Shown piece by piece: positions 1 through 46,114 of a DNA stretch of 46,114 nucleotides. Made by a program: the position numbers and the translations under genes. The stretch is from sequence record SRR31156797_3653. The stretch is one strand, 5' to 3'. The notes under the pieces are model-generated. The model was not told where the DNA came from, ran no database searches, and worked only from the letters and a program-made list of their open reading frames with translations. Position 1 is the stretch's first letter. Each line of letters opens with the position of its first letter.

Positions 1-474
1 ACGGTTTTGTTGTCCTTGGTTTGTTGGGCGGTTTTGTTGCCCTTGATTGTTACGATTCTCTTGGTTATTCACTCGATTATGACTTCCTTGGTTATTTGGT
101 CTGTTACTTCCTTGACTGTTCGTGCGATCTACTTGTCCTTGACCAGCAGGACGGTTATTGCTTTGCGTAGTTCGCTGTTGACTTTGATTGTTATGACGGT
201 TTTGGAAGTTAGGATTATTTCTTTGCGTTTTAAATTTCTTTTGCTCTTGTTTTTCCGGCTGGTTGGCTGGTTTCTGATTTGCGGGATTTGAGTTTGCAGA
301 TGTTTTACCATTTGGATTGCCGCCTAATGACTGCTGCAATTTTTGCGCCTCTCCATCTGAGATCGCGCCCATATGATTTTTGACATCAAAGCCTAAAGAT
401 TGTGCTTTTTCAACAACCTCTTTGCTCGACTTATTCCATTCTTTTGCAAGTTCATAAATTCTTTTTTTTCCCAT
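1..474 (-). CDS. infB: Translation initiation factor IF-2, N-terminal part (runs off the window edge)
   Basis: Read by hand: ATG at 474 with SD AGGAAGGT gives [38 protein letters not shown] (IF2_N motif), then an N/Q/R-rich linker. Frame stays open to base 1. Follows ylxQ in the canonical nusA operon. Confidence 0.97.
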
Positions 475-486
475 GCAATCACCTTC

Positions 487-789
487 CTAACCTAATATTA
501 ATTCCTGCACCTTCCTTGCAAATCCTTGATCTAAGATGCCAATGACCATTCTTGGTTTCCCAATGGCCGCACTGATTTCATCAGCAGAAAATGCATCTAG
601 GAGCGGAATTTCGTAATAAGAACTTTTGTCCTTAATTTTCTTTTGTGTATTTTTACCAGCATCACTGGCGATAATGACTAAAGCTGCTTTCTCATTGCGA
701 ATCTCTTTTAAAGTCAATTCTTCACCAGTTACTAATTTCCCAGCACGCATGGCTAGTCCTAACATATTTAATGCTTTGGTTTTATTCAT
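487..789 (-). CDS. ylxQ: L7Ae/L30e-family RNA-binding protein YlxQ
   Basis: LGLAMRAGKLVTGEE...IIASDAG motif. Start taken at MNKTK (ATG 789), overlapping the ylxR stop. Confidence 0.92.
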   Translation of the reverse strand: MNKTKALNMLGLAMRAGKLVTGEELTLKEIRNEKAALVIIASDAGKNTQKKIKDKSSYYEIPLLDAFSADEISAAIGKPRMVIGILDQGFARKVQELILG

Positions 790-1081
790 TTGCAAATAAC
801 TCTTTTCGCGCTTTTTGGTGCGTTACATAGTCCAATAGTTCTTGGTAAAATTCATCTGTCAATTTCGTTTCCAGCACTCGATCCAAGATACGCTTATCCC
901 ATGCTTTCTGGGCTTCAGCCGGTTCGATCGCTATATAAGCTCCCCGACCTGGCATTTTTCCTGTCGGATCGATGGAAACAACGCCTTCTTTTGAACGAGT
1001 GATACGAAGCATTTCTTTCTTAGGTAGCATTTCGCCTGAAATCACTGATTTTCGTAAAGGAATTTTTCGTTTTTTCATCAC
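782..1081 (-). CDS. ylxR: YlxR/RnpM (DUF448) RNA-binding protein
   Basis: KIPLRK...DPTGKMPGRGAY motif; sits between nusA and ylxQ. Confidence 0.93.
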   Translation of the reverse strand: MMKKRKIPLRKSVISGEMLPKKEMLRITRSKEGVVSIDPTGKMPGRGAYIAIEPAEAQKAWDKRILDRVLETKLTDEFYQELLDYVTHQKARKELFANE

Positions 1082-1094
1082 GATCTCACCTCAA

Positions 1095-2309
1095 CTATTT
1101 TTCGTCAAACTCAACATTTTCATAATCATCCGCAGTCATGTCTGATGGAAGGATCGCTTCATCAACTGTTTCTGCAGATTCTGTTGCTTCTGTACTGATT
1201 TCTTCAGCAGCTTCTGAAGCATTGGCATCATACTCATCGATATAGTCGCCTTCATCCAGCTTCGCATAAAATTCTTCCATGTCTGTTTCTGATTTGATAT
1301 CGATTTTGAAGCCAGTCAATTTGGCTGCTAGGCGAGCATTTTGTCCGCGTTTACCGATCGCTAATGATAGTTGGTAATCAGGCACGACAACAGTACAAGC
1401 CTTCGGATTATCAACATCAAAAATAACGTCGCTGACTTCTGCTGGATTCAACGCATTGGCGATGAAGATCGCTGGATCTTCATTCCATTCCACGATGTCC
1501 ATGTTTTCGCCTTTTAGTTCATTGACGATCGCTTGAACCCGTTGACCTTTAGGGCCAACACAAGTGCCGACTGGATCGACGTTGGCATCAAAGGAACGAA
1601 CAGCAACTTTGGCACGATCCCCTGCTTCACGAGCAATACTTACGATCTCTACAGTACCATCATATACTTCTGGCACTTCTTGTTCAAATAATCGGCGCAG
1701 CAAATCTGGATGGCTGCGGCTAACGAATACTTGAGGTCCTTTTGAAGTATTTTCAACACGAGAAACGAATACTTTGATCCGATCATGGGGTTGATAAAAC
1801 TCATTTGGCATTTGGTCTTGTTTTGAAAGCACGGCTTCAATTTTGCCTAAGTTTACATAGATATAACGATTGTCTTGGCGTTCAACGATTCCTTGCAAAA
1901 TGTCTTTTTCGTACGCACTAAATTCGTTATAGATAATGTTTCTTTCCGCTTCACGGACCCGTTGCAAAATGACTTGTTTTGCCGTTTGCGCCGCAATACG
2001 ACCAAAGTCTTTAGGCGTTACTTCAAAGCGGATTTTGTCGCCGATTTCATAAGCGGGGTTGATTGTCATCGCTTCTTTTAATGAAACCTCTAGTTGCGAG
2101 TCCATGACTTCTTCTGTCACTTCTTTGACTGCATAGACGTGGATATTGCCTTTTTTCTGATCAAATTCTACTTCCACATTTTGTGCTTGCCCGTAATGAC
2201 GTTTGTACGCTGAAACCAATGCCGCTTCCAAGGCATCGATGACAATCTCTTTTGAAATGCCTTTCTCTGCTTCTAATGCATCCAATGCATTCAACATTTC
2301 TTTACTCAT
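1095..2309 (-). CDS. nusA: Transcription termination/antitermination factor NusA
   Basis: [42 protein letters not shown] motifs. Confidence 0.99.
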
Positions 2310-2330
2310 GATTCTTTCATTCCTCCGTGT

Positions 2331-2804
2331 TTAAAATTGAATGGCTAAACGAGCTTTGGCAATATTTTTCCGGTCGATCGTTCGTTCTTTTTCTCTGGTT
2401 TTGATTCGGGTCTTCATAACTAGCTGATTTTCATCGAATGACTGTAAAAAGCCTTCGAACTGTTTTTCTCCATCAATCGGTTGATATAAAGAAACATGAA
2501 TGTACTCGCCGACTGCCCGTTGATAATCTGCTTCTTTCTTCAATGGACGCTCGGCGCCAGGGGAAGAAACTTCCAAGAAATAGGCCTGTGGAATAGGATC
2601 AGGTTCGCATTGGTCTAATTGTTCACTAAGTTGTTCACTGACAAAGGCACATTCCTCGATATCGATTCCGCCTTCTTTATCAATGAACACACGAAGAAAC
2701 CAATTTTTCCCTTCCTTCACGAATTCTACTTCAACTAATTCAAATTTTTGCGCATCCAGAATAGGGGTCACTATATCTGTAACAGTTTCCACTACCGTAC
2801 TCAC
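2331..2804 (-). CDS. rimP: Ribosome maturation factor RimP
   Basis: [14 protein letters not shown] motif. Start reassigned to GTG 2804, which follows SD AAAGGAGG. Confidence 0.96.
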
Positions 2805-2849
2805 AACATCGCCTCCTTTATTTCTCAACGAAACGAACTTCATTCCATT

Positions 2850-2884
2850 AAAAAGAGTGAGCGAAAAAACCGCTCACTCACTCT
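2850..2884 (-). promoter_or_regulatory. rimP leader: premature intrinsic terminator (attenuator) in the 5' UTR
   Basis: Minus strand reads GAGTGAGCG-GTTTTTT-CGCTCACTC followed by TTTTT, between the promoter and the rimP SD. Matches the known Firmicute rimP-leader terminator arrangement. Confidence 0.75.
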
Positions 2885-2902
2885 AAGTATCATTACATTG
2901 TA

Positions 2903-2931
2903 AATATAACACAATTTTCATAAAGATTCAA
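2903..2931 (-). promoter_or_regulatory. SigA promoter of the rimP-nusA-infB operon
   Basis: TTGAAT-17 bp-TATATT with an extended -10 TG. Confidence 0.65.
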
Positions 2932-3011
2932 CTACTGTCGCATGTTCCCTTCGCTTTCAGAAAAAAACAAAGCATTTTCTTAAAGATTTTTAATGCTTGG
3001 GTGAATGGCTG

Positions 3012-3365
3012 TTAGTGAATCACTTGACCAATCCGACGTAGTAGTTGTGGGAAAATGCTCTCTGGATCAAAGTCCATTGGCGCGTCATGTGGGAAATGAA
3101 GCCAGAGCCGACCACCATAAACCACTAGTACCAAAAGTGTCAATGTCACCCACAGGTTGTGACTGTAGTAAAGTTTGCTGATTTTCGGATTTTTTTTGAA
3201 TAAAACGATTCCGAATACGATCGGCACTAACCAAAACAAGGGATGAAAATGCAGCGCACCTTCAAGATCACCCTGAAATAAGTGCAAGTAGGCGCGCGTC
3301 ATGCCACAACCTGGACAAGGAAACCCCGTTAACCATTTAAACGGACAAATCAATAATCTACCCAA
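3012..3365 (-). CDS. DUF2752-family membrane protein
   Basis: CPFKWLTGFPCPGCGMTRA...ALHFHPL motif and two hydrophobic segments. Confidence 0.85.
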   Translation of the reverse strand: MGRLLICPFKWLTGFPCPGCGMTRAYLHLFQGDLEGALHFHPLFWLVPIVFGIVLFKKNPKISKLYYSHNLWVTLTLLVLVVYGGRLWLHFPHDAPMDFDPESIFPQLLRRIGQVIH

Positions 3366-3787
3366 TCATCTGAATCAGACGAATCGTTTGTATTGTTAGA
3401 TGAGGTCATGGCATTTTGATCAGCCGCTTCCCACATTTGGTTCATATCACCTTGTAAAATCGCCATGTTGATGAAATCAAAAGCAAACAGGCTCAAGACG
3501 ACAAAAAGAATTTTGTTGTCACTCAGACGAGGCATATTCGCTCGTTGTTGTGCACTCATAAAGATATCCGCAATTCGGTACCACCAATAAATTTGATACA
3601 ATCCACAAGTAAGGATCGTGAGTAAAATCGACGTCTCTGGCGAAAGACGATTATCCCCGCTGTATTCTGCCAGCTCTTTGGTTGTTTGGTACATCCAAAA
3701 GAATGTATAAATGCCACAAGTAATAAATGTTAATAAAATGACCGATACAACCGATTTCTTTCTAACTCCGTAATTATAATTCATCAC
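3350..3787 (-). CDS. DUF4234-family membrane protein
   Basis: Repeated LTxxTCGxYxxxWxY motifs, three TM-like segments, acidic tail. Confidence 0.8.
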   Translation of the reverse strand: MMNYNYGVRKKSVVSVILLTFITCGIYTFFWMYQTTKELAEYSGDNRLSPETSILLTILTCGLYQIYWWYRIADIFMSAQQRANMPRLSDNKILFVVLSLFAFDFINMAILQGDMNQMWEAADQNAMTSSNNTNDSSDSDDWVDY

Positions 3788-3884
3788 AAACTCCTTCTAG
3801 TTTATTCCTTTTTATCACATACTAATTATACACGATTTTATTCACAAAAACAAAAAAAATCTAATTATTTTATTTTATATAGAT

Positions 3885-3921
3885 TAAAAAAGGTAAATGG
3901 CACCTGCTGAAAGCAGGTGCC
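3885..3921 (-). terminator. Probable thrS terminator
   Basis: Perfect 10-bp stem GGCACCTGCT/AGCAGGTGCC (3899-3921), followed on the minus strand by ATTTACCTTTTTT. Confidence 0.65.
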
Positions 3922-3958
3922 TATACTATAAAATCATTCGTTTTCTTTGAACCAAAAG

Positions 3959-5899
3959 CTATGCTCGACTATAATTTTTCACTTCAGCAGCCATTGCATC
4001 AACAAACAGATTCAATTCTTCGACTTGGGTCTCCTTGCTGCCGTAGCGACGGATATTGACTGTCGCATCATTGACTTCTTGATCCCCAACAACAATTTGA
4101 TAAGGAATTTTTTGGGTTTGTGATGCGCGGATCTTATACCCCATTTTTTCGTTGCGGTCATCCACTTCTACCCGCAGTCCTTGTGCCTGCAAGCGTTCTT
4201 TGATTTCGTAAGCATAGTCACTGTGAGCTTCGACTGAAACTGGAATGATCGATGCTTGGATCGGCGCCAACCACGTTGGGAATGCGCCTTTATAGACTTC
4301 CGTCAGATAAGCCACAAAACGTTCCATCGTTGAAACGATGCCGCGGTGGATCACCACTGGACGGTGGTTGTTTTCGCCATCTTCACCAACATATGTTAGA
4401 TCAAACCGTTCAGGCAATAAGAAATCCAATTGGATCGTTGACAAGGTTTCTTCCATACCTAAAGCTGTTTTCACTTGGACATCTAGTTTAGGTCCGTAGA
4501 AAGCTGCTTCACCGTCAGCTTCAAAATAATCCAATTCTAATTCATCCATGGCCGCTTTTAGCATTGTTTGCGCATTTTCCCACATCGCATCGTCATCAAA
4601 ATATTTGTCTTTGTTTTGTGGATCGCGATAACTTAAACGGAAACGATAGTCAGTAATATTAAAGTCTTCGTAAACGCCCACCATAAGATCCAGTGTCCGT
4701 TTGAATTCTTCTTTGATTTGATCAGGACGAACAAATGTATGACCATCATTTAAGGTCATTTCCCGAACCCGTTGCAACCCTGATAGTGCCCCTGATTTTT
4801 CATAGCGGTGCATCATTCCTAATTCAGCGATCCGAATTGGTAGTTCACGATACGAATGGATGTCATTTTTGTAAACCATCATGTGATGTGGGCAATTCAT
4901 TGGTCGTAGAACCAGCATTTCGCCATCCCCCATATCCATTGGTGGGAACATGTCCTCGTGGTAATGATCCCAGTGCCCTGATGTTTTGTATAAATCCACG
5001 TTTGCCATGATTGGTGTGTATACGTGTTGGTACCCAAGGCTAACTTCTTTATCCACGATATAACGCTCGATCGTACGACGGATCGTTGCTCCTTTTGGCA
5101 ACCAGAAAGGCAAACCCGCGCCGACTTCAGGGGACAACATAAACAATTCTAATTCTTTCCCTAATTTACGATGATCGCGTTCTTTTGCTTCTTCTCGTAA
5201 ACGAATAAATTCCTTCAAGTCTTTCTTATCGAAAAAGGCTGTTCCATATACCCTTTGCATCATTTGATTATCAGAACTTCCACGCCAATAGGCTCCGGCT
5301 ACTGATAACAATTTGTACACTTGGATACGACCTGTCGATGGGACATGAGGGCCGCGGCATAAGTCAACAAATTCTCCTTGCTGATAGGCAGTAATCGTTT
5401 CGTCATCTGGTAATTCTGTGATCAACTCAACTTTGTATGGATCTTCAGCAAAAAGAGCCAAAGCTTCCTCTTTTGTTAATACACGTCGTTCAATTGGCAG
5501 ATTTTCTTTAATGATTTTCATCATTTCTGCTTCGATTGCTGGTAGATCTTCCGCAGTTACTGGTTTTTCCCCATTGTCTGTGTCATAGTAAAAACCAGAA
5601 TCAATTGCAGGTCCTACTCCAAAATGGATCGATGGATAGAGTCTGCGCATGGCTTGAGCCATTAAATGAGCTGTCGAATGACGAAGTAAACCTAAGGCGT
5701 CTTCATGATCGGGTGTCACGATCTCAATCGTTGCATCTTCTTCGATCGGACGTGAAAGATCGATCAGTTGTCCATTGACTTTTCCAGCTAAGGCTTTTTT
5801 TGCAAGACTTTTCGAGATACTTTCAGCAATCTCTTTAGTTGTTACCCCAACAGCAAATTCTTTTTTTGCGCCATCAGGAAATGTAATAAATAATGACAT
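3959..5899 (-). CDS. thrS: Threonine--tRNA ligase
   Basis: TGS domain, [33 protein letters not shown] motifs. Confidence 0.99.
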
Positions 5900-5929
5900 A
5901 TGAATGTCCTCCTTTGAATGATTTCAATC

Positions 5930-6165
5930 AATAAAAAAGTCCTAGTATCGGTTACGATACTAGGACGATCACTCGTGGTTCCACCTATTGTTCGAAAACA
6001 GAAAAAGTCTGTTTTCCTCTTCATGAGATAACGGTTCAACCGCCTCCGTTTCGACAGAGGTCTAAAAAAAGTGGTCATCCTTTGGTTTTCTTCCAGGAAA
6101 TTTTCAGCCAAGATTTCCCTCTCTTATCGAAGACTCTCAAACTCAGGTGTCTTTTTTATTGATCG
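5930..6165 (-). promoter_or_regulatory. T-box riboswitch, Thr specifier ACC
   Basis: T-box AATAGGTGGAACCACG at about 5974-5989. Terminator GTCCTAGTATCG/CGATACTAGGAC plus T-run at 5933-5966. Stem I has AGAGA and GGCTGAAA motifs and specifier loop ATG-ACC-A (ACC at 6075-6073). Confidence 0.95.
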
Positions 6166-6176
6166 ATTATGGCTCA

Positions 6177-6205
6177 ATTAAACCACTACCTACAAGAAAA
6201 AGCAA
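6177..6205 (-). promoter_or_regulatory. SigA promoter for the thrS leader
   Basis: TTGCTT-17 bp-TTTAAT with an extended TG, just upstream of T-box stem I. Confidence 0.55.
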
Positions 6206-6210
6206 GAGAA

Positions 6211-6387
6211 TTATTTCCAATCGCCATTCACAGCATAGGTTCCTTGCTTCATTTCATTGATGATGACATGGATATGCTCCTTAGGGGCACCCGTATTTTT
6301 ATGGACCGCCTCAGTGATTTCTTTCATCATATTCGTCAGTTGTTCTTGCGAACGCCCTTCAACTAGTTCGACATGAATAAATGGCAT
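6211..6387 (-). CDS. 4-oxalocrotonate tautomerase family protein (58 aa; absent from the ORF track)
   Basis: Manual translation [58 protein letters not shown]. Catalytic Pro-1 after Met removal, GR motif, strong SD AAAGGAGG. Confidence 0.92.
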
Positions 6388-6475
6388 ACGATTTCCTCCT
6401 TTGTTTGCTTTTGATTATACACCTTTTTCAAAAAGACAAAAGCTATTCCCATGATTTCCAAAGAAAAACGTGTCT

Positions 6476-6973
6476 TTATTCCTCCTGATACACGACAGAA
6501 AACTTTTCACAAACGCATAGCATTTGATCGTGAAAAGACAACCCCGCTGAGGCATAAGCTCGTCGAAAAAAAGCTTCATGAACACGGCGCCAATAAGCCA
6601 AAGTGCGATCTCCTTCCCCTTCTAAAAAGGCAAACGCTGCTGTCACTTCATCAAATGGCACGATCGACACTGACTCTAAATAAAGAACAGCTCTTGGTAC
6701 ATCCGAACCATCTAAAAGGACACTATACGTTTCTGATTGTGGCAATGCTTCTTGCTCGATTTCATAGAGCGCAGCGGCGGAGGTCGTCGCTGTCTTTTTG
6801 CCAGCTAAAACAAGTGCTGCCAGTTCATCCGCCATTTCTGAAGTATCACCAAAGGACCAAGCATCTTCATAGGTCAGAGAAGATTGATTTCTTGGATTTG
6901 CTTTTAAAAACCGCTGCCAAAACGCTTGAATCTGACTGTCTTTTATTTTTGGTTCTCTGGTCTCATCTGCCAA
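6476..6973 (-). CDS. ASCH domain-containing protein
   Basis: WSFGD...LVLAGKKTATTS...FAFLEGEGDRTLAYWRRVH signature. Overlaps the upstream gene by 31 nt. Confidence 0.88.
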   Translation of the reverse strand: MADETREPKIKDSQIQAFWQRFLKANPRNQSSLTYEDAWSFGDTSEMADELAALVLAGKKTATTSAAALYEIEQEALPQSETYSVLLDGSDVPRAVLYLESVSIVPFDEVTAAFAFLEGEGDRTLAYWRRVHEAFFRRAYASAGLSFHDQMLCVCEKFSVVYQEE

Positions 6974-7815
6974 TTTTTTTCACTCCAATACTTCGTATAT
7001 GTTTGGACATTCTCAGCTTCTTGCCAATCATAGGCCAACCCTAATTTCTCGCTGATTTTCTTTGCTTGCTTATCAAATCGTTTTTGCATCTTCAAAAGGG
7101 ACTGACCGCAAGCAGTGATCGTGGAAAAATCAAGCAATGAGGTCAATTCCCGCCACTCCTTTTCCGTTAGAAACGACTGCAGGTATTTATGATTTTTCCC
7201 AGTACTCACCTGAAATTGCTGAGCATGGGCAACAAACAAATCTTCTATCCATAACAATTCTTGCCAACAAATGGTGTATAAATGATCCGTAGCATAAATT
7301 AGTTGCTTTCGAAGCAGCCCTTTCACGACATACGTGCTTACCCACCAAAATTCGTTGCAGTGTTCTTGAAAAGCGGCTTGGGTCGGGCGCTTGATCCAGT
7401 AATGCGAATGATTTGCTTGATTAGCAAAACTTAGTAATTGGTCTGGATCAAGCAGCGGCTGCAAGCCTGGTTCTTTAGCAAGACGATCGACCAGTGCAAG
7501 AGGACAAAGCATGAGATCGATTCGTGCTCCGTCTTGAAAATGCATTAAGTAGGTAAAACAACCACCCAAGCTGGGTGGATAAATCGTGCTAGCTTCCGGT
7601 GTTTGCCTGATCATGATTGATCCAAAGGCTTCTAACCATGAAGAATCATCGACCAAAGGCTGAATATCCTCCATCACGAAGACCACGTCAAAATCCTGCA
7701 AAATATCTTTTGGCGCCTGTGGATCGGTCCGTGAACCAGATAAACCGATGGCACGTGCCCCAACACGTTTCCCAACAGACAGGATCAATTGGCGCAATTC
7801 TGCTTCTTCTCTCAC
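6943..7815 (-). CDS. Aminoglycoside 6-adenylyltransferase (ANT(6)/AadK)-family nucleotidyltransferase
   Basis: GSRT...DILQDFDV nucleotidyltransferase motif, RIDL, and CNEFWWVSTYVVKGL..Q..YA.DHL typical of AadK/AadE. Start reassigned to GTG 7815 (SD GAGGTG). Confidence 0.85.
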   Translation of the reverse strand: MREEAELRQLILSVGKRVGARAIGLSGSRTDPQAPKDILQDFDVVFVMEDIQPLVDDSSWLEAFGSIMIRQTPEASTIYPPSLGGCFTYLMHFQDGARIDLMLCPLALVDRLAKEPGLQPLLDPDQLLSFANQANHSHYWIKRPTQAAFQEHCNEFWWVSTYVVKGLLRKQLIYATDHLYTICWQELLWIEDLFVAHAQQFQVSTGKNHKYLQSFLTEKEWRELTSLLDFSTITACGQSLLKMQKRFDKQAKKISEKLGLAYDWQEAENVQTYTKYWSEKNWQMRPENQK

Positions 7816-7913
7816 CTTTTCCACCTCTATTTCGTTTCGTTTTTGAACACCTAAGCTCTTTTTATAAATATTAGCATAGTTTCTTTTTTTCCACGACATT
7901 CACAGGGAAAATA

Positions 7914-7922
7914 TGCTATAAT
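7914..7922 (+). promoter_or_regulatory. Extended -10 promoter element of helD
   Basis: TGcTATAAT about 35 bp upstream of the GTG start, which has SD AAGGAGG. Confidence 0.55.
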
Positions 7923-7955
7923 TTTATGTCGCAATTTTTTTAAGGAGGATCCTTC

Positions 7956-10238
7956 GTGAACGAACGTCAAAAAGAACAACAACATATCAATGAGACCATT
8001 GCTCTGATCCACAGAGAACAAGCGATCCTTTCGCAGCAAAAACAAGAATTAGCCGCTAAAATGGATGATCAATTAAAAGAAATCGCCGATAAGAAAATTC
8101 GCGGAGGCGACAGTGAAGCCTTTTATGAATCAGTTATCGAGTACCAGCAGCATGAACAAGAACTGCTGATCAAGTATCAAACCGCAGAATCACAAGAAAA
8201 ACGCGTCAAAACCCTAACAACGATGGCAGGCAATCCCTACTTTGCTCGAATCGATTTCAAAGAAGAGCAAGAAACCGAGACCCTCTATTTAGGGATCGCT
8301 TCTTTACGAGACAAAGAGGAAGAAACGATCGTCATTGACTGGCGCGCACCGATCGCTAATCTTTACTATGAAGGAGAACTTGGTGAAACATTCTACGAAA
8401 CAGACACCGACCGTTTTACGGTAGAGCTGCTCTTAAAACGCCAGTTTAAAATTCAAAATGGTGAGATCTTATCGATGGTCGATACTTCGGAGATCATCAA
8501 TGACGAATTTTTATTGGAAATCTTGGATGAGGCCTCTTCTTCTCAAATGCGTAACATCGTTTCAACGATCCAAAAAGCACAGAACCAAATTATTCGTGAT
8601 ACCACCAATAAATTTTTACTGATCGAAGGGATTGCTGGAAGTGGGAAAACCTCTGCTTTATTGCAGCGGGTCGCCTTTTTACTTTACCGGAATCGCAAAT
8701 GGCTGGACGAAAAACAAGTCTTGCTGTTTTCACCCAATCATTTGTTTTCTGACTATATATCCATGGTCCTGCCTTCATTAGGGGAAAGTGAAGTGCCCAC
8801 AAGAACCTTCCACCATTTTATCCAATTGATTCTGACTGGCTATGAAGTAACAAAAGAAACCCAACAAGAAGAGAACTTTTTAAGCGGCGACGATGATGCC
8901 ATTGAAAAAATCAAAAGTAGTCTTTTCTTGGTGGAAAAAATCAACCGTTATGTCCGTTCGATTGCACCGATCGGCCCCTTGTTCCGTGATCTAAAAATCC
9001 AAGGGCAAACCTATTTGACAAAAGAACAGATTCGCCGCTGGTACCAAGAAACCAATCATGAATTGCCGATTTACCAAAGAACCCAACTGCTTCAAACAAA
9101 ATTATTAAAAAAAATCGGCGGCTTGGAAAAAGATGAAGCCAAAAAAGACTGGGTCAAAGAAGCGACCGAAGAGCAATTGCAACAAGTATTTACCAACGAT
9201 CCTCATCAAGAATACAGCGAAGAAAACGAACGCCGTTTGCGGAAGAAACTCAGACAGCAGATCGTCCGTAAGAAGTTCCGTTCCTTGACGCGGGGAGTGA
9301 AAAACTTTCAGTTTATCAACCAAGCCAAGCAATACTTACACTTTTTACAATCGGTTGAGTCTGCTGCAGTCAAAGAAACTGGCATCGAGGCTGCGGCTTG
9401 GCAGCAAAGTATTGCCAACATTCGCCAAGGAATGCGCCAAAGACAAATCAAACAAGAAGACGCCGTTTTGTTTTTCTTACTGATCAAACAGCTTTATCCT
9501 GTTCACGTCGAAGAAAAAGCTCGGTTTATCTTTATCGATGAAATGCAGGATTTTCCACCAGCACAAGTGGCTCTGCTGCGTCAGCTTTATCCAAAGGCTG
9601 GTATCACCCTGTGCGGCGATTTGAACCAAAAAGTTTATGGCAATGAAACGATCGTCGGAGCATTAGCAGAATTATTCCCCCACGAAAGCGTGAAACGTTA
9701 TCAATTGAAAACCAGCTATCGTTCGACTAAGGAAATCACAGATTTCGCCAATCAATTTTTAGTTGGCAGTGATCAAGTGGAATTGACGGCTCGTAAAGGT
9801 GCGGTACCAACAATTGTTAAAGGAACTGAATCTGAAAATCTGGCTTTCCTAGAAACCAGTATTCGAAAGGCAGCGGAGAATCAGCGTTGGCGCACCGCGA
9901 TCATTTGTAAAACCGCAAAGGATTGCCAGCAGTTATATGCCCAGCTGACAGAAACAATGCAGGAACAAGTGCAGCTGATCACCTCTGAAGAAGACTTCAT
10001 GAAACGCAATGTCATGATCTTCCCGGCCTTTTTAGCAAAAGGGCTAGAGTTTGACCAAGTATTTGTCTGGACACCAGGTGCCACTTTCGCGACTGAACAA
10101 GACCAATTGATTTTTTATACAATGGCGACACGGGCGATGCATCAGTTGACCGTCCTTACCCAAGAAGAATTGCCGCTTCTAGTGAAAGCTGATCCTGCCA
10201 CTTATCAGTTTCAAGAAGCATCACGGATTGACGAATAA
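7956..10238 (+). CDS. helD: RNA polymerase recycling motor ATPase HelD (SF1 helicase-like)
   Basis: PYFARIDF, IDWRAPIANLYY, IVSTIQ, Walker A GIAGSGKT, DEMQD, KGLEFD. Confidence 0.93.
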   Translation: MNERQKEQQHINETIALIHREQAILSQQKQELAAKMDDQLKEIADKKIRGGDSEAFYESVIEYQQHEQELLIKYQTAESQEKRVKTLTTMAGNPYFARIDFKEEQETETLYLGIASLRDKEEETIVIDWRAPIANLYYEGELGETFYETDTDRFTVELLLKRQFKIQNGEILSMVDTSEIINDEFLLEILDEASSSQMRNIVSTIQKAQNQIIRDTTNKFLLIEGIAGSGKTSALLQRVAFLLYRNRKWLDEKQVLLFSPNHLFSDYISMVLPSLGESEVPTRTFHHFIQLILTGYEVTKETQQEENFLSGDDDAIEKIKSSLFLVEKINRYVRSIAPIGPLFRDLKIQGQTYLTKEQIRRWYQETNHELPIYQRTQLLQTKLLKKIGGLEKDEAKKDWVKEATEEQLQQVFTNDPHQEYSEENERRLRKKLRQQIVRKKFRSLTRGVKNFQFINQAKQYLHFLQSVESAAVKETGIEAAAWQQSIANIRQGMRQRQIKQEDAVLFFLLIKQLYPVHVEEKARFIFIDEMQDFPPAQVALLRQLYPKAGITLCGDLNQKVYGNETIVGALAELFPHESVKRYQLKTSYRSTKEITDFANQFLVGSDQVELTARKGAVPTIVKGTESENLAFLETSIRKAAENQRWRTAIICKTAKDCQQLYAQLTETMQEQVQLITSEEDFMKRNVMIFPAFLAKGLEFDQVFVWTPGATFATEQDQLIFYTMATRAMHQLTVLTQEELPLLVKADPATYQFQEASRIDE

Positions 10239-10243
10239 CCTAA

Positions 10244-10300
10244 CAAAAAAACATCACTTTCGACTGATTCTCAAATGAAACCAGCCGATTGTGATGTTTT
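10244..10300. terminator. Bidirectional terminator between helD and the convergent gene
   Basis: AAAAAAACATCAC ... GTGATGTTTTT inverted repeat with A and T tails. Confidence 0.65.
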
Positions 10301-10960
10301 TTAGCCTTTTAATTCGCCAATAAATAAGCGGGTTTCTGGATAACGCATCCCAACGATTGTTAAAATCATCTGCAGCTCAGAAACGTGTTCCGGATCTTCT
10401 GGAACAAATAATTTTGTATGACGTCCGATACTGCCATTATCGATCAAACGATGGGTACGATTCCATTGACTAAATTCCTCGATCGTTGTAAAGCGACTAA
10501 GAGGAAAACCAGCACCGTCGAGAATTTCCGTCAATCGAAAAAGCACATAAGAACTATCGATTACCAATTCTTTTCTGTGAGGTAAAGCACGCGTTCGCTT
10601 ATAATCAATAATTGCTTTTTCTGGTCGGTGTTCTAAAAGCCAATCCAACAGCAAGAAGAACCCTTCCATTCGATAATCATCGATAAAGAGCCGTTCAGAG
10701 TATTCCGACATGCGAAAGACCAAAGGAATCAAGAATCGCTCTTTATAAATTAACAAGGGTGCGCGATCAACGACGACATTTAAATAACGATTCAAATAAG
10801 AAGAACCACGATAATCGCCTAGACGATACCCTTCCACCCCATACTTTTGATATTTCCGACAAAGAGCCGAGCAGTCAGAAATCGATACAGACACTTCTGC
10901 TAGCTTTTCAAAACCACTTAAGATTCGATTAAATGGCTCTAAAACGATTTTTTCTTCCAT
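10301..10960 (-). CDS. Hypothetical protein (219 aa)
   Basis: Long ORF with coding-like composition. Start at MEEK (ATG 10960) after a G-rich SD; TGtTATGAT extended -10 at 11006-10998. No family recognised. Confidence 0.75.
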   Translation of the reverse strand: MEEKIVLEPFNRILSGFEKLAEVSVSISDCSALCRKYQKYGVEGYRLGDYRGSSYLNRYLNVVVDRAPLLIYKERFLIPLVFRMSEYSERLFIDDYRMEGFFLLLDWLLEHRPEKAIIDYKRTRALPHRKELVIDSSYVLFRLTEILDGAGFPLSRFTTIEEFSQWNRTHRLIDNGSIGRHTKLFVPEDPEHVSELQMILTIVGMRYPETRLFIGELKG

Positions 10961-11128
10961 GTCTGCCCCCCTAACGAGTTGTTTGCTTATGTAGTAAATC
11001 ATAACATATAAAATGTCTGGAAACCAACTGAAAAGACGATGAATATTGAAGAATTTTCAAGAGAAGTGCTTCTCGCTCTCTTGTTTTTTCACTTGACTAA
11101 ACAACGGAAGGTTGATGAAAAAAACACC

Positions 11129-11164
11129 AAAAACTGGCAGCCAGATCACCTCTAGGCTGCCAGT
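11129..11164 (-). terminator. yebC terminator
   Basis: ACTGGCAGCC/GGCTGCCAGT stem followed by TTTT on the minus strand. Confidence 0.7.
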
Positions 11165-11169
11165 ATGTC

Positions 11170-11892
11170 TTATTCTTCAGCGTCTGCCACATTGTGATAG
11201 ACATTTTGAACATCTTCAAGATCTTCTAATACATCGATCATTTTTTCGAATTTTTCTAGATCATCGCCAGTCAAGGTTACTTCATTTTGAGGAATCATTT
11301 GCATTTCAGCAATTGAAAATTCGGTGATTCCTTTTTCTTTCAAGGCTTCCTGAATGGCATGGAAGTCACTTGGTTCACCGTGAACGATAATTTGTCCATC
11401 TTCTTCAACAACATCACGAACATCGATCTCCTTGTCCATCAAGTATTCTAAGATCTCATCAGCATCGTCACCAGCAAAGCCAAATAATGCTGTGTTATCA
11501 AACATATAAGCAACTGCCCCAGAAACACCCATATTCCCGCCGTTTTTACCAAAAGCGGCCCGAACATCGGCTGCGGTACGGTTGACGTTGTTTGTCAAAG
11601 TATCGACGATCACCATTGATCCATTTGGTCCAAATCCTTCATATCGAAGTTCTGAGTATTGTTCATCGCCAGAACCTTTGGCTTTTTCAATCGCACGGTC
11701 AATAATGTGTTTTGGCACATTGTAGGTTTTCGCACGTTCGATAACAAAGCGTAATTTTTGGTTCGCGTGAGGATCAGGATCACCCGATTTTGCTGCTGCG
11801 TAGATTTCGATTCCAAATTTTGCATAAACTCGGCTATTGTTTGCATCTTTAGCAGTTTTTTTCGCTACGATATTTGCCCATTTACGACCCAT
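11170..11892 (-). CDS. yebC: YebC/PmpR (TACO1) family protein, YeeN-type
   Basis: [37 protein letters not shown]. Confidence 0.95.
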
Positions 11893-11971
11893 GATTTCAC
11901 TTCGCTTTCTTGTTTTTAAAAATCCTTATTCATTATACTTGTCAAATGGCGTTCTGTGAAGTAATTTTCAC

Positions 11972-13144
11972 TTATTTATCAATAAAAAGCGGAATTCTTC
12001 GAAAATTTTGTTCTGTGATTTGAGGATTCCCTTGCTGATAGATCTGGTCGATCCGCAATGACAAGCCGTAGCGCTGTGCTTCTTTCTTACCGAATTTAGC
12101 GATCAGCGGAAGGGTCAGCTCTTTTTTGACTTCTTTTAAATAGTGCTGCCCTTGCTTTGTATAGCCTAAGACTCGAATAAAGGGATGTGCTTGGGCTTCC
12201 TTCATTTCAGCTTTTGTCACTTGGAACAATACATAACAAGCAAGACGCTGCAGTCTCGTTTGGGTATAGCGTTTTGTCTTTAACAACTTGATAAAATCTG
12301 CAAACGAATCCGCCGCAGTCACATATTGTTTTAGTCGATATTCTAGTCCTTCTTCCATCTGGTAAATAGCAGCTAATTTTTCGAGGGGGGCAGAAATGAT
12401 CTGGTATTGAAGATACGGCCAAAAGGTTTCCCAGTCGACTGTTGTTTGCGAAAGAAATTTTTGTGTTGCTTCAGGAACAAAATCCACAACAGCTTCACCT
12501 TGTTTGAGACCTTGACGAATGGCTGTGGCACTAGCGATCGTTGGATGCTCAAATTGTTCTGAATGATAAGAGGCCGCAATTCGTTGGATGGGAACAAGCC
12601 TCATTGGTTTTTCATAACACAACACTTCCCGTGCATACGCCATACCCAACAGATGATTCGGCTGGTCTTTTTCTGCATGGTACTCAGGATAAAGCTCACT
12701 GAGGACCATACTCATTTTTTGACTATAGGTAGCATTTTGCCTAGCTATGCGTTGAAATGCGTCATCGATCATCCGCTGATTTTCTTTTTCAAACTGAGCG
12801 AACTTTGCATAGTCAAAGGGTTGTTTCGCATCTGTTCCAAAACACAAAGAATCACATTGCAGATTTTGTAAGATCCTAATCGCTCCCGCTGCAAAAAAAT
12901 CAGCAGACTGGACGGCCCAAGCGGATGGCAGTTCAACGACCAAATCGACGCCATTTTGCAATGCCGCTTGGGCTCGATGCCATTTATCGATGATTGCTGG
13001 TTCGCCACGCTGTAAAAAATTCCCACTCATCACGGCTACAATGACATCAGCGTTGGTTTCTTGCCTGGCTTTGTCCACATGGTATTGGTGGCCATGGTGA
13101 AAAGGGTTATATTCTACGACTAGTCCGCAAGCCTTCATCGACAT
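11972..13144 (-). CDS. tmcAL: tRNA(Met) cytidine acetate ligase (YlbM)
   Basis: VEYNPFHHGH, MSGNFLQRGEPA, PNHLLG, ASATAIR, KTKRYT.RLQR. Confidence 0.92.
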   Translation of the reverse strand: MSMKACGLVVEYNPFHHGHQYHVDKARQETNADVIVAVMSGNFLQRGEPAIIDKWHRAQAALQNGVDLVVELPSAWAVQSADFFAAGAIRILQNLQCDSLCFGTDAKQPFDYAKFAQFEKENQRMIDDAFQRIARQNATYSQKMSMVLSELYPEYHAEKDQPNHLLGMAYAREVLCYEKPMRLVPIQRIAASYHSEQFEHPTIASATAIRQGLKQGEAVVDFVPEATQKFLSQTTVDWETFWPYLQYQIISAPLEKLAAIYQMEEGLEYRLKQYVTAADSFADFIKLLKTKRYTQTRLQRLACYVLFQVTKAEMKEAQAHPFIRVLGYTKQGQHYLKEVKKELTLPLIAKFGKKEAQRYGLSLRIDQIYQQGNPQITEQNFRRIPLFIDK

Positions 13145-13165
13145 CCCTCCTGTTTTACATAACGG

Positions 13166-13894
13166 TTACTTATGGCAGACAAAAAACCAGCGACGGCTTT
13201 TTTCATTTGGTTTTGTATCGATAAAATCAGCGTAGCATTCAACATTAGCAAAACCAGCATTTTCTAACATTCTTAAATAGCTTTCGAGAGGATAGGTTCT
13301 TTCTTGATGAAGCTCATCTAAGCGTTCAAACAACCCATTCTCTTGTGCAACAAAAAAGGTCAAGAAATGTTCAATGCTATGGTCTTTTTCTCCTTGATAG
13401 CTTTCCCAAAGAAAGGCAAATTCATCCGTCTGGTAATGGTAGCTATAATCAGGAAACACTTCATTGATTTGATATAAGGAATGCACATCAAATAAAAAGA
13501 CGCCATCTTCTTCTAAACAACTGTAAACACCATCAAACACTTGCTGCACACTCTGCTCATCTTCCATGTAGCAAAGAGAGTCAGAATAGCAAGTAATAGC
13601 TTGATAGGTGCCAATATCTACGAGATCCAGCATGTCACCCGCAACAAATTGCACAGCCGCCTCTTCTTTTTCAGCCCGTTGACTAGCGATCATCAGCATC
13701 TCTTCTGAAAGATCTAACCCAGTCACATCAAAACCAGCCTTGGCAAATTCAACGGCTAACGCACCGGTTCCACAAGCCAATTCTAACAGCTGTTTTCTTT
13801 TTCCTAAATGACGACAAGAAAAATCCAGCCACTTTTTATAGAGACTGGAATCCATTACTTCGTCATAGACAAATGCGAAGGTTTCGTAAGCCAT
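13166..13894 (-). CDS. Class I SAM-dependent methyltransferase (YqeM-like)
   Basis: YETFAFVYD, ELACGTG, DLSEEML. Start at MAYETF, overlapping the rsfS stop. Confidence 0.9.
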   Translation of the reverse strand: MAYETFAFVYDEVMDSSLYKKWLDFSCRHLGKRKQLLELACGTGALAVEFAKAGFDVTGLDLSEEMLMIASQRAEKEEAAVQFVAGDMLDLVDIGTYQAITCYSDSLCYMEDEQSVQQVFDGVYSCLEEDGVFLFDVHSLYQINEVFPDYSYHYQTDEFAFLWESYQGEKDHSIEHFLTFFVAQENGLFERLDELHQERTYPLESYLRMLENAGFANVECYADFIDTKPNEKSRRWFFVCHK

Positions 13895-14250
13895 TACGCC
13901 ACGACCCATTCATTAAGATCCACAAGCGGCGCATCAGACCATAATTTTTCTAGGTTGTAAAAAGCACGTTCTGAGGCACTGAATACGTGAACGATTACGT
14001 CACCTAAGTCGATCAAGACCCATTTTCCACCATCTTTTCCTTCGACACGGCGAACAGATACTTGACTTTCTTCTTCTTTATCGATGACTTCATCAATGAT
14101 CGCATTGATTTGACGTTCACTATTTCCTGAACAGATCACAAAGTAATCTGCTAGCAAAGAGATTTCCCGCACATCTAATGCCATAATATCTTCGGCATGT
14201 TTTGAATCGGCGGCTTTTACAGCAATTTCTAATATTTTCTGACTATCTAT
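13894..14250 (-). CDS. rsfS: Ribosome silencing factor RsfS (Iojap), probable AUA start
   Basis: ADYFVICSGNSERQI, WVLIDLGDVIVHVF, FYNLEKLW. The conserved N-terminus (KILEIAVKAADSKHAEDI) extends 22 codons upstream of the first ATG to an ATA codon 8 nt after SD AGGAGG. Confidence 0.92.
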   Translation of the reverse strand: MDSQKILEIAVKAADSKHAEDIMALDVREISLLADYFVICSGNSERQINAIIDEVIDKEEESQVSVRRVEGKDGGKWVLIDLGDVIVHVFSASERAFYNLEKLWSDAPLVDLNEWVVA

Positions 14251-14846
14251 GGTAATTCCCTCCTATATTTGGCTACCCAAAAATTGTAGGTTTCGATCGT
14301 TTTTGGGTAGATAACTGCTTCTGTTTCGATCAAATGAAGCAAGGTATGTTTCGTTTCGTAAGCAACAGCGGCATCTAAGTCGATCATTGCGATTTCCCTA
14401 GCCTCAACGACTCCAGGAAACGTACGCCCGGGTTCGATATAATCTGCCACATAGATGATTTTATCTAGTAGGCTCATCTTGGCAGCTCCGGTTGTGTGCA
14501 AACGGATCGCTTGTAAGATTTCATCATCATCGATCTCTAATTCTCGTTGAACGAAATCAGCACCGACGAGTCCATGCCAGATAGCATTGTTCCAGTTCAA
14601 GAGATCCAATTCAAATCCATCTCTACGAATGACTAATCGAAATTCTTCATCGCTGCGTTCTTTGGCATAATCATGAGTCAAAGCAGCGATGCTGGCTTTG
14701 ACCGGTGAAGCGCCATATTTTTCCGCAAGGGCAACGGCCGTTTTTTCGACACCTAACACATGCTCAAAGCGCTTTTGACTCATCTGCATTTGGACCTTTT
14801 GCATCAAAAGTTCCCGTTCTGCTTGTGTGTAGTGTTCACTCTTCAT
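14247..14846 (-). CDS. yqeK: Ap4A symmetrical hydrolase YqeK (HD domain)
   Basis: RFEHVLGV, HDYAK, WHGLVG, HTTG, ADYIEPGR. Start reassigned to MKSEHY (14846). Confidence 0.93.
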   Translation of the reverse strand: MKSEHYTQAERELLMQKVQMQMSQKRFEHVLGVEKTAVALAEKYGASPVKASIAALTHDYAKERSDEEFRLVIRRDGFELDLLNWNNAIWHGLVGADFVQRELEIDDDEILQAIRLHTTGAAKMSLLDKIIYVADYIEPGRTFPGVVEAREIAMIDLDAAVAYETKHTLLHLIETEAVIYPKTIETYNFWVAKYRRELP

Positions 14847-15477
14847 CCAAGTACAACCCCTTTTCTTGAATATAGTGTAACACATTATCAGGCAATAAGT
14901 AGCGAACCGAACAACCTTGTTGCACTTTTTTACGAATTGTTGTTGAGCTGACATCCATTAGAGGAATATCGATCCAAATAATCGGGTATGGGCTATCGAT
15001 CGGCACTTCCGGGCGGCGAACCCCCACAAAAGTTACCAATTCCATCAGCTCATCGATTTGATGCCATTTTGGTAAATAGTTCACCATATCCCCGCCAATG
15101 ATAAAATAATAATTAGTATCTGGATTCTTAGCTGTCAATTCCCGCATCGTATCAACCGTATAACTCTTACCTTTTCGTTCCAACTCAATGGTCTCTACAG
15201 CAAATCGCGGATTATCGGCGATCGCCAACTTCAACATCGCTAAACGATGCTCAGCGGGAATTGTCTTTTTCTCATCAACATGAGGCGGTAAATACTCAGG
15301 CATGAAATAAACTTTATCCAGCCCTAATGCTTGCCCTACTTGCTCACCCATGACCAGATGTGCGTAGTGTACTGGATTAAAATTTCCACCAAGAATGCCC
15401 ACTTGCTTTTTCGGTACAAGTTCTTGTGTTTGTGTCTCTAAAACCGTTTGTACCTTTCCAAATGTTTGTCCTTGCAT
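14836..15477 (-). CDS. nadD: Nicotinate-nucleotide adenylyltransferase
   Basis: GGNFNPVHYAHL, SYTVDT, FIIGGD, VSSTTIR. Confidence 0.96.
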   Translation of the reverse strand: MQGQTFGKVQTVLETQTQELVPKKQVGILGGNFNPVHYAHLVMGEQVGQALGLDKVYFMPEYLPPHVDEKKTIPAEHRLAMLKLAIADNPRFAVETIELERKGKSYTVDTMRELTAKNPDTNYYFIIGGDMVNYLPKWHQIDELMELVTFVGVRRPEVPIDSPYPIIWIDIPLMDVSSTTIRKKVQQGCSVRYLLPDNVLHYIQEKGLYLDEE

Positions 15478-15489
15478 GCCTTCTCCCTC

Positions 15490-15801
15490 CTAAATTGAAC
15501 GAACTTTGCTTGAAATCGTTTGGTATTTTTCTTTACTAGACGGTTTGAATAAAACGATCACTCGTCCGATGATCTGAACCACTTCACAGCCAACTTTCTC
15601 AAGGATCGTTTCAGCTGCTTCGTCAGCAACCTCATCGGTATTTTGGAGTAATGAGACTTTGATCAATTCTCGTTTTTCTAGTGCTTCTTCAATTTGCGCC
15701 ATCATCGCGTCATTCAAGCCGCCTTTGCCGATTTGAAAAATCGGGTTTAGATGGTGCGCTTCACTTCGTAAAAATCTTTTTTGTTTTCCTCGTAAGTCCA
15801 T
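15490..15801 (-). CDS. yhbY: Ribosome assembly RNA-binding protein YhbY (CRM domain)
   Basis: LRSEAHHLNPIFQIGKGG, RELIKV, QIIG. Confidence 0.94.
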   Translation of the reverse strand: MDLRGKQKRFLRSEAHHLNPIFQIGKGGLNDAMMAQIEEALEKRELIKVSLLQNTDEVADEAAETILEKVGCEVVQIIGRVIVLFKPSSKEKYQTISSKVRSI

Positions 15802-15816
15802 AATCTTCCTTCTTCC

Positions 15817-16935
15817 TTATACTAATGCTTTACGTCTAAGCACATCGACACCTTTTGGCGCCCACCCGGCGATGACACATGGTTTGGTGATCGTGATCCA
15901 GCCAAGTCCAGCAAAAACGATATCGGTTTTTTCTTTGATTGAAAATTCGAAACGGACGAGTTCAGGAAAATCCGCCACTTCATCTGCTCGTGGCGGCTGC
16001 AGCAGCCCACCAACATGTTTCTCATAAAATTCATCGGCTTTACTTAATTTGGTCCGATGGATCGCTACATCATTCGCTACATAGGCAACAAACGAACTTC
16101 GTTCTCCTTGTATGAAATCAAAACGGGCAAGTCCCCCTAAGAACAAGGTTTGTTCAGGGTTCAATTGATACACTTTCGGTTTAATTTCTTTGGCTGGTGC
16201 CACGATTTTCAGATCTTTTTTACCTAAATAGTGTGCCATTTGATGACGATGAATGATTCCTGGTGTGTCGATCAAAAAGTGCCCGTCGTCCAATGGAATC
16301 TCAATTTTATCCAATGTAGTTCCAGGAAATCGCGAAGTGGTGATCAGCTCGTTGATCCCTGCTGTTTGTTTGATGATTTGATTGATCAATGTTGATTTTC
16401 CAACATTCGTCACACCAACCACATACACATCACGACCTTCACGATACGTTTCGATCGCTTGTAGCAACGCTTGGGTTTCACCCGGTTTCTTGGCACTCGT
16501 CAACAATACATCGACGGGTCTTAAACCGACTTCGTAAGCCCGTTCCTTCATCCATTGGGTCATTTTCGATTTTTTCAAAGATTTCGGTAAAATATCCACC
16601 TTGTTGCCCACTAATAAAACAGGATTATCACCAACAAAGCGGTGCAGTCCTGGGATCAATGAACCATTAAAGTCAAAAATATCGACGACATTAACGATCA
16701 AGGCGTTTTTTTCCCCGATTTCATTCAGCAAACGTAGGAAATCATCGTCTGTCAGCGCGACATCTTGGATCTCATTGTAATGGCGCAAGCGGAAGCAGCG
16801 TTGACAATAGACTTCTCCTGATTCAAGTCCTTTTTCTAATGCAGATTGCGGGGTGTACCCCAATTCGTTAGGATTTGTTGTTTGAATCAATGCCCCGCAG
16901 CCGATACAGTGAATTTGTTCGATTCCTTCTGTCAT
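15817..16935 (-). CDS. yqeH: Ribosome biogenesis GTPase YqeH
   Basis: CIGCG/CQRC zinc finger, NKVD, GVTNVGKS, DTPG. Start at MTEG after SD GGAGG. Confidence 0.96.
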   Translation of the reverse strand: MTEGIEQIHCIGCGALIQTTNPNELGYTPQSALEKGLESGEVYCQRCFRLRHYNEIQDVALTDDDFLRLLNEIGEKNALIVNVVDIFDFNGSLIPGLHRFVGDNPVLLVGNKVDILPKSLKKSKMTQWMKERAYEVGLRPVDVLLTSAKKPGETQALLQAIETYREGRDVYVVGVTNVGKSTLINQIIKQTAGINELITTSRFPGTTLDKIEIPLDDGHFLIDTPGIIHRHQMAHYLGKKDLKIVAPAKEIKPKVYQLNPEQTLFLGGLARFDFIQGERSSFVAYVANDVAIHRTKLSKADEFYEKHVGGLLQPPRADEVADFPELVRFEFSIKEKTDIVFAGLGWITITKPCVIAGWAPKGVDVLRRKALV

Positions 16936-16936
16936 A

Positions 16937-17461
16937 TTAAATTCCTCCACGCCATTTTAACTCTGGGTTGTGTTTCAATAAATAGTTCATGATTTTTCTT
17001 TCTGCTGCTCGATTAAACTGGGTTTTCCAAGAATCCGTTGGGATCACTGGTTTCACTAGAATGCTGCGAACACCAGCACGATTGGCACCTCGTACATCCG
17101 TCATAATCTGATCGCCGATCATGACAACCTCTTCTTTTTTCAAGCCTAATTGCTGATACCCTTGTTTGATCCCTCTTGAAAAAGGTTTTAATGCGCGGTG
17201 TACGTACTTTAAACCAAAAGGCGCAACAGCCCGTGCCACGCGTTCACTATTGTTGTTAGAAACGACAATCACCGGTATGCCAGCGTTTTTCATTTCCAAT
17301 AACCAGTTTTTTAATTCTTCGGTTCCATTAGGATTATTCCAAGCAATCAAGGTATTATCAAGATCGGTCAAAATCCCTTTGATCCCCTGTGCCTTTAGTT
17401 GGCTAGGGGTGATTTTATAAATCGCATCGACCATCCAAGTCGGTTTATAATTTGAAAACAT
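16937..17461 (-). CDS. yqeG: HAD IIIA-type phosphatase YqeG
   Basis: DLDNTL, VSNN, KP, GDQIMTD motifs; first gene of the operon. Confidence 0.94.
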   Translation of the reverse strand: MFSNYKPTWMVDAIYKITPSQLKAQGIKGILTDLDNTLIAWNNPNGTEELKNWLLEMKNAGIPVIVVSNNNSERVARAVAPFGLKYVHRALKPFSRGIKQGYQQLGLKKEEVVMIGDQIMTDVRGANRAGVRSILVKPVIPTDSWKTQFNRAAERKIMNYLLKHNPELKWRGGI

Positions 17462-17744
17462 AGAATCTCCTTTACTATCTGATTTCTTCGCATGTTAAAA
17501 GTCGGCGACTAGTCATCGATCCACATAGTCGATCTTAAAAAAGAAACCGTACTAGCTGTTGACAAGCAAGCAGGCAGTTTCTAAAAGGATCAGACCTCTT
17601 CAACCTGTAATTATACAATAGAATCTTTTTGAATACTAGCAAGTGCGCTAGTTTCTGCAGGTTTCTTGTAAAAGAACTGAAAAACGAAGGTGTCGAAACA
17701 ACAGTTTGTTCCATCACTTCTTTAAAGTAGTCTTTTTTTCCGTC

Positions 17745-17776
17745 AAAAAAGCATCCTTTTACTGAAAGGATGCTTA
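17745..17776 (-). terminator. Terminator of the amino-acid ABC operon
   Basis: AAGCATCCTTT/AAAGGATGCTT stem plus TTTT on the minus strand. Confidence 0.7.
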
Positions 17777-17821
17777 GAAAAAGTCCAAAATTGTCATTTG
17801 CAACTGCGAGCTTCTCGCATT

Positions 17822-18547
17822 TTACAATACTTTACTTAAAAAATCAATGGTTCTCGGGTTTTTCGGATGATCAAAGAGCTGTTCTGGCGTTCCTTCCTCC
17901 ATAATGATTCCCTGATCCATAAATAAAATCCGATCCGCGACTTCCTTCGCAAAGCCCATTTCATGAGTGACGATGACCATCGTCATTCCTTGCTGAGCCA
18001 AACGCTGCATGACAGACAATACTTCGCCAACCATTTCAGGGTCTAACGCAGAAGTCGGTTCATCAAAGAGCATCACATCCGGTTCCATCGCCAAGGCACG
18101 TGCAATAGCGATCCGTTGCATTTGTCCACCAGATAGACTTTGTGGATAGGAGTTTGCCTTATCAGGCAGACCTACATCATTCAATAGTTGCTTTGCTAGT
18201 GTTTCAGCAGCTGGTTTTGCTACCTTTTTGACTTTCGTCGGGGACAAAGTAATGTTTTCTAAAACCGTCATATTCGGGAAAAGATTGAAATTTTGAAAAA
18301 CCATGCCCATTTTTTCCCGCATCTTATACAAATCATTCTTTGGATCGGTAATATCGGTTCCTTCAAAAAAGATTTTTCCGCTTGTCGGTACTTCTAGTAA
18401 GTTTAAACAGCGTAAGAACGTGCTTTTTCCTGAACCAGATGGTCCAATCACCACAACGACTTCTCCTTGCTCGATCGTCGTTGTGATCCCTTTCAGCACT
18501 TGATTGCTGCCAAAGGTTTTGTGTAACTCTTGAATATCTAACATCAT
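17822..18547 (-). CDS. Polar amino-acid ABC transporter ATP-binding protein (GlnQ/ArtM-like)
   Basis: [24 protein letters not shown]. Confidence 0.95.
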
Positions 18548-18563
18548 AGCTTGTCTTCTCCTT

Positions 18564-19253
18564 TTAACGACGATAGCCTTTTCCTAGTTTCTTTTCCCAT
18601 AAACTCAATAGTCGCGAAGTCGTAAACGTCAAGATGAAATAAATGACCGCCGCCACATAGAAAGGCGTTAATGGTTGGAAAGAACTGGTGACAACGATCT
18701 GCGCACTGTTCATCAGCTCGTAGATGCCGATCGTTGAAAGCAAAGAGGAATCCTTGATCAAAACGATAAATTCATTGCCTAGTGGCGGCAAGATGTTGCG
18801 TAGTGCTTGTGGCAATACGACATAACGCATCGTTTGAAAAGGCCGCAGCCCTAAAGAACCAGCCGCTTCTGTTTGACCGTAATCAACGGCATTGATTCCC
18901 CCTCGGACGATCTCAGCAACATATGCCCCAGAATTAAGCGAGAGCGCAATGATCCCAGGAAATAACCGCCCAAAATCAAGACTCAACACACCGATCGAGA
19001 CTGTCGGCAAGGCAAACATGCCTTGCAAAAGACCAAAAGCGATCAATATCTGCACCAACATTGGTGTGCCGCGGATGACTTCAATATACGCATTAGCAAA
19101 CCAGCGCAAAGGCGTCACTTTTGATAATTTCATTAGGGCAAAAATCACCCCTAGAATCGTTCCAAAGATCACGGTGATGATAGAGATCACGATGGTGATC
19201 ACCACACCAGAAAGAAAATAAGGGTAATATATCGCTAAAAAGGATAAATCCAT
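18564..19253 (-). CDS. Polar amino-acid ABC transporter permease
   Basis: [33 protein letters not shown]. Confidence 0.95.
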
Positions 19254-19275
19254 AATTGTGTCTACTCCGTTCTAT

Positions 19276-20121
19276 CTATTGCGCCGCATTTTCGTTGGCT
19301 AGATCTGTGTTCTTTTGTACATACTCATCGATTGTACCATCTTCAATCAATTCTTTCAAAATACTGTTTAGCTCTTCTTGTAGTTCGGTACTCCCTTTAG
19401 GTAAAGCAATTGCATAAGAATCGCCTTCAGACGCTTCTAATGCTACATCAGTGATCACGAGGTCATCATTTTGTGCAACATACGATTCAGCCACCGCACT
19501 TTCAAGCACCAAACCGTCGATCGATCCTTGTTTCAATTCATTGACTAGATTCGGAACTTTGGCGATGGAAACCAATTGCGAATCCGCTAATTGGTCTTGA
19601 ACGATCATTTCTTGGATCGAGCCTTTTTGAGCGCCTACCTTTTTGCCAGACAAGCTTTCGATTGAATCAAATGCCGACTCATTGTTTTTATTAACAACTA
19701 CTTTTTGTTCTGGTGTAAAATAGTTATCGGTGAAATCAAAAGTCTGTTTACGTTCGTCAGTTGCTGAGATGCCTGAAACAGCGATATCGGCTTTTCCTTG
19801 TTGCAAAGCAGTCAAGACAGCATTGAAATCAAGGTCCAAAATATTCACTTCGACACCAAGACGATCAGCGATCTCATTGACCATATCGATATCTGCGCCC
19901 ACGATCGTATCTTTGCCATCAATCAAGGCATGAAATTCAAAGGGGGCAAAGTCAGCAGAAGTTGCCACATTTAACACACCGGCTGCTTTGATGGCTTCCA
20001 ATTGGTTATCCGCCGAACCGCTGGCACTAGAACTGCCAGTACTCGATGAGCCGCCATTTCCACAAGCTCCTAAAACCAAAATCCCCGTCAATACAACAAG
20101 TGCTCCAAATAATTTTTTCAT
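19276..20121 (-). CDS. Polar amino-acid ABC transporter substrate-binding lipoprotein
   Basis: Lipobox LGAC, Ser/Gly linker, SADFAPFEF, GISATDERK. Confidence 0.93.
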   Translation of the reverse strand: MKKLFGALVVLTGILVLGACGNGGSSSTGSSSASGSADNQLEAIKAAGVLNVATSADFAPFEFHALIDGKDTIVGADIDMVNEIADRLGVEVNILDLDFNAVLTALQQGKADIAVSGISATDERKQTFDFTDNYFTPEQKVVVNKNNESAFDSIESLSGKKVGAQKGSIQEMIVQDQLADSQLVSIAKVPNLVNELKQGSIDGLVLESAVAESYVAQNDDLVITDVALEASEGDSYAIALPKGSTELQEELNSILKELIEDGTIDEYVQKNTDLANENAAQ

Positions 20122-20142
20122 TAAAAACGCTCCTCTTCAAAA

Positions 20143-20247
20143 CAAATATTTATGCAATATAATCTTCTTATATTCAGAATATATACATAATAGCACAGAA
20201 TAATTAAATTTTAAACTAAAAACTTCGTCATTTGCACGATTTATTCA
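20143..20247 (-). promoter_or_regulatory. Possible ARG-box-like sites and promoter of the ABC operon
   Basis: TGCATAAATATTTG (20156-20143) and TGAATAAATCGTGC (20247-20234) resemble ArgR boxes; extended -10 TGcTATTAT at 20195-20187. The matches are degenerate in an AT-rich context. Confidence 0.35.
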
Positions 20248-20261
20248 ATAACACTTTTAAT

Positions 20262-20309
20262 AAAAAAATACTAGGATACCCTCTCTCTAATCAGAGTGGA
20301 TATCCTAGT
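20262..20309 (-). terminator. Terminator of the fab/acc operon
   Basis: ACTAGGATA...TATCCTAGT inverted repeat followed by TTTTTTT on the minus strand, just after the accA stop. Confidence 0.7.
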
Positions 20310-20311
20310 TG

Positions 20312-21097
20312 TTAAAATCGGCGAAAACGCTGATACCTTGCCTCAAGCAATTCTTCTGTTTGCAACGTAGAAAGTTCAGCGAGTTTCGTTGAAATTGCCG
20401 CTTTCATCTGTTCCATCAATTGCTCTTTCGGTAAAAAGGCCTCTTCATGGGTTTCAGCAATCACTTTTTCAATAACGCCTAATTCAAATAGTTCTTGGGC
20501 AGTGATCTTCATTAAACCAGCAGCTTCTTTGGCCCGGCTACCATCTTTCCATAGGATCGAAGCAAAGCCTTCGGGAGATAAAATGGCATAGATCGAGTGT
20601 TCCATCATCCACACTTCATCCCCTAAAGCCAGTGCTAAAGCACCGCCGCTGCCGCCTTCACCAATGATGATTGCCAAGATCGGCACCGTTAAATCGGACA
20701 TTTCCATCAAGTTACGGGCAATCGCTTCACCTTCTCCCCGTTCTTCCGCGCCAATACCACAAAACGCCCCTGCTGTATTGATCAATGTGACCACAGGTCG
20801 CTGAAATTTTTCTGCTTGCTTCATTAAGCGTAACGCTTTTCGATAGCCTTCAGGATGTGGTGAGCCAAAGTTTCTGCGTAAATTTTCAGGTAGATTACGG
20901 CCTTTTTGAATACCGATCACGGTCACTGGCTTGCCATCTAAACAAGCTATCCCGCCAACAACGGCTTCATCTTCGCCAAACAGACGGTCTCCATGAAACT
21001 CTTCAAACTCAGAAAAAATGCCTTCAAAGTAATCCAGTGCCGTCAAGCGGTCTTTGCTGCGAGCGAGTTCAACGATTTCGTGGGCTGCTCTAGTCAT
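20312..21097 (-). CDS. accA: Acetyl-CoA carboxylase carboxyltransferase alpha
   Basis: [33 protein letters not shown]. Confidence 0.97.
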
Positions 21098-21959
21098 TGC
21101 GATTCCATCCTTTCCGCGTATGCAAAGAAATCAAATGGTGGATTTTCTCCCGCAAGTTCGTCCGTGGAACGATTTGATCGACAAAGCCATGATCTAACAG
21201 GAACTCTGCCTTTTGAAAATCTTCAGGTAGTTCCTGACGAATGGTTTGTTCAATCACACGTCGTCCAGCAAAACCGATCAATGCTTGCGGTTCTGCCAGG
21301 ATGATATCCCCTTCCATCGCAAAACTAGCGGTAACGCCACCGGTGGTCGGGTCCGTTAAAACCGTTAGATAAAACAAGCCAGCTTTACTGTGGCGTTTTA
21401 CTGCCGCGGAGATCTTCGCCATTTGCATCAGTGACAAAATCCCTTCTTGCATCCGAGCCCCACCCGAAGCGGTAAAAAGAACAACTGGTAGCTGTTTTTC
21501 GATCGCACGTTCAAACAAACGGGTGATTTTCTCCCCCACGACCGTTCCCATACTGCCCATGATGAAATTCGCATCCATGACACCGATTGCTAACGGCAAT
21601 CCTCGAACTTTGGCTTCTCCCGTTAGAACAGCCTCATGCAAACCAGTTTTTTCTTGCATTTGTGCGACTTTATCCAGGTACCCTGGGAAATCAAGGGGAT
21701 CTTTTGTGGTAACATCTGTGTCCCATTCTTCAAAACTTTTTTCATCAATCGTGATAGCGATCCGTTCCCAGGCGCTGATCCGGAAATTATACCCGCAGTG
21801 GGGACAGACTTTTTCTGCCCCCATCTCCTTCGTATAAAGCGTTCGTTTGCAACTAGGACATTTCGCCCAAAGATTATCTGGGACGACTGGTTCGTTCGTT
21901 GGCAGCTGACCTCGATTAGGATTGATGCGAATGTAGTTTTTTTTCTTAAATAAAGCCAC
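21090..21959 (-). CDS. accD: Acetyl-CoA carboxylase carboxyltransferase beta
   Basis: CPSC/CPHC zinc finger, [20 protein letters not shown]. Confidence 0.97.
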
Positions 21960-21971
21960 TCAACTTCCCTC

Positions 21972-23336
21972 CTATTGTTCAGGTGTCCAATTTGGCAAAA
22001 ATTCCTCTTGTAAAAAGGCGGTTGTATAGTCTCCCGCAATCACTTTCGGGTGACTGATCAAGTCCATTTGGAATTCTGCATTCGTAATGACACCATCGGT
22101 CACTAATTCAGCTAACGCCCGCTGCATTTTCATCAATGCTTCAAAACGGTTCTCGCCGTGAACGATCACTTTAGCGATCATGGAATCATAATAAGGCGGG
22201 ATCGTATAGCCGGAATACATGGCACTGTCTACCCGTACACCCAAGCCTCCACCAGGCAGAAATAAATTGTTGATCTTGCCTGGTGACGGTGCAAAATTGA
22301 AGGCTGGATTTTCTGCATTGATCCGACATTCGATTGCCGCACCTGTCATCTTGATGTCTGCTTGTGTCAAGCCTAGCGGTTCGCCACTAGCAACTTCGAG
22401 TTGTTTTTTGACTAGATCAATGTTCGTCACCATTTCAGTGATGGGGTGTTCCACTTGGATTCGAGTGTTCATTTCCATGAAATAAAACGCCCCAGTGTCT
22501 GCCATTAAAAACTCGATCGTGCCGGCATTTCGATACCCTACCGCTTGTGCGGCACGTACCGCTGCTTCTCCTAGCTCTGCTCGTTTGCTTTCAGAAATCA
22601 CCACAGAAGGAGATTCTTCCAACACTTTTTGGTTGTTGCGTTGCAGCGAGCAATCGCGTTCACCAAGGTGGATAATATTACCAAAAGAATCACCTAACAC
22701 TTGCACTTCTATGTGTCGAGCAGGATAAATGATTTTTTCAATGTACATTTCATCGTTGCCAAATGCCGCTTTCGCCTCTTGCTGTGCCGAAGCAAAATGA
22801 TGTGGTAACGCTTCTTTATCGGCGACTTTCCGTATCCCTTTACCGCCACCGCCGGCTGCTGCTTTGAGCATGACCGGGTAACCAATCTCTTCAGCGATCG
22901 TTAAAGCTTCTTCCACATCAGAAATCGCGCCTTTGCTTCCGGGAATGACCGGTACTTCTGCTTCGATCATCAAGCGTCTTGCATTGATTTTGTTTCCCAT
23001 TGCATCGATAGTCTCACTCTTTGGCCCAATAAAGACGATATTGCATTCCTCGCACATCGCAGCAAAGCGGCTATTCTCTGAAAGAAAGCCAAAGCCGGGA
23101 TGGATCGCCTCAGCCTTTGTGACGATCGCAGCGCTTAGGATCTGCTGTACATTCAAATAAGAGTCAGCTGCTTTGGCAGGTCCGATACAAATCGCTTCAT
23201 CGGCAAGCTCTGTGTGCAACGCTTCTTTATCTGCTTCTGAATAAACGGCGACCGTTTGAATACCTAATTCGCGACAAGCGCGAATGATACGTACGGCGAT
23301 TTCGCCACGGTTTGCGATCAATACTTTAGAAAACAT
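21972..23336 (-). CDS. accC: Biotin carboxylase
   Basis: IANRGEIAVR, GGGGKG, ERDCSLQR, EMNTRIQVEH. Confidence 0.98.
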   Translation of the reverse strand: MFSKVLIANRGEIAVRIIRACRELGIQTVAVYSEADKEALHTELADEAICIGPAKAADSYLNVQQILSAAIVTKAEAIHPGFGFLSENSRFAAMCEECNIVFIGPKSETIDAMGNKINARRLMIEAEVPVIPGSKGAISDVEEALTIAEEIGYPVMLKAAAGGGGKGIRKVADKEALPHHFASAQQEAKAAFGNDEMYIEKIIYPARHIEVQVLGDSFGNIIHLGERDCSLQRNNQKVLEESPSVVISESKRAELGEAAVRAAQAVGYRNAGTIEFLMADTGAFYFMEMNTRIQVEHPITEMVTNIDLVKKQLEVASGEPLGLTQADIKMTGAAIECRINAENPAFNFAPSPGKINNLFLPGGGLGVRVDSAMYSGYTIPPYYDSMIAKVIVHGENRFEALMKMQRALAELVTDGVITNAEFQMDLISHPKVIAGDYTTAFLQEEFLPNWTPEQ

Positions 23337-23343
23337 GTCTCAC

Positions 23344-23772
23344 CTATCCAATCATGAAAGTCAATTCTGCTTCCGCCACTTTTTTCCCATCAACATAGGC
23401 AATTCCTTTGCCGATGCCGGCTGCAGATTTTACTTTGATTATTTCTACTTCTAAGATCAAGGTATCGCCTGGTGTTACTTTTTTTCTGAATTTTGCTTTG
23501 TCTAAACCGCCAAAGTAGGCAGTTTTCCCACGAAAGTCTTCCAATGACAATAATGCCACAGCACCTGCTTGCGCCATTGCTTCCACGATCAATACTCCAG
23601 GCATCACTGGTTCATGGGGAAAATGGCCTTGGAAAAACGGCTCATTAATGGTAACGTTTTTCTTCGCAACGACCCGTTTGCCTTCTTCTAACTCCTCAAC
23701 GCGATCCACTAAAAGCATCGGATAACGATGAGGGATGATTTCTTTGATTTCTTGAATCGTTAATGCGCTCAT
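23344..23772 (-). CDS. fabZ: 3-hydroxyacyl-ACP dehydratase
   Basis: [28 protein letters not shown]. Confidence 0.96.
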
Positions 23773-23776
23773 TGCT

Positions 23777-24259
23777 TTACCCTTCTTTCACACGGAATAA
23801 TGGTTGATTGAATTCAACGATTTGTTCGCTTTCAACCAAGACTTCAACCAATTCGCCATCGACGTCGCTGACGATTTCATTCATGACTTTCATCGCTTCA
23901 ACGATACAAAGAATATCGCCTTTTTTCACGTGATCGCCGATTTGCTTAAAGTTATCTTTGTCAGGACTTGGTTTCAAATAAACGACACCCACTAACGGCG
24001 AGACAACTTCTTTGCCCTCTAAGACAGGTTTCGCCGCTTCTACTGTGTCAGGTGTCGCTGAGACAGCAGGCGTTGGTACAACAGGAGTTGGCGCAGCATT
24101 CGCTGCAGGAGCAGGCGCAGGTGTAGATTGTGCATTTTGTAGCCCACTTGTCGTATTTTTATTAAAATAAAGTTCAAACGTCTCTTTTTTTAATTGAAGC
24201 TCAGTTAACGTCGATTGATCGAATTGGCTGAGCAGCTCTTTTATCTCATGTGTTTCCAA
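23777..24259 (-). CDS. accB: Biotin carboxyl carrier protein
   Basis: EAMKVMNE biotinylation motif, Pro/Ala linker. TTG start directly after the fabF stop. Confidence 0.96.
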
Positions 24260-25498
24260 TTACGCTTCCTCCCAACGTTTCAGCAAGATCACTGCATTAT
24301 GACCGCCAAACCCAAGTGAATTACTCATGGCATAGGTCAATTCTGCTGGTTGGCTTTGATTGATAACAACGTTCAAGTCGATCTCAGGATCTTGTTCTGT
24401 CACGTTGATGGTTGGTGGAATAAATTGATGTTGTAATGCTAATAGTGAAGCAATGGCTTCGATTCCACCAGCCGCCCCAAGCAAATGACCAGTCATTGAC
24501 TTTGTACTGCTGACATATGGTTTTTTATAGTCTTCGCCCAATCCGTATTGGATCGATGTCGCTTCTGCACTGTCATTGGCGGGCGTGCTTGTACCGTGGG
24601 CATTGATGTAACCAACTTCAGCTGGGGTAATCGCCGCTTCTTGCATCGCTAATTTCATTGCTTTTCCAGCACCTGATCCATCAGGGTTTGGCGCAGTCAT
24701 ATGGTAGGCATCACAGTTCGCACCGTACCCTACGACTTCACCTAAAATCGTTGCCCCACGTTTTTGTGCATGCGCCAATGATTCTAAAATGAAGACGCCA
24801 GCGCCTTCACCCATGACAAATCCACTACGATTTTTATCAAACGGAACGGAAGCTTTGTCAGGGTCTGATTCAGTGGTTAACGCCGTCAGAGAAGCAAAAC
24901 CAGCAATACCGATTTCACAGATCGTCGCTTCTGAACCACCAGCGATCATGACATCTGCATAGCCATGCTTGATGTTTCGGAAAGCTTCACCGATTGAATG
25001 GGTACCAGAAGCACAGGCGGAAACAGTCGTCGTACAAATGCCTTTCGCACCTACCCGTAACGCAATGTTGCCGGCAACCATATTTACGATCGACATCGGT
25101 ACGAACATTGGTGATACCCGATTTGCTCCTTTGTCATGCATTCGAATCACTTGGTCTTGAATCGTTGGCAAGCCGCCGATCCCCGAACCAACCATCACGC
25201 CAAAACGATCCACATCAATGGTTTCTGTATCTAACTTCGCCATTTCCATCGCTTCTAACGCCGCATAAATTCCATAAATGGAAAAAAGATCCATCCGCTT
25301 CGTATCTTTTTTAACGAAGTACTTTTCTAACGGAAAATCTTTGACTTCAGCGGCAACTGAGATCCCTGTTGCTTCTGCGTCAAATTTTGTAATCGGGCCG
25401 ATGCCGTTGGTCCCGTTTTGTAAACTTGCTAAAAATGTTTCTGGGTCATTTCCGATTGGAGAAGTGACGCCGTATCCTGTAACTACTACTCGATTCAT
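24260..25498 (-). CDS. fabF: Beta-ketoacyl-ACP synthase II
   Basis: ACASG, HGTST, KSMTGHLLGAAG, SNSLGFGGHN. Confidence 0.97.
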   Translation of the reverse strand: MNRVVVTGYGVTSPIGNDPETFLASLQNGTNGIGPITKFDAEATGISVAAEVKDFPLEKYFVKKDTKRMDLFSIYGIYAALEAMEMAKLDTETIDVDRFGVMVGSGIGGLPTIQDQVIRMHDKGANRVSPMFVPMSIVNMVAGNIALRVGAKGICTTTVSACASGTHSIGEAFRNIKHGYADVMIAGGSEATICEIGIAGFASLTALTTESDPDKASVPFDKNRSGFVMGEGAGVFILESLAHAQKRGATILGEVVGYGANCDAYHMTAPNPDGSGAGKAMKLAMQEAAITPAEVGYINAHGTSTPANDSAEATSIQYGLGEDYKKPYVSSTKSMTGHLLGAAGGIEAIASLLALQHQFIPPTINVTEQDPEIDLNVVINQSQPAELTYAMSNSLGFGGHNAVILLKRWEEA

Positions 25499-25510
25499 CT
25501 ATTCTTCCTC

Positions 25511-26248
25511 CTACCCTTGCATTGCCATCCCGCCGTCTACACTGATCACCTGACCAGTGATGTAGGGGCTTTTTGCTAAAAAGACTGCTGTTTGCGCAAC
25601 ATCCTGTGTGGAACCAAAACGCTGTAACGGAATATTTGCCAATGATTGTTCTTTGACTTTATCCGACAGCACTTCAGTCATCTCTGTTTCGATAAAACCT
25701 GGGGCGATCGCATTGCAGGTGATCCCCCGAGCGGCACCTTCACGAGCGGCAGATTTCGTAAAACCGATCACGCCAGCTTTACTTGCCGCATAGTTGGCTT
25801 GCCCGATATTTCCCGTCAAGCCGACCACACTCGTCAAATTGATGATGCGGCCTTCTCGCAACTTCATCATTATTTTCAGCGCGTGCTGCGTCATATTGAA
25901 GGTACCAGTCAAATTGATTTTGATCACGGAATCAAAATCTTCCGGTTTCATTCTCAACAATAATTTGTCATTCGTGATCCCGGCATTATTGACTAAAATG
26001 TGGATCGGTCCGACTGCCGCTTCTGCTTCCGAAAGCATGGCTGCCGCTTGATCAAAATCAGAAATGTCCCCATTGATTGCTACACATTTCACGCCGTAGC
26101 TGGTGATGCGATCGATCAGTGACTGGGGAATTTCTTTTCGTCCATTTAAAACGATATTCGCTCCTTCTTTGGCAAAGGCTTCCGCGATAGTAAAACCGAT
26201 CCCTCGCGAGCTACCAGTTACAAAGACGTTTTTATTTTGCAGATCCAT
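25511..26248 (-). CDS. fabG: 3-oxoacyl-ACP reductase
   Basis: TGSSRGIG, NNAGIT, YAASK. Confidence 0.97.
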   Translation of the reverse strand: MDLQNKNVFVTGSSRGIGFTIAEAFAKEGANIVLNGRKEIPQSLIDRITSYGVKCVAINGDISDFDQAAAMLSEAEAAVGPIHILVNNAGITNDKLLLRMKPEDFDSVIKINLTGTFNMTQHALKIMMKLREGRIINLTSVVGLTGNIGQANYAASKAGVIGFTKSAAREGAARGITCNAIAPGFIETEMTEVLSDKVKEQSLANIPLQRFGSTQDVAQTAVFLAKSPYITGQVISVDGGMAMQG

Positions 26249-26257
26249 AAATTCCTC

Positions 26258-27181
26258 CTAGTTGAATCGGGCTAGTGTATCTGCCAACGTTTGGCTATCT
26301 TCTACACGCGCAGTCTGGATTTCTTTGTCTATTTTCTTCATAAAACCGCTCAATACTTTTCCTGGTCCGATCTCGATGACTTGTTGGATGCCAAGTTCCT
26401 TCAGTGTCGCAATGCTTTCGTAAAAACGCACTGGTGATTTCACTTGCAGCGTCAACAGTTCCTTGATTTGGTCTTGCTGCATCGGCTGCGCGGTCGTATT
26501 GCTGATGACAGGTACTTGCAACTCATCAAAGGTAATTTGAGCTAATTCCTGTGCTAATTGCTGCGATGCCAGTTCCAACAAAGCAGTATGGAAAGGACCG
26601 CTGACATTTAAAGGAATCACCCGTTTGGTTCCAGCAGCTTGTAACAATTCCACCGCTTTATCCACTGCCGGCGCTTCACCGCCAATAACGATCTGCTGCG
26701 GCGTATTGTAATTCGCTGGTGTCACGATCCCGACTTGACTTGCTTCTTTACAGATTTCTTCAATCGTTTCAGCGGGTGTGTTCATCACAGCGACCATTTT
26801 CCCAACACCTGCAGGCGCCGCACTTGCCATATACCGACCGCGCTTTTGCACCAATGCGACTGCGGTCTGGAAATCAAGCGCACCACTAGCGACTAAGGCT
26901 GTATATTCACCTAAACTTAAGCCAGCAACAGCATCTGCTTCGATTCCTTGCGCATCCAAAAGTCGCCAAAAAGCCGTGCTTACTGTTAAAATGGCAGGCT
27001 GTGTATATTCCGTCTGGTTTAAACGTTCGTTTTCAGTAAAGCATAACTCGGCCATATCATATCCTAGAATAGTGCTGGATTGTTCAAACGTCTCACGAAC
27101 GATTGCTTCTTGGTGATAGAGCTCTTCCCCCATTTTGGGGTACTGTGCACCTTGACCGCTAAATAAAAAGGCTGTCTTCAT
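26258..27181 (-). CDS. fabD: Malonyl-CoA:ACP transacylase
   Basis: FSGQGAQ, GLSLGEY, SGPFHT. Start at MKTAF after SD AAGGAG. Confidence 0.96.
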   Translation of the reverse strand: MKTAFLFSGQGAQYPKMGEELYHQEAIVRETFEQSSTILGYDMAELCFTENERLNQTEYTQPAILTVSTAFWRLLDAQGIEADAVAGLSLGEYTALVASGALDFQTAVALVQKRGRYMASAAPAGVGKMVAVMNTPAETIEEICKEASQVGIVTPANYNTPQQIVIGGEAPAVDKAVELLQAAGTKRVIPLNVSGPFHTALLELASQQLAQELAQITFDELQVPVISNTTAQPMQQDQIKELLTLQVKSPVRFYESIATLKELGIQQVIEIGPGKVLSGFMKKIDKEIQTARVEDSQTLADTLARFN

Positions 27182-27267
27182 CTTGCACTCCTTCATTACT
27201 TTGTTCGTTGTTGTTGGAGAACATGGCTTCTTGCAGTTCGTCTATGAATCAGCAAAAACACGTTCTT

Positions 27268-27301
27268 AAAAAGGAAAGGCTAGGCTGTCTGCCTAGCCTT
27301 T
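27268..27301 (-). terminator. Intra-operonic hairpin/terminator after acpP
   Basis: 11-bp stem AAAGGCTAGGC/GCCTAGCCTTT followed by CCTTTTT on the minus strand. Confidence 0.65.
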
Positions 27302-27304
27302 GTT

Positions 27305-27529
27305 TTATGCTTGTTGTTTTTCTACATATTTAACTAGATCTTCAACGGTTGTGATACCATCTTCTGTTTCGATCTTCACATCGAATTCATCTTCGATCTC
27401 GTTAATGATTTGGAAAAGATCCAAGCTGTCTGCTTCTAAATCTTCTTGGATGTTCGTGTTCAATTTAATTTCTTCTTTTTCTTTTCCTAATTCTTCTGCT
27501 ACGATTTCTTGAATTTTTTCGAATACCAT
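27305..27529 (-). CDS. acpP: Acyl carrier protein (AcpA)
   Basis: DLEADSLD phosphopantetheine motif; acidic 74 aa. Confidence 0.96.
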
Positions 27530-27581
27530 GTGTATATTCCTCCAATGTGTTTTTCAATAGTAATTTTGTTTCGTGAACAAG

Positions 27582-28544
27582 TTATAAGGTGGCTAACATA
27601 GTTCCCCATGTCAATCCGCCGCCAAAACCTGAGAACACCACTTTTTGACCACTGCCAAGGGACAGTGTACCTCGTTTGATTTCTTCATCTAGCAATAACG
27701 GAATCGAGGCTGCCGAAGTATTGCCATAATCTTGCATATTTTGCAAAAATTTCTCACGGGGTTGCTTCAGCTTGCGAGCAACTTTGTCTAAAATGCGTGA
27801 ATTTGCTTGGTGAAGCAAAAAATAATCAATTGCTTCATCTTGTATCAGATCATTGATCGAGGCGACCACATCACGCGTCGCAAAATCAAAGATTTCTCGT
27901 CCAATCATTTGCATACAAGCACTATACGCCGGAACGTTTTGTGAAAAAGGATTCTCATTCGTCCGAAAACCAGATGTTAAGGACATGCCTCGCGTCCCAT
28001 CTGCTTTTAAAGACTCTTTGAGCAAATGCTGCTCTGAAGATGCTTCCAGCAATAGACCACCGGCACCATCTCCGAATAAAACAGCCGTCGAACGGTCGTT
28101 CCAATCCAAGACCTTTGAAAGTACTTCTCCACCGATGACCAATCCTTTTTTAGAGCCTGTTCGAATCAGTTTTTCAGCCATAGACAATGCATAAACGAAA
28201 CCAGCACATGCTGCACTGATATCAAAAGCAAAGGCATTGACTGCCCCAATCGCCCCTTGGACTTGGCAAGCAACCGCCGGTGTATTGAAATCCGGTGTGA
28301 TCGTCGCTACCAAGATAAAATCCAGACTTTCTGCTGAAAGCTGAGCATCTTGCAAGAGCGTTTGAGCGACGCGAATACAAAGGTCAGAAGTGTTTTCGCC
28401 AACAGCGACTCTTCTTTGTTTGATTCCCGTGCGAGAATGAATCCATTCATCTGAAGTATCCATCAAATTTGATAGATCATCATTTGTTACGATTTTTTCT
28501 GGAACATAACTTGCAGTCGCGGTAATTTTTCCAAACATATTCAT
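27582..28544 (-). CDS. fabH: Beta-ketoacyl-ACP synthase III
   Basis: AACAGF, HQAN, GNTSAASIP, FGGGLTW. Confidence 0.97.
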   Translation of the reverse strand: MNMFGKITATASYVPEKIVTNDDLSNLMDTSDEWIHSRTGIKQRRVAVGENTSDLCIRVAQTLLQDAQLSAESLDFILVATITPDFNTPAVACQVQGAIGAVNAFAFDISAACAGFVYALSMAEKLIRTGSKKGLVIGGEVLSKVLDWNDRSTAVLFGDGAGGLLLEASSEQHLLKESLKADGTRGMSLTSGFRTNENPFSQNVPAYSACMQMIGREIFDFATRDVVASINDLIQDEAIDYFLLHQANSRILDKVARKLKQPREKFLQNMQDYGNTSAASIPLLLDEEIKRGTLSLGSGQKVVFSGFGGGLTWGTMLATL

Positions 28545-28553
28545 CCATTATTC

Positions 28554-28994
28554 TCACTTATAATCTTGTAAAAAGTCATGCAGATTTTTCAGTGCTTTCA
28601 ACAGTGCCTGTTCCTCTTCAGGAGACATCTGACTCAAGACACCTTTCACCATCTCACGATGAAAATGCTGATGAACACGATAAAGGAGTTTTCCTTTTTT
28701 CGTCAAACCTAGTTTGACGACTCGCCGATCATCTTCACTGCGAATCCGTTCTACATATTCTTTTTTCACCAAACGATTGATCGCGATGGTCAAAGTCCCA
28801 ACAGTGATCGAAAGCTCTTTGGCAACTTCAGTCGTGGTCTTTTTTTTGTACATCCCGATGGCTTCGATGGTATGCATTTCGGTAATTGAAAGGTCTTTGA
28901 ATTGAGATTTTTTCAATTCAGATTCTTCAATCACTAAGATGTCATTAAAGACGCTGACTAAGTAGTCATTAACTGTTTCTAAATTGGGTTCCAT
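28554..28994 (-). CDS. fabT: MarR-family fatty-acid synthesis repressor FabT
   Basis: MarR wHTH (EMHTIEAIG, RSEDDRRVV); heads the fab cluster. Start at MEPNL. Confidence 0.93.
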   Translation of the reverse strand: MEPNLETVNDYLVSVFNDILVIEESELKKSQFKDLSITEMHTIEAIGMYKKKTTTEVAKELSITVGTLTIAINRLVKKEYVERIRSEDDRRVVKLGLTKKGKLLYRVHQHFHREMVKGVLSQMSPEEEQALLKALKNLHDFLQDYK

Positions 28995-29014
28995 AACCTT
29001 CACCATCCGAATAC

Positions 29015-29043
29015 TTTGATAATCAAATCATTTGATAGTCAAA
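29015..29043. promoter_or_regulatory. Tandem FabT operator palindromes
   Basis: TTTGATAATCAAA (29015-29027) and TTTGATAGTCAAA (29031-29043), immediately downstream of the fabT -10. Fit the TTTGA-N3-TCAAA FabT-box pattern. Confidence 0.8.
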
Positions 29044-29071
29044 CTATATCGGAAGTTATTGAGAAATGCAA
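29043..29071 (-). promoter_or_regulatory. SigA promoter of the fabT operon
   Basis: TTGCAT-17 bp-TATAGT. Confidence 0.7.
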
Positions 29072-29314
29072 GAATTTTTTCGAACTTTTTTTATTTTTAA
29101 GCACATTTTTATTTGAGAACTGATTTTCTAAGATTCTAAAAGCTGCGAGTTGACAAAACAATCCGTTTCCGTTATAGAGAAATTTCCTTTGAATGTCAAA
29201 GTTTATCATTGCGTTGTCTCCACTCTATTCCTATTTTTTTCTTGTCAACGGCCAGCAAACGTTGCTCTCTCCGCTCTCATCTGCTACTCTTTGAAGGAAG
29301 GAGAGGAAAGATCG

Positions 29315-30256
29315 ATGAATCCGAACAAAGAGTTTCTAAAAAACAAAGCAAATGCACTGCCTGAAAAGCCTGGCGTTTATCTAATGAAAGATCAACACAA
29401 CGAAGTCTTGTATGTGGGAAAAGCCAAATCATTGAAGCAGCGTGTCGTTTCCTACTTCCGAAAAAACCAGCAGCATGCCAATAAGGTACTTCGACTTGTT
29501 TATAATGTCGTTGATTTTGAAACTATCGAAACAGATACCGAATTGGATGCACTATTACTTGAATGTCGTTTGATCCAAGCTTTTCATCCTATCTACAACC
29601 GCCAAATGAACCATTCAGCGAACTATTGCTTTGTTGATTTGACGAATCATAGCTTCACGATCACTCAAACACCACAAATTGGCAGTTATGGCCCCTTTCG
29701 ACAAACAAAAAAATTGCCTGTGTTGTTTCAATTGTTGTCAGAAACGTTTCAATTGCCGACTGTCAACGAACTGACGCTATTAACCTTACGTAAGCAACTC
29801 CCTCAAATGGAGGCGTATTCCTTGGAAGAGAAGTGGCGAGAGATCGGCTGTTTTTTTGCAGGAAAGAAGACCGACTGTTTTTCACTCCTTAAAAAACGCT
29901 TGGCATACCTGATTGATCACTTATTGTTTGAACAAGCTAGTGTACTGCAGCGAGAGATCCATTTAGCAGAAAGCTTTTACCAAGAAATCGTGAGGGTCAA
30001 TCAGTTCATTCAAGAACCGGAAGTGATTTTTTCGATTCCCCTTGACTTAGAGGAGCCAGTATCACAGACGACTCAACTCAAATACTATCAAGTCAGCTTT
30101 GGTAAGTTGATCCAAACAAACATTCTTTCTCCCGAAGAAACATTCCAGCCACTTCCGCCATCAAGCGCTGCGCTTCCTTTAGCCCCGGAAGATCTCGATC
30201 CATTAGGGATCATCCTTAATCACCTGTATCGCCAAGAAAAAGCAGCAGAAAAATAA
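29315..30256 (+). CDS. GIY-YIG nuclease, UvrC-N-terminal/Cho-like
   Basis: LPEKPGVYLMKD..VLYVGKAKSLKQRV.SYF, ELDALLLE..LI...P.YN, YGPF, UVR-like FEQA. Start reassigned to ATG 29315 (SD GAGG). Confidence 0.85.
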   Translation: MNPNKEFLKNKANALPEKPGVYLMKDQHNEVLYVGKAKSLKQRVVSYFRKNQQHANKVLRLVYNVVDFETIETDTELDALLLECRLIQAFHPIYNRQMNHSANYCFVDLTNHSFTITQTPQIGSYGPFRQTKKLPVLFQLLSETFQLPTVNELTLLTLRKQLPQMEAYSLEEKWREIGCFFAGKKTDCFSLLKKRLAYLIDHLLFEQASVLQREIHLAESFYQEIVRVNQFIQEPEVIFSIPLDLEEPVSQTTQLKYYQVSFGKLIQTNILSPEETFQPLPPSSAALPLAPEDLDPLGIILNHLYRQEKAAEK

Positions 30257-30285
30257 AAAACAGCAAGCCCAAGTAGGCTTGCTGT
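30256..30285. terminator. Terminator between the GIY-YIG gene and ykuJ
   Basis: ACAGCAAGCC/GGCTTGCTGT stem with an A-tract on the left side. Confidence 0.65.
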
Positions 30286-30324
30286 ATAGAAATGAGAAAG
30301 CGACGACGAACGTCCCACTCATTC

Positions 30325-30555
30325 TTATTGGATCAAATCATAGATTTCCATGGCTACAATATCAACATTATCAAATTGATAAGATTGACTTGATTCTGCT
30401 TCCGTTAATTCAAACGTTTCTGTCGAATTGTCATAAGTAACGGTACATTTTTCGACGCCTTCTTTTTCAAAACGACGTACTTGAACTTCATTGTCTTGCG
30501 CTTCGACCATCGCTTCTAAACGTTTGATGATAGCGACTAATTGCGAACTTTTCAT
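30325..30555 (-). CDS. YkuJ/DUF1797 family protein
   Basis: SQLVAIIKRLEAM...RRFEKEG...FDNVDIVAMEIYDL. Confidence 0.88.
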   Translation of the reverse strand: MKSSQLVAIIKRLEAMVEAQDNEVQVRRFEKEGVEKCTVTYDNSTETFELTEAESSQSYQFDNVDIVAMEIYDLIQ

Positions 30556-30638
30556 TCGTAAGCCTCCTTTTTCTGTCCGTTATATTGTATCAAAACATCC
30601 TCTATCTTGCATTGATTTTTCGTATTTTTTTTGTCATT

Positions 30639-31514
30639 TTAAGATTTTTTTCCATCTTGCCACCAAAGTTTAATCAGCGCCTGCGTTCCGTCATTTTCAT
30701 AGCCTTTTTCAGCCAACTGATCATACAATTTTTTAGCTAAAGTGGTGCTTGGCAAATCCAATCCCATCTTCTTGGCTTCATCCAGAGCGATCCCCAGATC
30801 TTTGATGAAATGTTTGACAAAAAAACCTGGTGAATAATCCTCTTTTAGGATACGTGGACTGTAATTCGTCATGGACCAATTGGCTGCACCACCGCCAGAA
30901 AGGGTGTCAATCACTCGTGGTAAATCTAGACCCGCTTGGTTCGCATAGACCAGCATTTCTGTCATCCCCGTCATGGTTCCGGCAATCATGATCTGATTGG
31001 CCATTTTCGTATGCTGACCCTTTCCAGCCCCTCCTTGAAGTTGAAACGTCTTTCCTAATACTTCAAAAAGTGGTTTTACTTGTTGGTAAGCTTCTTCATC
31101 GCCACCAACCATAATCGTTAGCGTGGCGTTTCTCGCACCAAGATCACCACCAGAAACTGGCGCATCAATACTCGCTGCTCCTTTTTCCTTCGCTGTCTGG
31201 TAGATTCGTTCTGCCAAATCAGGTGTGCTGGTTGTAAAATCCACCAATGTTTTGCCCGTCACAGCCGTTTGAAAAATCCCTTGAGGCCCATAGTAAACCT
31301 CTTCAACGTCGGATGGATACCCAACCATTGTAAAGATGATTTCACTTTCTGATGCAATTTCTGTTGGGGTGTCACACCAAATTGCTCCATTCGCAACGAG
31401 TTCATCTGTTTTTGCTTTCGTCCGATTGTAAACATTCACTGTATGTCCTGCAGCTAAGAGATGACCAACCATCGCTTGACCCATGACACCAGTACCGATA
31501 AATCCTAATTTCAT
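30639..31514 (-). CDS. NAD(P)-dependent beta-hydroxyacid dehydrogenase (YkwC-like)
   Basis: GFIGTGVMG, DAPVSGG, GQHTKMANQ, KDL. Confidence 0.92.
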   Translation of the reverse strand: MKLGFIGTGVMGQAMVGHLLAAGHTVNVYNRTKAKTDELVANGAIWCDTPTEIASESEIIFTMVGYPSDVEEVYYGPQGIFQTAVTGKTLVDFTTSTPDLAERIYQTAKEKGAASIDAPVSGGDLGARNATLTIMVGGDEEAYQQVKPLFEVLGKTFQLQGGAGKGQHTKMANQIMIAGTMTGMTEMLVYANQAGLDLPRVIDTLSGGGAANWSMTNYSPRILKEDYSPGFFVKHFIKDLGIALDEAKKMGLDLPSTTLAKKLYDQLAEKGYENDGTQALIKLWWQDGKKS

Positions 31515-31588
31515 GCAGATCCCTCCAAAATAAAAAAGTTCATGTCTTTAGTATACGCTAAAAACATGAACTTGCGAAAATTTTCTGT

Positions 31589-32821
31589 TTAATCGATCGT
31601 TCGGCGAAATGCCTTTAATTTTACTTTGAATTTTTCTAACGTCTGCTCGGTTTCTTTCTCGATGCGTTCGGTTTCATAATAGGCAACCATATCATGGTAG
31701 AAAGACAGCATCGACTCACCAAAGCGTAATGCCGAGATCTCGTACATCTTCCTAGAAAGAACTTCGGGATCAGCAGGAATCTTTTGTTCATAATAATCAA
31801 TAAATGCTTTTGCGAAATCCCGATCACTCTCAAAGGTGACGCCTAACGATGGATCATCGATCAAGGTGTTTAAGTAATCATTGCCTTCAACGACTAATGG
31901 GGTCCCAGCAGCCATTGCTTCCGTGTATGTCAGTCCTTGTGTTTCTGAAGTAGAGGCACTGACGAAGTAATCGGCAGCGTGGTAATAGATCGCCACTTTA
32001 TCATTCGCCACTTCGCCGACAAATTGAACATGGTCAGTTAGCGCCATATCCACCACTTTTTCTTCTAATTTTTCTTTATGCGGACCTTTCCCAACGATCA
32101 CTAATTGCGCATCAGGAATCTTGGTTAGAATTTCCGGCATCCCATCGATGATCGCTTGGATATTCTTTTCATAAGAAATACGACTGAGGGAAAGCAGCAT
32201 GGGTTGATCCTCAGTGATGCCTAATTTCTCCCGCAATTCTTTTTTCATTTCAGATGTAATGTCCGGTCGACGAAACTTCTCGACTTCGATCCCTGTGGGG
32301 ATGATCCGCATCGGTGAAACCACACCATACCCCCTCAGCGTATCGATGACTCGTTCACTTGGACAAACAACACCTGTCGAGTGGTTGGCAAATAGCCGCG
32401 AAAGATATTTCACGTGAGACGGCCGTAAGACCTTCCCATTGGCGATGTAGTGCAAGTAGTCTTCATACATCGTATGGTAGGTATGGATCACAGGAATTTG
32501 CAATTTGCGCCCCACCATTTTCCCTAACATCCCAGAGCCAAACTCGGTATGGGTATGGATCAATTCCAACTCTAACTCTTTGGCGATCAAATAGGCATAC
32601 AACATGCCGCGCACTACGATTCGCCGATCTTTGAAGGACACAAACGGGACACTTGGCATGCGAATGATATCTTCTTCGTCCAGATCAGCATTGGGATCGG
32701 TCGTAGTAAAGATATACACTTTATGGCCTTTTTTCTCAAGCTCTTCTTTCAATGTCTTGATCGATGTCGCCACACCACTTACCTGGGGGAAGTAGGTGTC
32801 TGTAAAAAATCCGATTTTCAA
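31589..32821 (-). CDS. bgsB: GT4 glycosyltransferase, monoglucosyl-diacylglycerol synthase (BgsB/LafA-like)
   Basis: FTDTYFPQVSGVATS, HTYHTMYEDY, SETQGLT..EA; paired with a bgsA-like gene. Confidence 0.85.
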   Translation of the reverse strand: MKIGFFTDTYFPQVSGVATSIKTLKEELEKKGHKVYIFTTTDPNADLDEEDIIRMPSVPFVSFKDRRIVVRGMLYAYLIAKELELELIHTHTEFGSGMLGKMVGRKLQIPVIHTYHTMYEDYLHYIANGKVLRPSHVKYLSRLFANHSTGVVCPSERVIDTLRGYGVVSPMRIIPTGIEVEKFRRPDITSEMKKELREKLGITEDQPMLLSLSRISYEKNIQAIIDGMPEILTKIPDAQLVIVGKGPHKEKLEEKVVDMALTDHVQFVGEVANDKVAIYYHAADYFVSASTSETQGLTYTEAMAAGTPLVVEGNDYLNTLIDDPSLGVTFESDRDFAKAFIDYYEQKIPADPEVLSRKMYEISALRFGESMLSFYHDMVAYYETERIEKETEQTLEKFKVKLKAFRRTID

Positions 32822-32852
32822 AACGGTACCTCCAAACTTTACATTAGTTTCT

Positions 32853-33863
32853 TTATTCCGTATTCATCACTTTTGTATAAACTTCTTTTAGCTCATATCC
32901 GATTTCATCAATACTCTTTTGCTTGGCCGTTTCATAACCCGCTTCACTTAACTGTGGCAACGTGCCATCTACGATTCCTTTGATCTTCTCGATAAACCCT
33001 TGATTGGTTTTCTCCATGTATGCATTGTGCCCATTGCTTAGCCACCCTTTATATACTGGAATATCCCGAACAAGCACATTTTGGTGGCTGGCTAACGCCT
33101 CAAGGACCACGATCCCTTCTGTTTCTTCATAGGAAGGAAAGAAGAACAGATCAGCCGCTGAATATGCCCCTTCGATGATGTCTCCTTTGATATAGCCGGG
33201 AAACAGCACATTTTCTGGATGGTCTTCATTGACAAGGTCGCGGATCTGCTTAGGAATCGTCATCATTGGTGTATGACCAAACCAGATAAACGTATATTCA
33301 GGCAATTGTCTAGCTATCTCTACAAAATCAAGAATGCCTTTTCGTTCAAAAAACAAACCGACCGATATAATGACTTTTTGATCAGGTAAAAGCTGAAAAT
33401 ACTCACGAAAGGCTTTTTCTTTCTCATGATCCGGCTGATATTTGTCAAGATCGATCCCGTTTGAGATCGCTTCGATCGGCACTTGGATACCATACCCTTC
33501 CAAAAGTTCTTTCGAATAAGGGGTCGGGGTGATCAATTGATCGGCTCTGGAATAAAGATTGATCAAATATTTTTTATATAATGGCGAAAGCTGATTTGAA
33601 CCGATAAATGAATTCCGAAAATCCTCTTCTGTAGAATGGGCATGGTAAATCACTTTTTTTCCTTGTCTTTTGGCTTTATTGACCATATGCATACTATTGA
33701 TTCCATACGTGTTGATGTGAAGAATGTCATAATCCTCATCATTTTTATCAAGAGTAAAAGGAATCCCGACAGATGTCAGCGCTCGTTGCTGATGGGCCAA
33801 TGCGCGACCGATACCTGATTTAGCTAATAATTTTTCTCCTTCAAAATAAAGAAGTACTTTCAA
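32853..33863 (-). CDS. bgsA: GT4 glycosyltransferase, diglycosyl-diacylglycerol synthase (BgsA/LafB-like)
   Basis: KSGIGRAL.HQ, HAHSTEEDF.NSF, EETEGIVVLEA. TTG start with SD AAGGAGG. Confidence 0.85.
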   Translation of the reverse strand: MKVLLYFEGEKLLAKSGIGRALAHQQRALTSVGIPFTLDKNDEDYDILHINTYGINSMHMVNKAKRQGKKVIYHAHSTEEDFRNSFIGSNQLSPLYKKYLINLYSRADQLITPTPYSKELLEGYGIQVPIEAISNGIDLDKYQPDHEKEKAFREYFQLLPDQKVIISVGLFFERKGILDFVEIARQLPEYTFIWFGHTPMMTIPKQIRDLVNEDHPENVLFPGYIKGDIIEGAYSAADLFFFPSYEETEGIVVLEALASHQNVLVRDIPVYKGWLSNGHNAYMEKTNQGFIEKIKGIVDGTLPQLSEAGYETAKQKSIDEIGYELKEVYTKVMNTE

Positions 33864-34086
33864 AGATGATTCCTCCTTGGAAATGCTTATATCTGATATT
33901 AGTATACCATAGGCGATCGCAGAGATACTCCTACCATGGTCCTAGATTTTGTTCCCCATTTAACCATGATACGGGAAAAGCTCAGGGAATCATAGCTTAA
34001 TTCCAAGATATGACAAAACTGTTCGTTTTCTGAAAAAAGTAGTAAGTTGTTGCAAGTCAAATCAAACAAAATGTCTTCTTAAAACA

Positions 34087-34120
34087 AAAAAAGGCAACAA
34101 GCAAAAATTGCTTGTTGCCT
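34087..34120 (-). terminator. ptsI terminator
   Basis: AGGCAACAAGC/GCTTGTTGCCT stem plus T-run on the minus strand. Confidence 0.75.
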
Positions 34121-34128
34121 AGAAATGA

Positions 34129-35856
34129 TTATTTTACATACTGTTCGATTAACTCTACAACTTCTTCCATTGTATCGCAATCTTCTAAAGCACGTTTTGC
34201 TAATTCTTGCATGTCAGTGGTTGACAAACGTTTCATTAAGCTACGTGTTTTCAGAACAGATGTTGCACTCATTGAGAACTCATCTAAGCCCATACCTACT
34301 AGAAGTGGCACAGCAGTTTGATCGCCGGCCATTTCTCCACACATACCAGCCCATTTGCCTTCAGCATGCGCTGAATCGATCACGTTTTTGATCAAGCGTA
34401 AGATGGATGGGTTGTATGGTTGGTACAAGTAAGACACGCGTTCATTCATGCGGTCTGCAGCCATTGTGTATTGGATCAAGTCATTGGTACCAATACTGAA
34501 GAAGTCAACTTCCTTCGCAAACTTGTCTGCTAAGACAGCTGCTGCTGGAATTTCGATCATGATTCCGACTTGGATCTCGTTAGAAATCTCAACGCCTTCG
34601 TCAATCAATTTTTGACGCTCTTCTTCATACATTTTCTTCGCTGTACGGAACTCTTTCAATGTTGCCACCATTGGGAACATAATACGTAAGTTACCATGAG
34701 CAGAAGCACGTAACAACGCACGAAGTTGGGTACGGAACATGTCGTCCCCAAGTTCAGACAAGCTGATACGCAATGCACGATAGCCTAAGAAAGGATTCAT
34801 TTCATGAGGCAATTTTAAGTAAGGAAGTTCTTTATCGCCACCGATATCCATTGTGCGGACAACCACTGGTTTTCCAGCCATTCCTTCTAGAACTGCTTTA
34901 TACGCTTTATATTGGTCTTCTTCTGTTGGGAAATCAGGAGAATCCATGTACAAGAATTCAGTCCGGTATAAACCGACTGCTTCTGCACCATTGTTGTGGA
35001 CACCTTCTAAATCTTTTGGTGTACCAATGTTCGCAGCTAATTCAAAGTGCTTGCCATCAGCCGTAACTGTTTCAGCATCTTTTAATTTTTCCCACTCTGC
35101 TTTTTGATCTGCGTAGGCTTTCCCAGCTTCAACAAATTCAGCCGCTTGGTCATCTGTCGGGTTGACGATAACGTCACCGATAATGCCGTTAACAGCTAAG
35201 ATGTCGCCCGCTTTCACTTTTGCAGTGATCTCCATCGTTCCAACGATTGCTGGGATTTCAAGAGAACGTGCCATGATTGCGGAATGAGAAGTACGTCCAC
35301 CGATATCTGTTACAAAAGCTTTAACAAAGTTGCGGTCTAATTGTGCGGTATCACTTGGTGTCAAGTCATGCGCAACAACGACTACTTCTTCGTTGATCAT
35401 TGAAGGATTAGGCAAAGTCACATTCAACAAATGCGCCAAGATACGTTTAGCAACATCTTTGATGTCAGCTGCCCGTTCTTGCATGTAAGCATTGTCATCC
35501 ATTGCTTCAAACATACCAATATACATGTCAGTAACTTCTTTCAATGCAGCTTCTGCATTGACTTTGTTATCTGTCACGTTTTGTTTGATTTGACCGATCA
35601 TCTCAGGATCTGAAAGAACCATTAAATGAGCATCAAATACTTGTGCTTCTGCTTCACCTAAAGTTTGCGCTGCTTTGTCGCGGATTTGTTGTAATTCCGC
35701 TGTTGACTTCGCTAACGCATCATCTAAGCGTGCTTCCTCTGCTGCAGTATCTTCAACTGATACTTTTGAAAAAGATAAATCAGGTTGTACTAACAGGTAG
35801 GCTTTCGCAACGGCTACACCATCACTAGCAGCAATTCCTTTTAGCATCTCAACCAT
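34129..35856 (-). CDS. ptsI: PTS enzyme I
   Basis: [12 protein letters not shown] phospho-His motif, [17 protein letters not shown]. Confidence 0.99.
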
Positions 35857-36122
35857 TATTCAGACAAACCTTCTTTTTTCATTGTTTCTACGATTGCAGC
35901 GATTGCATCTGCTTCGTCAGCACCTTCAGCAGTGATAGTTACATCAGAACCTTGGCCAACACCTAATGACATTACGCCCATGATTGATTTAAGGTTTACT
36001 GATTTACCTTTGTACTCTAAGTTGATATCAGAGTTGAATTTGCTTGCTGTTTGAACCAATAATGTAGCTGGACGTGCGTGAATCCCTGTCTCAGCAACTA
36101 CGTGAAAATCTTTCTTTTCCAT
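35856..36122 (-). CDS. ptsH: Phosphocarrier protein HPr
   Basis: GIHARPAT (His15), [12 protein letters not shown] (Ser46). Start at MEKK. Confidence 0.98.
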
Positions 36123-36217
36123 ATTGATCAATCTCCTTTATGATACGTTTTTTTGTGTGAAGGCAAAATTTCCATGCATGCAATGATACCCGAAAAAAAT
36201 CGCCCTTTCAACTGTTA

Positions 36218-36256
36218 AGATTACCATTTTTTTCCTCGATAGACAACCGTTTTCTC
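36218..36256 (-). promoter_or_regulatory. ptsH promoter with an overlapping cre-like site
   Basis: TTGTCT-17 bp-TAATCT with extended TG. AGAAAACGGTTGTC resembles a CcpA cre and overlaps the -35. Confidence 0.5.
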
Positions 36257-36282
36257 TTAAATAAACGATTGAAATAAATGTC

Positions 36283-36474
36283 CTATTTATTTTCTTGCAC
36301 GTAACGGTAGATGATCTTCCCATTTAACCCCGCTTCTCCGACAAAAGAAGACCGGTCTTCCAACTGGAGCCAGACATCTCTAAACGCCAGAAATTCCGGC
36401 TGTTGGACAATCAATTCTTGGATCTCTCCATTGCGTAAACGTACTACTTCTGCAGCAAAATCTCTGTTCTCCAA
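36283..36474 (-). CDS. Small hypothetical protein upstream of ptsH
   Basis: 63-aa ORF with TTG start and SD GAGGTG; LRNGEI.EL...EFLAFR.VW...GEA..NG.IIY pattern. Confidence 0.7.
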   Translation of the reverse strand: MENRDFAAEVVRLRNGEIQELIVQQPEFLAFRDVWLQLEDRSSFVGEAGLNGKIIYRYVQENK

Positions 36475-36578
36475 CGTCTATTCTCACCTCTTTCTTTCTA
36501 TTATATAGGAATTACTTTTTATTTAAAAGACCGCTTCTATAAGTGAAATCGAAGGGAAAATTTTTAAAGGTAAAATTC

Positions 36579-36631
36579 TTGCAGTCTGACAAAAAGTTAG
36601 TATAATAGAATTATGGTCAGTAAAGGTCAAT
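36579..36631 (+). promoter_or_regulatory. clpE promoter with CtsR box
   Basis: TTGCAG-16 bp-TATAAT (36579-36606), then the direct heptad repeat GGTCAGT-AAA-GGTCAAT (36615-36631) matching the CtsR consensus RGTCAAA-N3-RGTCAAA. Confidence 0.8.
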
Positions 36632-36745
36632 AACACATTACCTTGAAGGTGACCGTTACTTTGCCCACAGCCCCTTTTCTTTTACAAGCAATCAAATGCG
36701 CCGTAAAATAGGGTTGTTGGAACAAATATGAAAGGTCGTGAATCT

Positions 36746-39007
36746 ATGCTTTGTCAAAATTGCGGCAAAAATGAAGCTTCAATTCATTTATATGCCAATG
36801 TCAATGGTCAAAGAAAACAACTCGATTATTGTCAAAGTTGTTACCAAAAATTAAAAGCACAATCTGGGAATGCTGCAGCTGCAATGGCGCAAGATCCTTT
36901 TGGATTTGGCAATCTTGATGATTTATTCCGTCAAATGTCTCGTCAAATGCAGCAAGGAAATACCCCTTATGAACAAACCCCACCGACACAAACTGGCGGT
37001 AACGGTTTTGTTGGCGGGCAACCACCACGCAATAACCAAGCACCTGCGGGTCTGCTGGGAGAATATGGCATCAATATCACTCAAATGGCTCGTGATGGTG
37101 AAGTCGATCCAGTGGTCGGTCGTGATTCAGAAATCAAACGCGTGATCGAGATCCTTAATCGCCGAACCAAAAATAATCCTGTATTGATTGGTGAACCTGG
37201 GGTTGGGAAAACTGCCGTCGTTGAAGGGTTAGCCCAAAAAATCGTTGATGGTGATGTGCCACAAAAATTGATGGAAAAAGAAGTTATTCGTTTGGACGTT
37301 GCGTCGCTTGTTCAAGGCACAGGTATTCGTGGCCAATTTGAAGAACGCATCCAAAAATTGATCGAAGAAATCAAGCAAGCGGAAAATGTGATCTTGTTTA
37401 TCGATGAAGTCCATGAAATCGTTGGCGCTGGTGCAGCCGGCGACGGAAATATGGATGCTGGAAACATCTTAAAACCAGCTCTTGCCCGTGGAGAACTACA
37501 AATGGTCGGAGCAACGACGTTAAATGAATACCGCATTATCGAAAAAGACGCCGCTTTAGAACGGCGTTTGCAACCAGTACGTGTGGATGAACCTTCTGTG
37601 GAAGAAACCATTCGTATTTTAAAAGGCCTACAACCGCGTTATGAAGATTACCATCATGTGAAATATACGGATGAAGCGATCGCAGCTGCCGCTACCCTTT
37701 CTAACCGTTACATTCAAGATCGATTCTTGCCTGATAAAGCGATCGATCTGCTAGATGAAACAGGTTCGAAGAAAAACTTGACGATCCAAATCGTTGATCC
37801 AAAAACGATCGAAAAGAAATTACAAGAAGCGGAAGAACAAAAACAAGCTGCCTCTCGAGAAGAAGATTTTGAAAAAGCTGCTTACTATCGCGATCAAATC
37901 AACAAGCTTCAAAAAATGAAAGAACGTCAAATCAGCGAAGAAGAAACGCCTGTCATCACCGAAAAAGACATGGAACAAATTGTTGAAGAACGGACAAATA
38001 TCCCTGTTGGGGAATTAAAAGAAAAAGAACAAACCCAGTTGAGGAATCTTGCGGATGACTTGAAAGCTAAAGTTATTGGTCAAGACGAAGCAATCGACAA
38101 AGTTGCAAAAGCGATCCGCAGAAATCGGGTCGGTTTAGGCAAACAAAACCGTCCGATCGGCTCTTTCCTATTCGTCGGTCCAACCGGTGTCGGGAAAACC
38201 GAATTAGCAAAACAATTAGCTTATGAAATGTTTGGTTCTGAAGAATCAATGATTCGTTTCGACATGTCAGAATACATGGAGAAACACAGTGTATCCAAAT
38301 TGATTGGTTCTCCTCCAGGCTATGTTGGCTATGAAGAAGCAGGTCAATTGACTGAAAAAGTTCGTCGGAATCCTTACAGCTTGATTCTATTAGATGAAGT
38401 AGAAAAAGCCCATCCTGATGTATTGCATATGTTCTTGCAAATTCTCGATGATGGTCGCTTGACCGATGCTCAAGGACGTACCGTCAGCTTTAAGGACACC
38501 TTGATCATCATGACAAGTAATGCCGGAACCGGCAAAGTTGAAGCTAACGTTGGCTTCGGTGCGGCGCGTGAAGGTATCACTCGTTCCGTTTTGAATCAAT
38601 TGAATAATTACTTTACACCAGAGTTTCTCAACCGCTTTGACGGCATCATCGAATTTAAAGCTTTAAGCAAGGAAAACTTGTTATCGATCGTGTCTCTCAT
38701 GCTGCATGAAGTCAATCAAACCCTTAGCCAACAAAAACTGCATATCGACGTTCCACAAGACGTGCAAGAAAAATTGGTGGATCTTGGTTACAGTGCAACG
38801 ATGGGGGCTCGCCCATTGCGTAGAACCATCCAAGATCAAATCGAAGACGGCATTGCAGAATTTTATCTTGAGCATCCACAAGTACATCAACTAAAAGCAC
38901 AATTAGAAGATGCAGATAAAATCATTGTGACCTCCGCTGAGTCCCCTGCACCTCTTGAAGAAGCCAATCCGGCTTCTGAAGAAGAAGCATCGGAAACAAA
39001 CGAGTAA
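36746..39007 (+). CDS. clpE: ATP-dependent Clp protease ATPase ClpE
   Basis: N-terminal CQNC...CQSC zinc finger, two AAA+ modules ([16 protein letters not shown]), UVR domain, VGF ClpP-docking loop. Start at MLCQNC. Confidence 0.96.
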
Positions 39008-39042
39008 CAAGCTGCCAAAACGTGTAACGAAACGTTTCCTTT

Positions 39043-39102
39043 GCCAGACAACCATGTTTTGCCAAAAAATTGGGTAATTCCGAGTTGTCTGGCTTTTCTT
39101 TT
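39043..39102 (+). terminator. clpE terminator
   Basis: GCCAGACAAC...GTTGTCTGGC followed by TTTTCTTTT. Confidence 0.6.
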
Positions 39103-39158
39103 GAAAAAAAACGCCCTATAATGTTATTAATAAATACATAGAATGTGAGGTGAGTCTG

Positions 39159-39470
39159 GTGAAATTAATCAATGTTACGAACAGCCATTCTCGACTAGTA
39201 TTGAATCAACTTGAAAATACCGACGCGGAACTTGTAAAGGTTTACACAGCCGGAGATACAACCGTGATCTTTACCTCAGCGCCGAACCACAATGAAATTT
39301 TGCTGATCAATAAAAAAAGAACTATTCGCCCGACGGAAGTTGAAGAAATCAAAAATTACTTCTTGAAAAAATTACCTGATGGCTCTTATGATCCTGCAAC
39401 GATCTCTGTGATCCAAATGCCCGAAGTGGTGGAAATCTCCATCAAAAAAACGTTATCCTCATCACGTTAG
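39159..39470 (+). CDS. DUF1827 family protein
   Basis: KLINVTNSHSRLV..QL..TDA..VKVYTAG.T.V. Start GTG 39159 after SD GAGGTG. Confidence 0.85.
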   Translation: MKLINVTNSHSRLVLNQLENTDAELVKVYTAGDTTVIFTSAPNHNEILLINKKRTIRPTEVEEIKNYFLKKLPDGSYDPATISVIQMPEVVEISIKKTLSSSR

Positions 39471-39490
39471 CTTTGCCTGATCACGGGTTT

Positions 39491-39546
39491 AAAAAATATC
39501 TATAAAAGGTGACTGTCGCAGCCCTCTTTTATAGATATCTTTTTTT
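39491..39546. terminator. Bidirectional terminator
   Basis: ATATCTATAAAAG...CTTTTATAGATAT with A and T tails. Confidence 0.65.
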
Positions 39547-39604
39547 GTCTTCTCTCTTCCTTCTATTGGTTAGTACTTCGATCAACGATACCTGATGTTC
39601 AAGT

Positions 39605-39632
39605 AAAAAAAGAGAGCCATACGCTCTCTTTT
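39605..39632 (-). terminator. Hairpin terminator right after the Mga-like gene
   Basis: AAAAGAGAG/CTCTCTTTT stem with an extended T-run on the minus strand. Confidence 0.55.
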
Positions 39633-41092
39633 CAAGTATATTTATTAGAAATCATCGACTGGATCATCACATTTAGATTGTGCCAATCCTTGGTACTATG
39701 AACATTGCCAAAAAATGTGAATTTCTGCGACTCATTATGGATTAGCACGCCATCAGAAACCAATATATCTGAGTCTCCTAAATTCGAACTAAAGTGAATC
39801 ACATTTTCATTGTAAATTTTCAACAGTTTGTTTTTAATGACCGGAATATATTCTGGATGGTTCAAAAGAGAAATACCAATGCGAATCGGTTCCTCTTCCT
39901 GGATAGGTAAATAAGACGCTGTGATCTGAGCGATTTTCCTTAAGAAGAGGGCTTCTTTTTCTATTACAAACGAATGGCGCTGCAAGGCAGCTGCAATCAG
40001 CTCTTCCACCTCTAATACTCGTTCGTTCGTAGAGGACAAATCTTCAGTAGACACAAAACTATCCAAAAAGAGATGAAGACAGCCCCATGTATTCATCACT
40101 AATTCATAGGTAATGAATTCTTCGATCTCTTTAGAAAGATTATACTTTTGCGACAAGACAGCTACAACATCGGCAGAAAATTCGACCAGCGGATTTCCTA
40201 AAAGATTTCTCAGCTTTTGGCCCAAAAGTAGTTTTTCTTGATCCGAGATCGTTTCAGGTATGAAAAGAAAAACCCAGAAATGATAAAAAATCTGTTCTTT
40301 CTCAATATCTTGCTGACTTCTGATCGGCAGCAGCTTGATCACTTGCTTTTCCCCATCTAGTTGCTTGATTTGCTCATAAATAGTGATGGAAGCATCGTCT
40401 AACTCATTGACAATATAGCCTCTCAACACCGCATTTTCAATGATTGAAAACATAATGTCGTGCTTCACTTTTGTGGTTTTTAACGGCTCATATTCTTTAG
40501 CTGCTAATTCAACGCTGGCACGGGTTCGCTGATTGATGTATACATTACAAGCCATGATCTCAACTAAATAATGGTACATCCTCACACACGGCTCTGCCCC
40601 TGTCAAATCAATGGAATCTGTATTGTTATTGATAGTAATCGGAACATTTTGGATAACCAGCATTTTCTTAAGATAGCTGATCAATTTATAACAATAAGAA
40701 ATACTAAAAATCAATTCTTCCGAGATGTCCACCATACGGGTCTTTCTTTTTCTTAACAAATAGGATAATAGACGATAATAAGGAGATTCTAAGAAATATT
40801 TTTTCTTTAGATTCACAAAAATATGCAGGCTTTGTTCTTCATTTAATTCTCGTGACAAATAAACAGTTCTCTTTTTCAGCAAAAAAATTGACTCGTCAAA
40901 AGTCGTAAACTCTCTCATATCTTCGGCGATTTCATTGATCAATATTTTCACCTGATACAAAGATTTGTTTGTCGTTTCACATATTTTATCGAGAGATAGC
41001 TGCTTCTCCAAAATGATATTTCTAACAATAGTTAATTTATCTACCTGTTTTTTGGTTAAATAAAACCTATACAATTTTTCTATATACTCCAA
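39632..41092 (-). CDS. Mga/AtxA-like helix-turn-helix transcriptional regulator
   Basis: 486 aa; two N-terminal HTH regions (LSLDKICE...; DISEELIFSISYCYK..), the family-typical 'L.G.E..VR..' (LTGAEPCVRMYHY) and C-terminal EIIB-like 'DILVSD'. TTG start with SD AAGGCGG. Confidence 0.75.
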   Translation of the reverse strand: MEYIEKLYRFYLTKKQVDKLTIVRNIILEKQLSLDKICETTNKSLYQVKILINEIAEDMREFTTFDESIFLLKKRTVYLSRELNEEQSLHIFVNLKKKYFLESPYYRLLSYLLRKRKTRMVDISEELIFSISYCYKLISYLKKMLVIQNVPITINNNTDSIDLTGAEPCVRMYHYLVEIMACNVYINQRTRASVELAAKEYEPLKTTKVKHDIMFSIIENAVLRGYIVNELDDASITIYEQIKQLDGEKQVIKLLPIRSQQDIEKEQIFYHFWVFLFIPETISDQEKLLLGQKLRNLLGNPLVEFSADVVAVLSQKYNLSKEIEEFITYELVMNTWGCLHLFLDSFVSTEDLSSTNERVLEVEELIAAALQRHSFVIEKEALFLRKIAQITASYLPIQEEEPIRIGISLLNHPEYIPVIKNKLLKIYNENVIHFSSNLGDSDILVSDGVLIHNESQKFTFFGNVHSTKDWHNLNVMIQSMISNKYT

Positions 41093-41424
41093 AATTTTTT
41101 ACCCGCCTTATTTAAAAAGTATCCCAGTATCCAATTATAGTAAAATAAACTTAAATTCAAGCCTCTTTTTTCATTAAACGGACAATTTTAATAAAAACTT
41201 CAGAAAAATCCCCTCTTCTTTAAAACAGTACGGGTGAGAAAAACTTGTGAAACAATTCTTATTTTTTGTAACAAAAAAGTGTTGGAAACCCTGAAAAAGA
41301 ACCTGTGAATTAGCTGTTTCCATAAACTTAGAAAAAATTCGTATTCTTTCATTGATTGGTAAGTGACTTGGAGAGTAAAATCATTTTCTAGCTGGACAAA
41401 CTTCTTTGAGGAATCAAGTTCATT

Positions 41425-41892
41425 TCAAAAAGCTTGTAATAAAATATCTTCTCTTTTTAGCCAGCAATCTTTGTATTCATAAATGTTGATGATCGACAAT
41501 TCATCACTCACTTGATTGATTGACCGCATGATTTCTTCATCATCCGAATCAACATTGCCAATGACATGCAAATCATAATGAACACCAGATTTATCCACGC
41601 ACTCAACGATATAGCTGATCACATCTCCCCAAAAATGTTCCAATCGATGAGTGCCGCCTGCTTTTTCTAACCTTGAACGTTCAGCGATACACAAAACGTT
41701 TTTCGAAGAGTATTGCAAGATGTTGATTTCCCCTAGTGATTGTGCTAAATAGTCAAGAACCGATTGGCGATCATCTTCTTGATCCACAATTAAATTTCTC
41801 TCTAAAATCGTATTCGTCTTGTTGCTGAAAAAGCGCACAGTCAACATGGTAGCATTCTTTTGTCGACTGAAATTTATTCTGGTTTGCAGCAT
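41425..41892 (-). CDS. Hypothetical cytoplasmic protein (155 aa)
   Basis: ATG with strong SD AAGGAGTG; no family recognised. Confidence 0.75.
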   Translation of the reverse strand: MLQTRINFSRQKNATMLTVRFFSNKTNTILERNLIVDQEDDRQSVLDYLAQSLGEINILQYSSKNVLCIAERSRLEKAGGTHRLEHFWGDVISYIVECVDKSGVHYDLHVIGNVDSDDEEIMRSINQVSDELSIINIYEYKDCWLKREDILLQAF

Positions 41893-42530
41893 TTTGATTC
41901 ACTCCTTAAAAGAACTTTGATCCTCTGCTATTAAGGATATAGTAAGAACCAGCCGATTTTTATCGTCTTTTTTTCAAAAAAACTACAAATAAAATAATCA
42001 TTGTTCCTCATTTTTCTTTCTACTGACTTAAAGACCTGTTAATTAGAAACGAGTAGCAACTTCATAAAAATAAAAGAGACAAAAAAACTCTAAGGTTTCT
42101 TCAAAGAGTCGTATTGTATATTCTCCTAATATTATGAATCCTACTAAAATCTAGTATTAATGAGATAGTGATTCTAAACAGCTAATTTTTTTGAGATGTT
42201 TTTAAAATGAAACAAGTACGGATTTATAATTTTAAGCTTGAAGCAACCTTTAATATTTCTGTCCCGTTAAGGTAGAAGATTTGTAGGTACAGATTACAAA
42301 TTGAATAAAAACATTAATTGATAATTTTCAAATCTATGACTTTGATTGCCTATTCAATAGAAATGCATAAATAGAACAATACGTTCAAGCCCCACCTATG
42401 CAATAGTTCATACTCGTAAAACTACTTCTATAAATAGTATCTTAAAAATGATAGAAGATTGTATTCTACTGAATTGCAGATGTTCACGAAAGAAATAACA
42501 GATATGAATCTTCAGAACTGATTCCCCTGA

Positions 42531-42641
42531 CAGCGACTGATTCAGAGCAAATTCTCAGAGACTACGAATAACAATATAATTACTTTGCTAGGTCCAATCC
42601 TAGTTGGAATGACAATTCTTTTAACTCTGAGAAGATCTTGA
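42531..42641 (+). pseudogene. Possible remnant of a sortase-anchored (LPXTG-type) protein C-terminus
   Basis: Frame reads QRLIQSKFSETTNNNIITLLGPILVGMTILLTLRRS*: degenerate sorting motif, hydrophobic stretch, RR tail. No start codon or SD, and stops upstream. Confidence 0.35.
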
Positions 42642-42923
42642 CTTAAAATATTAGCCAAATTGTAACATTGCAACAAAATTATTTTCATATAAATCATTAC
42701 CGCACGGACAATTGCTACACAGAAAGATATGTTGACTTGATAATCAACATCACTGGACTACTAGAAAATTTGATTAAATTATTTTATAAAAAATCAGATT
42801 AATAAAATACTTTCTACTTTTTCATTAAAAATAGCGCAAAAACGGATAATAACTTAATACATCATCATTGTATACTTTATTTAAGCAGTAAATCATCTGC
42901 AAAAATTAAAGTGAGGTTTTATT

Positions 42924-43406
42924 ATGAAAAAAGTTATTTTGGGTACTACATTGGCAACATCTTTACTACTAGTAGGAGGAATCACTGCGTCAGCAGATGT
43001 TGCTATGCCAGAGGTTCCCTCTGTTCCATTTGCTGTTACTATAACAGAAGGAACATCTAGTTTTGCATTTAATGATATGAATTTAAACGAAACGTTCGAA
43101 ATAAGTCCAGCATTATTTGTCAACGGAACAATGACAGGAACTATTGAAAACGTTGGCGGAACATTAACAAACTTAACTCGTTCAGTTAATAAAGTTACAA
43201 TTACAGTTTCTTCTGATTCTGAAGGAATCGTTATCACCGAAAATGGTGATGTTGCCGTTGAAGCAGAAGCTATTTCCCAATCAGTAGCTACCAGCGTAGA
43301 TACAACTTTCACATTCAATCGTCAAACTGCTATGCTAGATGGCACACCCACTATCACAGTTACTGCATCAGATACTACTGACTCAGACAATGGCCAAGAC
43401 CTTTAA
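42924..43406 (+). CDS. Secreted beta-rich small protein, WxL-protein-like position but Trp-free
   Basis: Sec signal peptide MKK-hydrophobic-ASA, Thr/Val/Ser-rich mature region, SD GAGGT; 19 nt upstream of a DUF916-like gene. Confidence 0.8.
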   Translation: MKKVILGTTLATSLLLVGGITASADVAMPEVPSVPFAVTITEGTSSFAFNDMNLNETFEISPALFVNGTMTGTIENVGGTLTNLTRSVNKVTITVSSDSEGIVITENGDVAVEAEAISQSVATSVDTTFTFNRQTAMLDGTPTITVTASDTTDSDNGQDL

Positions 43407-43425
43407 TTCTTAAAAAGGATAGCCT

Positions 43426-44484
43426 ATGGATAAAATATCAAAACACAGAGACTCCTTTCTAAGAGTTTCTGTGTTCTTCCTCATATTGACAATAATCGCA
43501 AATATAAATATAAGTATTGCAACAGCGAATGAGACAACGAATACTTTAAAACTATCGCTTAGCGATACCGAATATGAAACATCAAGAAATACTATTACTC
43601 TTCCTTCTGATGTTGATAAAAAGTATACATTTGAAATTAAATTGGAAAACATCGGAGCTGGTGATTCATCAATAGTGGTCACTCCCTTTGCTTCAACTGC
43701 TATTTCAAGAGAATCCTCTATTTTGTACACTTCGAATACAGAGAACCTTCTCGATGATAAATACGACTTTTCAAATTATGTTACTATCGCTTCAGAAGCT
43801 ATAGACGAAGAGAATCAAATAGAAATTGCCCCTAATGAATCTGTTGGTGTCAGCATTACCATAAATGTTCCAGACGACATAGAGCTTGAAGGTACTGTAA
43901 TGGGTGGAATTAATTTCAAGCAAATATTAGGTGTTCAAACAGCTGAAGATTCTATTAGTATTGCGTCTGCCTACGAGTCTATCATTTTTATCAACTTAAT
44001 TTTTAGCAAATATGAGGATATTCAAGATATTATTTATCAAGATTTCTCATTTGTTGCTCTTCAGGACACGGTAAACCTACAATTTTATGCCCTCAACTAT
44101 AATCCTATTTTAGGCAACTTAAACAATGCGCTCTACGAACTAATAAACCCAAATGGAGAAATAATTGCCTCTGGAGAGTTAGCAGATTCCGTTCTTTTAA
44201 CGCCGTTAACCAAATCAAGAATGCAGATTCCTTTAATAGACGATAGTGAGCTTATTGAAGGCGAATACCGTTTAACAATAGAAACAACTAGAAAAGCGAT
44301 CACCACTACTTTTTCTTATGAGAAAGAGGACTTGGATAACTTCAAAAAAGAGAACCGTCCAACGAACACTGCCAACGTTCATACAAATAATCAAATCCTT
44401 ATCTGGATCATCTTTGTTCTCATTGCAGCGCTGGCAGCTGCAGTCATCTACATTTTAAAATCAAAAAGAAAAAGAGAGGGCTAG
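43426..44484 (+). CDS. DUF916/DUF3324-like (WxL-interacting) membrane-anchored surface protein
   Basis: Signal peptide; I.PNES..V.ITI.VP....G.VMGGI.F (DUF916-like); N.NP, L.P, L..GEY.LTI (DUF3324-like); C-terminal TM helix and KSKRKR tail. Confidence 0.75.
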   Translation: MDKISKHRDSFLRVSVFFLILTIIANINISIATANETTNTLKLSLSDTEYETSRNTITLPSDVDKKYTFEIKLENIGAGDSSIVVTPFASTAISRESSILYTSNTENLLDDKYDFSNYVTIASEAIDEENQIEIAPNESVGVSITINVPDDIELEGTVMGGINFKQILGVQTAEDSISIASAYESIIFINLIFSKYEDIQDIIYQDFSFVALQDTVNLQFYALNYNPILGNLNNALYELINPNGEIIASGELADSVLLTPLTKSRMQIPLIDDSELIEGEYRLTIETTRKAITTTFSYEKEDLDNFKKENRPTNTANVHTNNQILIWIIFVLIAALAAAVIYILKSKRKREG

Positions 44485-44499
44485 TTCCTCTCTTTTGTT
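44471..44499 (+). terminator. Terminator of the surface-protein pair
   Basis: AAAAGAGAGG-GCTAGTT-CCTCTCTTTT; the stop codon lies in the loop. Confidence 0.7.
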
Positions 44500-44624
44500 C
44501 TGCTTCTACTTATTCCATTGGTCATCAATTATTGAGAGATTCCTTTTTAAAGAAATGTTGCGTATCTTCTCTCCATGGTTTCCTCTTTAGGAAGAAATAG
44601 AAGAAGTGAGACAAGAAAAACCGC

Positions 44625-45395
44625 TCATATCAAATAAGCGGTTTTTCCTAATATAAATCTAAACATATTTTTTTCAATGATCACTTCTTTTGAAAAAAAT
44701 GTTGCTGTCTCACATTGGCTTTTCTTCCCTAAAAAAAACTCAGTACCAGCCTCATCCTCAACATCACTGATTGAATCTTCTAGTTTGGTAGAATCCTTAT
44801 CAAGCGAGTCTTCTTCCAAGTTTGCTTGCTCGTCGTAAATAGATTCTGCTTCTTCCTTTTGGCTCTCAGAATCATCTTCGATGCCATTGTCTTCTTGCTT
44901 TTCATCGTCTTGGTCTTCAGTCATTAAGTTCTCATCCGATATCTCTTCTTTTTCCTCATCCGTCTGATTCATTTTTATATCTTTCGTAAAGGTCTCTGAA
45001 TCATCAATTGCTGTAAAAGTGACTGATAGGTAGTACTCAGAGTTGGAATCAAGATATTCCTTTATGTTCAATGTTGCAGCTACGTTAAGAATCATTGATG
45101 CTTCATCAGTATCCTCAATCTGAATGATTTTCTCTTCCGAACCGTTCACGCTGTTTAGTTCTGCTGAAAATGCCTTCCCGACAGCTGTGATCTCTACGCC
45201 AAAAGCACCTTCACTGCCGTTGCTATCGACGGTCAACTGAAGATCTTGTGTGGTTTTCAACAAATAATAGTGTTCGTCCTTAAAGTCAATCGTGTTCAAA
45301 TCAAAAATCAAAGTTTCGGAAACCTCATCAGCCGCAGCCTCTACTGTTGGAAAGAAAAATATCGCCGAAAATATGAATAACAAACTTTTTAACAC
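44625..45395 (-). CDS. Secreted protein with an N-terminal beta domain and a very acidic low-complexity tail
   Basis: Signal peptide ending VEA/AAA, about 110-aa beta-rich region, then a D/E-rich stretch. GTG start 8 nt after SD AAAGGGG. Confidence 0.72.
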   Translation of the reverse strand: MLKSLLFIFSAIFFFPTVEAAADEVSETLIFDLNTIDFKDEHYYLLKTTQDLQLTVDSNGSEGAFGVEITAVGKAFSAELNSVNGSEEKIIQIEDTDEASMILNVAATLNIKEYLDSNSEYYLSVTFTAIDDSETFTKDIKMNQTDEEKEEISDENLMTEDQDDEKQEDNGIEDDSESQKEEAESIYDEQANLEEDSLDKDSTKLEDSISDVEDEAGTEFFLGKKSQCETATFFSKEVIIEKNMFRFILGKTAYLI

Positions 45396-45939
45396 TACAT
45401 GGTCCCCTTTCTTCTTTCAGAAATCACTTTTATTTAACAAATAATCATTCGCTTTAGCAAAATCGATCTATAGATAACTAGTAGACTAGCAATGAGACTA
45501 ATTCATTTTGGAGTTATGAAGCCATGGTTCACCAACTGAAAACTTAAGCCATCTGTTAGAAGTGCTTCAAATGAAGTTTTAAGGGCTATAACCGAATCAT
45601 GCTCAGATAAAGAAAGTTTAGTCTTCACTAGTAGCATCTGACAAAAAGAACTTGTCCCTCGATCAAATGATTAAATGACCTCTATCACTGGCAATCTATT
45701 CTCTGCTTTCCCTCTACTTTCAAACAAGTGAAAATTTCCTGAATCACCAAATGTGCCTATGATATTTTTCTATTCATTTCAAGTGCACTTCCTTGCGGTC
45801 ATCTTTAATACTACGCTCTTTTTCCAACTCTTTTTATCTTCTTTTAAAAGAATGCTTATAAATTAGGATAATTGTCTGATCATTGGACCATTGCCCCAAT
45901 CACACAGCCTTCCTTCTGTATCAAAAGCACGTTTTCAGC

Positions 45940-45981
45940 AAAAAAAGCCCCTTCTTATCCATTTTGATAAGAAAGGACTTT
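45940..45981 (-). terminator. prfC terminator
   Basis: AAAGTCCTTTCTTATC/GATAAGAAGGGGCTTT stem plus TTTT on the minus strand. Confidence 0.7.
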
Positions 45982-46059
45982 CTACGATCGTTCAATTCAA
46001 AAAGATCAGCCTTACGTACAGAGTTGCGCATACCTAGACAGGCTCGCGGGAAACGGCTC

Positions 46060-46114
46060 TTACATCAAGCTCTTCAATTCGACATCTGGGTACTTATCTG
46101 CGAACCAACGCATC
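46060..46114 (-). CDS. prfC: Peptide chain release factor 3, C-terminal end (partial)
   Basis: Manual translation ...MRWFADKYPDVELKSLM*, the characteristic Firmicute RF3 C-terminus. Confidence 0.85.
   Translation of the reverse strand, partial: MRWFADKYPDVELKSLM

What the first reader, a model, noticed from the sequence alone, without database searches (positions are those of the whole stretch)
14184..14264. rsfS appears to initiate at a non-canonical AUA codon overlapping the yqeK stop
Seen: the minus strand reads AGGAGG-GAATTACC-ATA-GAT-AGT-CAG-AAA..., a perfect SD 8 nt before ATA (14250-14248). The ATA overlaps the yqeK TAG as 'ATAG', analogous to an ATGA coupling overlap. An in-frame TAG lies 5 codons upstream, and there is no ATG/GTG/TTG until 14184. 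That ATG lacks an SD and would delete helix 1 and the conserved K-x-AEDI motif. Known: non-canonical starts (infC AUU) are discriminated by IF3 and used for feedback control, and RsfS blocks subunit joining. Inference: RsfS output may be held low and tied to initiation fidelity or re-initiation after yqeK, a possible unrecognised translational feedback loop.
Basis: partly seen in the sequence, partly recalled or inferred. Interest (0 to 1): 0.72.

Follow-up and report, generated by a model that had tools for sequence, protein, structure and literature searches.

The report
Conserved AUA start codon of rsfS
The gene for the ribosome silencing factor RsfS in this Enterococcus-type genome most likely starts at the rare codon AUA, a choice kept across two whole bacterial families and shared with the gene for initiation factor IF3, which probably holds RsfS production low.

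Summary
The minus strand reads AGGAGG (14264-14259), an 8-nt spacer, then ATA (14250-14248). An in-frame TAG lies five codons upstream, and the first ATG/GTG/TTG is at 14184.

The motif alone could be chance (0.22 expected per window). Conservation is what decides it.
- **Family survey:** of 86 rows from 17 genera, the SD-proximal start is ATA in 72, ATC in 6, ATT in 1-2 and ATG in 6.
- **Second family:** of 25 loci, ATA 9, ATT 10, ATC 2, ATG 4.
- **Rest of the class:** of 86 loci, ATG 69, TTG 12, GTG 2, and 3 doubtful.
- **Internal control:** conserved internal Ile codons of the same gene are ATA in 0-1 of 86 rows.
- **Solved homologues:** residue 2 aligns to residue 2 of solved RsfS structures.
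- **Not an error:** contigs from four studies carry the same letters.

The ATAG overlap with yqeK is not the conserved feature; it occurs in 14 of 80 scorable rows.

infC in the same genomes also starts at ATA behind a strong SD. AUA starts of this kind were mapped in S. aureus in 2025, but not for rsfS.

Public gene calls for this gene give starts ranging from 96 to 134 aa. IF3-linked feedback remains inference.

Verdict: real, and a new member of a known kind.

The parts
14259..14264 (-). Shine-Dalgarno sequence AGGAGG of rsfS, lying inside the last codons of yqeK
   Evidence: duplex -11.3 kcal/mol. The GGAGG core is 5/5 in 63 of 82 family rows and the spacing is 8-9 nt in 77 of 82.
14248..14250 (-). 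ATA, the proposed rsfS initiation codon (read as fMet)
   Evidence: At this column 71 of 86 family rows have ATA, against 0-1 of 86 at six conserved internal Ile columns. It aligns one residue before residue 2 of 2o5a and 6sj6.
13894..14250 (-). rsfS coding sequence, 118 codons plus the TAA stop
   Evidence: TIGR00090 at 122.2 bits against a cut-off of 56.9. PDB RsfS homologues at E 9e-38 to 4e-25.
14247..14249 (-). yqeK stop codon TAG, overlapping the ATA as ATAG
   Evidence: The overlap is kept in only 14 of 80 scorable family rows.
14263..14265 (-). In-frame TAG that closes the rsfS frame five codons upstream of the ATA
14254..14256 (-). ATT, an alternative table-11 start only 2 nt after the SD; judged not used
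   Evidence: -6.1 kcal/mol in the scanning window. This column is ATT in only 42 of 86 rows and is otherwise ACC, TTT, ACT, CCT or AAG.
14233..14235 (-). ATA at codon 6, implied as the start by the 113-aa public gene calls; judged an internal Ile codon
   Evidence: P0004 and P0011. No SD, at -1.7 kcal/mol. The column is ATT 44, ATG 19, ATA 15, CAA 7, TTA 1.
14182..14184 (-). First canonical ATG (codon 23), giving the 96-aa gene calls; judged internal
   Evidence: P0045; -1.8 kcal/mol. 41 of 82 AUH rows have no ATG/GTG/TTG between the upstream stop and this codon, this codon included.
14247..14954 (-). yqeK (Ap4A hydrolase), the upstream operon gene
   Evidence: TIGR00488 at 158.6 bits against a cut-off of 70.15.

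Best explanation
rsfS is translated from the AUA at 14250-14248. This codon lies 8 nt after a full-strength Shine-Dalgarno sequence and is read by initiator tRNA as formyl-methionine, giving a 118-residue RsfS that begins M-D-S-Q-K.

The weak codon is not an accident of this strain. It is an old trait held by selection in most genera of this family and in a second family of the same order.

Its most likely effect is to keep RsfS synthesis at a fraction of what an AUG would give from the shared nadD-yqeK-rsfS operon mRNA. RsfS blocks subunit joining by binding uL14.

Shown: the sequence, the conservation, the SD geometry and the fit to solved homologues. Inferred: that AUA is the codon actually used, the size of the attenuation, and that excess RsfS is what selection acts against.
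For: 1. **Geometry.** AGGAGG, 8 nt, ATA. SD energies are -11.3 kcal/mol for this start against -1.7 for ATA14235 and -1.8 for ATG14184; the window median is -10.6.

2. **Conservation in the family.** 86 rows were read: 85 genomes of 134 held, from 17 genera, plus the window. The SD-proximal start is ATA in 72, ATC in 6, ATT in 1 plus 1 probable, and ATG in 6 (all in genera g6 and g7). ATA is the majority state in 14 of 17 genera.

3. **Second family (f8).** Of 25 loci: ATA 9, ATT 10, ATC 2, ATG 4.

4. **Elsewhere canonical.** The other seven families of the order use mostly ATG or TTG. In 86 loci from other families of the class: ATG 69, TTG 12, GTG 2, 3 doubtful.

5. **Internal control.** At six conserved Ile columns of rsfS (residues 22, 39, 48, 51, 80, 86), ATA occurs in 0-1 of 86 rows while ATT and ATC mix freely. 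At the start column ATA occurs in 71 of 86, and ATG never occurs at that exact codon.

6. **No canonical alternative.** 48 of 82 AUH rows have no ATG/GTG/TTG between the upstream stop and codon 10, and 4 have none in the first 50 codons.

7. **Solved homologues.** Residue 2 aligns to residue 2 of 2o5a and of S. aureus RsfS 6sj6/6sj5.

8. **Codons 2-5 are coding.** D-S-[Q/K]-[K/Q] is conserved, with synonymous changes AGT/AGC, CAA/CAG and AAA/AAG.

9. **Not an assembly error.** Contigs of 4 runs from 4 studies show no difference between 14184 and 14270. One of them is a different strain, with 5 differences elsewhere.

10. **Precedent.** Ribo-Ret in S. aureus maps AUA starts at infC, ccpN and citZ and an AUU start at cvfC1, all with strong SDs. 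Reporters give about 10% of AUG output, and up to 30% (10.1101/2025.06.19.660503, passages read).
Against: - No direct mapping of the start exists for any Enterococcus rsfS. I found no Ribo-seq, toeprint or N-terminal peptide.
- 19 of 82 AUH rows (genera g2, g10 and others) have an ATG at codon 6. That ATG could serve as a second or the main start there.
- 20 of 82 rows have an in-frame ATG/GTG/TTG upstream. Three of these have an ATG 1-3 codons before an ATT and were counted as ATG starts. In the rest the codon lies inside, against or well upstream of the SD. Several public gene calls use such upstream codons.
- The rsfS SD is ordinary for this window, ranking 17th of 44. It is not the exceptional extended SD described for S. 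aureus non-canonical starts.
- ATG starts do exist in two genera of the family and in 4 of 25 loci of f8, so a strong start is tolerated in some lineages.
- Related genomes are not independent samples. The per-genus count (14 of 17) is the safer figure.
Confidence: 0.8

Rival explanations
1. The start is the ATA at codon 6 (14235-14233), as the 113-aa public gene calls imply. The product would begin M-L-E-I-A-V.
For: - Public gene calls of 113 aa match the window from codon 6 on, with M in place of I (P0004, 64 member sequences). The NCBI record for E. olivae does the same (P0011).
- In 19 of 82 AUH family rows this codon is a true ATG.
Against: - There is no SD: -1.7 kcal/mol, with the AGGAGG 23 nt away.
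- The column is ATT 44, ATG 19, ATA 15, CAA 7, TTA 1, so 8 of 86 rows cannot start there.
- Codons 2-5 are conserved as protein with synonymous variation.
- Solved homologues begin five residues earlier.
Confidence: 0.06
2. The start is the first canonical ATG at 14184, giving a 96-aa protein. The upstream 22 codons would be untranslated.
For: Many automatic gene calls give 96 aa (P0045 and about 15 similar entries). It is the only ATG/GTG/TTG available.
Against: - No SD: -1.8 kcal/mol.
- It would remove about 17 positions of the TIGR00090 profile and the first 22 residues, which align to solved RsfS structures.
- 41 of 82 rows have no canonical codon between the upstream stop and this position, this position included.
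- The upstream 22 codons evolve as coding sequence.
Confidence: 0.03
3. AUA is used mainly by ribosomes that have just terminated on yqeK (termination-reinitiation or 70S scanning). In that case RsfS output follows yqeK translation rather than free 30S initiation.
For: - In the window, stop and start overlap as ATAG.
- ATAGATAGT carries a TAG in both other frames, and yqeK ends on one of them in 25 of 80 rows.
- In 47 further rows the gap is only 11-50 nt.
Against: - The overlap is not conserved: 55 of 80 rows have gaps of 11 nt or more, 8 of them over 50 nt and up to 294 nt. ATA is kept in 42 of those 55.
- The site has its own SD at optimal spacing in 77 of 82 rows, which would serve independent 30S binding.
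- No SD-masking structure is predicted (z -0.79).
Confidence: 0.15
4. The start is the ATT at 14256, the longest table-11 ORF of 120 aa. In relatives the equivalent would be the ATT or ATC codons just before the ATA.
For: the ORF listing with table-11 starts picks ATT 14256. NCBI records such as P0062 (M-I-I-D-S-K) start at such upstream codons. ATT-ATC-ATA triplets are common in the family.
Against: The spacing from the SD is only 2 nt. The two upstream columns are ATT or ATC in only about half of the rows and are otherwise ACC, AAA, CCC, CTC or ACT. Only the ATA column is start-capable throughout.
Confidence: 0.03

Closest known systems
infC (IF3) non-canonical start codon: AUU in E. coli, AUA in S. 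aureus
   Same: Both have an AUH codon in place of AUG behind a strong SD, conserved over long evolutionary distances. In this lineage infC itself reads GGAGGTGA, 6 nt, ATA in all 22 family loci examined, and ATA, ATC or ATT in the 7 loci of five other families where the aligned codon could be read. In genus g1 infC and rsfS share the local context ACC-ATA-G.
   Different: For infC the codon lets the gene's own product repress it; this autoregulation in E. coli is recalled and is cited in the preprint read. RsfS is not known to affect start-codon selection, so any loop would be indirect. Nothing is known experimentally for rsfS.
S. aureus ccpN (AUA), cvfC1 (AUU) and citZ (AUA) starts mapped by Ribo-Ret (bioRxiv 10.1101/2025.06.19.660503)
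   Same: These are Firmicute genes with conserved AUA or AUU starts and a start-proximal SD. The non-canonical codon cuts output to about 10-30% of AUG (passages read).
   Different: rsfS is not mentioned in that paper's main text (0 occurrences). In the staphylococcus-like family f15, rsfS starts with ATG. The rsfS SD here is a plain AGGAGG of average strength, not an extended one. The paper's supplements could not be seen.
E. coli rsfS with a UUG start
   Same: It is the same gene with a sub-optimal start codon. PMC10917681 states that rsfS mRNA contains the minor start codon UUG (passage read). The listeria-like family f7 uses TTG in 5 of 6 loci.
   Different: UUG is a canonical weak start. 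Across 86 loci from other families of the class, rsfS uses TTG or GTG in 14. The S. aureus preprint gives a genome-wide UUG plus GUG rate of 16.5%, so weak starts are not a general rsfS trait.
ATGA/TAATG-type stop-start overlaps (translational coupling)
   Same: In the window the yqeK TAG and the rsfS ATA share two bases, forming ATAG.
   Different: The overlap is lineage-specific, in 14 of 80 rows. The conserved unit is SD, 8 nt, ATA.

Membership tests
RsfS / iojap / YbeB (TIGR00090, PF02410) | Profile match above the curated cut-off over the whole domain | tested here: met
   122.2 bits against a cut-off of 56.9. Profile positions 2-99 of 99 align to residues 7-104.
RsfS / iojap / YbeB (TIGR00090, PF02410) | Collinear with experimentally solved RsfS proteins from the first residues | tested here: met
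   Residues 2-113 align to 2-113 of 2o5a, and residues 2-112 to 2-112 of 6sj6.
RsfS / iojap / YbeB (TIGR00090, PF02410) | Binding to uL14 and block of subunit joining | not testable with these tools
   Known for the E. coli and S. aureus proteins (PMC3400551 passages; PMC7125091 abstract).
Genes with a conserved non-canonical (AUH) initiation codon | No well-placed ATG/GTG/TTG, with an AUH codon at functional SD spacing | tested here: met
   Spacing is 8-9 nt in 77 of 82 family rows.
Genes with a conserved non-canonical (AUH) initiation codon | The non-canonical codon is conserved beyond what synonymous drift allows | tested here: met
   ATA in 71 of 86 rows at the start column, against 0-1 of 86 at six internal Ile columns. 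It is the majority state in 14 of 17 genera.
Genes with a conserved non-canonical (AUH) initiation codon | Initiation mapped experimentally at that codon | not testable with these tools
   No Ribo-seq, toeprint or N-terminal data were found for Enterococcus rsfS.
IF3-controlled (infC-type) translational feedback | Output changes with IF3 level | not testable with these tools
   Only indirect support: infC of the same genomes also uses ATA.
IF3-controlled (infC-type) translational feedback | The gene product feeds back on its own initiation | not tested
   No evidence. RsfS acts on the 50S subunit (PMC3400551 passages).
Stop-start overlap coupling | The overlap is conserved among relatives | tested here: not met
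   Of 80 scorable rows: ATAG overlap 14, other overlap 11, gap of 11 nt or more 55. Six rows were set aside because the yqeK end could not be placed.

The most novel reading that the evidence does not exclude
In these two families, rsfS and infC form a small IF3-sensed pair. Both carry AUA behind a strong SD, so both are translated more when IF3 is scarce relative to 30S subunits, or when start-codon proofreading is relaxed, for example by immature 30S subunits.

The cell would then make more of the 50S-side anti-association factor (RsfS) exactly when the 30S-side anti-association and fidelity factor (IF3) runs short. That would couple subunit-joining control to initiation fidelity.
Probability: 0.25. 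Interest if true: 0.75.

Novelty: new member of a known kind. Interest (0 to 1): 0.55.

Why it matters
**Annotation.** Public databases hold five or more different N-termini for this one small gene in Enterococcus: 96, 110-113, 117-119 and 125-134 aa. A single rule fixes them: SD, 8 nt, AUH.

**Biology.**
- A factor that shuts ribosomes down by blocking subunit joining is held on a very weak start codon across two families, including clinically important enterococci.
- This start codon is of the same type that controls IF3 synthesis.
- That gives a concrete, cheap test: reporter fusions with ATA against ATG, combined with IF3 titration. The test would show whether ribosome silencing is wired to initiation fidelity.

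**Comparative genomics.** The case adds a clearly selected example to the short list of conserved AUA starts in Firmicutes.

Tried and rejected
- **Sequencing error or private mutation:** rejected. Eight species of the same genus and contigs from four studies carry ATA. Three of the four runs may be the source of this DNA; one is a different strain.
- **ATA as an ordinary Ile codon:** rejected by the internal Ile-column control.
- **ATA third base fixed only because it is part of the yqeK TAG:** rejected. ATA is kept in 42 of 55 rows where yqeK ends 11 nt or more upstream.
- **RNA structure masking the SD:** nothing significant, at -16.5 kcal/mol and z -0.79.
- **General tendency of rsfS to weak starts across the class:** not supported. 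14 of 86 loci use TTG or GTG, about the genomic base rate.
- **Co-variation of the rsfS and infC starts:** none seen. The one ATG-rsfS genome whose infC locus was read, G014 of genus g7, still has ATA at infC.
- **Independent AUH origins outside the two families:** only doubtful single cases. L030 (ATT or ATG), L239 (ATC) and L253 (CTG) were not confirmed by the family mates fetched (L267, L268, L272/L273); L223 (ATA or ATG) resolves to ATG in its family mates L269-L271.
- **Literature:** seven searches found no paper on a non-canonical rsfS start (and 48 for context). Subscription journals and supplements are not covered.
- **Laid runs:** all were contigs. They say nothing about transcription level, transcript ends or translation.
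- **Own assembly:** the window's own assembly is not held, so no genome-wide scan for other AUH starts was possible.

Full report
**What is in the window.** On the minus strand the operon runs yqeG-like phosphatase, yqeH GTPase, yhbY-like, nadD, yqeK, rsfS, methyltransferase.

At the yqeK-rsfS junction the sequence is AAATAT-AGGAGG-GAATTACC-ATA-GAT-AGT-CAG-AAA.
- AGGAGG is at 14264-14259 and ATA at 14250-14248.
- The yqeK stop TAG is at 14249-14247.
- The rsfS frame is closed by TAG at 14265-14263.
- The first ATG/GTG/TTG in frame is at 14184, codon 23.

Two further table-11 start codons lie in the frame. They are ATT at 14256, 2 nt after the SD, and ATA at 14235, codon 6.

**Is it more than chance?** The bare motif AGGAGG-N8-ATA is found once in the window, with 0.22 expected, and 19 of 100 shuffles had at least one match. 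It proves nothing alone.

The SD pairs with the anti-SD at -11.3 kcal/mol for a start at 14250. The figures for the alternatives are -6.1 (14256), -1.7 (14235) and -1.8 (14184). The median for 44 ORFs of the window is -10.6, even with each ORF allowed its best canonical start. So 14250 is the only candidate with a normal ribosome-binding site. That site is ordinary in strength, ranking 17th of 44.

**The protein needs these codons.**
- The NCBIfam rsfS model (TIGR00090, 122.2 bits, cut-off 56.9) aligns profile positions 2-99 to residues 7-104 of the ATA-started product.
- Against solved structures, residue 2 aligns to residue 2 of BH1328 (2o5a) and of S. aureus RsfS (6sj6, 6sj5).
- The ATA therefore sits exactly where the homologues have Met1.

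**Conservation in the family.** The window's own assembly is not held. The nearest genome shares 87% of sampled words. Named database hits are Enterococcus species.

I read the junction in 85 of the 134 genomes held for the family (17 genera), plus the window. The 49 genomes not fetched were left out only for lack of fetch calls.

| Start at the SD-proximal position | Rows (of 86) |
|---|---|
| ATA (includes L038, where two extra codons follow the ATA) | 72 |
| ATC | 6 |
| ATT | 1 |
| Probably ATT (L015) | 1 |
| ATG (4 of 4 in genus g6, 2 of 2 in g7) | 6 |

- ATA is the majority state in 14 of 17 genera.
- The GGAGG core is intact in 63 of 82 AUH rows, and the spacing is 8-9 nt in 77 of 82.
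- 48 of 82 rows have no ATG/GTG/TTG between the upstream stop and codon 10. 41 have none up to codon 22. 4 have none in the first 50 codons.

**Results against a simple picture.**
- 19 rows have an ATG at codon 6.
- 20 rows have some canonical codon upstream in frame. Three of these have an ATG 1-3 codons before an ATT and were counted as ATG starts. In the others the codon lies inside or against the SD, or far upstream.

**Internal control.** If the ATA were just an isoleucine codon, its third base should drift like other Ile codons of the gene.
- At the six best-conserved Ile columns (residues 22, 39, 48, 51, 80, 86), ATT and ATC are mixed roughly evenly. ATA appears in 0-1 of 86 rows.
- At the start column ATA appears in 71 of 86 rows. 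ATG never occurs at that exact codon, although A-to-G is a single transition.
- Codons 2-5 keep D-S-[Q/K]-[K/Q] with synonymous changes, so they are translated.

**Wider distribution.**
- A second family of the same order (f8) shows the same trait. Of 25 loci: ATA 9, ATT 10, ATC 2, ATG 4.
- The other seven families of the order use canonical starts: ATG in the streptococcus-like family and three others, TTG in 5 of 6 listeria-like loci, and a TTG/GTG/ATG/CTG mix in the lactobacillus-like family.
- In 86 loci from about 35 other families of the class: ATG 69, TTG 12, GTG 2, and 3 doubtful. Of the doubtful cases outside the two families, three were not confirmed by family mates and L223 resolves to ATG in its own.
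- The AUH start is thus a clade trait of two families, not a general rsfS property. Weak starts are also not enriched in rsfS of the class at large.

**The yqeK overlap.** Of 80 rows where the yqeK end could be placed (6 set aside):

| yqeK end relative to the rsfS start | Rows (of 80) |
|---|---|
| ATAG overlap | 14 |
| yqeK ends on the second TAG of ATAGATAGT, or nearby | 11 |
| Gap of 11-50 nt | 47 |
| Gap over 50 nt | 8 |

ATA is kept in 42 of the 55 rows without overlap. The overlap is therefore not what is conserved. It also does not explain the third-base A. A contribution of coupling is not excluded.

**Not an error.** Contigs from four runs of four studies cover 13850-14650 with no difference between 14184 and 14270. 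Three of them may be the source of this DNA. The fourth is a different strain, with five differences, all in yqeK. These are contigs, so they show the letters only, not expression.

**infC.** In the same genomes infC reads GGAGGTGA, 6 nt, ATA-GCA-AAG-GAT-ATG-ATG.
- This holds in all 22 family loci examined, 16 genera.
- The codon is also ATA in f8 (2), f5 (2), f6 (1) and one f4 locus. It is ATC in the other f4 locus and ATT in the listeria-like family (2). In one further locus (L180, f9) the aligned codon could not be read.
- An ATG two codons upstream in the family abuts the SD. It is absent in f4 and f5, where an in-frame TGA lies three codons up. ATA is therefore the conserved infC start.
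- In genus g1 both genes share ACC-ATA-G, with 8 nt (rsfS) against 9 nt (infC) from GGAGG.

**What is known.**
- A 2025 preprint (10.1101/2025.06.19.660503; abstract and passages read; supplements not available) maps AUA starts at S. aureus infC, ccpN and citZ, and an AUU start at cvfC1.
- It reports about 10% of AUG output for these starts, and up to 30% for ccpN in rich medium.
- It notes that IF3 modulates such starts. Its main text does not mention rsfS.
- PMC10917681 (passage read) states that E. coli rsfS has a UUG start.
- RsfS blocks subunit joining through L14 (PMC3400551, passages; PMC7125091, abstract).
- Searches found nothing on a non-canonical rsfS start.
- That IF3 discriminates against AUA, AUU and AUC in E. 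coli is partly recalled (Sussman et al. 1996). It is also supported by the listings, where only titles and abstracts were seen.

**Public annotation.** Gene calls for this gene in Enterococcus disagree.

| Length | Start used | Example |
|---|---|---|
| 96 aa | ATG at codon 23 | P0045 |
| 110-113 aa | M-L-E-I-A-V; codon 6, an ATA in this genus | P0004, and E. olivae P0011 |
| 117 aa | M-D-S-Q-K; the SD-proximal ATA | E. rivorum P0057 |
| 118-119 aa | ATC or ATT just upstream | P0059, P0062 |
| 125-134 aa | Upstream TTG or ATG, reading through the SD | P0015, P0110, P0116 |
| 128 aa | A strain in which the upstream frame is open | P0001 |

Some records already use the right codon, but there is no consistency.

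**Mechanism.**
- Shown: the geometry, the conservation, the codon-specific selection and the fit to homologues.
- Inferred: 30S subunits bind the AGGAGG, and initiator tRNA pairs with AUA with a third-position mismatch. Output is then a fraction of what AUG would give. Selection keeps it so because RsfS is needed in small amounts relative to its operon partners, or because excess RsfS is harmful.
- More speculative: since IF3 proofreads exactly this class of codons, and infC carries the same codon here, RsfS output may rise when IF3 is limiting.

**Verdict.** This is a real feature. It is a new member of a known kind, the conserved non-canonical AUH start. It gives a useful annotation rule and a testable link between ribosome silencing and initiation fidelity. 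Interest is moderate.

Noticed in passing
L151-L180 (infC loci of relatives); not in the window: infC starts at ATA, 6 nt after GGAGGTGA, in all 22 family loci examined (16 genera). It does the same in loci of four other families of the order, while the listeria-like family uses ATT. The ATG two codons upstream, which some callers would pick, abuts the SD and is absent in families f4 and f5.
   Followed up: partly
window 13894-14256 (-) and proteins P0001-P0120: Public gene calls for Enterococcus rsfS use at least five different starts, giving 96, 110-113, 117-119 and 125-134 aa. The 113-aa form places Met on an internal ATA at codon 6 (14235-14233), which has no SD.
   Followed up: yes
window 14242-14250 (-): ATAGATAGT (codons 1-3 of rsfS) carries a TAG in both other reading frames. 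In relatives yqeK ends on the first TAG in 14 of 80 scorable rows. In 11 it ends on the second or close by.
   Followed up: partly
window 14273-14310 (-): A perfect 11-bp hairpin (CUACCCAAAAA ... UUUUUGGGUAG) lies within the last codons of yqeK and ends 9 nt before the rsfS SD. The whole 106-nt region is not more stable than shuffles (z -0.79). Conservation of the pairing was not tested.
   Followed up: no
window 13892-13909 (-): The rsfS stop TAA (13896-13894) overlaps an ATG (13894-13892) of the downstream methyltransferase gene as TAATG. The mechanical ORF list starts that gene five codons earlier, at 13909. Which ATG is used was not examined.
   Followed up: no
L022, L055-L057, L026, L062 (genera g6, g7); L092, L094, L100, L103 (family f8): The lineages that have an ATG start for rsfS carry it one to three codons before the old AUH position, not at that codon. 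The ATA-to-ATG transition at the codon itself was never seen in 86 family rows.
   Followed up: partly
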